In this document: piece by piece, positions 1-64,000 of the stretch
How positions within the stretch are numbered: position 1 is the stretch's first letter
Layout: every line of letters starts with the position of its first letter
Program-made: the position numbers and the translations under genes
Origin: Marsupella aquatica
Taxonomy: Eukaryota; Plantae; Marchantiophyta
DNA length: 64,000 bases
Reading direction: 5' to 3'
NCBI GenBank assembly: GCA_973895155.1
Contig: OZ316896.1
Location: 4,593,925-4,657,924 of the forward strand
The notes under the pieces: model-generated
Seen by the model: the letters and a program-made list of their open reading frames with translations, nothing else
Told to the model about the DNA's origin: nothing
Databases searched by the model: none

Positions 1-526
1 GAACAACGTTCAGAATCACTTGGGGTGCGACTTGTGCATAACACTTAAAAAAGCGGGAACCCTATCATGGTTATTTTTGTGCCCTCATCAGAATGAGCCA
101 AATCCAATCCTGTTAAAAAATCTCTCTGACGGTCTCTGGCTCCTAATTCTTCCATTGTCCTCTTCAAAAACCTATTTGATTTATTAGCATAGGGTATTGC
201 AAATTAGAAGAACAAATATAGCAGCTGAATTGTCATGGATCTATAGAGCATCTGAGGAAAGCCTGCTAAGGTTGCTTGATAGTCGTCTTTGCAATTGACT
301 TAGTAAGCCTCAATACTACCTAACAGTTGATGCCACCTATAGTTCATTTAAAGGACATATTAAGTGGAACAATCTGTGGAATCTGTTCTCCATTTGTGTA
401 TGAGAATGTAAATCCAGTATCTGGATTCCATTATTAGATCTGCTTTGTGTGAATATCTTTGCATATAATTTCGAATGCTGTGTCAAGGAAATGTCTTCCA
501 TGTATTAATTACAAGTCACCTTCCAG

Positions 527-3500
527 GTTCCGGGGGTTACAGATCAAGGTTTGAAAGCACGACCAATGCGAAGTGCTGGGGTGGTAGGAGGCGGCTTGAT
601 GGGGTCTGGCATCGTCACAGCAATGGTTCTCCAGAAAATCCCTGTAGTTCTCAAGGAAGTCAATTCAAAAGCTCTGGAGTATGGAATGAATATGATAAAA
701 GGTTGCTTTCTTGTGGGAAAGTATGCTCCAAGTGATTGATGTGAAGTGGTGTGTTTTTGCATTCAGAGTTGCACGTGTCTTATTGCTAACATGCCAAACT
801 TGCCAATTCTGGGTAATGTGCAAAAGTGGCCTCTCCATCTGATATCTTCTTTACTTGACTTTGACTTCAGCCAACGTTGAAAATCGGGCAGCAAGAGGTG
901 GTTTTTCTGCACAGAAACTGCAAAGCACTCTAGCCCTTGTCAAAGGCACTCTAGACTTCAGAGACTTCAAAGACGTCGATATTGTCATCGAAGTAAGTTG
1001 GGCACTGAAACCAGGCCGTTTAGAAGTATTGGTGGGCCTGCACAATTTCATTTGTATTTCTCTGAAGGCAAATTTCTCTGAAGGCAAATTTGATCTGTTC
1101 TTGATAGCTGTGACTTTGGTTGAAACTCCATTAGTGATAATTCCTTGGTAATTGAGTGCTGATTTCTCTGGAACGTTGAGACCATTTCGGTTGCGGTGAA
1201 TGAACCGCTGGAACCGAAACTAACAAAAAATCTGTGGCGCACTCATCATGGAAATTTTAGCGTATATTTCTTAACTGGACCTGGTAGATAGATATACTCC
1301 CGTAGTATACAACCTATGAATAACATAGTGAATACATTAATCCAAAGTTTTATTACGCACAGGGGTGTAGCTAGAGAACCTTCCAGTCTATCAGAGAAGA
1401 ACTGAGATAGTCAATCACAAAGGGTCATTGACAATTCAAGTTTCAACTGGCTAATTTGACCAGTACTGGCTCCATGAAAGTGGAGGAAGACATTTTGAGG
1501 GAACGCATGAAATAGTAACTTTGGGTATGTGGGAATCAATGTTCAGGCTGTATTCGAGAGTGCGGAACTAAAGCAGAGTATATTTCAAAACCTCGAGAAG
1601 CATTGCAAACCTGATTGCATCTTGGCAACAAACACGTCTATGATCCTTCTCAGTGATGTTGGGGCAACGACCCCCAACAGCAATCACCGGATGGCTGGCA
1701 CTCATTTTTTCAGGTATTGCTTGCTAGATTGTTCAATCTGATCACAGAATTGTCAAACTTAGGTGTTCTTCTTATTAAAGATTAGCACTCGGCCTCTTGA
1801 CTGAAAATTCACTATTTGTGTTTCTTATCATTAGACAACTCAGGAACTTTGGGTAACCAGTTGTTTTGTTGACCAATGTGTTTGTTTCTGGGTGGGCAGT
1901 CCTGCACATGTGATGCCGCTGCTGGAGCTTGTGAGATCTCAAAAAACATCCCCTCAAGTCTTGTTGGACCTTATCAATTTCGGAAAAGTTCTCGGGAAAA
2001 CACCCATCGTAGTAGAAAGCTCCGTTGGCTTCGCTGTCAATCGTGTTTTCTTCCCCTATTCAATTGCTGCAACCTTCGTTGCAACCGAGCTTGGTGTACA
2101 TCCATATCGAATCGATCAGATTCTTAAGAGTTTTGGAATGGCCATGGGTCCTTTCCGGTACTTTCCAAGCTTGGAAATCATCTTCTTTCAATTATATTGA
2201 TTTAGTTTTTGGTTTATCACCATAAAAAAACTGGTCAGGAAAAAATAAAAGTTGATGTAGATTGTCGAAAGGTAAATTAGGAACAAGAAGGAAAATATAG
2301 TCAGCCAAAACTTAATCACGAGTAAATTTTTGATAGTACATCCTTCCCTTGGCAAGCTAACTGATCCTTCGTACCCAGCTCATCCACACCAATTTGATGC
2401 ATTCCAAACCTTTTTTTGGATCTCATCCTTTCCTCGTTGCCTCCCAATAGCTCGAATGACATTTTTGAGTTTTTCTGTTTCTTGAAAATTAGCTGCCTTA
2501 AGTCGTGCCTAACTGCATTTGCCTCTACCTGCAAAATGCATCTTCTATGCACACAGAATGCGGTAACTCATATGTGGAATCTTTGGCTGCATCTGGAAAC
2601 AGCATGAGTGATATGGCTGGAGTTCAAATTGAAACAGCAACAAAGCAACTATGGTCCAGAACTTTCCCAGACCGTGTATACCGACCTGTGGGTGGTAGTC
2701 TTGACACGTTGCTCGTTGAGCAACACCGCTTGGGTTAGCGAAAAAGTTTCAATGTATTTGCTCTTGTTTTAGACAATACTACTCAATTGCATGAAATTCT
2801 ATTGGTGGTCTTATGTTCGTAGCAAATGCCATTGGATAGCTGGCCTACAACGACATGGAAGTCCAAAAAAAACCCTTACGACAATGTGAGCTTGCACCCT
2901 TGTTTCTCCTGTTAGCTTCTATCTAGAATGTCATAATGTGTCGCTCATTACCATAGCAAATGAGTGCCGATCATTCCTTACATCTCCTATTTTTCTATAG
3001 AAATAGACAAACGTCTCTAATGACCAGAAAGCTTCGTCTGATCGGTTACTCTTGACCCTTGCACGTCTTTATTATGTTATTGATTACAGGGCATGACAAT
3101 TTCCCAGTAGACGTGAAATTCTTTCATTCTCTCTTTTCCTTATTTGTTTGCTATCAGTTCATTGCACTGTGACGATTAATCTGCCAATCGGACTTTAGGA
3201 AGATTCTTAGGTGTGGTAGTGGTTTTTTGTGTAGGTGAGAAGACATGGAAAGGTTATTACAACTACCCACAAGGCTCACGAAAAGAGCAGCCAGCTCCGG
3301 AGCTTGAGGAAATTTTAGCAGAGTGTCGGAAAGCTAAAAGTTTTAGTCCTGATCTACAGGTCTGGCCAGTACCCAGCCGCAACAATGAAAGATTCTATTC
3401 TGTGCAGTCCTTTATCTTGACTCGGGTATCCTTGCACGCTTTTGACTTATCTTTCTTAGTGAAAGGTTTTTTGGCGAAAACACATATTGGAGACATACGT

Positions 3501-4698
3501 TTCTGATTAGAAGTGACCCAATAATAGTGAAAGCGTGATCCCCTACAATTTGTAAGAACTATTGAACGCTATGAAGTTGCAGTTTTTGCAGTTGGTTTCC
3601 TCTTCGTTCAATACGTCAGTACTCGAAGCTCTGAAAGTCTGTAGAGTTGCTCTAGAACAGGTGTAAGGGGGGCATTCAATAGACTGCGATAAGCAAGGTT
3701 TGATTTGTACTTGATGGGCTTTTCCTCAATCGTTGAATATCAGCTGAAAGTTCGTGAATTATCTGCAATCATCAGGGTCAGCCGCTGTCAGACCAGGAAG
3801 TCTTGGAGCTGATGCTTTTTCCCGTGGTAAATGAGGCAACACGTGTACTGGAGGAAAGAATTGTGCTGCGTACATCGGATCTGGATCTTTCGTCGATCAT
3901 GGGCATGGGGTTTCCAAGATACAGGTTGTTTGAAGATTTATGAACGAAGGCAATCATTGGGTTTGAGTTAAATTGTTGGTGTGATTTCTAGGCTCAAATT
4001 TTTCTGACAACTTATGTTTTCTTTCAGGGGTGGAATTATCTTCTGGGGAGATTTGGTTGGGGCTAAGCATATTCATTCCCAATTGACCAAGTGGGCCAAC
4101 TTATATCAATCCAGTACTTGGGGTGACTTTTTCAAGCCCTCTGCAAGCCTGGAGAGAGTAGTAAAAGAAGGCATCACTATGGTATTTACACTTCCAAAAT
4201 GCAGAGTCCCACATCAACTTGGTTTCCTTAAACTGGACCAGAGCGAGTTTCTGCTATTTATCGATATAGCTAACTAGCGTCTATTTTGACTTTCTTCGTT
4301 AATGAAGAGCATTGTATAAGGACATTGATGAAAGGCATTGCGTATAGCGATCATCTGTTTTTTTTTTTTTTTTGGGGGGGGGGGGGAGGTGGGGGGCGGG
4401 GGGAAGGGGGCACAAAAAGCGATCATGTGTTGTATGTAACTTGAGAGGAATTTTCACTACCAAAAGATTATGCTTACTGAGGTTTTGCTGTGAGGTGGAG
4501 AAGGACACGGTCAGCTATGGTTACTGTGCGATGGGTAGAAAAGAAGTCCGGCCAGTTAAGTGTGAGCATAATTTAGAGGAAGAAGGGAATCTTTTATTGC
4601 GAGCAGCACTTCCAGGTTTGACTTTTAACAGTTTGGCAAATGTGCTGTGCTACGTGATGCAGAAGCAAATTTTGGAGTACCAACAATCGCGGTTGTAA
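527..4698 (+). CDS. MFP: Peroxisomal fatty-acid beta-oxidation multifunctional protein (AIM1/MFP2 family), 3' part (3-hydroxyacyl-CoA dehydrogenase domains); 5' exons probably lie upstream of the window
   Basis: Nine GT-AG exons: 527-701, 871-992, 1547-1713, 1900-2157, 2603-2733, 3235-3359, 3776-3924, 4028-4181, 4663-4698. Motifs: NAD-binding GGGLMGSGI, DIVIE-AVFE, ILATNTS, GTHFFSPAHVMPLLE, GFAVNR, MGPFR, FPVVNEA, GMGFPRYRGG. Ends KQILEYQQSRL*, a PTS1 signal. Confidence 0.93.
4348..4410 (+). repeat. Poly-T followed by a G-rich tract (potential G-quadruplex) in the last MFP intron
   Basis: T run of ~15 followed by several G runs of 5 or more (ggggggggggggaggtggggggcgggggaaggggg-like). Confidence 0.6.
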
Positions 4699-6541
4699 CT
4701 ATATGGATGTTTAGTGCCATGCGCTGCCAAAGAAGTTCTGGAATCTCGTCGAGAAACCACTGTGATTGAAAAGCTTACAAAGTGGAGTGGCGATATACAG
4801 AGTACAGCTTTTGGTGAAGGCCTCTAAGGGGCAAACTGTCTGCTAAGGTAGAGTACTCCTTTTTAGTGAGGGCGCTAAAAGGCCAAGTGTTGTGAACGTG
4901 GTGGTGCGTTTCAAGTCCATCTAAATTTCTGGCAAGACTTGGGGTTCTCAGGTAGAGGTCTCTTAGAGAGGACCTCAAGCCGTCGGCGTTTCAGTGCAAT
5001 GACTGAATCAGCAATTGTTTAGATTGAGTTAGATTCGAGTCAACTCAACTTAAAAACAATTGCATGAAAAATATTCCGCAGAAAAAATATTACAAAGTTG
5101 TGCCCTTAATTAAGAGTGATTTATTTCTCCTTTGGTTAGTGACGGGTGCTGCGAATGCAAGAATACCCATGGAGATGGGAGTATTCTTGCACAAGGACGT
5201 TGTAAGTTTGTGCAATCATTTTTGGATCCAGGTTTGAAAGGAAGGGTCTTGAATGTTGAGTAGGACTTGCATGAACTGAGATCGCATCATGCATACTTGT
5301 TATTCCCTTTTGATTTAGTATTCCGAAGGCGAACTGACCAAATTTCCAATGAAGTGATCAGTCCGAGACCTGGCGAGGTATCTTTGTTAAAACGCAATTG
5401 GGACGGAAGATGAACAAATTGAGATCAACAACGTCCATCCTGCGCTGGATGTAATTAAATGATGGTCTGCTGTTACCAGGGCGGATCGTTGGAATTCTAA
5501 ATTTTCGTGAACTGACGAAAAACGCACTCGCCATACGTACGCACCATGACCTCCGCCCGCGTCAGAGTTGACTGTGTCCTGCAGTCAACCTTTTTGCTGA
5601 GACTGGGTGAGCTTTGCAATCACAATTTGAGACTAAAAAGATCCACAAAAGCAAAAATTTGAAACTGGAATTTGGACTTCAGAGTGTACTCAGATGCAAG
5701 TCGAGTGCCCGAACACTGAAAATCTTCAGAAATGATCGATGCAAAGTGCAGAGAAAAAACTAGAAAATTAGTTCATCATCTCATCCAGTTGAGGAAACTA
5801 TAACGAATTCTAAAATGGGTGAGGGTGGCTTTACAAGCCTTGGGGGCAGCTTGAGTGTTTTCTTACCAAAGGTAATCTATCAGCCATGTAACATACTAAA
5901 AATAGTGCACGTAGGCTGAAAGAGAGTTTGGGGGACAGGTTGATAATTAAGCTCAGTTTCGGGGATAGGTTAGTAAACAGCTGCTCAATGTATTGTAAAG
6001 CTAACTTTAGCAAAAGGTGTTAGGATAATATGCCAGGACACAAGTTGGGGCCCCACTACAAGTAAAGGTCACATAGTGTTTGGCTAGGGCCCTTCTTGTT
6101 GTGACAAGAGAAGATCCCATGAGGGAAATGTGGGTCCACTTTTAAAGTGAAAGACTCAAAGTAGGAATGGACCAAGAGGCCAGATGAAGAGACGTCCAAA
6201 AGAGGTGGTCTAAAATATGGGACAAAGACTGTGCTCCGTACAGGCAAAACTTGGGCCCCACTCCATTTGATATAGGATCAACAACACTTTAGAAGGAAAC
6301 TGCCCACAACATTTTGTAAAGTAAATAGCAGTTGTATCTCTCCTATGAATGACCCTGACCAAATCTTGGAGACCAGAGTTTTCTTTGAAAATGCCCACAA
6401 AGTATTGTGAAGGCACCCTGACATTCTTCTCCTTGCCACACACGTTGATTAGAGTACATATCAAACTAAACTACACTAGAAGAACCCAAATGCGAGTGGT
6501 TGTGTTCATTTGGATGTGTTAGGCATTAGGTTTAGAGTTAT

Positions 6542-6940
6542 GACTGTATCCATAGTTGGGGCTAACTTTAGTCACTAACTTGGTTAGGTTAGTCATGCTA
6601 CACACTATATACTCAAGTAGTTTTTGCTTGGACTGTAGCCATAGTTAGGGCTAACCGTAGCCACAGACTTGGCTAGTTTAGTCATGCTGCACATTATATC
6701 CTTAAGTAATGTTCGCTTGGATAGTTGGAACTTGGGCTCATTGTTACAGAACCAGTTAAGAAATGACTAACTTGTATTGCAAACTTGGTATGTCCGACAT
6801 ACCTAGAATGCAGTAACTTTGCTTTTCCTCCACTATACTTTGTTTGACACTTTTTAGTGTTGCCATTTTGGACCCTAGAATGTAGTAACTTTTGCTTTTC
6901 CTCCACTATACTTTGTTTGACACTTTTTAGTGTTGCCATT
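6542..6940. repeat. Two local tandem duplications (~89 bp x2 and ~72 bp x2)
   Basis: gactgta(t/g)ccatagtt(g/a)gggctaac...gtcatgct at ~6542 and ~6631; cctagaatg(c/t)agtaacttt...ctccactatactttgtttgacactttttagtgttgccatt at ~6802 and ~6874. Confidence 0.75.
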
Positions 6941-7037
6941 ATGGGCTTCTTCTGACTTTCCTTCATTGTACTTCGTTTTGTTCCTTTTCATAAGGTTCTT
7001 TTCGTAACCTGGTACTTTTCTCACTTTATGTATAGGA

Positions 7038-7182
7038 TAATCAGGCTTTAGTCGCCTGTTACCAGGGAGTAACGGGGCGACCAAGTTACGACCGACCCGC
7101 GACCGGCGGAAGCCGGGAGCGTGTCGGGAGTAACTTGTGAGCCCCGGTTAATCCCGGTAACAGGGGTGCTAAATCCTGATTA
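7038..7182. mobile_element. 145-bp mini-unit bounded by inverted repeats related to the ends of the adjacent tyrosine-recombinase element
   Basis: Left arm 7038-7063 taatcaggctttagtcgcctgttacc; reverse complement of right arm 7156-7182 is taatcaggatttagcacccctgttacc. The core is GC-rich with several GTAAC/GTTAC motifs. Confidence 0.6.
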
Positions 7183-7292
7183 ATTAACGTGCGTAATCAG
7201 GTTTTAGTCTGCAGTTTACCAGCAATCACCAGTGCAGCCAATGGGAGCGGCGCATCAAACATAAATACAATGCAAAGCTGATGAAGGTGCTC

Positions 7293-7577
7293 ATTCGACG
7301 GATTGCACTTGCGGGGGAGGGCGCTAGAGCTACTGAGCTTTGCTCTGATCGCGTGTTGTTGATGGCGTTGATCCTCTGTGATCTTTAATTTTTTGTTGCT
7401 ATGGGATGTTGCCATTCAAATCAATTGGATTTCTGACGAAGACGCTTATTCGACGGATTCAACTTTTGCTTTCTTGGGAGGGCGCGGGAGCTACTGATTT
7501 ATGCTCTGATTTTTGTTGATGGCGTTAATGTTGAGCTGTGATTCTTTGCTGTGGGATGCTGTCATTCAAACCAATTC
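7293..7577. repeat. Diverged ~155-bp direct repeat (2 copies) in the 5' region of the YR element
   Basis: attcgacggatt...gggagggcgc..gagctactga..tgctctgat..gttgatggcgtt...gggatg.tg.cattcaaa.caatt at ~7293 and ~7448. Confidence 0.7.
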
Positions 7578-7862
7578 AATGGCGCGGTTGTGTTTTCTTT
7601 ATTTTGAAATTTCTTATCCAGGGATTAGTTTGCACGCAAGTGGACAGGCGCTGCTCATTGATCCTCTGTGTGTGACAGGATTTCAAACGGACGAGCGGGG
7701 AAATCAGCAAGGACAACTTACGTTGCGTTCAAGATGGACAGGTCCTTTATACATGCGGAATGTTCCTTGCATTTCGGTTTAGAGGTCTTTGCTATGACGG
7801 ACCTTGATAGTTTATATCCGCTGACCTCATTTTCAATAATCACTGCATCTTTGCAAGTCGAG

Positions 7863-10122
7863 ATGACAGAATGCCAGGGGGCTGTAATTGGAGTGAGTCC
7901 CGAAGATGGAGAGGAAGACGAGAATGACTTTTTATTTTTTGATGAAATTGAGGACCTTCAGCTGCCTAGTCTAGAAAGTATTGTTGATGATTCGTCTGTG
8001 TGCAATACTCTTAGTAATTTTCCTCATGCTGAGAGCGAGGACGATGCTCCTGTTGCTTGTGAAGTTCCTGGTAGTCATCCTGTTCATGTGGCCATAGATA
8101 ATGTCGGACCTTAGGGGGAAGTGTCATCTTTGGAAGTTACCATACCAGGCTTAAGGGCAGTTCCAGATAAGACGCTTCATGATGCTGGTAAAGGTGAGGA
8201 GAGGCAAGCTTCAGAACGTAACGATCAGTGGGCTCTGAAACGAGCAAAATCTCTTCGGGCAGCTAAGGGGTGGGATATGTCTGTATCCCTCGGCGACCTA
8301 TCATTGCAACTCCTGGATGAGCTATTCAGCGATTTGTTTAGTAGGGCAGTGAAAGTGAATGGCCAAGATTACCCCAGTGCTACCTTGATGAACATGTGCA
8401 ATGGATTCAACCGGTTAATCAAACGGTCAAGTGAACTTAGATCTCTTAGAGGGGAAGGGAATCTAATCGACACAACAACATTTAACATTAAAACACGTAT
8501 GGTCTTGCGGGCTGCTATCAAGAAAGCTTCTCGAGAAGGCAAAAATAAGAAACGGAAGAAGGTGTGTACAATGTTATTTCTGTGGCTTTTGTGTTTCTTT
8601 GTGTTTGAATTTATTAGTGTTCAAGGTTGACGTTATTCATTGTTTGTTTATGTAATGCAGGTGGAGACCATTACGGAGGAGATGGAGCAAGCAATACTAG
8701 CCGACATTGATCACCAGATTAGTAGTGCACATGGCTGCCAGAAACGTCTGGCATTTTACTTCTTGTGTCGTCTAGGGATCCGGGGTGGTAAAGAGCTCTG
8801 GCTCTTGCAGAGGAATGACATACGCGTGGAGAGTACGAAAGAATACGTGCGATAATGGCCCCTGTAAATTTCTGTATTTGTTCCACCCATGTTTCCGTCA
8901 TATGGCTGAAATAATGTCCTCAACCCTTGTCGCAGCTGTAGACGGGGGACCTGCGTAATCTTTCAACAATAGTCAGTAATTGCTAATCTTTTGAGAGTTT
9001 TTTTGATTTACAGATTCGAAGAAAGAGAATCAAAGAATAATAGTATGACATTGGACCGATATTCAGAACACCAATTTCGTAACGCTTTCCACAGCTTCGA
9101 GGCTGATTTCATTCTTTGTGTGAAACAATATCTACGTCATATGGCTCCGGCCCAGGAATGCAAGAAGCAAGATCTTTTCATGCAACCTATTACTAACCCT
9201 GCAGGGAACGTCTGGTATAATAAATGCCACAAAGTAGCACAAGATCGCACAGGGCATATGCTCAATAACATGTTACAGCTGGTAGGGCTTCCTAAAGATT
9301 TGTTTACTAATAAGAGTGGTCGGGCGACTCTGATTACGCGTATGGCAGCAAAAGGTGTTCCTGACGAAGTTGGCATGCTTGTGACCGGGCACCACACGAC
9401 TAGTGGATACTTGAGATATGATAGGACCCAAGATCTTAAGCAGGACGCTGCAACCTTAGTGGGATGTAACTCTAACTTGAGTTACGAGAAAGCTCTGACG
9501 GAGGTTTCTAAGCAGTTCTACAGTGAGAAGGTGGCAGGGAGTGGTGTAGCATTGAACCCTCTCATTGATAGAGTCAGTGTACAGCGTAACCTTCAAGTAG
9601 CGATCAGTCCAGAATTGACTAAGGTATGTACTTGTGCATAATGTTTCAGTCATTTCTGTTTGTTGATTTGTGATTTGTTTGTTGATTTGTTTTATGTGCA
9701 CACTCTGATTACAGGATACGGGCCAATCTTCAAAAGCAGATGAGGATGTGGAGATCAAGATCGAAGTTCAAGTTAGTACTATGTACATGTCTTCTCTGGT
9801 TTTTCATTGCCGCTTTTTACTTGCAATCTTGTTTTCAGATGATATAAATTTAACATATGTAAGTTGTTTTTTCTTGCAGAAATCTAAGAGCGTATCAAAT
9901 GATGGGACTATCTTGACAGACGAGCAGAATAAACGTGTTATTGAGTGGAATAGGACGTTTGATGAAGTCGACTATGTTGGGGAATTGAGCAAGAATCCGA
10001 CTCTAGCTGGTTATTTTGCAGCCCAGTCTAAGGCAAAGAGTGTATCGGTGGGGAACAGTTTATGTGGAAACTATAACAATTGCACGATCAATTTCATAGT
10101 GAAAAAGGATGACGATGCTTAG
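7863..10122 (+). pseudogene. Intron-containing tyrosine recombinase of DUF3504/Crypton type, disrupted
   Basis: Exons 7863-8561, 8661-8851, 9014-9623, 9715-9771, 9880-10122. Motifs: KVNGQDYPSATL, LGIRGGKE (catalytic R at 8781), EYVR|FEERESKNN, VWY, FTNKSGRAT (R at 9321), VTGHH (H at 9390), YLRY (Y at 9417), C-terminal GNYNNCTINF. In-frame TAG at 8112-8114 and an apparent GT>AT donor mutation at 8852. Confidence 0.82.
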
Positions 10123-10482
10123 AAGTAGAATAGTAGCAGATTACGTAGTCAATTTTTTAGGATAGTAGAGATTAGACTAAAGTCATGTGCATTTCACTAG
10201 CTGAATCGAACCTTCAGCTGAACAATATGTCGGATGTACTGTTTTTTCGGGTGTAACATTTTCATGGGTTCACATGCCCCGTTCATTTCAAGAAATTGGC
10301 ATTTTACATAATGAAGCTTCTCTCTTCTGTGAATTTTGAATGGAGTCATGGATGTCGGGCATGGATCTCTCTCATGCAGTCGCTAGTATGCTATTGTCAG
10401 CCAGTTGTGTTGAACTATGTAAATAAGAAAATTAAAAACAGAGAATTGCATCAATTGGCTGCTGGAGATGAATGTTGTCGGT

Positions 10483-10699
10483 AGATCACGTAGTTTACCG
10501 TTGCTGGATTATATGTTACTGTAGCTAGATTACAAGTTACCGTCAAGTGATTACAATCTACCGTCCCTAAATTATGGCTTACCGTTGATCTCATCCCCAG
10601 ATTACAGCTTACCGTTGATCCCATCCCCAAATTACAGCTTACCGTTGGTTTCACAAACAGATTACAATGTGACCGTCAATTTGGGGCAAAGATTACAGG
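10483..10699. repeat. Subterminal array of ~9 GATTACAnnTTACCGT-like motifs
   Basis: Units start at 10484, 10507, 10528, 10549, 10570, 10600, 10630, 10660 and 10691 (spacings 23, 21, 21, 21, 30, 30, 30, 31); the last unit is partial. Confidence 0.8.
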
Positions 10700-11071
10700 A
10701 AATAACATATACCACGGAAAAGTAGATACACAGGTAAACTAAAGACTAAACCCTGTTTACGTTGTTTTAATTTACTGTAGGCTTTTCCTCTCCATCGTCG
10801 ACCATAATTAACTTCCAGCGGTATGGGAAACCACAGTCCGTGTAGAAGAATCTACGGCTACAGTATCCCCCGAGAATAAAGAGTTCTGTACCAAGATTGA
10901 AGCCGTCAGATCGTGAGCACAGTCTGGTCGAGTCGTGGAGAGTACAAGCCGTTTGTCGACCCTCAAAACCGTCAAAGATGTTCGCTCCAGTCCTCTTCTT
11001 CCGTCGTTTGAGAGAACAGGATTTCACCATCTCGTTCCTTTTCATCTTCTCTTTCTCGATTTCGTCATCAC

Positions 11072-11178
11072 ACTTTGCATCTCCTTCGTGTCTTCTTGTC
11101 CACTTTATTGAAATTGGAAATCCCACTTTGCATCTCCCTCTTGTCGTCTTGTCCACTTTATTGAAGTTGGAGCTCACT
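11072..11178. repeat. ~54-bp tandem duplication
   Basis: actttgcatctcc...tcttgtccactttattgaa(a/g)ttgga occurs twice. Confidence 0.65.
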
Positions 11179-12642
11179 GTTTCTGCCTTGAAAGATTGAT
11201 GGACTTCCATTTTGGAGCTCATTGGTCTCTTCGTGCCGTACTGACGGTCTAGGTCTACTCTCCGAATTAATGTTTTCTCCAGTCTGTAGTCAAGTTGACC
11301 GATGAAGCGTCATTGAATTCGAGAGTTGTGGGCATACCTTTTTCTTTCTTCCCAGGCCGCCGGCCGCACGTCACATGGATGGCCTACGTTAGTCAGCAAT
11401 ACCACCGCCGGTGACAGGGGAGCATGCTCGTGTCCTTCAATTCAAACCGTTGACCCTACGGATTTTCGAGGGCCTACACCCTCTAATCTGATGTAAGTTA
11501 CCCTACCTCAAGTAGACTGCTCTGTATTATATGAGAGTTAGAAGAGAACTTCAGGGAAAGTATGAAAAATTGATTGGACTGTTTGAAAGTCAACTTCTTA
11601 GGCTTGTGGCTCCGGGCTCAATAGTAAGTTTTCGTCCGTGGTCCCGCTCTCTTACAGTACTATGCTGAAGCCAGGAAAAAGGCGAGGGGGCCTTGAGCTG
11701 CCCTATCAAAAGTTCTTAGTAACAACTTTTTCCTAGTTGCACAATATTTAGGAAGATGTTTCAATTACCTCACTTGTCAAGTCCCGAAATCAGGTCAGTC
11801 AACGAGATTAAAAATTTGAGCGGGATGGTTTTCTTGATTTGTTGCCAGCTTCAGCACTGATGCGAAGGTGAGTTCAGGATACTGATTGGAGTCAGCTCCA
11901 TGCGTTACTGATAAGATCCACCAGTCGAGATTTTCAGTTTACTGCCAACAACGAGCCCGGCGGATGGTCATCCTTCTCTAACAAATTTCTTTCAGCACTG
12001 ACTCAGTTAGCGATCTGGGCTGATAGTAAGTTGCACATTCGTTCGTCGAGATAGGCCACTCCGTAATAAACTTTTTCGAGCTTGTATAAGGCTCACTGTA
12101 GATGTCATCAAAAAATTTTTCAACGATATCGAGGCAGAGGCCATGAATTCTGAATCAGATCAAATACCATCTGAAAAAAAAACATAATTGTACAACTGAC
12201 AGGCGAGTCAATGAAATCTAAAATGATGGACTCCGCTCGAGTAACTTGTCTTTACTCTCGAGGAATTGCCACCTCATTCTCTATGTTCTAATCTAGCAAC
12301 CGAACGACTTGTAAGATCATTCGATCAAATTTAATTTCTTCCATTTGCTCCCTTGCCAAAAAAGTCAGCTCTAAGGCACTGATTTCCAAAACCATCTCGA
12401 AGTTGCTCGTGACCACTCTATGTTTGTTCGAACCTACTCACGGCGAAGTCTAAACAACACAACATTACAAAGATTCTTCACTTTGTTCAGGCAGGTGATT
12501 CGAGGAGGGCCTGCTGGAGAGTTGTCGGACTTCATTGTGTGTTGTAGCCGAGCCAGCATTCTCTTGAAAACGGTGACTCTACGTGCCCACAGGAACCCAG
12601 CTCGTCTCGGACATGACTTGCGTGATACTGTGGTCATCTGGG

Positions 12643-15600
12643 TTAAGATTTGTTGATATTGGGTCGTCTTCCTCCAGAGTCTGGATTGCCGCTACTGCTC
12701 CACACAGTGGTCGAAGTCTGAGAACTGTTCTTCGAGGGGTCGAGTTCAAACAACGAATCTTCAGACCTGGGATGATCCTCACGCAAATCTCCGCTGTATG
12801 CATCAGCGGTATCAATCCCATCCTCAGTCTTGCAATAGGCCCCTTTCCACAACTCCTCCAGCTGAGTTACGACCTCTCCAATTGTTGGCCTTTCGTCCGG
12901 GTTGTCCCGGCAGCACACCAGTGCTAATCTCGTGATGCTGTCCATTGCTCGATGGGAATACGACCCTCTGATCCGGAGATCGACCATCCTCGCCAACGCT
13001 CCCTGATCATAAGCGATGTTCACCTCCCTCACCAAATTCTTTCCATCTGAGATGGGCTGCTCGCCAGTCACCAACACCAGCAGCACCACTCCGAAACTGT
13101 ACACATCGCTCTTGTCAGTGAGCCGATGGGTTTTGAAGTACTCAGGATCCAGATAACCAGGAGTCCCCTTCACCACAGTGGACACATAGCCCACCATGCC
13201 ACCCAAATCTGGCTGTGGAGCCAGCTTAGAAAGACCGAAATCCGCAACTTTAGAATGGAACGATTCATCAATCAAAATATTACTCGCCTTAATATCACGG
13301 TGATATATCGGTGGGTTAGCCTGCGTGTGAAGGTAGTGTATCCCTCTGGCTGAATCGAGAGCGATTTGGAGCCGGGTGAAGAAGGTAAGAGGAACTCTCG
13401 CTGCAGGAGACAAATGCCATAACAGAGAACCATAGGCTACGAATTCATAGACCAGCACCTGCTCGCCCTGGTCATTGCAATAGCCGATCAGAGCAACCAG
13501 ATTTTTATGGTGAACTCGGGACAGCAGCTGGATCTCGGTCTCAAACTCGATAGACCCCTGGTGAGAGCTCGCCTCCGCACGCTTGACAGCAACCTTCTGA
13601 CCATCCTCCAATGTCCCGCTGTACACCTTGCCATATCCCCCCTCGCCTACAAGTCTCTCATCGCTAAAGTTATCAGTGGCCTTCTCGAGCTCTTCCAACG
13701 TAAACTCCTTCACACTGGCCACCTTAATGCCCGAGAAGCTCCTCCTCTTAAAGGTGGACTTCTTCCCTCTATATTTGTGGTCAGATTTCTCGTTCTTTTT
13801 CCGGCTCGAAATCAGCCAGTATTTCAGCATGTAATACATACACACGGTTTTGAGCACCACGAATGTCAGCACTCCTACCACAATACCAACGATTGCTCCC
13901 TTTGATAATCCATTCGACTTCCCTTTTGAAGCCATTGGCAAGAAGGAAAACGAAATCAGGTCATACGGTCCCAAAAGGTTACTGCTCGGGAGCTTCCAAT
14001 TGGCGAAAACGCTGTAGATCCTGGCCGCTTCGCTGCCATCAAACTGTGCTCCAGGGGGGAACAAGAGGATCGTAAAGAGGAGCTTGTAGCCCGGCTGGTA
14101 AACGTAGCTTTGTACCTGGACCTGATTGACGTCCACATTCAATCCAATAGCAAGATAGGCTTGAAGTTGCGGCAGGTAGGGGTCTACCAGATAAAAGCTT
14201 GGACTCGTGAGCTGCCACTGGACGGTGATGGGCACGGCACATCGGCAGTCATTTGGTGAGGATACGCCGGGGACGAGAGCATATGGAACTTTACATGCAG
14301 CAGAGCAAGTGTTCTGGTACGAGGACTCCAACGGAGCGGATATGACTCCTCCAATGTCCATATAGGCAGCAATGTCTCTAGGAACACACAAAACATTGTT
14401 CTGCTGTGAAGCACTGGTGCTGCAGAACGGATTGCCATATAACCAGACCGACGTATTCCCATCTGGGCCCTTCTCACCGAGCAGGTTCGTTGTGTTGGCC
14501 ACGCTGGAAATATAATTTTTCTGGAAGTCGAAAATGGTGGACTGGTGCCCATTGCTACTCAAATTCGAAGGTATCTGGCCGCTGATACGGTTCCCCATCA
14601 GCTCCAAGATCTGCAAAGACAGTAAGGAGCCCAACGACTCTGGAACAGTCCCCGAAAGGCTGTTGTGAGAAAGGTCAACGGTGGTAAGGTTGGGAGACAT
14701 GGTGGAGTTGGTTATGGATCCAGTGAGTGAGTTGTGACTCAAGTCGATCACTGCCAGCGAACTCGATCCACTAAAATCTGGGATGCCTCCCGTCAGATTA
14801 CAGTTCCTCAAACGCAAAGTCACCAAATTCGGCATTGTCCCGAACTCTACCGGAATGGAATCGAAATTGTTGTTATCAAGCTGGACGGCCACCAAGTTTG
14901 GCATGCTGGCAATCTCTACGGGCAAACTCCCTGTAAAGTTATTGCTGTCCAGAAACAAATACTGAATGGTCGTCAGGTTGGTGAGACCCACAGAAATGCC
15001 GCCGTCCAAAGAATTGTTATTCAGCTGGATGTGCTGAACGCTGGCTAGATAAGGATAGGCAAATGTGTCCGGGATTTGCCCAGATAGGTTGTTGTTGTCG
15101 ATTTGAATTCTGATGAGGCTCGGGAGAAAACCCAATTCTCTGGGCAGTGGTCCGCTTAATTGGTTTCCGCTCAGGAGTAAGAAGCTCAGACTTTTCAATT
15201 TGCCAATGGCTACTGGAATGCTCCCTGAGATTTGATTCCACATCACATTCAGATACTTGAGAGCTGACAAGTCTCCAACTTCTGCAGCTAGGCTCCCCTT
15301 CAGATTGAGCTCGAGTAACCTCAGTTCTGTAACGTGTGAGAAGTTGCTGCCCGTGAGGTCGCTGGGGTAGTCCGCTGAGACACAGTACACTCCGACCCAT
15401 CCATCACCACAAGGGTCCCCTCCTCCCCAGTTGCTCAGACTCTTAGAACTGTCAACCACGCTGTTCTTGATAGCCTGGAGAGCAGTAATATCTCCAGGGT
15501 ATGTTGTAGATGACGCAACTCCACATAAGATGGCCAAACTGGAAATCCAGAAGATGTTTTCGATCAATTTCCGATCCGTGAGCACTCCTTTACTACATCC

Positions 15601-15645
15601 TCGTCCTGCCATATTGACGAGTTCAGTCCTGCCACCCCAAAACAT
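12643..15645 (-). CDS. Leucine-rich-repeat receptor-like Ser/Thr kinase, LRR-VIII-1 (At1g06840/HPCA1-like) type, single exon
   Basis: 1000-aa uninterrupted ORF: signal peptide, LRRNT (WGGGDPC..W.GV.C), plant LRRs (LSGxIPxxL), Cys-containing juxtamembrane region (C..PY..VP....CRCAVP), TM GAIVGIVVGVLTFVVL, intact RD kinase (GEGGYG, VAVK, HRDIKASN, DFG, GTPGYLDPEY, SDVYSFGV). Start may be ATG 15645 or 15612. Confidence 0.95.
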   Translation of the reverse strand: MFWGGRTELVNMAGRGCSKGVLTDRKLIENIFWISSLAILCGVASSTTYPGDITALQAIKNSVVDSSKSLSNWGGGDPCGDGWVGVYCVSADYPSDLTGSNFSHVTELRLLELNLKGSLAAEVGDLSALKYLNVMWNQISGSIPVAIGKLKSLSFLLLSGNQLSGPLPRELGFLPSLIRIQIDNNNLSGQIPDTFAYPYLASVQHIQLNNNSLDGGISVGLTNLTTIQYLFLDSNNFTGSLPVEIASMPNLVAVQLDNNNFDSIPVEFGTMPNLVTLRLRNCNLTGGIPDFSGSSSLAVIDLSHNSLTGSITNSTMSPNLTTVDLSHNSLSGTVPESLGSLLSLQILELMGNRISGQIPSNLSSNGHQSTIFDFQKNYISSVANTTNLLGEKGPDGNTSVWLYGNPFCSTSASQQNNVLCVPRDIAAYMDIGGVISAPLESSYQNTCSAACKVPYALVPGVSSPNDCRCAVPITVQWQLTSPSFYLVDPYLPQLQAYLAIGLNVDVNQVQVQSYVYQPGYKLLFTILLFPPGAQFDGSEAARIYSVFANWKLPSSNLLGPYDLISFSFLPMASKGKSNGLSKGAIVGIVVGVLTFVVLKTVCMYYMLKYWLISSRKKNEKSDHKYRGKKSTFKRRSFSGIKVASVKEFTLEELEKATDNFSDERLVGEGGYGKVYSGTLEDGQKVAVKRAEASSHQGSIEFETEIQLLSRVHHKNLVALIGYCNDQGEQVLVYEFVAYGSLLWHLSPAARVPLTFFTRLQIALDSARGIHYLHTQANPPIYHRDIKASNILIDESFHSKVADFGLSKLAPQPDLGGMVGYVSTVVKGTPGYLDPEYFKTHRLTDKSDVYSFGVVLLVLVTGEQPISDGKNLVREVNIAYDQGALARMVDLRIRGSYSHRAMDSITRLALVCCRDNPDERPTIGEVVTQLEELWKGAYCKTEDGIDTADAYSGDLREDHPRSEDSLFELDPSKNSSQTSTTVWSSSGNPDSGGRRPNINKS

Positions 15646-16989
15646 CCCTAAAGTCCCCTACGGAACTTGTGCTCTCATGATTAGTCCGGAAAATAAGGTA
15701 AGTTTGAGATTTAGCATCGACAAACTCGTTCTGGTCAGATCAAGATTTGGACGAAGGACAACTCTAGCTTTCTGCGATCAGTGACAGAAGTGAAGTCCGT
15801 TTAGCCATCCTCCTCCCAGCGACATCAGGAAACCTCGCAGTATCTCCAATTGAACTAGACTTAAGTCTAACCACGCATCTTTTAGACAGGCTGACACTGT
15901 CTTGTAAAATTTCAATCGGGCGCCTGCTGAAAAGGAAATTCTTCTGCTTCTCTAGCTAGGTGGCTTCTGCAGTCACTGAAAACGGGACTGCATACTGCGC
16001 TCTGCTCCTTGGAAGGTCTCGTTCTCAGAGGAGATGCGAGTCCACCTGTACGGAAGGCAACGCAATGCTGCTGGTCAGCAAGTACCTCTAATAATTTGAA
16101 CATCCGCGCTTGAGTCCATCGGAATGCTAGTTGCACCTGCTCCGAGCTCTCGTCGGGTTTCAACTGGGGATGACTGTAGTGAGCTCATCACGCTCGAGTC
16201 CACATCATCCATGAGTGTTTCAAGGAGAAGTGGTGGTAAGGACATGGATGCCGCGAAAGAGTAATCACTATTTGTCCATTTTTAGTTTTAGCCCAATCGA
16301 GATAATAGCATGCTAGAACTTTGAACGGTGGGGCGGGTGGCCCCAGCCCATTGTCAACATGCGGCTAAATGGCACAACAACTGACGACACCTCGTCACAC
16401 ACCAGCAGGAGTCCAAGTGATGTCATCTAACGGTTTCAGCTGTCGAGAGCGATGCTTCTACCGTAGATTCTCTTACGTGAATACCCCGGAGGTCGAAATG
16501 CACAGCAACGGGGTGTAGGGTGAGGCCAGAAAGACAGCCCATTCCTTTCATGTCAACCGTGTAACGAAAGTAGAGGAATGCAAACCAGAGCGGCGTCAAG
16601 CTGGGGCGCTCTGATTTCCTACGATTTATCATTATATAATCTTGGCAAGCAATCACGAGAGGCCTCTGACCAGAGATATTGCGAATGTCTCACTTGACAC
16701 AGCGGAAGCCTCGTTGGTTGCATCTTTGCATGCACTGGGTGGAGCGCGTATGACCATGGATTAGAGAGCCCTGCGGTCACTGTGTACAACTGGGACGATC
16801 ACCTAAGCATCTCGTGGGATCTGGAATGTTGTCGCAAGCGATGAGAAGCAAGTTCAATTCTTACATTTTACTCAAACATGACCTGGCAAGTACTTTACAG
16901 TTTGTCCAGTTCTTAGAAGAAAACAAAGGTGACTAAAAAAAAACCTTGCAAGGAATGGATTCATCATTATTCACAATTTGTCCCCACCC

Positions 16990-17084
16990 CCAAAGTTAAG
17001 TGACGCAGGCAGCGTTGTGGTCTAGTGGCTTCACTCTAGACATAGGCCACAAAAGTAGGTTTCTATCTCGAATTAGCAGTAAGA
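16990..17084 (-). mobile_element. Truncated 5' end of the non-autonomous Helitron-like family
   Basis: Family motif tctagtggcttcactctaga ~45 nt from a terminus ...taaga|t, as in the copies ending at 19822, 21787 and 39940. Confidence 0.45.
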
Positions 17085-17149
17085 TGCCCCTGGGGATGTG
17101 GTTGCTGCCACGCCGAGGCAAAACAAGGAAGTGTTGCAGCCAGGCAGTA

Positions 17150-17550
17150 AGGGGCATCGCATGTCTGGCCATGGCACCTCCAGAGTGCAACGGTCTGTCT
17201 CCGTGCCCAACCCCCAATGGAGAGAGGGGGGAGGAGAGAAAGGGGACGGACATGGGCGAGAAGGAAAAGACGAAGACGAAAAACACAGGCTCCTTTCCTT
17301 GCCAGTCCCTTGCCTACTCCTTTCCTTCGCATCCCTCCTCGCCTGCACTCAGAAGCACCATTGAAGGTGGACCAATGCTCGGGTAGGGTGTGGGGTAGGC
17401 CGTGGGGAAAGGGAGGCAGCATTCTTTTCTGTTCCGCCCTTTCCCTCCCTTTTCTCTCCTCCCCCTCCCCCATGGGCAGTGGGTGGGGAGGCAGACCGTC
17501 TAAAACTGACCAAGGCCCTGCGGGCAGGCCATTGGGCAAGCTTTAGGAGG
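17150..17550. repeat. GC-rich fold-back (imperfect long inverted repeat, MITE-like)
   Basis: acggtctgtctcc...ggggaggagagaaagggg (~17190-17245) pairs with cccttttctctcctccccc...ggaggcagaccgt (~17445-17500). Confidence 0.55.
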
Positions 17551-19231
17551 GTTTTGCTGGCAATCCAGCAGTGCAAATAATCATGCCCATGATCCCATGG
17601 GCCAGGATTGGAATGGGCCGACAACTCTTTTGTGAACAGAATATGGACCAGTTTTGGAAGGAATACATATCAAAGTGGCAGATGAGAATGACAAGGCAAG
17701 CTCACTTGGGAGTTGGGACCTCAAAGCCAAACTACTCGAGCCAAATCGACTTCTCAGACCAACATGTCTAATAATACCAGGACGTAAAGGAGCTGAGAGT
17801 ACACTCTGTGGCCTAATTTATCTCAAGGATGAGCAGAGACACAGATATTCCTCCAAGGTTTCCATATATATCCAGGAAGATTCATTCTTTGCTAATTTCA
17901 CAAATCGATATTGTAGAATGTCTACTCCTTCATTGATACTTCTCAATTAACGTCGTCCTTTAGGATTCAAGGGTTTCTTTGTTGTCCCACAGCCAATGTT
18001 CTAATGGCCAACTTGAGGGTATTCTAAAGGGAGTCTAGATGCCACCTGTGTCCTGTCCCTCGAAGTGAGCCAGGTCAACTCAACATATAGTCGATCAAAA
18101 AGTCTCCATAGTCAGTCAAAATAGCCCTTCTGTCATTTACAGTTTTACGCCGAAGTACTGATTGAACTATTTTGCCATAAAGAAAAGTGAAGTCACTCGG
18201 GCCATTTACACTCGAAGGTGCAAAATCTACTGTAGTGACTGTTGCCCACTCACTTCCGAGCAGATCGAATGGGTAACACTGAATAACCTCGGATTTGACA
18301 ATGAATTGCACACTGGGACAACTCCAAGGCAGTAGTAGATCTAACCTGATCTACTACTGAAATTGTACACCTCAAAGCCAAAAACACTCGGCCAAGTGTA
18401 CTAGCTTGACTGACATATTTACTAGCAGAAAAGCACACAAGGCACATGAATTTATGTGGTCTAATTTCATCCCCGATTTTATCTCAAAGGATGGGCAGAT
18501 CGAGATAAGGAAAGAGATTCCTCGAACGCGTCCATAGTCCATGCTATTTCATGAATGATTCACGAGAAATTGCTGTGGACCACTCGGGCGTAAGAGTTAG
18601 AGACCTTGTCAGGTAAAGAACAGGCTGTATGAGATAGAGAGTCGTCAGTGTCTTTATGAACTCACTGCCGATGAGGCTATGACTTTATCGATGGCCCAAG
18701 TTGAGAAGAAATTTAATTGGCCACCATTTGCGCATTGTCTGTCCTGGAGTCGAAGTCCACTTGCTGTTGGTGGTCAGTGGTGTCAATCTTGTCCCTGCTT
18801 GGCTGCTGGGGGCTGTCAGTAGAGCCAATTGATCAGTAAGGTGCCATCGATCACCTATTCTAGGCGCCGGAGGAGTCTTTCAGGTTGTCCCACGTCACGT
18901 ACTGCCCTCTAGCATGTCGAATTGTAGATAATCCTAAGGATGGTAATTAATGTTTAAGGTTTTTCCTATTTAGTCCCGTGGCTAATGTCGACAAGTCCTT
19001 TCCAAAACTCAAGGCATTGTGCCATGTCATCAATCTACAACCAAGCATGAACTTACTGGTTTGCCGTGTTCACCCAACATGCCTGTTTAACATGCCTGTT
19101 TATGTTTGGAGCAACGTCCGCTAAAACTGTTAGGCCCGAGAACAGTAGAAAGTCAAAAAAATCCAAAAAGCTAAATCACAAGTACTAAAGGACCCTTGGA
19201 ATTCTAGTTGTTTTAGTTAAATTATAACAAA

Positions 19232-19822
19232 CTAGCCGGCCTACCCTTGCTTTGAACATGAATGGAGGGGAGTGCAATAAAAATATCACCAAAATATCTA
19301 CACATTCTATTGAATGAAAAAAATCCATCATGCATGTCATCATTTTAATAATTATTCATAAGGTACTCTTAATTATGGAGAGATATGCTTAGTAGATCCC
19401 CTCCTGGAAAAGGTTTGCTTAATAAACGGTCCCCTCAATACTTTTCTCCAATCTGGACCATTGATGGACCTTTCGATCTCAGATCTGGACCGTTGATAGA
19501 CCTCAGGGGGTCTAACAAGTAACAAGTTTCATTTTGGGGGTCTATCAAGTAACAAGTTTCATTTTGGGGGTCAATCAAGCAAATACCTCCTTTTCTATGC
19601 ACATATGTTAGGGTGGGGACATAAAACCCATTTTTTAATGCAAATAAAAATCATGAAAAAAACATGCCTGATTATCATTTGACATACATCATAGTCATGA
19701 GTTTTACATCCACATGATGGGCCATGAAATGAAATTATTATCTAGAGTGTTCACTCTAGAAACCTAGCCCCCAACTCTATGTAGTAAAACTCTATGTAGT
19801 AATTGATGCTTTATAAATAAGA
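19232..19822 (-). mobile_element. Non-autonomous Helitron-like element, copy 1, with a probable nested degenerate MITE at ~19377-19590
   Basis: Minus strand reads A|TCTTATTTATAAAGC...CTAG|T with a degenerate 3' hairpin. Shares ctag..ctaccc...ctttgaacatgaat and ctagagtgttcactctaga with the other copies. Confidence 0.65.
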
Positions 19823-21467
19823 TTTGCTCATGAGTAATTGAGTATGGTCAAAGAGGGATGGCTTCCCTTGATAATGATGATGGTGCTATGTATGATTGAT
19901 GTATTTTTGGGATGGAATACATGCTGATGCAGCCATTATAGGTGGCTACTGTGGATGGAGAAAAGCTACTGTAGGCCTGTTGACAATGGATTGGATGGGG
20001 TAGCAATGCTTAATAATTACACAAAATTGCAACACACAAAATTTACACAAAGTTGCTGTAGCTGCTTCATGGATCAGGCCACTCTGTCCCCTGGGCCCCA
20101 TCCTCTGAAAATCCAGTTCAATCCAGTTGTCGTCTCATTTTTGGGGTTTCGTTTCTGTTTTTGATTAGGGGACATGCACCATTTTTGAGCCCGCAGTGCA
20201 ACTGGCTTGCAGACAGGTAAATTAACCATCTATCTTATAGATTGCATTTTTTTAATGATAAATCTTACACTAGTACAAGTGTAAGAATTCATGTCCCACT
20301 TGCCAATTTAATTTCAACATTTGATGTGGGCCATTAGCTTTTGCCACATTTGTTAGGTTCACTTGCTTGGTTTGGTGAGGAACTCGGTCCATGTGTGTTA
20401 GTTAGTTTCCTCTTTCTTGGTTTTTAGGGGTCTCCCTTTTGCTCCCTTCTTTTCAGTTTGGTTTTGGTCAGCTTTGAACCTCTTTTGGTTGTTCTTTTGT
20501 ACTCTGTTTGGCCATTTCTGTAAAAAATGTATTCTCCTTCAACTACAAGTGCCTGTTTTCAAGTTTTTCTTTGCCTTCAAAGACATGGTCTAAATGAAAA
20601 GTGAAGAGGGTTTTGAGTAAAGGCAACTGATAGGGCGTAAATTGTGCAAAGACTACCGAGACGAAATTCACAAAGATCAGAGCATAATCTTGGAATTCTA
20701 TCACTTTGTTTCTTTTCTAACTAACAAGGTATATGCTTGACTAGAGGGGTCACTTGATTGGACAAGTAGTGGTGATTGAAAGTAGGCAGTGGAGCAAGGA
20801 GGCTTTGCTCTGCTTAGCACCTTCACATAATTGTTTGAGGGATACTGACTCATCCATTCCAGATTGACTTGATGTTTCATCATAGTGATAAGAAGCTCAA
20901 TTTTCTTGGCTCTCCCATCTTATGATGACAACACAAATCTAAGAGACTTGATAAACTCATATATCAGTCAATCAGGCAAACTATTAAGCAAACTATAGTA
21001 TAAGAATTGTTTAACTCATAAATCCAAACATGTAATTATGTAAACCTTAGCTACTTGAATCATATTTGACCATTGCTTAACCCACATTTGACCATTCAAT
21101 TTGTTACTGCCAAAGTGGATTTGCAGTGCATTAATTGTCATCCCCTCAGGCCTCTCTATCAGGTCAAAGGAGAGGCCATTGGTCAGTTGATGACCATTTT
21201 GTAGATTTAGAGGCACGTTCATCTATTAAAGTGCAATCCACTACGTTTTGAACAGAAAGAGAACATCAACTCCAATAATAAACTAGAATGGAGAACTCAC
21301 TGATATTCCTTTGAGTACCAAATATGCAAAAATGAAACACACTAGGGTCAGCTGATTTTGCTGTGTGTCACTGGCCTCAATACCCATGGACTCCCCTACC
21401 TGACTCCCCATGCCAGCCCCTACTCAAAAAGCATAGTCTAAATACCGAAATGTTATATAACTAGAAA

Positions 21468-21787
21468 CTAGCCCAAATACCCGTTCTTTAAACATGAATA
21501 AGGTGAGGATCGATAAAAATGTGCATCTCCCATGCATTCCCACCCCTCCATCATGCAACTCCATCGCCAGCTCCCTAGTACAAGCTACTTCTCAATGTCC
21601 TGGTTTAAATGTCAATATTGAGTGGTTGCCCATTCAGCTACTTGCATTCAATTTTTAGTTGCTTGGCATACTCATAGACCTCTCCCTCCCACCCCAATTT
21701 TTGGTTATGCCCTCAAAGTCACCATCTAGGGACTTCACTCTAGCCAGCTTCTAAAGAGTAGGTTTGGATAGAGGTTCACTACTAAGA
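21468..21787 (-). mobile_element. Non-autonomous Helitron-like element, copy 2
   Basis: a|ctagcccaaatacccgttctttaaacatgaat at one end; ctagggacttcactctag ... taaga|t at the other. Confidence 0.6.
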
Positions 21788-22198
21788 TGGGTGCCCACAG
21801 TTTCACTCCACCTAGTACGCGATGAAAGCTAGACTTCGATAGCATATTATTGATTAAATCTTTGCACATCATAGCGTTACAATATATAAAAAGATAAAGG
21901 AAAGTAAGAGAAAGAATCACATAATTGTTAGGAGACGAGAGTACACGAGAGTATGATCGTACTTGGTAGATTAGGGAGCTTGCCCCAGTTTCTCATCGTT
22001 ATGCCTAAAACACACATCGGGAATGACGGCTGATGCACCGAAACATTTCAGTCTTGTTGCAGAGCAGTTGGACAGTTACTGAATTGGAGTCGTGTCCATA
22101 AAATCTCATGGTGTGTTTGACATGCTTGTCCTGGACGTAGAGAGCTCCACGGAAGGAAAACTGCAAGTGCCCACAGGTTCTTGACTTCATTTTATCTC

Positions 22199-24402
22199 AT
22201 GGCGGCACAGGAGGCGATAAAGCACGTTTTGGCGAGTATCAAGCCTGTGCCACCTGGTTCATCTCCATTTGCAGCAAATTCACAGTCTCGTCAGTACTCT
22301 CCCCTTCCCTGCCTCAAGATATTGTCGAGACAAAGGTCTTGAAAGTATCTTCACTCCCATCTGCCTTCTCACGTCAGTCTGCAGGTAGATGGGTTCCTAA
22401 TGCGACCGTCACGCAGGATCAAATTTGAGATCTAGTATAAGATTGTATTCTTGTGGGTTGGTCTGGTTTGATCGCTGTCAGTGCAATACGTTTTTCCTCT
22501 TGTTGACTGATAGGAATCCTGTCTTGCTCTGTGTTTCTGCAGTGAACAAAGATCAACTTCGTATGTAAGTATTTGTGTGCCCATCCCATTCATTCCTCTC
22601 GCGTTTAGTTTTTCTCAGAAGAATTGGTCACGTAAGGTAGTGCCCTTTATTACTGGCTAACTGAAGACTCTGCATCTTGATCATTCCCCCCCCTAAAGAG
22701 AAATAGAAAAACACGTTCATTTCCAGTTCTTTTGTAACCGAGTAAAACCACTCTTTTCGCTCCAGCCGAAAATGCGAAGGACCGTAAAACTCTTAGAACG
22801 TTTAATACTTGTCTCTGTTTCTGTCAGCAAGTAGTAGTCGGGCAGTACTATTGGGAATTGCTAATTCATTGCTGGGCTAAAGCAACTAAAGGTTTCGATG
22901 GTTGTCATTTTTTTAAGTGTGGTTTCAATAGAAGCCGATAATCGTGTGCTACTTTCATTATGAGTCGTCTGCTTGTCTTGAGTGCCTGATTGGCGGGGTC
23001 TTCTGAGCGGGACCAACATGGGAAAATCGTTGACCACCTGCCTCTCCCCTAGGCGTTTCGGTGAGGAAGGCAACTTACGTCTGCATTCCGTGCTTCCAAC
23101 AACTGTTTCACTCCACCTCTGGAATTGTAAAAACGTCTAGCCTATTAATTCAGCTAGGGTCTCAAAGTTGAAGACGGGTAGGAGTTGCGCACCTCGTGCA
23201 CCTGAGAGCCCAGAAAGTCGTTCTGCAGAGTAGAAGCTGTGAAACTCTTCGTTCGGTTTCTATATACATTCGGAGCCTTGCAAGGGTTGAGCACATTTGG
23301 TCTTAGCTTGACTTCTTGTTGGTGCAGGCTGTATTTTTTGTTCAACAAGAACTTGGAGAAAGCTTTGCGTATATTAGACAATGGAGGTGTGACCAGACTT
23401 ACGGCTAATCCAAGTGGTCGGGTAGTCTTTCAGGTAAGCTTGACCTTGCACAAATAGGATTCGCCCTCCATTTAACTCTTCATTCGGAGATTTTCTTTGG
23501 ACAGCTCAAATGATGGCATTATTGTTCACGTCGACAAATTATGAAGCTCACAGTTCTACTAAATTGAAGTAATGAATGGCTTCCAAAATTGACCAGTCTT
23601 TGGCTCGTAAGTGGGAAACACAAAGCGAAAGAAATTATTTAGTGTAATGCTTAAATATTGGATCCAAGCATATTCTGTGAACACAACCCCAGGTTCTCAG
23701 TTGTAAGGTTTTGCCTCTAGCTTAGGCTTCTCGGCAGTTGACTCAGTCACCTACTGCCAAAAACCATGGTGGAAGCTTTGTTCGAGTAAGCTAACAGAAG
23801 ACTGTAGGGAGTAGCTGCCATTAAGCAACTCATAATCTGTTGTAGAGAGTGACCTCGATTCGATTTGTTTGGTTTCATTCGGCAGGTTGTTGCAGAGTCA
23901 AAGGGCCTAAATAAGTACTTATGCTTACCAGAACAGTACTGCGCTTGCCCAGCATTTCACTTCGAAGTGGTGTCTCGTGGACAACAATTATGTGTGAGTT
24001 TCAATTACATTGCTGTCTGACCTGAAACACTTTATTAGCTTCTATAGGCAGTGAAGATTTTATTTAGAAAATGTTTGGGCCTGGAGCATTGATTCCCAGG
24101 ATCTATAACTTCTGAGCTTAATTGCTTGAGCCCATTCTGTACAAAGAATAAGATCATGTTTCGCATTGGTACTGAACTTGTTTTTAGGACGCTGAAATCT
24201 ACAAATAATTCCTTCCACCAACGTCATAAATACTCAATTTGCTACCAAGTAATTCAACAGGGATTGCCCGAACTAATGACCGTTGGACATTTGTTGGCAG
24301 TGTAAGCATCAATTGGCAGCGCGACTGGCAACTTCCCTTAACATATGCAAGGAGTTACCTGTTTCAGACGAGTACATTGCCCTTCTACTCTTGAATATGT
24401 AG
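22199..24402 (+). CDS. ZSWIM7: SWIM zinc-finger protein ZSWIM7/SWS1-like (Shu complex, homologous recombination)
   Basis: Exons 22199-22256, 22543-22564, 23328-23433, 23886-23993, 24301-24402 splice in frame: ...LYFLFNKNLEKALRILDNGGVTRLTANPSGRVVFQV..KYLCLPEQYCACPAFHFEVVSRGQQLCCKHQLAARLA...SDEYIALLL. SWIM motif CxC-x15-CxH. Confidence 0.88.
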
Positions 24403-25354
24403 GTATACAATTGTTACTAAGTTGCCCACAGACTTTTCAATGTTCCCATAGGCAGAGCAGACAAGAGACACGTACCCAGGAGCTCCGCAACCTACCAAAA
24501 CTAGGGAATAGCAATCGATATATGTAATTTTGTTCCAAAATTTATGGTACTGTCCGTAGGTAATTATAAGCAGTCCAATGGATGACACATTACAAGCCAT
24601 GGGAAAAAACTCTTAGTTTTGGGAACAGTACAATCTTCAACTCCTCTGCATGTGGTGGATCCACTATTGCTCAGTTGTTTTAGAGTTATGTGCTTCATAG
24701 CCAGAGATTACTAGTTGAGTAGCGTCTGTCACAGTCGTTCGGCCGTGACCCTGCACGGATGAAGGTCATAGCCGCGAAGACCACTGCAGCAACCCTAAAT
24801 TCTAGTAGGATTCGTTAACGCGAAGCAAATGGATGTGGTATTATTAGTGATGGGGGCCATTCTTCTTCAGTGGAAATCTTCTGACTGATTTGAACTGCTT
24901 TTAGAGTTTTGGACTCCAGGTTCCCCGAAGCCCTTGCGATTGGTCAAGGTCCCAAACATAATGGTGGGATGAGGTGCCAATTTAAACACTCGTCATAACC
25001 CGAGCCAGAAAATTGTTTGGAGCCAACATTCCGAAATGAAAGTGTGGAATGGAAGCAAGGAACAGGTTGTTTTCGAAGGCTCATCAAGATCTTGGAAATC
25101 ACAGATATTGTCAGTATAGTTGATTTTTCAAAAAGAGAGTGTTTTAAGGCAGCAGGAGGAAACTATTCCGCATGTTGAGTGCGGGTCTTGGGACTCAAAA
25201 TGTTCCAATTTAGTTTCATTCCTTTGTACTTTAGGTTTCCATTCAAGCTCTAAGTTTCTTGTTGGAATCCTGAAATATCCCTTCTCTAACCGAAAATGGA
25301 CATTGTAAGTGATCGTGGCCAAAATTTGATGTCACAAATCGTCCTACAGCGAAG

Positions 25355-25382
25355 GAGGCAGAGGCAGAGGCAGAGGCAGAGG
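25355..25382. repeat. (GAGGCA)n microsatellite
   Basis: gaggcagaggcagaggcagaggcagagg. Confidence 0.8.
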
Positions 25383-26324
25383 AAGGGATTACCTTATCTA
25401 TGATGGTGATGCGAGGAAGCTGGTAAGCAGTAGGCTAATGACGTTCACCAGTAGTTTGGCCAATTTGTTTTATACCGATGCAATGGAAAGAAGAGAAGCA
25501 CATTTCTTTTCGAGTTCAGAAAACTATGCCAGTCAGCTGCCTGAACTACAGACCTACCCATCTTCTTTTAATTAAGACCATCTCCAATGCCACACTTGCC
25601 AAACACTTAGTATAAGGAAACTACGGTAGAGAGAATCAGAATTAGTGTGAGTAAACTATTCTAGGGACCATCATGTACGTCGAGCTCCCTGGGACACGAT
25701 GAAAAAGTTCTATGTATACTGAGCAAATATTCAAAGGATATTCATGTAAGCAATAATTTTACAGTTTATACCATTTTAGTTGATAAATGGAATCGGAGAG
25801 CATTTCTGGTTTCGTGTTATGACCTGAAACATTGAGTTGTTTTGTGATAAACAACTGGGAACCTGATCATCCGTATGGTAACGAGCTGAGATTCTGTTCC
25901 AGGACACTGAAGTCCCCATGGCATCCTTTTATTCAATGTCCAGAATTCTCGAAAAGCAGATTCATCATGAAGTTTCTCTTCTTTGTGCGTTCATCAGATT
26001 GTTTTTTCATTTCCTTTTTTTGAAATAGAAGCTGAAATTTGGGGGTTGAGAGTGCATACATATCCAATTGTGCTTTAGAATAAGTGATGTGAAAATATGC
26101 ACGATGACCTACATGTACACTTCAAACCTAGATTTAGTGAAAGCCCATGAAAAACATATCTGTAACCTAACAGTAGTCCTTACGTCCTGAAAGATCTTAC
26201 AATCTCAATTAGATGCATGAGCAACGCCAATTAGTAACATACCTTGCCACTTCAGTTAGTAGAAGCTCACCACTGGACCCTACATGGCGCTACACCCAAA
26301 AACATTACTGTACAAAAGTCACAA

Positions 26325-27020
26325 CGTAAACTCGCTCACTTAGCTATTGACCTTAACTCACTTACTCAACTCAAATCCGTCACTCACCTAGCCCTATCAT
26401 TTATTTCATGATTTAACTCATGACATTAGCTCACTCACTCGCATGAACTAAACCGCCACTGTCACCAAAGCAAAAACTGGTGGGTCCAGGTTACCATACA
26501 TAATAAAAATGTTCTTAACAAAGTATAGAGTGGGCAAACAGTGTGACTGTTTTGTCCTCCCATAGCTCTTCAGGACAGTGGCACTTTAAGACCGGTGACT
26601 GAGTGACTATCGCGAGTTAAGGTATTGAGCAAACTCACACAAGTGACTATCATGAGTTAAGGTCATGAGTTTATCTGCTGAGTGAAGGTCATGAGTTCAG
26701 TGATTTAAGGTATCGAGTTAACTCACACATTCAGCTCATAACCTTAACTCATTCAGTTAATAAACACTCAACCCTCAAGAGTTAAGTGATTGAGTGACAA
26801 TCATGAGTCAAGTGATTGTGTGACTAGCATGAGTTAAGGTCTTGAGTTAATTCACACATTTACCTCATGACCTCAACTCACTCAATTAATGATCACTCAC
26901 CCTCATAGTCTCATGAGTAAACTAAGTGGCTAAGTGAACTTCATGAGTCAAGTGAATGAGCCAAGGTCTTCAGCTAACTCACTCAACTGATGACCTTAAA
27001 TCACTCACGTAACTCACAAA
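26325..27020. repeat. Degenerate ACTCA/TGAGT motif array in both orientations (probable DNA-transposon subterminal or MITE sequence)
   Basis: Many ccttaactca, catgagttaaggt and gagtgact motifs in alternating orientation blocks. Confidence 0.6.
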
Positions 27021-27399
27021 CTACCGTGAAGGCAGAACACTAAGGAAGGAAATTGAAACACCAAAAAAGATTTTCAGAAAGCTCACTGTGTCACTCTCTT
27101 CAGACTCTGCAGTACCGTCGTCACCAGTTTAAGTCTCTGTCGTCGGGCTCTCGGCAGAATTGCGGCGAGCGAGCGATCGAGGTCCCCCCACCTTGTTACA
27201 CTTAATTAATTAATCGTGACCTCCTCCACCGCCGTGGCACCAATTTCTTTTCGGCAGGCAGAGCTCCTCTCTGGTCTTGATGAACCCCTCCCTCTCTGGT
27301 GTGTGGATGTCGTGCATGAAGACTGTTCCGTCGGGGACCGATGGCGCAATAGCCAAACAGACGCACAGACGGCTGGCACTGATTACAGAAATGCTCGAT

Positions 27400-27465
27400 A
27401 GATATACAACAGACCAGAACAGAACAGAACAGACGGACAGACAGACATTTTGATAGATAGATAGA
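27400..27465. repeat. Compound microsatellite (AGAAC/GACA/GATA)
   Basis: cagaacagaacagaacagac..agacagac..gatagatagatag. Confidence 0.65.
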
Positions 27466-28557
27466 AAGTTGTACAGTACATGGTATCAGTCAGGGAATTC
27501 TGAGTCCAGGATTCGAGGAATACATTACACTACCAGGAAGAGGAGAGGGAGGACTGGAGGAGGAGGAGGCGAAATGATCAGACCGACAGCGTGTTGAGTT
27601 TCGCGAACGGACTGTTCGAATTATTTTCAAAGTCAGGGTGCCGCGCCTTAATTACTTGTCGTGGCGATAATGATGGTGTGATGGTCGTGTCGGTTTAGTG
27701 TTGAGATTGCCAGAAAGCGAAGGGAGGAATACTGTGCGACGGGTTTGAGGAGGAAGGGGACGATTTTGAAAATCAGGGCACCGCTTAGTGGAGGTGTGTG
27801 GTGCGTTCGGGTCGATATAGTGAGGAGCTATGTTCTTTATCGGCCAATATCATCCCGAGCACCATAATTCTACCGGCAATTAATGTAGGTATTTCCTTGT
27901 TTGCAGTATTCTGAGTGTTGTGCAGAGAGCATCCATTTGAGGAGGAGCAACATTAGGAGTCGGGCTGGAGTTGCACGAGCACTAGGTGGACGAGAGAATG
28001 GGGTGAAGAACGAACGGCGACGACGAGAGGACGGAGGGAAGTTAATCATTTACCAAGAGCTATAGTTCGTGTGAGAAGAAGATCATTGTAACCGAACGAA
28101 CGAGGAATTTCGCAATGCGACCAGCTGAGGAATTCTTTTGCTATTCTCGTCCATTGGAGGAGGGGGAGTTCAAGGAGTAGTGGTAGGAGCGCTAGTTGTT
28201 TCTCCATCGTCGTATTATCGTCAGTCTTGTTAGTAGACGTGGCCAGGGTTCCCTCCAAGCTGACATTTTGTCAAATCATTGTGACGGACTCCCAGACCGG
28301 CAAATCGCTGCGGCTGCCACTGTTCGTCTCGTCTCTGCTCTGCTCAAGTTCACGTGCTTAAATATAGTGAGGCAGGGGAACCCCATTAGCTCGGAATTAC
28401 AGCAGCTTGCCGAAATTTCGAGGAGCTAGCGCTTGGAATTACTTGTCTTCGGATTTATTGTAGTCGGAGGGGCGCAAAACACAGTTCTGCTACCTCAAAC
28501 GTGGATACAAAAGCAGAGTTTGTCACCGGAGAGACGACGGTTGTGCTGGTGGGAAAA

Positions 28558-31500
28558 ATGGCCGAGCCGAAGGATTCCTTTGGCAATGGCAATTCGAACG
28601 AGTAAGTCATCGACCATTCTGACTTCCATAGACGATGAAAAACAAGTCCACAGAGAAGCACAGAGAGGGTCTCGTTTAGTTAGGTTTGTCTATTGATGAT
28701 GCACCACTCTAAGAAATGCCCATTACTATGCTTCATTTCTAGTGTTCTGGTAACTTTAAAAATTGTTTGCGCCATGGAGTCGACCTGGGAACGATATTCT
28801 CAGCCAATTGCGAGAAAATACTTTGTCTTGCCTGTCAACGGAGCATAATTGCGAGACAATGTACGTAAAAATATCACGTAGCGAGTTTTGCGCTGGCCGG
28901 ATGCCTTCGTCCCATCGTAGAGGTGTCCTGGATCACGAATTCGTCGCCATTGTTTATTTTCCAAGATAGTTCTGTTCTTTTGATTGCGAAGCCGTCAGAA
29001 AATGAGAATTCGACTGGACGAGAGATGAATGGGGAAGGTCGGATTTGAGAGCATCTCAGATCTATGGAGCTCTGCACTGACTTCTGCTCAATTAATTTTA
29101 ACAATTTCATGCATTTATACTCCTGAAAGTCGTAGTTGTGTAATTATGTCGTAAACTGGGTTACAATACTCATGTGAGTATATATGTTTCTTTCAAATAG
29201 ATTGCGCTACTAATTCTACATTACTTGCTCTCCATGAACACCGGAACAAATTGACCTTGCGGCCTTGGAACAGGAGTCAATGTCATGCCCTAATGTTGTG
29301 ATCTCAAGAATAATACTACGTCGCAACTTAGAAGTAGTGATGTGCGCAGATATTGAGTGCACATATTACTCACTTTATCCCTTGACCTTATTCGAATCGT
29401 CGATATCTGTCGATCTCCCCGATTTAGTCGGATGGATGCGATGGTGTCTCAAGTCGTATAACTACACAGAACAGGGTACGAGTTCGATTGCCCAGAGTAA
29501 CTGAATGATCGGTGACAGCCCCTCAGAAAAGTCGTGATTGATGAGGACGAACTAATGAACGCGTGATACTTCTCCATGACGCCTGATCGGAGAGATTTTA
29601 GTGCTTGATTCTTATGTCGGGGAAATTAATCAGAGTATGTCTTGGGAATCAATTTCTTATCAGAGAGTGTTGATTCGTGGATATATTGAGTTTTGGGTTC
29701 TTATATTAACGTTGAATGGATCTTCCCCGGTGATGTCCTCAAAGTATCATCTACGACCATATGACCGACATACTTCTCCCATATTGGACAGCGTCAAATC
29801 AACTAGCCAGTATAATGTCTATGTTGAGGTTATAGTTCTTGTCATGAATCCGGATTTTTTGCATAACAGATGATTGATGGTGAGCAACTAACGTCGCAGA
29901 ACGAACTGACTGTTGTGTGGTTTGCTCCTGGGTACGTGCAGCTATGTGACGATTTGTTTGTCAGAAATAAGAAAGGAAATGCAGTGCCCGATATGTCTGG
30001 GTGAGAGATTAATACTCCTGGCCCACTGTAATATTGCAAAACTTGATGATAATTCTACAGATATTCCACAGAAGAGAATGGGATTCCTCTTTGACCTCGC
30101 AGATTTCTTTTCGGTGCTCCTGTTTTAATATCATTGTTAAGAATTATGACGCTTTTCTCTCGTTGTTTTATGATCTAATGAAACCTGAGGACCAGATTCC
30201 TTCATTTGTTTATTTCTTCCTGAAGAAACTCGTGTTTGTGATTATTCCATGATTGAAATTACGGAAAACTCATGTCGGTCTCAAACTTTGGACATGTACG
30301 CATGGGTGGACATACAGGCATCATAAGAAAGACACGCACTGTGATGGAATGCCTGCACCGATTCTGCCGGGAATGTATTGACAAATCAATGCGGCTGGGG
30401 TATGTTTTTCTATCTGTGCGGATGAACACCTAGAACTCCTCATGAAGCTTGTAACTTTAATCTTGAATGCCCTGATTTCTTGATGTGTAACTCAACGAAC
30501 AGAGTTGTTTTATGGGTGCCAATAGGGATAGTTCTTACCCCTGGAGGTCAGATTATAGACCGTGTGAGAATACTATAAGAATTAAGTAGTGATTATTTTC
30601 CCAGTGTGGCAGTTTACTAACCCAAAGACCCTGATTTTCTGAATGCAGTAACAATGAGTGTCCAGCATGCCGCACTCATTGTGCAAGTCGGCGATCATTA
30701 CGAGATGACCCCAATTTCGATGCCCTCATTGCTGCAATTTACCCAGATCTTGACAAATATGAGGAAGAGGTATGTCCTTATTCCTTGGGTTATGCACACC
30801 CTCTCAGCTGACAGTAACATTGAGACGAGTAGCTGCTTATGCACGCTTGAGGCGTGAATACTGGATTCACCTCATCTCAGCTGAAAGAATATGAAACAGG
30901 GTCAACTGTGAAAATCCTTGGAGTAGCAAAAGTCGGACTAAGAACCGAGGTTCAAATTTGACGTTTGAAGACTGAATCACCTCTCTTCAGCCCTAAGAAT
31001 GAATGGCAGAATTATAACGAAGTGTGAAAATGAAATGAACAATGAATGAATTGAAGACCATATACCAACCAATCGTCGAGATTCACAGATAAACAAGTGG
31101 GATGCATGTTGCAAACGACTAAACCACACAAGATTGAGGTTTCGGATCTCCAATCTGACCAGCTGACCAATTCAATGTGAGTGCATGGAAAGACCGACCA
31201 TTGCATGGAAAGTCCGACCATTGCAATAGCTGTACGTAATCGTGGTGCAGGAGAATTTCTACGTCGGCCAACTGGAATGAAATCAAATTAGGATGCTGTT
31301 CAGGCCAGTTGTGAAGATTTCAAATGTGGCAGACACTGAGGGTTTTCATTTATATTTGGTGTAGGAAATGATGCTTCTTGAAGACGAAACTCGGCGAAAC
31401 AAACAGGTATAGCTTTCGTCCAGTACCTCAACAATCCTTGAATTACATCAGTGAGTTCTTTTAAGTATCACAAATAGCTGGTAGGTGTTGTCTCTCATTC

Positions 31501-34361
31501 GGGACATAGATAGAAATTACATTTTGACAAATCTTGGCCGCTGATGTGCTCATACCAAGCTTGATCTTTCGTGAGGAAAAATGTTTCATGGTTTGATGGG
31601 AGGGAAGGTTTCCTCGTCGCATGTCAGAAAATGTGTCCACCCTGCTGTCACCGATCATTCAGTAGGGAATGGCCATATGTACTGGCATGAAAGAAGATAA
31701 TTAAAGTCAGCCCTTGGATGTAGATGCAAACATTTATCCCTTGATAAGTTTCTCCCCTCTCCTTACAGTTAAGAATTGGATTGGAAATGAGTGGTGACAA
31801 CAGATACAAGCTAGCATAGCTGAGACATTCAAGCGTCAATCGGAGGCAGTTGCAAGGAGGCGCACCACCGCAAAAGCAACAGCTGCTGCCATTGTCAGAA
31901 AGGCTCATGGCAAGTTTCGACATGTTCAGAATCGGAGCAGGGGTCCTACTCAGCAGACACGTGGTGGCAACAATCGGGCTAATAATAATGGTCCCCCCGT
32001 CTATGGATCACCTCCTTCACCACAGGAAGAAGAAAAAGAAGAGCCCAAGGTTAATCCTCCATCTCAGCCACTAGCAAGCAAAGCAGCTGCTACTCACGAC
32101 AACAAAGTAGTCAGAGAACAGCAGGAAGTCACCAAAGAGGTTTCAAAAGATCGCGCTGGATGGAGAAAACGAAGACGGCCTCGCCATGTGGAACCTGAAA
32201 ACAGTGAGGAGCGGCGTAAGGCAAGTCGTACTACTGAAGAGCACCCTCACGATGAACACAAACCGGCAGACTCTTCCCAAGTAGCTCAACAGCAAGATGC
32301 CTCCCCTGTGAATAACAGAGCAGGGGTCGTCACTTCATGGGCCAGGGCTGGAGCTCGGAGCCACACAACACGTCACAGCCTGAATGCCAGCAATAATAGT
32401 GGCAGGCATTCGAACCGATGTGTCCGTGCCACTGCTCTTCTAGATTTCCTGACGTCTTCCGCACGCAAAGAAAACGAGGACGAGGTAACTCATCACTCTT
32501 CTTTCTAGCTCGTTATATTTGTTTCAGAACAGTAGCTCATCAGTATGTTGTGAGAGAAAAGAGCCTGAATATGAGCATTACTATGCAAGGCCGAATAGAA
32601 TTGTCTTCATCAGGGTGTGTACCCAATTTTCCAGTATGCAAAGCAACAGATTTAATTGGGTCAATTGTTTGTAACTATATGCCCAAAAGCCAACCGTATT
32701 GCTTTATAGTGGACACAGGAGTTGGTATTTGAAGCAAGGTTCCGGCCATGAATATATGAACTTAAACAAAGTCTTTGAACTTGGAAACCAGATTTCGAGG
32801 CAAGCCTTTAAGGCACGGGCGTTGGAATCCAAAGCAAGTTTTAGAAATATTCAAACCAGAGAAAGAGGAGAATTCTGGCACGTTCACCTTTGTTCGTTAT
32901 TAGCAGAAAATCTCTCCTGACAAATATTTCAATCGAGTGGCCTCGTCTTGCTCAAAGAAAGAAGACTAAATTTTCTCTCTGAGTTCTTTAACAATTCTTA
33001 AAATCAGGTTTATGAACTCGTCATGCATACTGAGCACGTTGAGAGGTTTCCAGCTCCTGTTGAAAATCTCATATGCCTTGGAGGGTCAGTGTATTACAGC
33101 GTGCTACAATTCAGTTTTTGTCGGGAACGGAAGGAGAGCTTCCGGACTGGATTTATTGACCCTGCTACACCTGGCTCTGTTCTGTGATGGAATTCTGCAG
33201 TTTGACATACAGCTACACTTATCGCCGATGAATACTGACTACGATGATGAGGATGCGCTGCCAAGTCTGGAACGGCCTTACCTGTGCTGTCCACCTCAAA
33301 TGACAGTTCAGTATCTCTGTAAGGTATTCGCCAGTATGAAAATGGACCTGGTTTTTCAGTTTGGTTGAAGCACGTCAACACCAGGAGTGCACTTGTATGG
33401 ATCTTGTAGTTGTTAATATACGCTCGAGTGCATTGCAACGCGCCTCAAGCTGTCATTCTGCAGCTTTGTCCTCGTGAAAATGATATTTACTCAGACAGTG
33501 AGTTAGAAGTCAATTAAGAGTCTGGACCAACGAAAAATTTGAGCAACGTATTTGCACGGTTCCTCGCAGATGTAAGAACTGGCGGAAAGAATACTGATTT
33601 ATCGTACCCACGAGAAAATATGCTATATTCATGTTTTTGGCATGGAATAACATTATTTGAGCCATGGTCTCGTATATCTGAAATAATAATTCTGCAGCAA
33701 GGTTTCAAAAATCATTACTGCAACGGTAGTTAACCTGTGTCTCACTGAAGATTTCCCTGGACAAATTTCTCACATCCCCTGTGCTTTCGCTTTGCAGCAT
33801 CTCGTGACACGTCTGTCACTGGTTCGTGGAGGCGAGCTTGAACTTCTGATAGAGCGGATAAGTGGGAGGGTGACAGACCAAGTTCTTCCTGGAAAAGTGT
33901 CTTCCCTCCGGCTGAACAGCATGGCAAGAGGGAAGACATGGCCTGCAAGACCTACTGGAGGGAAAATTGTGGAAGTTTTGGAATCAAAATCCACTCTCCA
34001 ATACGTGCTTTCAACTTGCTGGGATAAAAGTGGCAATCTGGTGAGCTTCAAGCCATGAACATCTACTGTCTTCGTCCGTCTCTGTTTGCTGCGTATGTGC
34101 AATGCAAGCGTATAGATCATGACACATTTTCTCTGTTACTATTCTTTTATATTTGTGTCGATCACAAGAGAAAGATAGAAAAGATAAAATTCTGTTCATG
34201 TCAAGCATCTTTTAGAGAATCTCACCTTAAAAGAGCAAGTTTTTCTGGAATTTTGAAATGAAAGAGGGAAACACGTTCGGGAAGTAAATGTAATATCTGC
34301 TAATGGAGGGGTGCCAACTTTTGGAATTGTGCAGGACTTGTTGTATCGGTTGAAGACTTGA
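28558..34361 (+). CDS. RING1: Polycomb PRC1 E3 ubiquitin ligase RING1 (RING1a/b ortholog; RING finger plus RAWUL-like C-terminus)
   Basis: Exons 28558-28601 (least certain), 29942-30000, 30318-30399, 30649-30769, 31365-31406, 31804-32484, 33201-33323, 33798-34040, 34335-34361. Translation [67 protein letters not shown] is diagnostic; also [13 protein letters not shown] and terminal GNL|DLLYRLKT*. Confidence 0.93.
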
Positions 34362-37300
34362 TGTGAATATTTGACAATGCAGCAGATGCCACACAATGAT
34401 CAAGGAGACGAGGAAGTTAGTCAGAGATTGCACACTCTTAAGCTCAAAACATAGTAGGAAAAAATCGGGGGATCGATCTTAGACAATCGAAATTGCTGGC
34501 TCCTTTCTAGTGTTGAAATTTAAGTTAGTTTTTTAGGTTATTGAGTTTTCTTGTGTTATTAACGGGCTGGCAGGCATCTCATCTCTTCTGCTTTGTGGGT
34601 TCTTACTTCCGACCTCATCAGTAAAGGTTTTTTTTCTTTTTCTCTAGAACTTTTTGGCATGGCTTTCTTTCCCTCTGCAATCCTTTCAAGTGAGCAGTTA
34701 GCAGGGCCTTGTTGTACTTGGTGGTTCACACAATCCTGCATTAGCGGTATACTTGAATCAAGTATTGAACTGATGGTGGAGGTTGCGCTGAATATTGAAG
34801 GAGCATTGAGTTATTGAACGTACTTGTTATCAATGTGGCCTGGGTTAGGCTGTGATGAGAGGAGGGAACGAAGGCTCGAGGTCATCGGCAGAGCTGATGG
34901 GCCCGTATCCAGTGACGTCTAGCCGTTTTACTCATAGTGGGAATGTGGCCTTCAGATTATAAAAAGTATGTCAATTAGTGACTTGGTGTTGACGGTTGGT
35001 GGGTGATATAACCCATGTATGGGTAGCTCTCTTGTATTTGTTCTTTCCATTTGCAAAAATTCATTAGAAACCGAAAAATTAGAGAATTTTACCGATTGCA
35101 TCATATCTGCAGAATATTGTCTCTAAAGATTTCTACTGGACATTGCGTTGATTTGCCTAGAGTCTGTCTTTATAGGATTTTACTGTACACTGTGCTGATT
35201 CGTCTAGAGTCAACTACACGACATCCTCGTCACTTGTGTCTGTTGGTGAGAGTTCATCATTTATTCTCACCTCTGTCGGTGCGAGGTGTACCGATTTATA
35301 ACATTCACCGACAGAGCTGAGGTTATTAACAGTGAGGTGGAATGTATTGGGCGCAGTCATAGAGCCCAAATGATAAAACCAAGCTCCCAATAGATCATAC
35401 AGACCTCATTAAGTGCTAACAACTATTCAATGATGGAATTGTTTACCGCAGTGTAAACAATGCATGATCACCATCACGAGTATCGTAGTAAATGATGCAT
35501 AACGTATCATATAAGTGTCTTGTATGGAGACAGTGTATCTGGCATGCAAATAATCTAGACAGTACGTAGTCATGGAGCAAAAGCGTTTTATCATCTTCGT
35601 CTGACTATTTCATCGCACCTCACCTCCCTTATTTGGAACAGCTGGTGTCAGGATACAATGAGCCCTTTTCCTAAATGTATCGGAGTACAGTAAGTTGTAA
35701 TATTCTACAATTTGTGGAAGTTGAGCTGTCGTTATCCTCTCACAAGGGTGATTGATGCCCAGCCAAAACGTCTCGATTCCATTTTACCTGCGAGAACAAT
35801 TACTAGTCATACACAGCCTATGTACGTTACATGTACTTGTTAAAAACCAACACTAGAGTGATTATTGCATATACCCGGTCCTTGTTCTCAGTTGAAGACA
35901 GCTATTGCTGTTCTGGGAGACTTTTTTATGGCGCAGAATCTAGGATCTCATTGGGAATTAGTCTGCAGATTGGAGCCGATCCACTATTCCCATAGTCAAT
36001 CTCCTTCCCGCCTTTCTGGCTCAAAGATTTATACAGTCAGTAAGCTAGATAATTGTGCTCAGCTTTTGCTTTCTTATTCTTTGAATGATCTTGTCGTGCC
36101 CGGTTTTTGCTGTGATTGAAAAATTCTCGTTAGGAATTGGAGAAGTTGTTACTCGTGGTGCCACCTTTTAGCCACCAATTATTCTTCCTCTACACGAACC
36201 TACTTGGCAGCAGTGTGTGCGGTTTGATTGACAATGATGCTCGCAACGGAAGAGATTGTCGCTAACTATTCGAAATGGTTCCTGCATAGCCTGATCTTAC
36301 CAACTTGATGCCTACGCTTACTTATGGAGAGATAGGGATCCACTTGTTGATACAACAGGCGTCATCTTAGGAAGACGGAAAGAAGAATCGACAGCTCTTT
36401 GCAAAGCTGATTCACAGGCCATAAGCAATGAGTTGGCTCAGGAGCAGGGATGATTAGAATTTTAAACGAAAATCTCTAGAGCAATTAGAAATCGAAGGCA
36501 ACTAACATAATTATGTAATAGATCCTACCGTAGTGCACCTTGGTGTTGGAAAAAGGTTTTAAGTACAGTACGTAGCAAGGCAGAAATCTATAGGGGTCCT
36601 TGAATGCGTCCAAATCCAATGACACTGGTGAGTATGGCAAATTAAGGCTGCTGGACCAGAAGGCATTATGTACACCAGCATTTTGTAAGAAATGCGCATA
36701 AGAAACTAATGTAACTGAGCCCCCGAGCGAGGACCATGGAAACCTTTTTAAAAATGTTTTAGCACCTTATTGACTAAACTCAATGGTCCAGATCTGCCCA
36801 TACGTAGATGTAACGGTTATGATCGATGTGAGCATACATGTCATGTAAAAAGTCTTGCAAAGAGGAGGCTTCTCCACTCCCATAGATCTAACTGTCCTAA
36901 TCTACCACTATCATAAAGGATCCTGCCAAATCCATCTATGGTCCATTTACAATTTGAAAAAGGAGGGCAAAATACATCAGATCGTGTCCAGGGTTAAATA
37001 AGACTCTTGAATTGACTGAAAATGGGCACCCAAGATTTGTTTTTAGGTAGAGTATGAGGTATAATACATGTGTTACAATACATGACAGTGCTAAGTATTT
37101 TATAGCCTCCTTAGAATACTTTTCGGCTTAGAGTTCTAGAGTGGAAATAGATTGACTTGAGATAGAGGTTTTTGGCAGGTAACGAGTAAAGCTAAGGTAG
37201 ATTGACATGAGAAAGCTTTTTGGCTTTTTGCTCTTTCGAGGGGAATTTCATTGTTTCGAGGTTAATATTGTCTTCCAGATTGTTTTTTCTTCCTAATTTT

Positions 37301-37549
37301 TTTTGTTTATTAGTGGTGTTGAATGAAGAAAAAGGGGGAGGGGGAGCGACATCTTAGTTTTCCACATTGACATATTTTACACAATGACATATTTTCTGCA
37401 ATGCACAGGTAGTATGCTAGTATGACCATAAGTCAAATAGAAAGTTTTTCTAAGAGGAGGTTGGCCATAAGTAACACGTGCCCAAAAGTGAGAGGAATCT
37501 GGAGCAGTACCTCCGAATCTCAGTGCGGAAGACCAGTACAGTCTGCCGT

Positions 37550-38200
37550 GCATAAGTGCACCATGTATAAGGAATGGCTGGTAGAGAGTGTAGTCCCCTA
37601 AAAATACAGCACTTTCCAGTTTGTAAATGCCCCAAAAAATGCACCATCTGTAAGTGCAGATCAACATCACTAAATGACAATTACATCAGTGCATTTTGCT
37701 TATAAGAGTGCACATGCATTTATCAGTGCAGTGGATAAACTACCTACACAAATTTCATGCACTTATTCAGTTGACTTGTGCAATATGAGAGTTCCCCATA
37801 ATATGAATATGAAGAGTCCAATGTTGTATGACCTGACAACACTACAAGGAAGTGCATAAGTGATTTCACATGCATTTATTGGATAGTGCAAAATGCACAT
37901 ATGGAGAAGTGCATAAATGACATACTATGCACTTATGCCATAAGTGCATAAAGTGGTTTAACATGCACTGATAGTATATAAATTATCGGAGAAGTGCATG
38001 AATAATATGATATGCACTGATGACATAGTGCATATAGGGATAAGTGCATAGTGCATCAAGTGGATAAGTGTAGGCTGAAGTTTGTCCCGGACGTCTGGAC
38101 TTAGATCTGGACATCTGGACTTAGATCTGCAGTTAGACAATATCCTATGCACTGATGACATTGTGCACAAAGTGGCAGAGTCCATAAAGTGGATAAGTGC
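37550..38200. repeat. GTGCAT/ATGCAC motif-rich degenerate repeat (probable DNA-transposon remnant)
   Basis: Many (a)agtgcat and atgcact motifs; duplicated tatgcactgatgacat and tctggacttagatctg. No clear termini found. Confidence 0.45.
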
Positions 38201-38557
38201 AAGCCGGGGGTTTCTTCCAGGAGCCTGCGCTACTTAGACGAGGTACACACTGTACCTCCCGATCCCCACACTGCACCTCCCGATCTCACGATGCCGACGA
38301 CCAGTACCGTCCGATCTCACGAGTGCCAACGACCAGTACCGTCCGATGTCACGAGTGCCGCCGTCCTTCCACTTCGTTTCCCCGAACAACGTGCGCTTTC
38401 GTCAAATAATAATGTTCCAGGCGCAACTTCCGCCTTTCCCTCCCCGGTCCGAAGTTTCGCACGGTGCAATCGCACTGAATTACTGAAAGTCTGCGTCGGC
38501 TCTGGAGGAGTGAAGTTGGCTCCATCGAGCTACAAGAATGTTAGAATGCCATCCGCA

Positions 38558-38745
38558 CGAAGCGTGTTGGACAGAATCGCGGTACGCTGTACAACAACAG
38601 CGCTCCTGTCCCTGTTGGGCTGATCCGGTACCTTGGACTTCTAAAATGATGCGAAGCGTGTTGGACAGAATCGCGGTACGCTGTACAACAACAGCGCTCC
38701 TGTCCCTGTTGGGCTGATCCGGTACCTTGGACTTCTAAAATGATG
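38558..38745. repeat. Exact 94-bp tandem duplication, with a diverged third copy at ~38941
   Basis: cgaagcgtgttggacagaatcgcggtacgctg...ggacttctaaaatgatg at 38558-38651 and 38652-38745. Confidence 0.9.
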
Positions 38746-39275
38746 CGTCGTTTCGTTGATTGAATTTGATTCAGTCTCTGGTGTTCTGACTTGATTATTA
38801 TTGAGTCACTTCTGGTCCTGTTACGAAATGCGACTGAAGTCTGGACTCTACAGTTATCAGTATCGGGAGTTAAGTCTGGACTCTGGAGTGAATGTACTCG
38901 AAGGCCACATCAGGATACGGTAAATCCCATTCGGACGTTTGAAGCGTGGTGGACGGAGTCGTCGGTACTCTGTACAACAACAACGCTCCTGTTCCGGTTG
39001 GACTTCAGCAATTCTGTTTTCATTCTCTTGTGTTCCATTCAGAATTCGGTTTTCATTCTCCTGTGTTCCCTGTCAATTGATAGTCCGATTTCATACTCAC
39101 TATCTCTATTTGTCTGCTTGGCCCTGACAACTAGACTTGGAGTCGCGGTTGAGATCGGACCTTTGATTTGGCTGCATTCCGTCGAGTCGGGAGTGCTAAG
39201 TGGTGTCCAGTTCTGGCCGAGAGACGGTGCTACGAAATGCTTCGGTCTCGGTGCTAGACAGGGAAAGGGTTTAAG

Positions 39276-42153
39276 ATGGCGGTCACCGGCAGGAGGAGAC
39301 AATTGCTGGTTCTGGACGTCAATGGATTGCTTCTGGACACCTATTCCAGAGGAAAGCGAGGCCCCGGTCGACCATGTGATGCGAAAGTGAATGGCTTCTC
39401 CGGTACTCCATCGATCCGTTGTGCTTTTGTATCGCTGATGAATGAAATTCCCTTTATAGAATGGATGGATGGATATTTGACCCTCAGGATGACCGATTCA
39501 TCAGTGGCTTGTGAAATGCTGGTTATTTCACACTGAGTCACGATTCAATTATCGGCGAATTTGAAGAAACTAGCCCTGACTACCCGTTCTTTGAACGTGA
39601 ATAGCGAAGGGGACAATAAAATTAAAATATTTATTTATTTATTAATATTCTTTAAAAATTAATGAAATAATAATATATTATTTTCCTTATATATGTATAT
39701 CAGTATTTTTGTGTACACATCCATCTTCTATGCACATATGAATGTTGTGGTGGGGCCATAGTGTTTATATTTTTGAATATAATAATTAGAAATTATTATA
39801 AAAAATTGGCATGTACATATATCATATTCATGTCATGAGTTTCTCTTGTGCATATGATGACCATAGAGTTACGGTCTAGAGGCTTCACTCTAGACCTAGG
39901 CTCTTAATTATAGACTTCAGTTCACGCTTTTATATTAAGATTTTCGAACAGGAGTGTGCATTTGCCGCGATGGACGATGATCCCGGGCCGTTTTTCTTGG
40001 TATCACTGGGGCATATCATTGCGACGTGAGAATTAGTGGATTGATATTTGACGTTTCTCTTGACCAACGGATCAGTAGCGTGCGAGACACCAGTTTTCCC
40101 ACCGACTTATGATTCAGGAGACGGGGAATTCGAAAGAAAACTGTCTTAATGACTTTGTAGTGCTTAACCTTCGTCTGCAAAGTAATTCAAATTCTGTAAA
40201 CGTTTTTAGAAGGGGTTAGCAACAAGCTTACCGTTCCGCCGGTTGAGATTTGAACGAGTTTAAGACTGTCCAACTTTGATCTTGAGAGTACATATTTGAC
40301 AACGCAGGCTTCATGTCCATTCCTTTCCGTGATGTTGGTTTTTCGTGATGCCTCCACACTTTTGTCACGAAAATTAACTGGCAGTCCTGGACTCACCTCG
40401 AAGGTGTTGTTAGACACCTATAATCACGAATTTCAAAATACGGAACCCTCTTAAATGTCATATGAAGAGCTGGCTAATATTTTGTGATCTCGGTACCTTC
40501 TTTGATTGAGTTCTTTTCTTTTTGCTGTACAGTGTACAAGAGGCCGTTCTGTGACGAGTTTCTTCGTTTCTGCTTGGACCATTTCGTTGTTGGGGTGTGG
40601 TCTTCCGCGCAGATGTGAGTAGTTTTTTGAAGTTCCCGATTAGAATGTTCTCTCACAGTTTCAAGGGATGCTGATAGTAGACTGAGCTACAAAACTCGCG
40701 ATGTAATGCATCCTCTTATCTACTCATAGCGCCTTCAGAAATTTGCTTCAGGAGATCTAAACTGTTTGCTACACTTCTAGTTAGGAGAAGTCTGAATCCA
40801 GTTTTGATGACACCAGGTCTCGATGCTTCCAGGAAAAATGTCAACGCTTTTGTTGACTACATATCCACGGAAGTCAAGGAAAAGCTGGCATTTATATGGG
40901 TAGGTTGAGCACTTTACTGCAGGTCACCAATTGACTCTGTTTGAGTTTTTATTGGCTCTTTGGTTGTGGGTGGAACGCTCCTCACAAGAAATCTATCTGA
41001 GGCTTTCCGCACAGTAATTTATTTTTTGTAGTCATGCTTTTCGCGTGTTACCGTTCTATAGTGTCTTCCTTGGTGGTGTTCATATTAAGAAACTCCTGTT
41101 TGTAATGGCAGCATCAGAGCCATTGCACGCACACAGGTTATAGGCATCCTGACAACCGTCACAAGCCCGTTTTCCTGAAAGAGCTTTGGAAATTGTGGAA
41201 GAAAATTGAGCCCGATCTCCCGTGGGACGCAGGAGATTATGGCCCATCAAATACTTTGCTCATTGACGATTCTGCTTCCAAAGCCATGAAGAATCCTGTA
41301 TGTACCCGAATTGGGTCGCTCGCTGTTTGCACTTCTCCATTGGTCATTTGCTGATCATTGGAGACCATTTTCTTTTAGGCTACTTGTACGAGTTCCATTT
41401 TGTGAAAGTGCTAATGGAATAGTTTTGTGGTGACACATGTTCCTGGAAGTGAATTCACCAGATTTACATCACTGACGTTTTCTTTCTGCGCGCAGCCCTA
41501 CACAGGAATTTTCCCAAAGACTTACACGGCAACACACCAGCAAGATAATTTCCTAGGTATAGATTTTACATATTGGCTTTAACAAGGATTTTGGGTTGTT
41601 GGTTTGACACTGTCCGTGTCCCTAGAGTGGGCCTGGGGCGGGAAATTGGAGGATCTTCTTTCAATGCTAGATGCTGGTTTGAAGTTTTCAATCTTGAATT
41701 AGTGGTCGGGCAGGGAATGGTGGTAGAAATGAGCTTTATCGTTTGCTTTGGTGTTCGAGGACAGGTATGGAACTCCAGATCTATTTGCAAGGTCTACTGC
41801 AAATGACAGACGTCCAAGCACACGTCCAGGAGAACCCGTTTGGTGAACCCAGTATTGCCATGGGGGACCCAAAGTGGTCCACGATTTTTCTCTCAGTCAG
41901 AGTTGAACCGAGACAGGGTCCGTCCAGTGCAGGTGATCTGGTACGCACTACCCAAACTGCTGTGCTCGCTAATCCTCTCTCCCGATCGGTAGAAGCCAGT
42001 AGTCAACGTCATATTGTAAGTAAAATTGGTAAGCAGAAGTTACTAAATGCCCTTGGATTGGAGGAGGAGCTTGAGCAAAACCTGAAGGGAATAGACGGAA
42101 ACAACTTACAGAATGCATTGGGAAAGCTTCGTCTTCAAGAAGCCCCTGTCTGA
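39276..42153 (+). CDS. FCP1/NIF-homology HAD-superfamily protein
   Basis: Exons 39276-39402, 40533-40614, 40833-40899, 41112-41297, 41496-41556, 41765-42153. Motifs LLVLDVNGLL, VYKRPFCDEFLRFCLDHFVVGVWSSA, KPVFLKELWKLW, NTLLIDDS..KA..NPPYTGIFP, VQENPFGEPSI. Confidence 0.88.
39570..39940 (-). mobile_element. Non-autonomous Helitron-like element, copy 3, in intron 1 of the HAD gene
   Basis: Minus strand reads A|TCTTAATATAAAAGCG...CACGTTC-AAA-GAACGGG-tagtcagggCTAG|T: 5'-TC, 3'-CTAG, subterminal hairpin, A/T insertion site, no TSD. Confidence 0.75.
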
Positions 42154-44814
42154 GAGAGATGGACACGAGAATCACCTCTTGAATTTGAGGACTGCATTAA
42201 TGTGGTCCTTCTTTCCTCATCGTGTACCCAATTGGGCATCCCTATAGATACTCAATTTCTGACTGCGAACTTTCAGCATTGTTGAACTGGGCTGTCAAAT
42301 TGGGGTCAGAAGAGTCTAATAATTTTGAAATGGAAGTGCTAAATTTAAGTACAGGGTGCCGACGCATAATTATGATTCCCTTAAAACCACAACTGCCCAT
42401 ATGTAAAGGGGAAGTGTCCAAGACTTCTCCATTTTTCCACATTCCAATCGCTTCTTTCCTCTAAGATGCTTAATGTGCCAGTCTGCTTCATGATCTCGGG
42501 AAAAAATTGATGTTAGTAGTGAAATTTGGATTCTACAGGTAACCCAGCCTTAAAGGGGCATCTGTGTTTTAAGGTAGTAGCGAAGTTTTGCAGGTGGGAC
42601 AATATATGAAAGCTCCAAAAGATGAGTCCAAATGCCTGGCTATCTTTGCGTCTCAATACCCCCTGGTTGCCCCCATTCATGGTTATTCCCCCGTCCTACT
42701 GTCACTTGCCCTCCACATGGTGGTTGTTCACAACTAACAGTATAGAATGATGGGTTGTACTTTTATCTAAGGATGCAGTGTCTGCTCTCACTATATGTGT
42801 ACATTGCCAGTGCCACAAGGCCCAATTCTGCCTGCAGAACCCCGTGCAGAACACTACTAAATGGTTATAATGAAATTATTGCCAGTGCAGCAAGCTAGAT
42901 CCAACTTCCCTTACAGAACACTACTATATGGTTAAATGCTTTCCATAGTTTACAGTCTCAATGAAGATACAATCTACACTCTGATGCATCATTACAAATA
43001 TTATTCCTAGGTTTATTCCAATAGGTTTTATGAATACAGAACTTCCTCATCGTGAAAGAATTTTGCAAATGGTTTATTTTACTTTGAGTTTAGAGAGTTC
43101 AGGTCCTCGCTCATGGCCTGTGAATCAGCTTTGCAAAGAGCTACAGGTGAGTTTCAAGTGATAAGCCCATTAGAGTTTCAAATCACACTGATTGACCAAA
43201 CCAGAAATGTGACCAGCAAACAAGAAGTGGTTTTGATTTTGCAAATATACAGAAAATGCCTGGCTTAGATTTTCCTCAAAAACACAAATTCAAGGATGAC
43301 TCCAAGATTGAATCCCATATGGAATTTCAAATTAAAATACTTTTGCACCCAAAATGTTAAATATGTGAAAGCTACAATTTCAAAGCACTTCATGACTGAA
43401 AAAATGAAAAAAATGAGAATCCGCAAAATAACTGTTCCCACATAATTTTGTGTCAGTAAGCAAATCCATGAGTCGTCCACAACACCCCAAACACCAATCT
43501 GCTCTTGGCCCACAAAAAATGCAAAATGCAAAATAATGGAATATGGATTCAAAGGCAGCTCATAACCAACAACACACTTGATGACTCATTTGGCACATTG
43601 ATCCATCAATCGAGCCATGAATGAAAATAGTTAAACCATCTTTAGAAATCTACCCAAGGTAAAATGAGCTACCATGCAAAATTTACTATTGACCATGCAT
43701 AGTCAAACTACCCACTTGATCAGTTAACTTAACCTGAGCACAACTTGGAGCATTTTTAAGGCCATAACACAAGATGAATACAAGGTAGGATCCAAGTATC
43801 CCTTCTTTTATCCAACCTTGCTAATTTGCAACCTGCCAGACCCCACCCCATGATTTTGTGATTTAAATACTAACAAGAATCCATGGTTGGATCCCATTTC
43901 TTTCTCTATTTAAGTCCAAAATTAATCCGTGGACCCCCATGTTATTTTAGAGGTAGTTATCTAGAAACTGAAACCTAGATGGAACTCCAAATCTAAAGAA
44001 AAAAAATTCAAAAATGGACAAGTCAATGTTTGACACTTGAAACAATTGTCAAACTTACCAAGGCAACCATAATTAACATCAATCGTAAAACCAGCTGCAT
44101 TAATGTGAACTATTGTTTAATGTGTGGGTAGCTTAATTGCCCACTTCAGCAAAACGGTGCTCAACGGTTTCCTCCACAGTACCGAAGGGATGTTGGATGC
44201 ACTCAAGTTGCATCAAAAGTAATCACTTTCAATTCCTGCATGCAGATAGAGTAAGAGGGAGAGAAGTCATCGGTGTCCACATTTCAAGGGTTGTACAACA
44301 AAGATTTCTATTCATGTTAGAGGTTATGAAATCACGGGTAAAATCTATTTTTCAAATTATTTACTCAGTTCTTATTGGAATGATGACAATGCTGAGCTCA
44401 TCAGGACCGTCTCTTCAAGGTTTTTCTAATGCCATATTATACATGAGTTTTCATTATGATTTGACTCAATAATGTCAAATCAAAAATTGCTACCGGGAAA
44501 TTAATTTTATGTTTTGAATAAAATCAAAATGTAAATAAAACAGTTATTGAGAGAATTTTTACCTCAATCTTTGTGTCTTTTGATTTGCATGTCAGTTTTG
44601 TTTACATTCTTTTTTACGGCATGGCGTCCCAGTTTTTACAGCAAACTTGCCACAAACATGAATCCAGAAGTTAATTTTATCAATAAACAAGTCTCTTCCT
44701 GTGTGCAGCGTGCCATGATGATGTGGCGTGCTGTGGAGCCAAGAATTTTGCCTCCACATATGAGTCCTCACTCAGTTTCCTGAGTTGACTCCAATTTTGG
44801 TTTTTGTAACATTA

Positions 44815-45725
44815 ATTAGGGCCTTTCAATCAAAATTTTGGAATACTCCAGCCAACTTTGTAGGAGTAAATGAATTATTTTTTTCCTAGTACATTTTAAG
44901 GGGTCTAAGGCATCTAAACATTGCCTCAGGGGTCTCACTGTATGGATGCCTCCCTATCACCTACAATGTTTTTAGACCTTGGGTCCCCTAAAATGTAAGA
45001 AAAAAATTATTTTAAAACCCATATAAAGTTCCTTTGGAATATTCTTGGATATTCCAAAAATTGGATTGCAAAGACACTAATGTTCTTATAAGTCCTAATG
45101 TTCTCATATTTCTCTAGGGATCCCATGTTTTTCTCAATGGATAATGATAACTTGCTTGAAACTAGGGTTGAATAGTACCAATTCCCCAACCAATTCAATG
45201 GGATCCATGGATCCTATTTCTCAATAACTCCAAAAATTGGCATTCAAACCCAGTCTTGGGCCAGGTACACAACTCCCCTTTTGTTAAGACAAGTTTTTAA
45301 TTCCTTATAATGGGCATTATATCCAATTGATCATGATAAACATTACCAAACTGATGCAAGGAATCCTAAAATGAAACTTTAATAAGATGTTTAAAAAATG
45401 AACATCATTTGATCATACCTACCATCAGCCAGGTTGGCGACGGGGTTCAAAGTCTGCCCCTTCCTCAACCTGATCTGGGGATTCTGTGATTCCACAACCT
45501 GGAAAGCCATGGCTAGCAATGGTGGGAGACTGGATGTTAGCTCGTTCACCACAAATTGCATGCATGCTCCGGGGTCTCACTATATGGATGCCTCCCCATC
45601 ACCTGCGACGTTTTTAGGCCTCGGACCCCCTAAAATGTAAGTTTTTTTGTAACCCCTATAAAGTTGGAATATTCTTGGAATATTCCAAAATTTTGTTATA
45701 AGGACCCTAATGTCCTTATAAGTCT
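44815..45725. repeat. ~150-170-bp module in two direct copies plus one inverted copy, within a degenerate repeat region
   Basis: ggggtctcact.tatggatgcctccc.atcacct...cccctaaaatgtaag...tggaatattcttgg..tattccaaaa at ~44929 and ~45571; inverted version (ttttggaata...tacatttta.ggg) at ~44835-44925. Confidence 0.6.
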
Positions 45726-48067
45726 CACAATTTGATTAAAAAAACCCTATTGTTCTTTTCATAAAATTCTTAAGTTTTCCCTTTGAACCAATAAAATGAC
45801 CCTATATTTCGTTGCACATGATATGCCATTTTGGTGGAATTGAAACCCCCGAACATGCATGCGATCAAACAAGGGGCACATCTTGTCTAATTTCTGCTCA
45901 ATGGTGATCCCACACTATATCTGGTCCTCAAATAAACCCCCTCCTTAAGATTTTTTAGCATCAAAGTCTCTTTGTACATATCTTGGTATCAACCAAAGTG
46001 CTTAGCTAGATTAGCACCATCCATCTTGGGGAACCTGTAATCAGCCCGGGAATCAGCCAGCACAGCAGCCATGGAAGTGAATGCAGATTGCTTGCACTGA
46101 TACCAATTACCTTGCCTCGTTCGTCGACCTCCCCCAAAGATGGCATTATAGTTATCCTTAACCCGGGTCCTAAACCTTTAAGTAGCCAATAATCAAAGTG
46201 TAATCTTTACATGTCGATTATGCTTAAAATTTAAAAGCCTGATCCATGGTTACCTGAGCCTACTCCTCGTGTCTACCTTGGGTTGCTACCATTGATAGCT
46301 GGATGTGCAGGTGCCTGCAACACAAAATTTCCTTGTGATGTTAAATCTTGTTGGGAATCTTGTAGGGATGCAGGCTGAATCAGTCACGCGTGGTGGGATG
46401 AAACCTCGCCCTCCCATGGCAAACCCAGGGGCAGACCTGGCATGGAGCACTGTTCATAGAACAATGCCCTCACATGCATCACTCCAAGTTTCTGCAGGAA
46501 TACGTTCCATCTCCATATTAATACTGCAGCACACCTCGCACTGAAATCATCAGGTTCAAAAATTGTGACAGATGCAAAAACTAACTTGGTGCGATGGCTC
46601 CCTGTTCAAATTTGAAGTGAGTGTGGTGTGAATATATACAGATAGGAGCGTCATGCGGGGTGTAGTATGCATATATACAGACAGAAACGTCACGCAGGAC
46701 GTTTCAGAATCAACTTGATGCTGCGTCTAGCACGTGTACACGCAGCACTTTGTCATGGGCCATAAAAAAACTCAGTGGGCAACAATATCCAAAATCCGTC
46801 ATTTAACAGAGGCGCGGCACAAGTTTTGGGCACTAAGTCCCGGCCCTATATTTGAGAGCCCCTATTATTTCTGGTGAAATAGCCTGTGGTGGCTACACCC
46901 CTAATTAGTTAGGTATACTTTGGGGAATTGTATAGACTGGTAACTACTTAAGATATCCGGGGCTTAAAAGGTAAACAGAAACATTTGATTACAAAAGTTT
47001 TGTTACAATCACCATCAATGAGGAGCTAGACGACCAAATTTATTTTAGGTTTTTGAATTCCTGAACAACTTTTCTGTCTGTCTGATTGGTATTCATATTC
47101 CGCAATATCTAAACAGATACTTGCTATATCTTATTCCAAATGCCTTGTCTTGCTGCATGCTTTACTATATATAAGAAACGCAAACCAAAAACCTCACATA
47201 ATATATTTGCAGGTACATAGGAATTAAATTGAAACTTTTGTCCAACACTGTCTTGCCCATATAAATTCTTGCAGGATTTCTTGTCACCAGACTCTGAGCT
47301 TGGTTTCTTTTTAAATCCTGAACGTCCAATGACTCACTGTCAGTAGTTTAGAAGCATAGTTTAAACAGTTTCCTAACAAGCCAATTCTTTCCTTTTTCCA
47401 TGAGAGATGTCAAAGTTAGGAGCCCCACAAGTAGCACAGATATGCAGACCTTCGCCAAACATATGTAGGTACATACTCAATTTAGGTTCAAATCAAATCT
47501 TTGACAGGATGCCCTTACCTGTGATTCCAACTGTCTATGGAATCAGATTTTACTTTCTCTAATAATTTAAGAAATTATTCCACAACTTTAGCACTTCTAG
47601 TTTGGCACTATGGGAGAAACCATGTAATAACTAAGTTAAGCATGGCGGCATTATTTAGATCTCAAAGTTAGAAAATCATTTTTCAAACTTAAACAAGTGC
47701 CAAACTTCACTTCGACTGCCGGTCCCTTTCATACTAATTCAAACGAGTGTAATGTATGTATAAATAGTAGGTAAACCTAAAGCAACAAAACTGTGGGGTG
47801 CTATGAAGAAATGCTACTGTAGCAAGCTAGGGCTAATTTCATTTTTGTGCTGAGACATGCTGCAAGTCATCATTTATCTTTAACAATATGCATGCGGCCT
47901 CTGACTTGGGTTCTAGTTGGAGCATTCAAAAATTAATACACTAATGTACAACTACATCTACATCAACTATAGTAACTATTGCCCGTCATCTTTATAGATC
48001 CGTACTTCTCCGAATAGATTTAATTAATTTCACTGTACATAGGAAAGCAAGCTTCACTTAAAACTGG

Positions 48068-48230
48068 GCATTTACTCAGTATTGAAATTTGAGGTTTAAA
48101 AAAACCAAACTAAACTAACATTCACTCAGTTCGTATCTAAATTTGAGATTTAAAAAAAACAGCCTAACCTAACATTCACTCAGCTCGTATCGAAATTTGA
48201 GATTAAAAAAAAAAAACACTAAACTAACGT
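48068..48230. repeat. ~50-54-bp tandem repeat x3
   Basis: catt(t/c)actcag...aaatttgag.tt.aaaaaaa..ctaa.ctaa. Confidence 0.7.
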
Positions 48231-48534
48231 ATAGAGGAGCTGCGCATTCTTCAATCCGAAGGACTACATCCCATTACCTAACTCCCACAGCAAAAGACAA
48301 AATGTGCAGACCATTAAAATTTATTCTCAACGTACCTGAATAGTATAAAAGCTGAGGTCTGGAATGCTAACTCTAGCTCAGAAAATCCAAAAGACAACCT
48401 CGATTGTTCGTATAGATTGAGTGGAAACCCAATTCTTCAAATACTCTCATCATGACACTCAGGTTGTTCAATCCGTCTCTATCTTGGCTCACGTATAATC
48501 TCTATTTGATGATTCTCCACCGCATCTGTCCAAT

Positions 48535-48745
48535 TTTTTATAAAATTTATTTACTTTTAAATAAAAAATAAAAATGACCAAGCATGAGATGTGAACCCCA
48601 CGGCCAAAACTAGCGAGGAAGAGAAACACAAGTCCAACAGGACACACCAACACCAAAGGGCAGGTCACCACACCCGCAGCCGGGCAGCACAGCAAACAGG
48701 CCAGGCCTCAAGCCAAAAGAAACCGGACTTGGTCACCAATTCACC
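48535..48745 (-). mobile_element. Possible 3' end of a LINE (5'-truncated)
   Basis: Minus strand: GT/T-rich UTR-like sequence, then aataaa and a short A tail. No RT sequence seen. Confidence 0.25.
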
Positions 48746-49206
48746 TGTCCAACTTATCTCTCATGGTCCGAAGTTTCTTACTCAAACGGTGTCGGTAAGA
48801 GCTCCACTGTTTGGAGACCTACAGAAGTCAAACAAATGTCAACTCAGTACAGTCATTCCCCATTCCTGACAGTCCACCAGATATTCATTTGTCAATGTCC
48901 ACTACTCGCTAAACGGATATTCATTGGCCTTTGTCAATGTGAATTATCAGGGAGACGAGAGAGTCCGTACGTAGTATACAATTTCGAGTCTACTAGATGA
49001 TCTCATCTACTTCTCACTGAATATACGTGACTGACTTTCCAAAGTGACATGCATCTTACTGAAGAGCTACAATGCGATACCTGATCCACTGTTATTCCGA
49101 GACTCTTGGCAAACACGGTCATAGCTTCCGTCCGGGCTTTCCCTTTTAGCAGTGATGTGCAAGTGTGGTCCGGCCCAACCGTTATGTGCTGCTCACACCA
49201 TTCCCT

Positions 49207-49321
49207 GTCGTAGTTCAAGACCAAATTAAGTCACCTAGATCCTCGATCATAATCACAAATGAGCGTCATAGTTCAAGACCAAATTAAGTCACCTAGATCC
49301 TCGATCATAATCACAAATGAG
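49207..49321. repeat. 58-bp tandem duplication
   Basis: tagttcaagaccaaattaagtcacctagatcctcgatcataatcacaaatgag at 49211 and 49269. Confidence 0.85.
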
Positions 49322-50148
49322 ACGTGAACTCAACTACAAGAGTGGGAGAAAATCTAGGCTATAGCTCATAAATTTGAATCTTTCATGATCAAGTAGAATA
49401 AACATTCGTTTGACAAGGGTTTTAAGATGCGTACTGATCGACTTACTTGCATTTTTTATCTAAACAGTCAGAAAGAGGGTTTGCAAGTTTGTTTCTGTCC
49501 TCAATTGCCTTAAGGACGATTGTGGTAGTCATCTGCAGGAGTGCGCGCCAGATCGATTTGGAAAAGCACAAAAGATCGAAGTGAACTCGTCAGTATCTTA
49601 CAAACTAATATCTAAGACAAAGGCGAATGATAGCTAGCAATGAATTAATTAGCTGCAGTTTAGCTAGCTTATTGGCTTGCAAACAGAAGTCATAAAAAAT
49701 TAACAAAATAAAAAGAACTCTACATCACAGATCCCGAACGCCTTCATTAATCAGCTCAAGACCTTCCGAAAGCTCTCCAGGATGGTTTTGTCGTCTGGAA
49801 AACAGTCACCAAATTTCTTGGACCAGCAGCAATCAGTCGCGGTAGTTTCGTCCTTTAACGCACACCAGACTCTGATATGAATTGGCTTTCTTTCGTCTTT
49901 GCATCTCTGGATCGATGGAGAGAGAACATTGAATTGGTGAATTGCATATATTGGATGTCTCAGGTGGGAGTAACCAATCATATCCATTTTATTTTTTACA
50001 GACACTATGGTCATGTGAGTATAGTTGTCACCAGGATATCATTAAGTTAAAATGAAAACTCTATGTAAAAAATGTAATGTACGGCAAAGAAATATTTTTC
50101 ACTTAAAACGAACTTAAAAGCACTTCATGAACATCACTGGTCTATAAG

Positions 50149-52329
50149 TCAGGACATACAATCACTCACCTTATGACTGTTGATGAGGAAAATCAGTTTC
50201 TTGTCCAAACCATCGAACTCTGAGATGTTTAATGTTTCAATCCGCTTGCTATTATACAGCCTCTTTAAAATTTGCACCTTGGCAATCTCGAACGGGTCCC
50301 TTGTTTCAGGAGAAAACATTGGCAGCTTAGGTTTAATTTTTCTGTATCGAGCCTTTGTAGTCGGGTAACTTGCATCGAGAGCGTCCGGGAGAGCGTCCAA
50401 AGTCATCGCTTGGGGGCTCTGTAGTCCTACGCTAGTTGGGTGACCTCCCGGGTAACCTACACGGGATTCACTTGCAGTTGTGCCCGCCCAATCATGAACT
50501 GAACTTGAATCTGATTGCAACGGTAGAACAGCCCTAGGTACAGCAACAGGTACCGTGGTTCTGCTGCTAAGGTTAGAATCCCACGTTGCAATGGGAGAGT
50601 CCAGATTCATGGCTTCTTCGCTGTCGTCTAGGCTCATATTGGCATCAGAGAAGTCAGAAATAGGAGATCGAAATTCTTCAGAAACCCTGGCTGGAAAGTA
50701 CTGGCTTGACGGGACCACATTGGATACGATAGCGAAGTCCGATTGCAAGTCAAAGTGTCCTTCCGCACCCTGCACATTCCTCTGAATGAAATCTCCTTTC
50801 TTTACTTCCTCTGCTACTAAGTTATACATCCACTCGTCCTCGCCGTTTGAGAGCTCACTTGGGATTTCTGCACCTACGTTGTTGACAGTGTGGTTGGTCT
50901 GGCGAAGTTTAGAAGCAGACTCACGATTCTCCAAGACAGTACTGTGCTGAGAAGATTTCAAAGTGGCATGTGCCGATGATGACTGTATATAATTGTCACA
51001 GGCATCAAAGAAGTCGGAAATAAGAGATCGCGTCGACTCCCAAACCCGGGCTGGAAAATGTTGGCTTGAAGAAAACACATTAGATACAATAGGGAAGTCC
51101 GGTTGCAAGCCAAAGTGCCCTTCCAAACCCTGCGGACGGGCCTGCGGGTTCCTTGGAATCCAAGCACCATTCTTCACGCCATCTGCTAGTGCTTGACCTA
51201 GCGAGTCCTGGTCTGTGCCGTCTGTGCCGTCTGTGAGGTTGAACTGGTCACTTGGAATTGCCTCTTCAATGTTGCTGTCTGTATGGTTGGTTGCGTGAAC
51301 TTGGGCAGCAGAGTCAGGAATCTCCAAGACAGTACTGTGCTGAGCAGATTTCAAAGGGACATCTGCCGATGATGACCTTATCTGGTTGTCACAGGCAAAG
51401 AAGTCAGAAACAGGCGATCTCGACTCCTCGCAAACCCGGGCTGGAAAATGCTGGGTTGAAGAAATCACATTGAGTACTCGATGGGCCTGCAGATTCCTTG
51501 TAATCCAAGCTCCGTTCCTGATGCCGTCTGCTATTGCTTGACCTAGCGAGTCCTGGTCTGTGCCGTCTGTGAGGTTGATCTTGTCACTCGGAATTTCCTT
51601 TTCCATGTTGCTGTCTGTATCGTAATTGATTGCGTGAACTTCTGTGCCGTCTGTGAGGTTGAACTGGTCACTTGGAATTGCCTCGTCCATGTTGCTGTCT
51701 ATATGGTTGATTGCGTGAACTTGGGCAGCAGGGTCAGGACTCTCCAAGACAGTACTGTGCTGAGCAGATTTCAAACGGAAATCTGCCGATGATGACCTTA
51801 TCTGGTTGTCACAGGCATCAAAGAAGTCAGAAACAGGAGATGTCGACTCCTCGCAAACCCGGGCTGGAAAATGCTGGCTTGAACAAATCACATAATTGAG
51901 TACTCGATGGGCCTGCAGATTCCTTGGAATCCAGGCTCCGTTCCTGACGCCGTTTGCTAGTGCTTGACCTAGCGAGTCCCCTCCCGTGCCGTCCGTGAGG
52001 TTGATCTTGTCACTCGGAATTTCCTTATCCATGTTGCTGTCTGTATGGTAATTGATTGCGTGAACTTCTGTGCCGTCTGTGAGGTTGAACTGGTCACTTG
52101 GAATTGCCTCTTCCATGTTGCTGTCTATATGGTTGATTGCGTGAACTTGAGCAGCAAGGTCAGGACTCTCCAAGACAGTACTGTGCTGAGCAGATTTCAA
52201 ACGGAAATCTGCCGATGATGACCTTATCTGGTTGTCACAGGCATTAAAGAAGTGAATAACAGAAGATCTCGATTCCTCACAAACTCGAGCTGGAAAGTGC
52301 TGGCTTGAAGAAACCACATTCGAGACCAC
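50149..52329 (-). CDS. Uncharacterised acidic Ser/Asp-rich protein built from ~130-140-aa tandem repeats; upstream part (to ~53030) is frameshifted
   Basis: 726-aa ORF with repeated SSQHFPARVCEESxSPVSDFFDACDNQIRSSSADFRLKSAQHSTVLES and INxxDSNMxxxIPSDxxNLTDGT units; basic C-terminal segment and probable donor AAG|GTGAGT near 50170. Degenerate units continue to ~53000. Confidence 0.5.
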   Translation of the reverse strand: MVSNVVSSSQHFPARVCEESRSSVIHFFNACDNQIRSSSADFRLKSAQHSTVLESPDLAAQVHAINHIDSNMEEAIPSDQFNLTDGTEVHAINYHTDSNMDKEIPSDKINLTDGTGGDSLGQALANGVRNGAWIPRNLQAHRVLNYVICSSQHFPARVCEESTSPVSDFFDACDNQIRSSSADFRLKSAQHSTVLESPDPAAQVHAINHIDSNMDEAIPSDQFNLTDGTEVHAINYDTDSNMEKEIPSDKINLTDGTDQDSLGQAIADGIRNGAWITRNLQAHRVLNVISSTQHFPARVCEESRSPVSDFFACDNQIRSSSADVPLKSAQHSTVLEIPDSAAQVHATNHTDSNIEEAIPSDQFNLTDGTDGTDQDSLGQALADGVKNGAWIPRNPQARPQGLEGHFGLQPDFPIVSNVFSSSQHFPARVWESTRSLISDFFDACDNYIQSSSAHATLKSSQHSTVLENRESASKLRQTNHTVNNVGAEIPSELSNGEDEWMYNLVAEEVKKGDFIQRNVQGAEGHFDLQSDFAIVSNVVPSSQYFPARVSEEFRSPISDFSDANMSLDDSEEAMNLDSPIATWDSNLSSRTTVPVAVPRAVLPLQSDSSSVHDWAGTTASESRVGYPGGHPTSVGLQSPQAMTLDALPDALDASYPTTKARYRKIKPKLPMFSPETRDPFEIAKVQILKRLYNSKRIETLNISEFDGLDKKLIFLINSHKVSDCMS

Positions 52330-54363
52330 ATTGAATACCCGACGGGCCTGATTCCTTGGAATCCAAGCTTCGTTCCTGACGCCGTCGATCTGCTAGTGCT
52401 TGACCTAGCGAGTCCCTCCCGTGCCGTCCGTGAGGTTGAACTGGTCACTTCGAATTTCCTCATCCCTGCTACGGCCTGGCCCGCTGCATGATCCGGTAAC
52501 CTCCAACAGATTTATGAATCTCCAAGCCGGTGTCCTGTGCACATTGGATAGTCACATCTGATCGACGACCATGATGACCGTATCTGGTTGTCACGAGCAT
52601 CAGAGACGACGTGAGAGATAGGAGATTCAAATTCTTCAGAAAAATAGGAAGTGTAATTAAGATGGCTCAAAGAGATCTCGTCGGACTCAAGCGAGAAGCC
52701 CAGCGCGCGTATGCTGAACGACTCTTCCACACCCTGCTCTTCTTCATTGGAAACAAAATCCGCACGCGCTTTCCATTCTGCTACTGTTACTTCTCCTACT
52801 AGCGAGTACAGATGTGAGCCTTCTGAGAGATCGAATTCAGCAGCTAACATGTCCAGTTTCGTCTGGGTCTGGTTAGCTTTAACAGCGACGTACTTCTTGA
52901 CTCTCCAAGACCATATGCGGAGCGGACTTCAAAGTCAGATCTGGAGTGGACGACATCTATCTGGCTATCAGTTCCACCAGGTTTTACTTCATCTCTCGAC
53001 AGTCTGTAGACTCGGGCAGTCAGGTGGCGGCCACGATATATTTAATTAGGGTTTACGTTAATGTAGATCGCCGGATGTTGAGTGATTAGTACATGTGAAC
53101 CTTTCAGATAGTTTGCTAACAATCTTCATTTTTAGATGATAATCAATTAGACAAAGATCTTAGGATAGATCGACATCACATGAACCAATTACTAGCAACT
53201 GCCAATTGTCCCTACAATCTCGATCATGCGCTGTCATTTTCTAGCTATCAGCTTAACACTGCGTTAACCCTAAACCCATGAAAAAAACGTCGTTGCCTTA
53301 ACAGTGATCGCCCAAAGATAGATTAATCTAGAAGTTATTACAGTCGATAAAACAGAATCCGATGGAGCAGTGGCCAGCAAATGCTACATAATTACGGGTC
53401 TCGTCCAGATCGACAAGTCTATAGATGCAGCAATGAAGCTATACTTGCACCTGTCGACAATCACACCTTATCAACACCGTTTTGTACTTAGTTGCCAGGT
53501 TGATGGTACGTACAGCCATGCCGCCACTAACTTCGGGCAGCATGCACCTTTCCGCTAGTTGAGGGACGGAGGGTTTATATATTGAATCATGCTTGAAGGA
53601 CGACATTTGTAATAACAATTTGTGAAAGTAAAGATTGGGAAGGAATTGCCTTCGAGCAAATTCGGCAGGCCGAAATACAATCTCACTAACTCTCCTGCCT
53701 CGGCCCAGAAATCTGCTCATTACCATGAGAACTTTACTTCAGCTGTTCTCCACGTCAGTTGCGTTAGGTCTGGTAAGCCATGCCTCCTGGTTAAAAATTC
53801 CAAAGTCTGTTCCAGATCGAGTGATTGCCAGTACTTCTTTTGCCAGTTGGTTTGGGCCTGAACCAGCCGTCACCTCTCGATCCTCAAAATCTGCCACGTG
53901 TTTCAAATTGATTGGTGGGCATTGTTTAGCTCTCCACCTGGGCTTGTCAAATTTAGGGTTTTCGACTTCTAAGTTGCCATGTACCTGATCCGGTGCAATT
54001 TGTCACGTAGTACAGTGTTTGTGTTTATCTTCCCACTGATACTCCACACTTCCTTCCCGTTCTTTCAGCGTATTTAAGGAACAATCAGGTACTATCATCC
54101 GCATATTGCATTCTCGTTCTTGCTGCATGATCCTCGCCCGCTACATTTTGTAGCTGGCTCTCTTCCGTGGCTTGGTGGAGTAGTTGTTAATTTTCAACAC
54201 TATCTCGTTTGTCGTCGCACTGTTATATGTACAGGTTTCGTTTTGTTTTTACTCTCTCTTTCCCATCAGGTAACTACTGCAGTTCTTCTAGGTAGCTATA
54301 TACAGACTCGTTTGGCTTCATTGCTTACTTGGGATCGAAAGCTAAGCAAACCTGAAAATTACA

Positions 54364-55900
54364 ATGGAACCTGCAAATTAACTTGCAATTGCTCTTTATC
54401 AGTGTCCCCGCTACTCAACAGGTTGCGAGTGTTTTTGTGAATCTCTATTACAAACTCTGAGAGACCATCCAGAGTTGGTGCTTAATACGTTTACAGAGCC
54501 TCAAGCACAATCACTCGCGCTGAGGTAGGAAGCGATGGGACAGAATGTCAGTATATGATTTCGAGAAGAAGCTAGCTCAAGGCTACCGATTGTGGCGGCT
54601 GCTTCATACGGATATCTTCACTGTGGACTCTTAAAGTAATTCCCTCATGGAGGGAATACTTGTAATCGTGACAGGATCACTTGTAAGAAAAGAAGGAGTC
54701 CCTCAGGAGGTCGGCTAGTTTGTCAAAAATGACATCTTCCGTTGTCTGGATAGGGAAGATTCTGAGACAATAATGAGTTTGGAGCCTGTAGCAGCTGAAG
54801 ACTCTAGACAGTGTGTTCTTCAACTCAGAATCAGGGTTCTCTTTGTCTCCGAAGATCAGAGATCAAGAACTCAATGTAACGCTTGTGGTGAATGAATTGA
54901 AAGTCATACGTCAGTGGACAATATAGGCAAGCCCCCACCCTGCAGGGTGAACGTAATGGTGGAAGGAATTGTACGTGGGCACTGAGCCCCGCACTGAGCA
55001 AGAAGTGTCACCATCAATCTCTACACCAGATGTGGAGGTTGGGGGGGAGGAAACCGTTAGCTTCGTGGACGCTGAGCAGGAAGCCGGGCAAAAATTGGTA
55101 CCAGCCTCTATATCAGAGATCGAGCGTGCCACAGAGGAATAGTCCGGGCAGTGGAGAGTAATTAAGAAACAGAAGCTAGGGGACAAACTTTCCAACAAAG
55201 GTCGAGCTTGCGGCCAAGGAAATCATTACCTCAGCTGGCCACGAGCAAGAAAGGACCACAAACCTGTACGTCAGAACTGGTGGCAAGCTCTAGAAGCTGA
55301 AGATGATAATATCCAACAGTCAAAACCGCACGTGAAGACTACAGTTATTGACGGGCAGTTCATCCCACTTCTGTTCCCTGATCCCTCAGCTGACCAGACA
55401 TCGGAAGAAGTTTCAAAAAGATTTTGCCATTCTTTGAGCTATGCATCTGTTTTGAGGGTGAAGGAGGAATTCCAAGCATTTCATCCGTTACTTCGTCATT
55501 TGCCACAGGACACAGAGTGCATTCTCAAACCTGCTTCATACTTGCATCCTCCCTGCAGAGCTTTGACCACTTCCCAGCGTGTGCTGGAGAAGTTGAAGAT
55601 ATTTTCATCTTCAGCAGTTGATGAACGGACTATTTATATGAAGAACCTGCCATTGAGCACCTCGATCCACTTCTGAGGTGGAAGTCGAACTTAGACTGGT
55701 TGGGCTCTTAAACGCTGGAGGGGTGACCCTAAAGGGCCAAAACGATGGAGTATGCTATGCATTTGTTCAGTTCAAAGATAGTGCTTCGGCCAAGGCTGCA
55801 ATTGAGGCGTCACCACCATTCCTTTGGTGGCCGTCCTGTTTATATTTCCAAGAAGAGATCAGAGTCCAGAACAGAAGGTGTTAGGGCAGCTCATGGCCCC
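54364..55900 (+). pseudogene. Processed pseudogene of an NTF2+RRM (G3BP-like) protein
   Basis: Collinear fragments with stops/frameshifts and no evident introns: PATQQVASVFVNLYY, HPELV, DIFTVDS, EGILVIVTGSL, PQE..FVKNDIFRCLD (NTF2); SYASVLRVK; TIYMKNLP, GVCYAFVQFKDSASAKAAIEAS, FGGRPVYISKKR (RRM). Confidence 0.8.
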
Positions 55901-58900
55901 GGAAAAAGGGGGCAGTTATTTAATCTTTTATTTGAGCTGTGGGTAGTCAGGGCCAGGCTAGGTAATTACCTTTTCTGCTTCTGGCCGGAGCTATCTTTGG
56001 AGAATGTGGACGTGAGAAAAAGTCGGCGAGTGCTAATCTAGCTTTTGACTTGGAAGAAGATCAATGCATACTGGTCGAGGTGGCTTATATATAGCTTTGA
56101 GATGAATTCATATAACAGCCAATGATCCTCAAGTCGTAGAAGTCTTTGTTGTACAAAATAACAATTATAGTTTAGGATTGGAATTGTAAATCTGGCTCGA
56201 GCTAATCCTCAACGAATCAAACATGTATGTTTCTATACGGACTCAAGATAGCTAGTATTAGCTTTCAAAATTTTTGTAAATAGCTGAAGCTGTAATCGGG
56301 GCTGTAACTGATGGTGGTTTGGTTTTATCAGTCCAGCCTATATGAAGCTAGCTTTCGATCAAAAGTTTTGTATATGGTTGAAGCTGTAACCAGGGCTGTA
56401 ACTAATCGATGGTCGTTTAGTTTTATCAATCAAGATATATAGGAAAGGAGCATTGGATCGCGCTGATCAACATGAATGAGTAGTCTTTTCTCCCGTTTTT
56501 TCTTTCCTCTGGTTGTTGTACGTTATTTGTGTGGTATCATCTAGTTCCTTTGAAATTGGCCGTCGGCTGCGGAAACAGCAAAGGATATAATTCCAAGTTC
56601 TTAGAGACCCGGCTCTTGAGGCTGATAAGTAAAACGATTATTACTATCCTAACTATTTCTGGGACTATTTCATTACGAGGCAAGAATGAAAGCCTATAAA
56701 ATGAGGCCAGGTAGTGATTAGGAAAAATTCTTGGGTTTGTTCTAAAATATGAGAAGAATATAGCAAATTTAAAATAAGTTTCAGTCAACGTTCCGAAATA
56801 AAGGCCTCTTTCGATCACCTGTCTAATATGAGACAAGCGCGTACCAGAAGAATTGGTAGGGACGCTTTGTTCAGTCTTCTTGCAGTTTAGTTTACTCTGT
56901 GTTTCAAATTGGTACGAAAACTTCAACGTACTGCTATATTTAGTCCAGAAAATTGGTTATCGTTCAGGACATCCGATCCCCGAGTTTCTGGCTATCGATC
57001 GAGGCGCGCAGGCAAGAAAAGAATCAGATACGAGCATTCTTTATAATCACGTACTATTAATATCTGCTGCACGGTTCGATCGTCTGGTTATGCAAACAAT
57101 CGATCTCTTGTTCCAGGAATATAAGATGATTGATCGGACTGCAAATCCAATTGTGATGGACCAACACTACCTGCAACAGTGGCTCCTTTGGAACTTGTGG
57201 AAGCTACGTACCCTTCCAAAGTATTAATATATTAACAATTGGTCTCACAACATCAACTACTAAAACATAAGAGGATTATCGGGAACGGAAGCAGCTGTGC
57301 AATACCAATGCAGCTAGACGTTACTGCTGGTCTGCAAAAGAATCAGCCCTCTATGACATATCTCGACCTGGTGCAGACCTCAGGCAATACAAGCTGCGAA
57401 TTCATCTTGTGTCAATACCCGCTGCAGGTACTGCTGGAGGGATGGAGGCCCCTGCAAGCTGTCTCTCTTCCTAATTACATAGCGGGATGAGGGACGAGGG
57501 ATGCAACAGATTAAACTAGGTTCGATGAGGGATGCAACAGATTAAACTAGTCTGTAGCTACCAAGTGTGTATGAATTTGATCCGCGTTTGCTAAACCTCT
57601 ACTTGAACACTCCCTAGAAACTTAGTTAAGGATCTTAGAACACCTTATTAGTGCTCGAAGCAAAATTAACGGAGAAAGGTAATCTGTGTGTGATGCAAAT
57701 TGAGGTCTATCTATCTCACTTTAGCTTGCTTGATGGACTGCCATGATGATTGATAGTTTTCTGGCATTGTGTAAACTCCTGCCCCTCGTGCGCTTTGATG
57801 GTCATATGCGGTGACTCTGGCATCGACTAAACTCTTTTGGGTTCTCCGAGTCAAAAGCATATCTGACTCTACCATCATTTACAGCTAGACTGCATGTCTT
57901 AAAGTACTTGCACCTCGTACTTTCAATTTAAAAACGAGAATATCTCATCATACAGATTTGTAACGAAATGGGACATGATTGTTGTAGAAGGGAGGCATCA
58001 CCGGAGGCATCTACTAAATAATGACCAGACAGTATTTGTCACCAATTCTCTATATGATACCTATCGAAGTCAGCATTTATACACAATCGCACGCTCCAAC
58101 TATCACTAAGTTGCAGAGACTAGGGCGGAAAGAAGAAGAAAATGCCGCGAAGCTCCAGTGAACGGTAATTGCCTTAATACATATAATTTGATATCTGAAA
58201 CTTTATGACAAATCCGTTACGATTTCCAATAAATGAACTGAACTAAGAATTTATCATAATGGCCAATCCCAATTCTTAAAAAGTGATGCATGTCCTTAGA
58301 TCTTCAGCAATACATTTTCTTTTGGAAAAACTCTGAAAGAAATAGCCCCAAAGCCGTGCTGGAATAGTAGTTCTGTCTTTACTCTAACAAAGATTGTCGC
58401 GACGGGTCGAAAAAGGAAGGCCAGATACAGCTATTCGTTCCGACAAGAATTTCGTATTGAGTCAATTTCTCCGTCCTTAACTTTCGAAAATTTCTTGCCG
58501 TTCGCAAAAAGTTAATGGGCCGTGCTGCCATCCTTCAAAATGCTCTCAAGAAGGAATGTCACGACATAGGGCGAGGGAAGAGTTATAGAGTACCACTGCA
58601 ATGTGGACAAAAGAACTTCCTCGTCATCCACACTAGTTTTTGAGGCAAAATGAAGAAAAATTGCTACAGTAATCAAATCTTGCCTGCCCCAATGTTCATT
58701 TCGTTTGGTCATCACAAAATGCACGAAGAGAACTGGAAACCCTAAAACCTTAGCAGAGTATTGCGTAGCGGCAGCAGGATCTGGAGTAAGTTACTCCTGT
58801 ATGTAAAGTTGATTGGCGCGGTTGATTGTACAGCTGGACTGCGGGAAGCAATATCTCAAGCCCGTATGTAGTATTCCTATTATGGATAGGTAAGTACACT

Positions 58901-59744
58901 AGACGGATTAACAGATAATTTCGTGGAACCTCACAGTAACAAAAAGAACTACAGTGGACGCCTGGTACCTAACCAGCCCCCTGGGCCCAGGTCACAATTA
59001 GCCGCAAAGAAGAGCATGAACAACAAAACCGACACGGGCCCATCCAACTCTTTTGGTACTTTGGGGCCCTCATGAAGGCTAATTTTTTGTCGAGGCCCCA
59101 CAAAATCCATTTCTCTCATTAAACATCCAATGCAGTTGACCAAAGGCATTGGTTTGGTGCGCTTTCACTCTCGTCAGGGGACACATGATCAGCATTTCCT
59201 ATCTAATCGAGCAGGGTTGTGGACTCCCACTTGCACCGGGAAACCTTGACCGTGAATTGCATTATTGCACATCCTTTTATCCTTTAATTCTTGAACCGCG
59301 CCGTGACAGATTTCTGGTGTGAATAGTTCTTCGTGCTTTTAGTCCCAGGCTGACCGTTCGCGTACTCCAGAGAAGCCTCAAGAGCTGCATTACGGTACGT
59401 ATAGTACTCAAGTACAGTATTTCAGTAGAGCTGGATGCCGATCTGCAGGAGAAGCTCAAATCCACAACGCAACGAGTGCAGGTAGCGATCAATGTCTCCT
59501 AGCTGAGCCGCTGACTTTCTACAGCCGCTACAAGCTACAATCACCGATTCTAGTGCCGAACTGCCCAAAGTCTCGAACCCAAAGCCGGGAAAGTGCCGCA
59601 CAATAGATCAACTGGTCTAATACCTCAGAGCTTCCTTACATGCGCAAGACAGTACAGTGTGAGGAGGATGAGCTCGTACAGTGTGAGGAGGATGAGTAAT
59701 TAATATTAGAGGACAGACTCCCATCCCATTTCAGTCAGGGTCAG

Positions 59745-59950
59745 CCTCCAAATTCCAAAATAATCTCCCATCATGCCATGCTCCACTATGTCTCTCTTGC
59801 GTACGGGGTTGACTTTATTAAAACGTCCACTATTATGAGCGATAGTCCTCCCTCCAAAATAATCTCCGGTCATGCCATGCGCCACTATGTCTCACTCTCT
59901 TGCGTACGGGGTTGACTGAATTAAACCCTCCATTATTATGTGCGATAGTG
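59745..59950. repeat. ~100-bp tandem duplication
   Basis: tccaaaataatctcc..tcatgccatgc.ccactatgtctc..ttgcgtacggggttgact..attaaac..cca.tattatg.gcgatagt occurs twice. Confidence 0.8.
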
Positions 59951-61112
59951 CTCCCACTGAGCACAGGTTGCGAAGTCGTAGCGAGAAAAATTAGTGACCT
60001 AAACATCTCACAGGAATTTCCAACTTTAGGTGAGCACGGTGAAATGTGAAATATATATCTGACTGGCTTGTGACCTTTCATCGCCATCACACCCTACTTG
60101 GGATTGCCTTCTAGAAGTATACTCAAGGAACTCAAGGATTGCTTTCAGGATAGTTCCCAAGAAATTTCGTAGCTGACTCTGGATCTATATAAACGTCTCA
60201 AGAACATTTGGGAGCACGAATCTGGCCTGGTCTCCTGAACGGCCTGAGAACCATCCGCCCGCCATATTTGCTACGCTTTCCCTTTTCGAGTTAAGTCCCG
60301 GAAAGAAACGCGACAAGGCAACGACAAGACGGTCAAATCATTGCAAAAGTTACAGATTTAAAATAGTACCCATGAATGTTTCTCGATCTGTGAATCTGTG
60401 ATGCTCAGGAAACAGAATCCCGGCGGTTTAAAACTCACCAGTCAAACTATATTTTACTTAATAATTAAGTATCCAAGTTCCAATATGCTTAATCGAGACG
60501 AGATATAGAAGCTTCATGTTCCCTGTCCTTCTACTGTAAATGGCCCGAGTTGATCAATCTCTCGCTTGGAATTGGTCTCATGCTTTCTTCTTTCCACTGT
60601 CACACTCAGTATTGATTGAGACTTGCACTCCATCTCCTCTCTCTTCTACTTCATAGAACGTGCTCTATCAACAAACTATGACAGAAAGACCAGGCAACAG
60701 TCGGGACATCAAATCATTCTTCATTTTGATAAAAAAAAAGACTTGCATTAATTTAGAGACCACAGCCAGAGAGAGCCAGTCAACCTGGGCAGAGATTGCA
60801 ATCACCCAACGTCCACGAACGTCCCTAACCTTATACACGTCATTTCAAGAGAAGGGCCATCAAACCCCCGCCGAGGGAAGGTCCCAGGAACGATTTATTA
60901 GCTTGTCCAATACTGTAAGTAAACCCTTAGCTACTGTAGGTCCACGGAAGGTGGACCAACAACAATATATAATAGGGAGTGTCATAGTTCTCAGGTTATG
61001 GCTTTAATTTTTGGACATATCAGGCACCCTAATGGTATACTTATTTTGGTAGCCCACGGCCATTTTTTCCTGGCCATAAAAGCACTTTATGTACTCAACT
61101 ATAACTGAATTA

Positions 61113-61941
61113 CAGTAAACTCTAGATAAACGCACCCCTCTCGGGAAGAAGGATCTGGCATGCACTTAAGCAGGTGTTGCATGACTTGATAAGCGCACAT
61201 CCCACTAAAAGTGTTGTAATAGGTAATTGTTGTAATAGATAAGTGTGCTTAATTTGGGATCCTTTGTTAAATGTGTAATTATCCAGGGTTTCTTCCAAAT
61301 CTGGGCAAAGTGCACTATGATTTTGTTTGACTTCATTTGCAGTCACATTGGCAAGCAATGAGAAAGATTTCTTCAAGATTCTACCGACAGTAATTTGATG
61401 TACCTTAGCGCCTGAAGCCCATTCAACTAGAGCTTTGTTTGTGAGCTCTGGATGCTTTGGCTTGTGGCGACACATTTCTTGCTTCTACTTGTGAGTCAGT
61501 GTTGTCATTTTCCTTTCCTCCATGTTGATTCCACCTGACTACCCCAATGATTCACGAGCTACAGTACCATGAGCTACAGTGCGCAGCAGTGTTCGCATGC
61601 TCTATGGACCCCGTAGTCAGCCTCGATCGTACCTTAATCCCTGCCCTAATTCTTTGCCCACACTCCTTAAGTGCATTATGTACTCTACTAATAATGGGCA
61701 TGCCTTTATCAGTAAATGACACGTCTGGAGTTTATGCATTTACAAATAAGCGCATTCAATCACTTATCCAGGGTAAGCGCTTAGAAAGGTGTCGTTTAGC
61801 GGAATGATTTTAGCCCTAAGTGCGCTTAGAAAAAACGCTTAAAAACCGCTTATCCTGTGTAAAAAAAAGGGGAAGAACAAGATGGCATGCAATAATCCAG
61901 GGTAAGCGTTTATGGAGAGTGCATTTATCCAGAGTTCACTG
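61113..61941 (-). mobile_element. pogo/Tigger-like (Tc1/mariner superfamily) internally deleted DNA transposon
   Basis: TA|cagtaaactctagataaacgcac ... gtgcatttatccagagttcactg|TA (TIRs 20/23, TA TSD). Minus-strand CENP-B-type HTH fragment MEERKMTTLTHK*KQEMCRHKPKHPELTNKALVEWA...VHQITVGRILKK...CPDLEETL; no DDE domain. Confidence 0.8.
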
Positions 61942-62145
61942 TAGAGTGCTGCTTTGACGCAGTGCTGCTTTGACGCACCATAATCTACCGCAGAGGTCCA
62001 AAGATGAAGATTCATCTTCCTTTTTGCCGAGTATGTAATTATTCCAATATTTGGGGGTTTAATACAATGTTGTGAGTGAAAATTTTAGTATTTTCTGACT
62101 GTTGCGTGAGTGAACATACATGCTGTGCTATAATCGCAGGTGTAC

Positions 62146-62319
62146 AGCATGCATACTTATCACACAATTGAGGGTGACTTTACATGACTTCATTTGGGGC
62201 ACTTATAACGGTACCAAAGCAAACTGAGAGCCAGCATGCATACTTATCACACAATTGAGGGTGACTTTACATGACTTCATTGGGGGCACTTATAACGGTA
62301 CCAAAGCAACTGAGAGCCA
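62146..62319. repeat. ~87-bp tandem duplication
   Basis: cagcatgcatacttatcacacaattgagggtgactttacatgacttcatt.ggggcacttataacggtaccaaagcaa occurs twice. Confidence 0.88.
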
Positions 62320-62542
62320 CCGCTTGCAAGTCCAACCCTAAAATCTTTTGACAGGCCGGGAGTTCAATAAATGGGAATCCCCTCAAATGAAAGGAGCCAA
62401 AGTTTGGAAATGCTCAAGAACACTTGTGGAAATGATCTAAGATTCTAGTGAAAAAACAGCACCCTACATTAGGATTTACTTGGGCCCAGGCATTGCTTGC
62501 CTTGTGGGATCTCTAGACAAGATATCTGAATTACACTCTTTA

Positions 62543-63845
62543 CAGTATTTAGTCTCACACACTCTAATTACTGTGAGGTTATATTTGAGGTAAGTGACGG
62601 TAATTAGGGTGTGTGACACTAAATAATATGGTATGACACTAATTATGGTCACATGTCAAATAGTGTCACACACACTTATTAAAACAAATAGAAGGGACGA
62701 TAGTCAAAACTTGCTAATAAAAAATTAAAAATGTACACAATATTTTATTACAATTTACAAAATTTACTACTCAAACATTGAGAAAACTTTAGAAACTTAT
62801 CTCCTTCCATATACTACTCAAACATTGAACAAAATTCATAAATTTATAACTCACAAATTGCAGTTTGGGGTACTCAACCACATTGAGCAAACATTCAAGA
62901 TCTGTTTGATTCAATCACTTCTATCAACTACGAATAACACATGTTGAAGCTACGAACTAACATCCTTTTCACTCTCCTACAACCTGTCCCTTGTGTCCCC
63001 GCTTGTGTCTCATCCTTGCAAGACGGCATACAGCCCCAAGAGAAGTGGGTTGAGCCGGCTCTTCACCTGGTTCACCAACATCAGGAGCCACTTCAACAGT
63101 AGCATCAATGTCAAAGCCAACTCGACTCCCTTCAAAATTCACTTGATACTTTACTATATGATATTCTGAAGCTTAGGTGTAAATTGATTTTCAGACTATA
63201 CACCATTCACATTTAGAGACAAACCGGTGTTTATCATTGAATTTTGTGCACAAGACATGTCATGTGTGTCAACATAACTATTCAGCTCAGCTACAAAGTC
63301 CCTTGCCAATGACAAAAACCAATGTTTGCCTGGATTTATTAATTTCCCAGATGTGCTCCGTGTCCCGGTCCCCACATTTTTTGGGTCTTCATTTATCATT
63401 TTTTGAAGTGCAACGAGGATAAGCCAAAGGAGATGCAGATTAATTACCAGTGACATTTTGACATAGTGTTGATTCTCTCTTGGATTCTCTTTCCCTTGGT
63501 CTAGCAAATCCAGCTATGATGGCCAATCCATTCCCGCCATGTTATCAATATGTCAACCTCCTTTCACAAAGACTGACAAGCTAAAACACAAAAAAGCTTT
63601 CTAAGAACATGCACACAAAGAGATGTCACTGGTAGTCTGGATAACTTTGGAGTGGGTCCAGTTTAGGGTTACCACCAATAACATTATTACCTCTAATCAT
63701 CAATATTTTTCAATATGTTAATTTATTTTTCAAAATTAGGGGTGACAGTAAATAGTGTCACTTGGCTGAAAATCAAGGGCTACATCTAATTACTGTGTGT
63801 GATACTAATTGTTAGTGACACTAATTGTTTCATGACACTAAACCA
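62543..63845 (-). mobile_element. Degenerate DNA-transposon remnant with TGACAC/GTGTCA subterminal motifs and a coding fragment
   Basis: Both flanks rich in tagtgtcac/gtgacacta; hairpin at 62546-62625; minus-strand fragment ...GKLINPGKHWFLSLARDFVAELNSYVDTHDMSCAQNSMINTGLSLNVNGV*SENQFTPKLQNII. Boundaries approximate. Confidence 0.4.
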
Positions 63846-64000
63846 AGGAAGACCAAAGGGCAACCCAATGAAAAGGGGGAACAGGATAAGAAGGAAAATC
63901 AGGGAAGACTTAACAGAGGCAAGGGGCCCTAGCGACTTCTGACTTGTAAAAGCCACTCTACCAACCATGCATTAAGGAATTCGAAAGCAGCAGAGAGAAG

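Follow-up and report, generated by a model that had tools for sequence, protein, structure and literature searches.

A 3.73-kb Crypton-type transposon of the liverwort Marsupella aquatica with clustered end motifs and a putative internal recombinase site

The window, meaning the whole 64-kb stretch of DNA that was analyzed, carries near its left end a transposing unit of 3,731 bp with one recombinase gene, an imperfect foldback at its left end and four copies of an end motif. The following features were recognized (coordinates of the window):

7028..7031, plus strand: target-side ATGT, the 4-bp crossover sequence or direct repeat in its left copy; the sequence shared by the copies begins about here
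7032..10762, plus strand: whole transposing unit of 3,731 bp, a Crypton-type tyrosine-recombinase DNA transposon, delimited by joints, an empty-site contig and depth steps
7038..7064, plus strand: motif copy L1, outer left arm (motif scan, alignment)
7038..7182, no strand: 145-nt foldback, the "mini-element" of the initial annotation; its arms pair over nearly the full length (repeats I1, I2)
7156..7182, minus strand: motif copy R1, left arm of the inner palindrome (motif scan, alignment)
7169..7207, no strand: inner palindrome; spacer at 7183-7193, 11 nt in the window copy, with ACGT at 7187-7190
7194..7220, plus strand: motif copy L2 (alignment; repeat search, I3)
7263..7585, plus strand: imperfect tandem duplication of about 155 nt, left subterminal, in the upstream region (repeats D2, D3, D5, D13)
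7794..10122, plus strand: recombinase gene of about 622 codons (tblastn of the homologous protein P0001, ORFs, sequence)
7794-8561, 8661-8851, 9014-9623, 9715-9771 and 9880-10122, plus strand: putative exons of this gene, borders placed by visual inspection of the sequence and of the alignment with P0001
10486..10700, plus strand: right subterminal array of 21-30-nt repeats (GATTACA..TTACCGT; repeats D1, D9)
10733..10759, minus strand: motif copy R2, right-end arm (motif scan, alignment, repeat search)
10759..10762, plus strand: terminal ACGT, donor copy of the crossover tetranucleotide (from the sequence and from the empty-site contig, which resumes with TGTTT at 10763)

The left flank of the element (6500-6850 and 6802-6944) is repeated DNA in which units of 89 nt and 73 nt are arranged in tandem, and its contig depth reached about 20,000 in X5, one of the sequencing runs used below. 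The Crypton lies inside another repeat, which explains why the empty site described below is paralogous. On the right, 1.9 kb from the element, an intron-free gene on the minus strand (12643-15645) encodes a leucine-rich-repeat receptor-like kinase of 1000 aa (LRRNT_2, LRR, ALE2_N and Pkinase); LRRNT_2 is a plant domain. Elsewhere in the window, a perfect tandem duplication with a 94-nt unit (100% identity) was located at 38558-38745, and tandem repeats of about 345-426 nt on the minus strand (50600-52650) were found within an ORF of 726 aa (50149-52329), which looks like a repetitive protein-coding gene.

The 14-nt motif TAATCAGGNTTTAG was present without mismatches at 7038-7051 (plus strand), 7169-7182 (minus strand) and 7194-7207 (plus strand), and with one mismatch at 10746-10759 (minus strand). 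Four matches in the 64-kb window compare with 0.09 expected, and none of 100 shuffles reached four; the clustering of end motifs pointed out in the initial annotation is thus real. The four copies can be aligned over about 27 nt (TAAtCAGGnTTTAG..GTT(T)ACC) with 15 invariant columns, and have 19-23 identities per 27-28 positions in pairwise comparisons. The second conserved block of the motif is GTT(T)ACC, and its TTACC part also occurs in the right subterminal array (10486..10700). Together with the preceding CG, L2 (7192-7220) forms a 29-nt inverted repeat with the right end (10733-10761), the two being 86% complementary.

R1 and L2 provide the arms of the inner palindrome, CTAAATCCTGATTA / ATTAACGTGCG / TAATCAGGTTTTAG, the 14-nt arms of which are complementary at 13 of 14 positions, as originally described. 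It is the sole palindrome of its kind in the 64-kb window (14-nt arms, at most one mismatch, spacer of 3-15 nt); with the same settings, nine of ten Markov-simulated sequences contained none and the tenth contained three. The asymmetric 11-bp spacer noted in the initial annotation is correct for the window copy but not for the family: in 11 contigs of other copies (2, 2, 4 and 3 from the four runs) 4 nt are missing at 7179, leaving a spacer of 7 nt (ACGTGCG). The 11-nt spacer results from a private ATTA duplication in the window copy. The layout of tyrosine recombinase core sites of the lox or att type, which had been suggested for the palindrome, is borne out and even improved by the shorter spacer, as 14-nt arms around 7 nt fall within the range of lox, FRT and dif sites (inverted arms of 11-14 bp, spacer of 6-8 bp). 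The 14-nt motif is likely to be the binding arm of the element's recombinase, and the arm-spacer-arm palindrome is likely a recombinase binding site of a kind undescribed for Crypton-class transposons.

Matches to the arm palindrome pattern in metagenome contigs, nine loci in total (L001-L009), were rejected as terminator-like and unrelated to the plant element. All of them are perfect hairpins in AT-rich, bacteria-like DNA, and L002, L003, L004 and L008 are situated directly beside a tRNA-like 3' end.

The foldback (7038-7182), treated as single-stranded DNA, had a folding energy of -56.2 kcal/mol (z = -9.7), a stability that none of 200 shuffles attained. Its arms are identical in 57 of 74 aligned columns, the pairing spanning all of 7038-7182 and not the tips alone, while only its 27-nt tips are in common with the rest of the element. 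An Rfam scan of 6500-11300 gave only a chance-level match (E 0.99), so the foldback is no known RNA.

Other copies of the element were examined via Logan contigs of four public runs (X2-X5), representing two organisms and two studies; a further run, X1, with a word share of 0.12, was left out of the contig comparison. Run X3 lacks coverage of 7200-7247 and of further bins, and X5 has no empty-site contig; neither absence is evidence. At 7024-7039 the depth rises from 11 to 149 in X2, from 62 to 430 in X4 and from 75 to 874 in X5. An X2 unitig of 77 nt (7028-7104, 0 mismatches) has a depth of 64.9 versus 11 in the flank contig, a difference of about 6-fold, and the element contigs have about 4-7 times the depth of the flank contigs, although depth is not a copy number. 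At least five different left flanks were found among the contigs, characterizing the element as multicopy.

The initial annotation had regarded the locus as a 145-bp non-autonomous mini-element and a 3.57-kb autonomous element lying end to end, separately mobile and each capable of being excised, inverted or arrayed in tandem. Both parts indeed have matching inverted ends, the 3.57-kb part is bordered by ACGT on both sides (7187-7190 and 10759-10762), and some contigs end at 7181/7182 (X4 record 21, X5 record 27). However, contig ends at 7177-7183 are explained by the branch at the 4-nt indel, and the mini part, the spacer and the big element are bridged across 7182-7194 in all four runs (X2 records 6-8, X3 records 13-14, X4 record 19, X5 record 29), the junction being present in all examined copies. 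Depths in X5 are balanced along this path: 94.7 + 220.2 (314.9) for the mini part, 310.9 for the junction and 177.9 + 166.2 (344.1) beyond it. The copies part from their flanks only at about 7026-7032 and at 10762/10763. Among the contig rows listed for the four runs we failed to find loose ends at 7182-7194, joints removing the mini or the big part alone, solo minis or big-only copies; the listed contigs of the mini part (7038-7182) all continue into the junction contig, unlike those of an independent MITE-like element. Neither tandem arrays nor inversions, nor circle-junction, excision or inversion joints were seen in the contigs of these runs, which drop rare forms. In the contigs of the four runs a single multicopy unit comprises both the "145-bp mini-element" and the "3.57-kb element", and the reading as two separately mobile elements is improbable. 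Independent mini-units, without which the initial annotation would have turned to a chance local duplication, do not occur among the listed contig rows; that alternative is also wrong, because every examined copy carries the arrangement.

Among the aligned contigs, no variable sites are listed in 7028-7088 or in 7164-7219, compared with 12 in 7089-7163 and 24 in 7220-7390. These variant-free blocks give a hint that the spacer and each of the three left motifs are constrained, and the hint is valid within closer subfamilies only, because diverged contigs differ in the L1 region (6/57 and 5/52 positions in X2 records 3 and 4). Two subfamilies that are about 10% apart downstream (22/231, X5 record 30) have an identical contig over 7164-7219 (X5 record 29). 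The tandem duplication at 7263..7585 varies in length in other copies (joint 7427->7391).

If the inner site is under constraint, this would argue for a present function rather than a mere relic. The foldback and the inner palindrome could in that case be a working part of the transposon, a built-in second recombinase-loading site about 150 bp from its tip, which would supply a second protomer pair or a Holliday-junction-like cruciform for synapsis on targets with 4 bp of homology. The presence of the junction in every copy examined, its identity between the diverged subfamilies, the lack of listed variable sites in 7164-7219 and 7028-7088 and a foldback far more stable than shuffles are in line with such a role. 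Against it, the copies are few (about 4-7-fold flank depth), and a single composite founder explains the layout without selection; the window copy also tolerates a 4-nt insertion in the spacer, though this copy is dead anyway. We regard a working part as conceivable but rather unlikely.

The unit as a whole was delimited by comparison of filled and empty sites. Its copies share 6-10 nt outside the first motif (from 7028-7032) and 3-4 nt past the last one (to 10762/10763), and the inverted repeats are therefore subterminal. Loose contig ends before 7026, 7028, 7029, 7030 and 7032 lead into unlike flanks, and the left flanks of most other copies also finish in ATGT. In run X4 a joint 7031->10776 was found; the corresponding empty-site contig (198 nt, depth 38.2) follows the left flank to 7031 and continues with TGTTTCAGTGTAGGCTTTTCC, which corresponds to the right flank from 10763 onward except for a small indel. 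This empty site reads ...CTTTATGT/TGTTTCAGTGTAGG..., with a single ATGT. The filled site is ..CTTTATGT/ATAGGATAATCAGG....CCTGTTTACGT/TGTTT.. (..TATGT/ATAGGA....TTTACGT/TGTTT), as against ..CTTTATGT/TGTTT.. when empty. The contig has 4 mismatches in 72 flank positions, indicating that the X4 empty site is paralogous or homeologous and no clean allele. A flank contig of X2 with 0 mismatches starts at 10734, from which, given 31-mers, we infer that the shared sequence ends at 10763; the right boundary is deduced from the one X4 empty-site contig together with de Bruijn logic applied to contig ends.

The terminal ACGT, the ATGT outside the left end and the single ATGT of the empty site represent the integration pattern of Cryptons, that is, a short terminal direct repeat (ATGT/ACGT) matching the target. 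Apart from A(C/T)GT, the empty site is without any duplication. Direct repeats of 4-6 bp at Crypton termini are described as recombination substrates in the excerpted text of PMC3212892, and according to excerpts of PMC9977147 the active CryptonF-1_cRei terminates in CACCG and has the target CAYCG. The element studied here resembles the latter in that its terminus, ACGT, nearly matches the target, ATGT.

Cryptons are stated to be without terminal inverted repeats, and animal CryptonA without any terminal repeat, in the excerpted text of Kojima & Jurka 2011 (PMC3212892). Our element departs from this description, having the 29-nt inverted repeat and four motif copies; the absence of terminal inverted repeats describes the known Crypton families and is not a mechanistic requirement. 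The motifs start with TA and have the appearance of classic terminal inverted repeats, which would suit either a DDE cut-and-paste transposon or a MITE of the Stowaway type with TA duplications, carrying a recombinase gene in the manner of MarCry-1_FO, a published fusion of Mariner and Crypton that has TA duplications and inverted repeats of 16 bp (excerpted text of PMC3212892). Such an element is expected to have TA directly at TAATCAGG. However, the inverted repeats are subterminal, the empty site duplicates nothing but A(C/T)GT, no transposase was detected by Pfam in the exons and two homologues, and one gene is encoded between the ends, so that this origin is highly improbable. Target duplications of TA or TAA/TTA were likewise rejected, as the shared sequence reaches past them, and variable coupling sequences next to the inverted repeats, of the Tn916 type, were rejected as ATGTATAGGA outside L1 is common to all copies.

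The recombinase gene region of the element contains GT-AG introns, which, together with the LRRNT_2 domain of the neighboring kinase gene, mark the window as land-plant DNA. In the window copy, a TAG stop codon occupies 8112-8114 and AT replaces the GT donor at 8852-8853, and with this stop codon at 8112 and the lost splice donor at 8852 the copy is dead. All aligned contigs have C at 8112 (CAG) and all four runs have G at 8852; other copies being intact at both positions, live copies may exist. Both inactivating changes are transitions, C>T (TAG for CAG) and G>A (AT for GT), as expected from the decay of methylated DNA.

The largest exon matched P0001, a protein of 711 aa from Calypogeia fissa, with 61% identity (E 1e-68), and P0001 mapped by tblastn to a single locus in the window. 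At E <= 1e-3, P0001 had 561 relatives; the closest ones were from Calypogeia, Marchantia, the moss Ceratodon and Adiantum ferns, and from JGI and Logan contigs. No relative of P0001 was found in viral and prokaryotic genome contigs. A Pfam search with the five exon pieces and the two closest homologues detected no family at E <= 0.1, one weak match having an E value of 0.25. The gathering score of DUF3504 (PF12012) is reached neither by the window exons and P0001 (no match) nor by P0006 (24 bits versus 29.7), and the closest 13 plant proteins fail this cut-off, while 17 of the 33 long relatives scanned pass it, most of them also matching QRICH1 and Phage_integrase. A profile of 48 family members matched human QRICH1 (7e-22) and integrases of bacterial and archaeal origin (3nkh, IntI4, XerA; 3e-5 to 3e-4).

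AlphaFold modeled P0001 confidently over a core at about 210-575 (block pLDDT mostly 85-98), and the model gave 44 matches at E <= 1e-3. The alignment with Tre/Cre covers about 360-380 columns and both domains (best E 2.7e-7, target TM 0.63). This Cre-like fold of the model, together with the profile matches to integrases, upholds the earlier assignment of a tyrosine recombinase to the element. Tyrosine recombinases have the catalytic set R..(K)..HxxR..(H/W)..Y. The motifs GIRGG..EL, SKNN, NKSGRAT and GHH..RYD are kept in the window copy, and by alignment the catalytic positions of the window copy and P0001 would be R (GIRGG), E, K (SKNN), the second R (SGRAT), and H and Y (GHH..RYD). The first His of HxxR is replaced by K in the window copy and by R in P0001, whereas aligned animal relatives have H there; the plant branch accordingly reads N[KR]SGR versus NHSLR in animals (alignment including P0001 and P0006-P0029). 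This K or R of the plant branch resembles the Lys of type IB topoisomerases.

Its homologues and the model show the gene to encode a Cre-like tyrosine recombinase with two domains, belonging to a plant branch within the Crypton/DUF3504 lineage; with respect to CryptonA/DUF3504, the plant proteins appear to be a sister or divergent branch. In keeping with a Crypton, the element has a tyrosine recombinase with one homologous locus and neither a reverse transcriptase nor a DDE transposase, only short ORFs being present elsewhere in it. Among the relatives, a DUF3504-type homologue (P0028/P0156/P0157) was noticed as a single annotated gene in Marchantia polymorpha (MARPO_0141s0031) and M. paleacea, possibly a domesticated Crypton gene in liverworts. 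The Adiantum capillus-veneris gene model P0011 joins PPR repeats with the Crypton recombinase region, which may be a fusion or a gene-model artefact.

On balance, we favor an explanation in which a single Crypton-type transposon of 3.73 kb has the three clustered motifs as the architecture of its left end, the 14-bp motif being a likely binding arm and 7169-7207 a likely internal circle-junction copy that arose by tandem integration, after which the pair was mobile as one unit. On this view, the recombinase would recognize the 14-nt arms; once R2 and L1 had come together, the element would be excised as a circle, the junction of which would read R2-ACGT-ATAGGA-L1, with the right end ..TTTACGT joined to ATAGGATAATCAGG.. 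in the predicted sequence. ATGT targets would receive the element through an exchange of strands at A(C/T)GT. The inner site, R1-ACGTGCG-L2, would be the circle junction of the 3.57-kb part alone (predicted as ..TTTACGTGCGTAATCAGG..) and would record a tandem integration. Its layout is that of a head-to-tail junction, which suggests that a full copy was inserted at the end of a foldback copy: the circle of the full copy would have recombined at the ACGT end of a resident 145-bp foldback copy, and the tandem would then have spread as a single unit via L1 and R2. Of the insertion of the element at its own end sequence, as proposed in the initial annotation, the head-to-tail geometry and the ACGT on both sides of the 3.57-kb part are retained, but not the two separately scattered elements. 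Within one circle the inner site and the outer junction would not recombine together, because their spacers differ. A(C/T)GT, the position of the chromosomal joints, is also present in the inner spacer (7187-7190), and ACGT is offset by one base relative to R1 as compared with R2. In the reconstructed outer junction the arms are 9-10 nt apart, a wider gap than the 6-8 nt usual for tyrosine recombinase core sites.

The element is like Cryptons (CryptonA/DUF3504, Glomhoppers, CryptonF-1_cRei) in that a tyrosine recombinase, encoded with introns, is its sole gene and in being multicopy; as in CryptonA/DUF3504, its protein is related to QRICH1/DUF3504 proteins. It is distinguished from CryptonA/DUF3504 by the land-plant host, by a window protein and P0001 that stay below the DUF3504 threshold and by K/R at the first His of HxxR. 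Unlike the Cryptons described in the excerpted sources, it has subterminal inverted arms of 27-29 nt, a 145-nt foldback and an internal site of arm, 7 bp and arm. For Glomhoppers, fungal DUF3504 elements, boundaries and repeats could not be found according to excerpts of PMC13465315. A literature search returned no Cryptons described in liverworts, mosses or ferns (Repbase reports, subscription papers and supplementary lists lying outside its scope), and none with arm-spacer-arm sites (Repbase reports, subscription papers and supplements such as Additional file 1 of PMC3212892, which may bear on termini, lying outside its scope).

With Cre/loxP, FLP/FRT and Xer/dif the inner site shares two inverted arms of 13-14 bp and, in the other copies, an asymmetric 7-bp spacer, and the P0001 model, standing for the encoded protein, matches Cre over both domains. 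In contrast to these systems, the chromosomal joints are at A(C/T)GT at the arm edge and not between two sites, and the putative site is located inside a transposon and adjoins a foldback. The split direct repeats of DIRS, Ngaro and VIPER elements are similar in that an internal stretch repeats the sequence of the joined ends (L1..R1-L2....R2 resembling A1..B1-A2..B2), but our element has no reverse transcriptase, its repeats are 14-27 nt long and mutually inverted, and its internal junction is at the left end. Tandem integration of prophages or integrative elements at their own att site offers another parallel, as in the inner site two units are joined in an attP-like arrangement, with the difference that the first unit is here a geneless foldback and that the composite has since spread as one unit. 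The imperfect 145-nt foldback is like integron attC hairpins in form only.

To our knowledge, the way in which Cryptons are recognized and cut by their own recombinases is not known. In the present element the ends could be placed with a precision of a few bases, the crossover tetranucleotide can be recognized and candidate arms occur in canonical geometry, which makes the question of recognition directly testable. In its strongest form, the interpretation is that a complete, conserved 14-7-14 lox-like site lies beside its own Cre-like recombinase as the first site defined for DUF3504/CryptonA, a branch in which the ends of elements had eluded delimitation, with the foldback-palindrome module as a built-in second synapsis partner through which the full tetramer would be self-assembled on 4-bp targets; we put this forward tentatively, considering it doubtful. 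According to these findings, bryophyte-like land plants harbor recently mobile elements of the DUF3504/Crypton lineage, the relatives of which occur in liverworts, mosses and ferns. Provided that the site works, the element would offer a plant-native pair of recombinase and site, and if the built-in synapsis module is true, this would be a self-contained eukaryotic recombinase-site pair native to plants.

Follow-up and report, generated by a model that had tools for sequence, protein, structure and literature searches.

A broken tyrosine-recombinase gene in a probable liverwort transposon

In the window of the Marsupella aquatica genome that we analysed (64 kb in all), 29-bp inverted repeats enclose a tyrosine-recombinase (YR) gene of five exons. 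On balance, we lean towards the explanation that positions 7038-10761 are a broken DNA transposon of the Crypton/DUF3504 lineage, with a Cre-like YR, four end arms, a circular form and a left hairpin that would have acted as a folded single strand.

The gene occupies the + strand. Exon 1 (7734..8561) encodes an acidic N-terminus and a predicted core-binding domain, with an uncertain start at ATG 7734, 7794 or 7863, and exon 2 (8661..8851) carries the first catalytic Arg (codon 8781-8783) in GIRGG. The catalytic domain lies in exon 3 (9014..9623), as supported by the predicted fold of the homologue P0001, and includes Lys 9033-9035, a Lys at the His position of HxxR (9312-9314), Arg 9321-9323, His 9390-9392 and Tyr 9417-9419. 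Exon 4 (9715..9771) is a 57-nt mini-exon deduced from its AG/GT sites and frame, and exon 5 (9880..10122) ends with the NNCTIN motif and a stop. The catalytic set R-K-K-R-H-Y is therefore present, and these residues, together with all the protein motifs listed in the initial annotation, were located at fixed coordinates. A C-x-V/I-x-I/V motif similar to NNCTIN closes nine of the ten homologues checked. Upstream, a CCAAT box (7238..7242, + strand) immediately inside the left repeat is a candidate promoter element, and the 5' non-coding part contains a degenerate direct duplication of ~150 bp (7278..7576, + strand; 72%).

The initial annotation had joined four open reading frames and a mini-exon into one YR gene. 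Five exons separated by four introns, with AG at all four acceptors, bear this out, but the gene is not intact. Exon 1 contains an in-frame TAG at 8112-8114, across which six homologues align, and has lost seven residues near 8485 through a 21-bp deletion relative to P0001 and P0004. At 8852-8853, the donor that follows exon 2 has AT in place of GT; a homologue reads EFVR-FEER there, and other in-frame donors were rejected as weak GC sites or as crossing stops. These three lesions leave the window copy dead and unable to make the enzyme.

The closest relative has a Cre-like predicted fold

The closest relative of the gene is P0001 of Calypogeia fissa (49% identity to the window, E 1e-148). Neither P0001 nor the five gene pieces of the window gave a significant Pfam match, and sequence searches of the PDB, whether by exon 3 or by the close alignment, returned chance matches only. 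A single-sequence fold prediction reached a pLDDT of 32.6; the P0001 model built from a 94-row alignment has 320 residues at a pLDDT of at least 90. This predicted fold superimposes on Cre with a Z of 18.9 and an rmsd of 3.6 over 300 residues, the top Foldseek rows are Cre/Tre, and the Tn1549 integrase is also among the fold matches (Z 13.3). Moreover, the family profile matches QRICH1 at E 1.7e-13, the top Atlas clusters are DUF3504/Phage_integrase at 0.98, and a Riccia member, P0092, exceeds the DUF3504 Pfam cut-off. A BFVD search yielded only distant phage and nudivirus integrases (9-17% identity). The fold, the QRICH1 match and the Atlas clusters thus support, indirectly, the DUF3504/Crypton-lineage assignment made initially.

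The R-H-R-Y tetrad is not complete in the window copy, which has R, R and Y with Lys at the His position. None of the 83 non-outgroup rows has His at this position and 79 have Lys or Arg, compared with His in 10 of 15 outgroup rows. Topoisomerase IB and protelomerases also have Lys there, so recombinase activity of the family with Lys or Arg in place of His is plausible.

As had been claimed at the outset, the element encodes no RT or gag: no RT, RNase H, gag or transposase Pfam match was found in the 65 window ORFs of at least 95 aa or in the five gene pieces. DIRS, Ngaro and VIPER elements were rejected on the lack of RT and RNase H in these 65 ORFs. An RVT_1 tail occurs in one of 45 homologues (P0105), after a normal C-terminal region, and is read as a gene-model fusion. 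A Starship was rejected as well, with no DUF3435 match among 45 + 13 homologues and a 3.7-kb unit that has one gene and no cargo. The YR is the only encoded protein and its gene fills the interval, as in Cryptons. Because CryptonA elements have no terminal inverted repeats, and here 29-bp repeats match at 25/29, we call the element Crypton-like and do not file it as CryptonA.

Relatives form a clade of seed-free land plants

Our trees unite the relatives, which come from liverworts, a moss, ferns and lycophytes, in one clade that is separate from 14 strong-DUF3504 rows with support of 100/100, and they place the window copy with the multi-copy rows of C. fissa. Dispersed near-identical copies were present in two genera: P0001 and P0018 of C. 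fissa are 92% identical on different contigs, and P0025, P0161 and P0162 of Adiantum are 98.6-98.7% identical on three contigs of 161-178 Mb. Together with the land-plant clade, these copies uphold the proposal of a plant YR-transposon lineage. Contamination was rejected, the relatives residing on plant contigs of 5.8-178 Mb. Between the two origins first proposed, ancient or horizontally acquired, the evidence favours the former over recent horizontal transfer, and the lineage is probably ancient in land plants. The family is likely of the Crypton/DUF3504 kind, with members in liverworts, mosses and ferns, and we found no earlier description of it for land plants. Scans for related loci elsewhere gave 92 and 304 pattern matches in two metagenome scans, 33 protein matches in viral contigs (where the end pattern had 0 matches) and 57 matches in prokaryotic genomes, none of which was confirmed.

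The clade likely also contains domesticated offshoots. Marchantia Mp5g04240 is 94.5% identical to its M. paleacea counterpart and has lost the second His, and lycophyte members, from Selaginella and Diphasiastrum, are fused to a PAXX-like DNA-repair domain and have lost the catalytic C-terminus. These two grouped together at 95/91 in one tree and at an SH-aLRT of 85 in the other, a level of support that does not establish a single domestication. Such offshoots, and the four introns of the gene, lend some colour to the reading that the window holds a decayed domesticated host gene with unrelated repeats beside it. We regard this as very improbable: the window copy falls among the multi-copy C. 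fissa rows and not with Mp5g04240 or the PAXX-like fusions, none of its catalytic positions has been lost, the gene is broken, and the repeats around it are significant. A domesticated DUF3504 gene that is intact but has lost the catalytic Tyr and second Arg was likewise rejected, since both residues are kept here and the gene is broken.

Inverted ends and candidate boundaries

The left repeat B (7192..7220, + strand) and the right repeat B' (10733..10761, - strand) match at 25/29 positions, as initially reported. We compared this with 1,000 size- and spacing-matched control pairs from other parts of the window, of which the best reached 21/29. TTAA does lie outside the repeats, at 7184-7187 (4 bp away) and at 10767-10770 (5 bp away), the left one within the spacer between B and an adjoining hairpin, 1 bp from the hairpin end. 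However, we did not adopt TTAA as the target site, as it is asymmetric and common (291 in 64 kb).

The gene had been described as sitting alone between the repeats. This did not hold: a 145-bp hairpin (A-loop-A', 7038..7182, + strand) adjoins B, 11 bp to its left, and carries the terminal motif TAAWCAGGnTTTAG at both ends. In the 64 kb, this motif has exact matches only at +7038, -7182, +7194 and -10759. Similarity of B to hairpin arm A continues weakly to ~7242. Arms A' and B are separated by an 11-bp spacer (7183..7193), and A'-spacer-B may represent an inverted-arm, lox-like site. Comparison of the three spacers revealed no clear homology, a point against the single-element explanation. At the right, subterminal repeats of TTACCG/GATTACA units (10495..10690, + strand) with 21- and 30-bp periods resemble the inner part of the terminal repeat, and the TTAC and TTACC density there is the highest of all 250-bp windows in the 64 kb.

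Two boundary models can be drawn. Terminal direct repeats of 4-6 bp are a feature of fungal and oomycete Cryptons, and in the first model TAATT at 10768..10772 (+ strand) is a candidate 5-bp direct repeat with 7181-7185; it occurs at one of 13 symmetric offsets and, in a single copy, is indistinguishable from a chance repeat. The second model has a TA duplication at 7194-7195/10758-10759 and at 7038-7039/7181-7182, so that at each of the four ends A(T/A)CAGG is immediately bordered on its outer side by TA. No hAT-type 8-bp duplication was found at the locus. We infer both boundaries and mechanism from this single copy of the ends, and the unit probably starts at 7038 rather than at 7192.

The TA flanks at all four ends would also suit ends that belong to a TA-duplicating Tc1/mariner-type family moved by a DDE transposase in trans, with the Crypton gene as nested or captured cargo, for which MarCry-1_FO is a precedent (PMC3212892). 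Terminal inverted repeats with TA duplication are indeed present under the second model, but the window ORFs include no DDE ORF inside the element or nearby. Furthermore, no internal direct repeat of at least 14 nt brackets the gene, B and B' pair over 29 nt only and rebuild no 145-nt hairpin, and the gene, its CCAAT-bearing 5' region and its 3' region fit the interval neatly. We therefore consider a Tc1/mariner-type origin of the ends quite unlikely.

A hairpin with phased G·A mismatches

Arms A and A' of the hairpin are 77% identical by self-BLAST, and the fold has an energy of -53.8 kcal/mol (z -12), matched by none of 200 shuffles. No other ungapped hairpin in the window combines matches at its first 5 pairs with 24 or more of 35 pairs matched. 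The inner stem (7079..7140, + strand), closed by a GGAA loop (7108-7111), contains three tandem 5'GA/5'GA mismatches at 7079-80/7139-40, 7090-91/7128-29 and 7101-02/7117-18, exactly 11 nt apart, and the 5-nt blocks between them differ in sequence yet remain paired. Three phased GA/GA mismatches never arose in 10^6 simulations, and any single tandem mismatch type occurred three times in 73 of 10^6. This phased pattern therefore points to a single-strand fold. DNA folding energies barely differ between strands (-53.8 for + and -52.6 for -), whereas RNA energies favour the + strand (-97.2 against -85.5); since only the RNA energies show a clear strand preference, the hairpin may act as RNA. Rfam gave no match for the region (6900-7800 searched). 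Some Eulor repeats are reportedly hairpins too.

The hairpin is likely the left-end structure of the element. Alternatively, it is a separate non-autonomous copy, so that two YR elements of the same family would stand in tandem, 145 bp (7038-7182) and 3.57 kb with the gene, one having landed beside the other where an existing end made a good recombinase half-site. The best partner of A is A' and that of B is B', as two separate elements would show, each unit having its own best-matching end pair and its own TA flanks; excision of 7186-10772 at the TAATT repeat would leave the hairpin whole, and non-autonomous Cryptons are known (PMC3212892). However, no second free copy of the hairpin was found in the 64 kb, and decay of perfect inverted arms would not give the phased GA/GA pattern. 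The tandem arrangement thus appears unlikely to us, though less so than a Tc1/mariner-type origin of the ends.

A proposed mechanism and its parallels

According to the single-element explanation that we prefer, the predicted Cre-like YR would bind the four inverted end arms and, in an intact copy, recombine the arm-spacer sites at the ends, releasing the element as a circle. Neither a DDE transposase nor a reverse transcriptase would be needed for the circle to reinsert, at a short A/T-rich site. As part of the element, the left hairpin probably acts as a folded single strand and would offer an arm in double-stranded form beside arm B. Folded single-strand recombination sites are known from integrons (attC) and the CTX phage (attP), and a hairpin working in that mode would allow one-strand exchange to be completed by replication, resulting in copy-out movement. 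Like attC and attP, the hairpin has built-in mismatches and lies near a YR gene, and is possibly used as a folded single strand; unlike them, it is a putative eukaryotic transposon end, and it has tandem G·A pairs where they have extrahelical bases. It is in this sense that we infer arm binding, the circle, the hairpin's role and mobilisation by site-specific recombination.

CryptonA of animals and Glomhoppers of Glomeromycota are DUF3504-type YR DNA transposons without TIRs (PMC3212892; PMC13465315). The window element and its family share with them a single intron-containing gene of the DUF3504/QRICH1 lineage, the absence of RT, a length of ~3.5 kb, a similar C-terminal motif and repeated domestication. 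In contrast, the plant family has land-plant hosts, forms a separate clade and carries Lys/Arg for the HxxR His, and the window element has inverted ends, subterminal repeats and an end hairpin. MarCry-1_FO is a Crypton-Mariner composite with TA/TIR ends, moved by a DDE enzyme (PMC3212892), and likewise has a YR gene between TIRs with TA flanks; however, it combines a DDE transposase with a CryptonF YR, and in the window no DDE family was found. For Starships, YR-only mobility via a circle has been shown (bioRxiv 10.64898/2026.09.21.753150). Such mobility is common to Starships and Tn916/Tn1549-type YR transposons, and a circle is conjectured for the window element, which differs from Starships in having no DUF3435 match and no cargo and in being far smaller. 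The domesticated ZMYM2/3/4, QRICH1 and KCTD1 share the domain lineage; QRICH1 lacks the catalytic C-terminus, and so do the lycophyte PAXX-like fusions, whereas the window copy keeps its catalytic residues and has element ends.

Implications

The boundaries and mechanism of Cryptons are a long-standing gap, with no terminal repeats given for CryptonA or Glomhoppers in the defining papers (PMC3212892; PMC13465315). With an intact natural homologue such as P0001 or P0190, the candidate arms of the window copy, along with its spacer and structured hairpin, could be tested directly, and a Cre-like recombinase that is eukaryotic, compact and provided with its own sites is a possible lead for genome engineering. 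In its broadest form, our proposal is that seed-free land plants hold an ancient, undescribed group of YR transposons whose left end, a phased G·A-mismatch hairpin, works as folded single-stranded DNA in integron-like copy-out, and which was domesticated early, a lycophyte PAXX-like end-joining domain being joined to a dead recombinase; taken as a whole, this is tentative and rather doubtful. The findings widen the DUF3504 lineage to include liverworts, mosses, ferns and lycophytes, in which most members escape standard Pfam scans, and plant domestications parallel to those of ZMYM and QRICH1 are indicated, one of them with a PAXX-like repair domain.

Structure and lineage of the recombinase

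The unit, which probably spans 7038–10761, is a real, decayed copy of a Crypton-like tyrosine recombinase (YR) transposon with unusually legible ends. The five exons of the YR gene proposed in the initial annotation (the first ending at 8561, the others at 8661–8851, 9014–9623, 9715–9771 and 9880–10122) and every motif listed for it were found, but the copy is broken by three lesions. The first is a TAG at 8112–8114, through which six homologues align in frame; translation from the next in-frame ATG downstream, at 8277, would cut off part of the folded domain. The second is an AT instead of GT as the donor of exon 2, and the third, near 8485, is a loss of seven residues. Among 156 homologous proteins, many of which are exon-sized calls, 17 start at positions 210–219 of the recombinase profile and 13 end at 210–217, the site of intron 2, while 10 end at positions 155–162, the site of intron 1.

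Pfam returned no match for the window exons or for P0001, a protein of Calypogeia fissa, the nearest named relative of the window gene. A profile built from 11 close sequences matched 784 proteins at E ≤ 0.001, 150 of which were listed. The alignment-based structure model of P0001, confident over approximately residues 190–575, bore out the suggested YR fold, matching Cre with a Z of 18.9 and an rmsd of 3.6 over 300 aligned residues, with concordant Foldseek results; XerA, XerH, IntI4 and others followed, with QRICH1 at Z 11.5. The window recombinase is predicted to adopt a Cre-like fold. Kinship with DUF3504 and QRICH1 was likewise upheld, as a wider profile picked up QRICH1 (E 1.7e-13) along with integrases (E 1e-4 to 5e-3). 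Atlas neighbours of P0001 were DUF3504 clusters from molluscs and cnidarians.

The catalytic positions of the window copy read R-K-K-R-H-Y, the third corresponding to the histidine of the canonical HxxR. Among the 83 non-outgroup rows in which this position is occupied (isoforms and near-duplicates counted), none has His, 66 have Lys and 13 have Arg (79 together), whereas 10 of 15 outgroup rows carry His. Four proteins from metagenome or Logan contigs (P0020, P0022, P0028 and P0163) are long and uninterrupted with a complete R-K-K-R-H-Y set; they possibly represent intronless subfamilies or transcripts, and are promising for tests of recombinase activity.

Ends of the element and proposed mobility

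The reported 29-bp inverted repeats, B (7192–7220) and B' (10733–10761), are indeed identical at 25 of 29 positions, compared with a best match of 21 among 1,000 control pairs of equal size and spacing. The gene is not, however, alone as had been stated: a 145-bp hairpin (7038–7182), overlooked in the initial annotation, lies to the left of B. The motif TAAWCAGGnTTTAG has four exact matches in the 64 kb, at 7038 (+) and 7182 (−), which bound the hairpin, and at 7194 (+) and 10759 (−). Hairpin arm A resembles left end B over about 49 nt, as far as a CCAAT box at 7238, and the right end carries subterminal TTACC-type repeats. Two boundary models fit the ends: a TA duplication at all ends, and a TAATT repeat 8 bp farther out for the gene-bearing part only.

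The hairpin folds with a z of −12. Its 35-bp inner stem contains eight mismatched positions, and six of them make up three tandem GA/GA units that recur at 11-nt intervals beneath a loop of sequence GGAA. Loops of the GNRA class are stabilising features, as are tandem G·A pairs of the sheared type. Under simulated random placement, three GA/GA units arose in 0 of 10^6 trials and a triple of any tandem type in 73 of 10^6. Plain triplication fails to explain these units, because they share only six bases and the remaining five vary yet stay paired.

We propose that the YR would bind the end arms, excise the element as a circle and then reinsert the circle. Movement of the element by a YR using these ends is probable, and we lean towards the hairpin being an integral part of it. 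In the boldest step of the proposal, the hairpin would be used as folded single-stranded DNA, by analogy with the folded single strands of integron attC and CTX sites; a DNA energy model hardly distinguished its two strands. Excision as a circle and reinsertion are proposed for Cryptons (PMC3212892) and are shown for Starships (bioRxiv 2026.09.21.753150). The likeness to Cryptons lies in the putative mode of working, whereas the element departs from two of their printed defining features, the R-H-R-Y tetrad and the absence of TIRs. The literature searches listed no description of land-plant Cryptons, although inverted or hairpin ends may already have been recorded for CryptonA/V or plant entries in Repbase Reports, Dfam or Kojima's 2020 review.

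Genomic setting

The element has the GC content of its flanks and lies between a 3-hydroxyacyl-CoA dehydrogenase gene (exons within 843–2197, +) and a plant LRR receptor kinase. Consistent with the initial annotation, which saw no RT or gag, none of the 65 window ORFs of at least 95 aa outside the two large YR exons matched RT, RNase H, gag or transposase families. The LRR receptor-like kinase ORF (12643–15657, −; 1004 aa, with an ALE2_N-like segment) is possibly a retrocopy, because it is intronless whereas similar flowering-plant kinases are rich in introns. Two-copy tandem duplications occur in both element flanks (6542–6721, 6802–6944 and 11067–11171, with periods of 89, 73 and 53 bp). Other inverted-repeat units, possibly MITEs, lie at 17190–17499, 26408–27016, 44815–45711, 47635–48173 and 62546–63827, with ends that differ from those of the element. 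An ORF at 50149–52392 (−; 747 aa) is built of long internal repeats and had no convincing Pfam match.

A recombinase family in land plants

A name look-up of 30 proteins gave species for 14, and species were also taken from cluster members and homologue P0190. Members were found in the liverworts C. fissa (five proteins), Marchantia polymorpha, M. paleacea and Riccia sorocarpa, and in Ceratodon purpureus, Adiantum capillus-veneris (six), A. nelumboides, Selaginella and Diphasiastrum; no seed plant was named among the 30, a minority of the homologue rows. In a tree of 46 rows, each covering at least 200 core positions and with isoforms removed, every named plant row fell within one 32-row group, split from 14 strong-DUF3504 rows at 100/100, and a mixture-model tree of 34 rows gave the same separation. 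Copies 92% identical in C. fissa and 98.6–98.7% identical in Adiantum lie on different multi-megabase contigs, as for a mobile family. C. fissa subfamilies are deeply split (34% between them), which leads us to favour a long history of the family in land plants.

Candidate domesticated relatives

Marchantia Mp5g04240, whose protein already bears a DUF3504-containing UniRef name, shares 94.5% identity with the corresponding M. paleacea protein (the two being P0039 and P0166), and the second His is lost from it. It is a candidate domesticated gene, conserved and standing alone, in which the catalytic C-terminus has degraded. In two Selaginella genes (P0074 and P0090), Diphasiastrum P0079 and one Logan cluster, a recombinase that is truncated and catalytically dead (profile match to the element, 99.6%) follows an additional N-terminal domain; P0096 and P0184 share the same fusion. 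The domain N-terminal to the dead recombinase matches PDB 8P26 (E 1e-12), which we take to be Arabidopsis PAXX, the entry carrying a different name. Atlas comparisons of the fusion with XRCC4/XLF/PAXX clusters scored 0.81–0.86 and serve only as leads. The conserved fusion of a PAXX/XRCC4-like domain to a dead recombinase probably represents a domestication in plants that parallels those of QRICH1/ZMYM, and Mp5g04240 offers a candidate domestication accessible to testing in a model plant.
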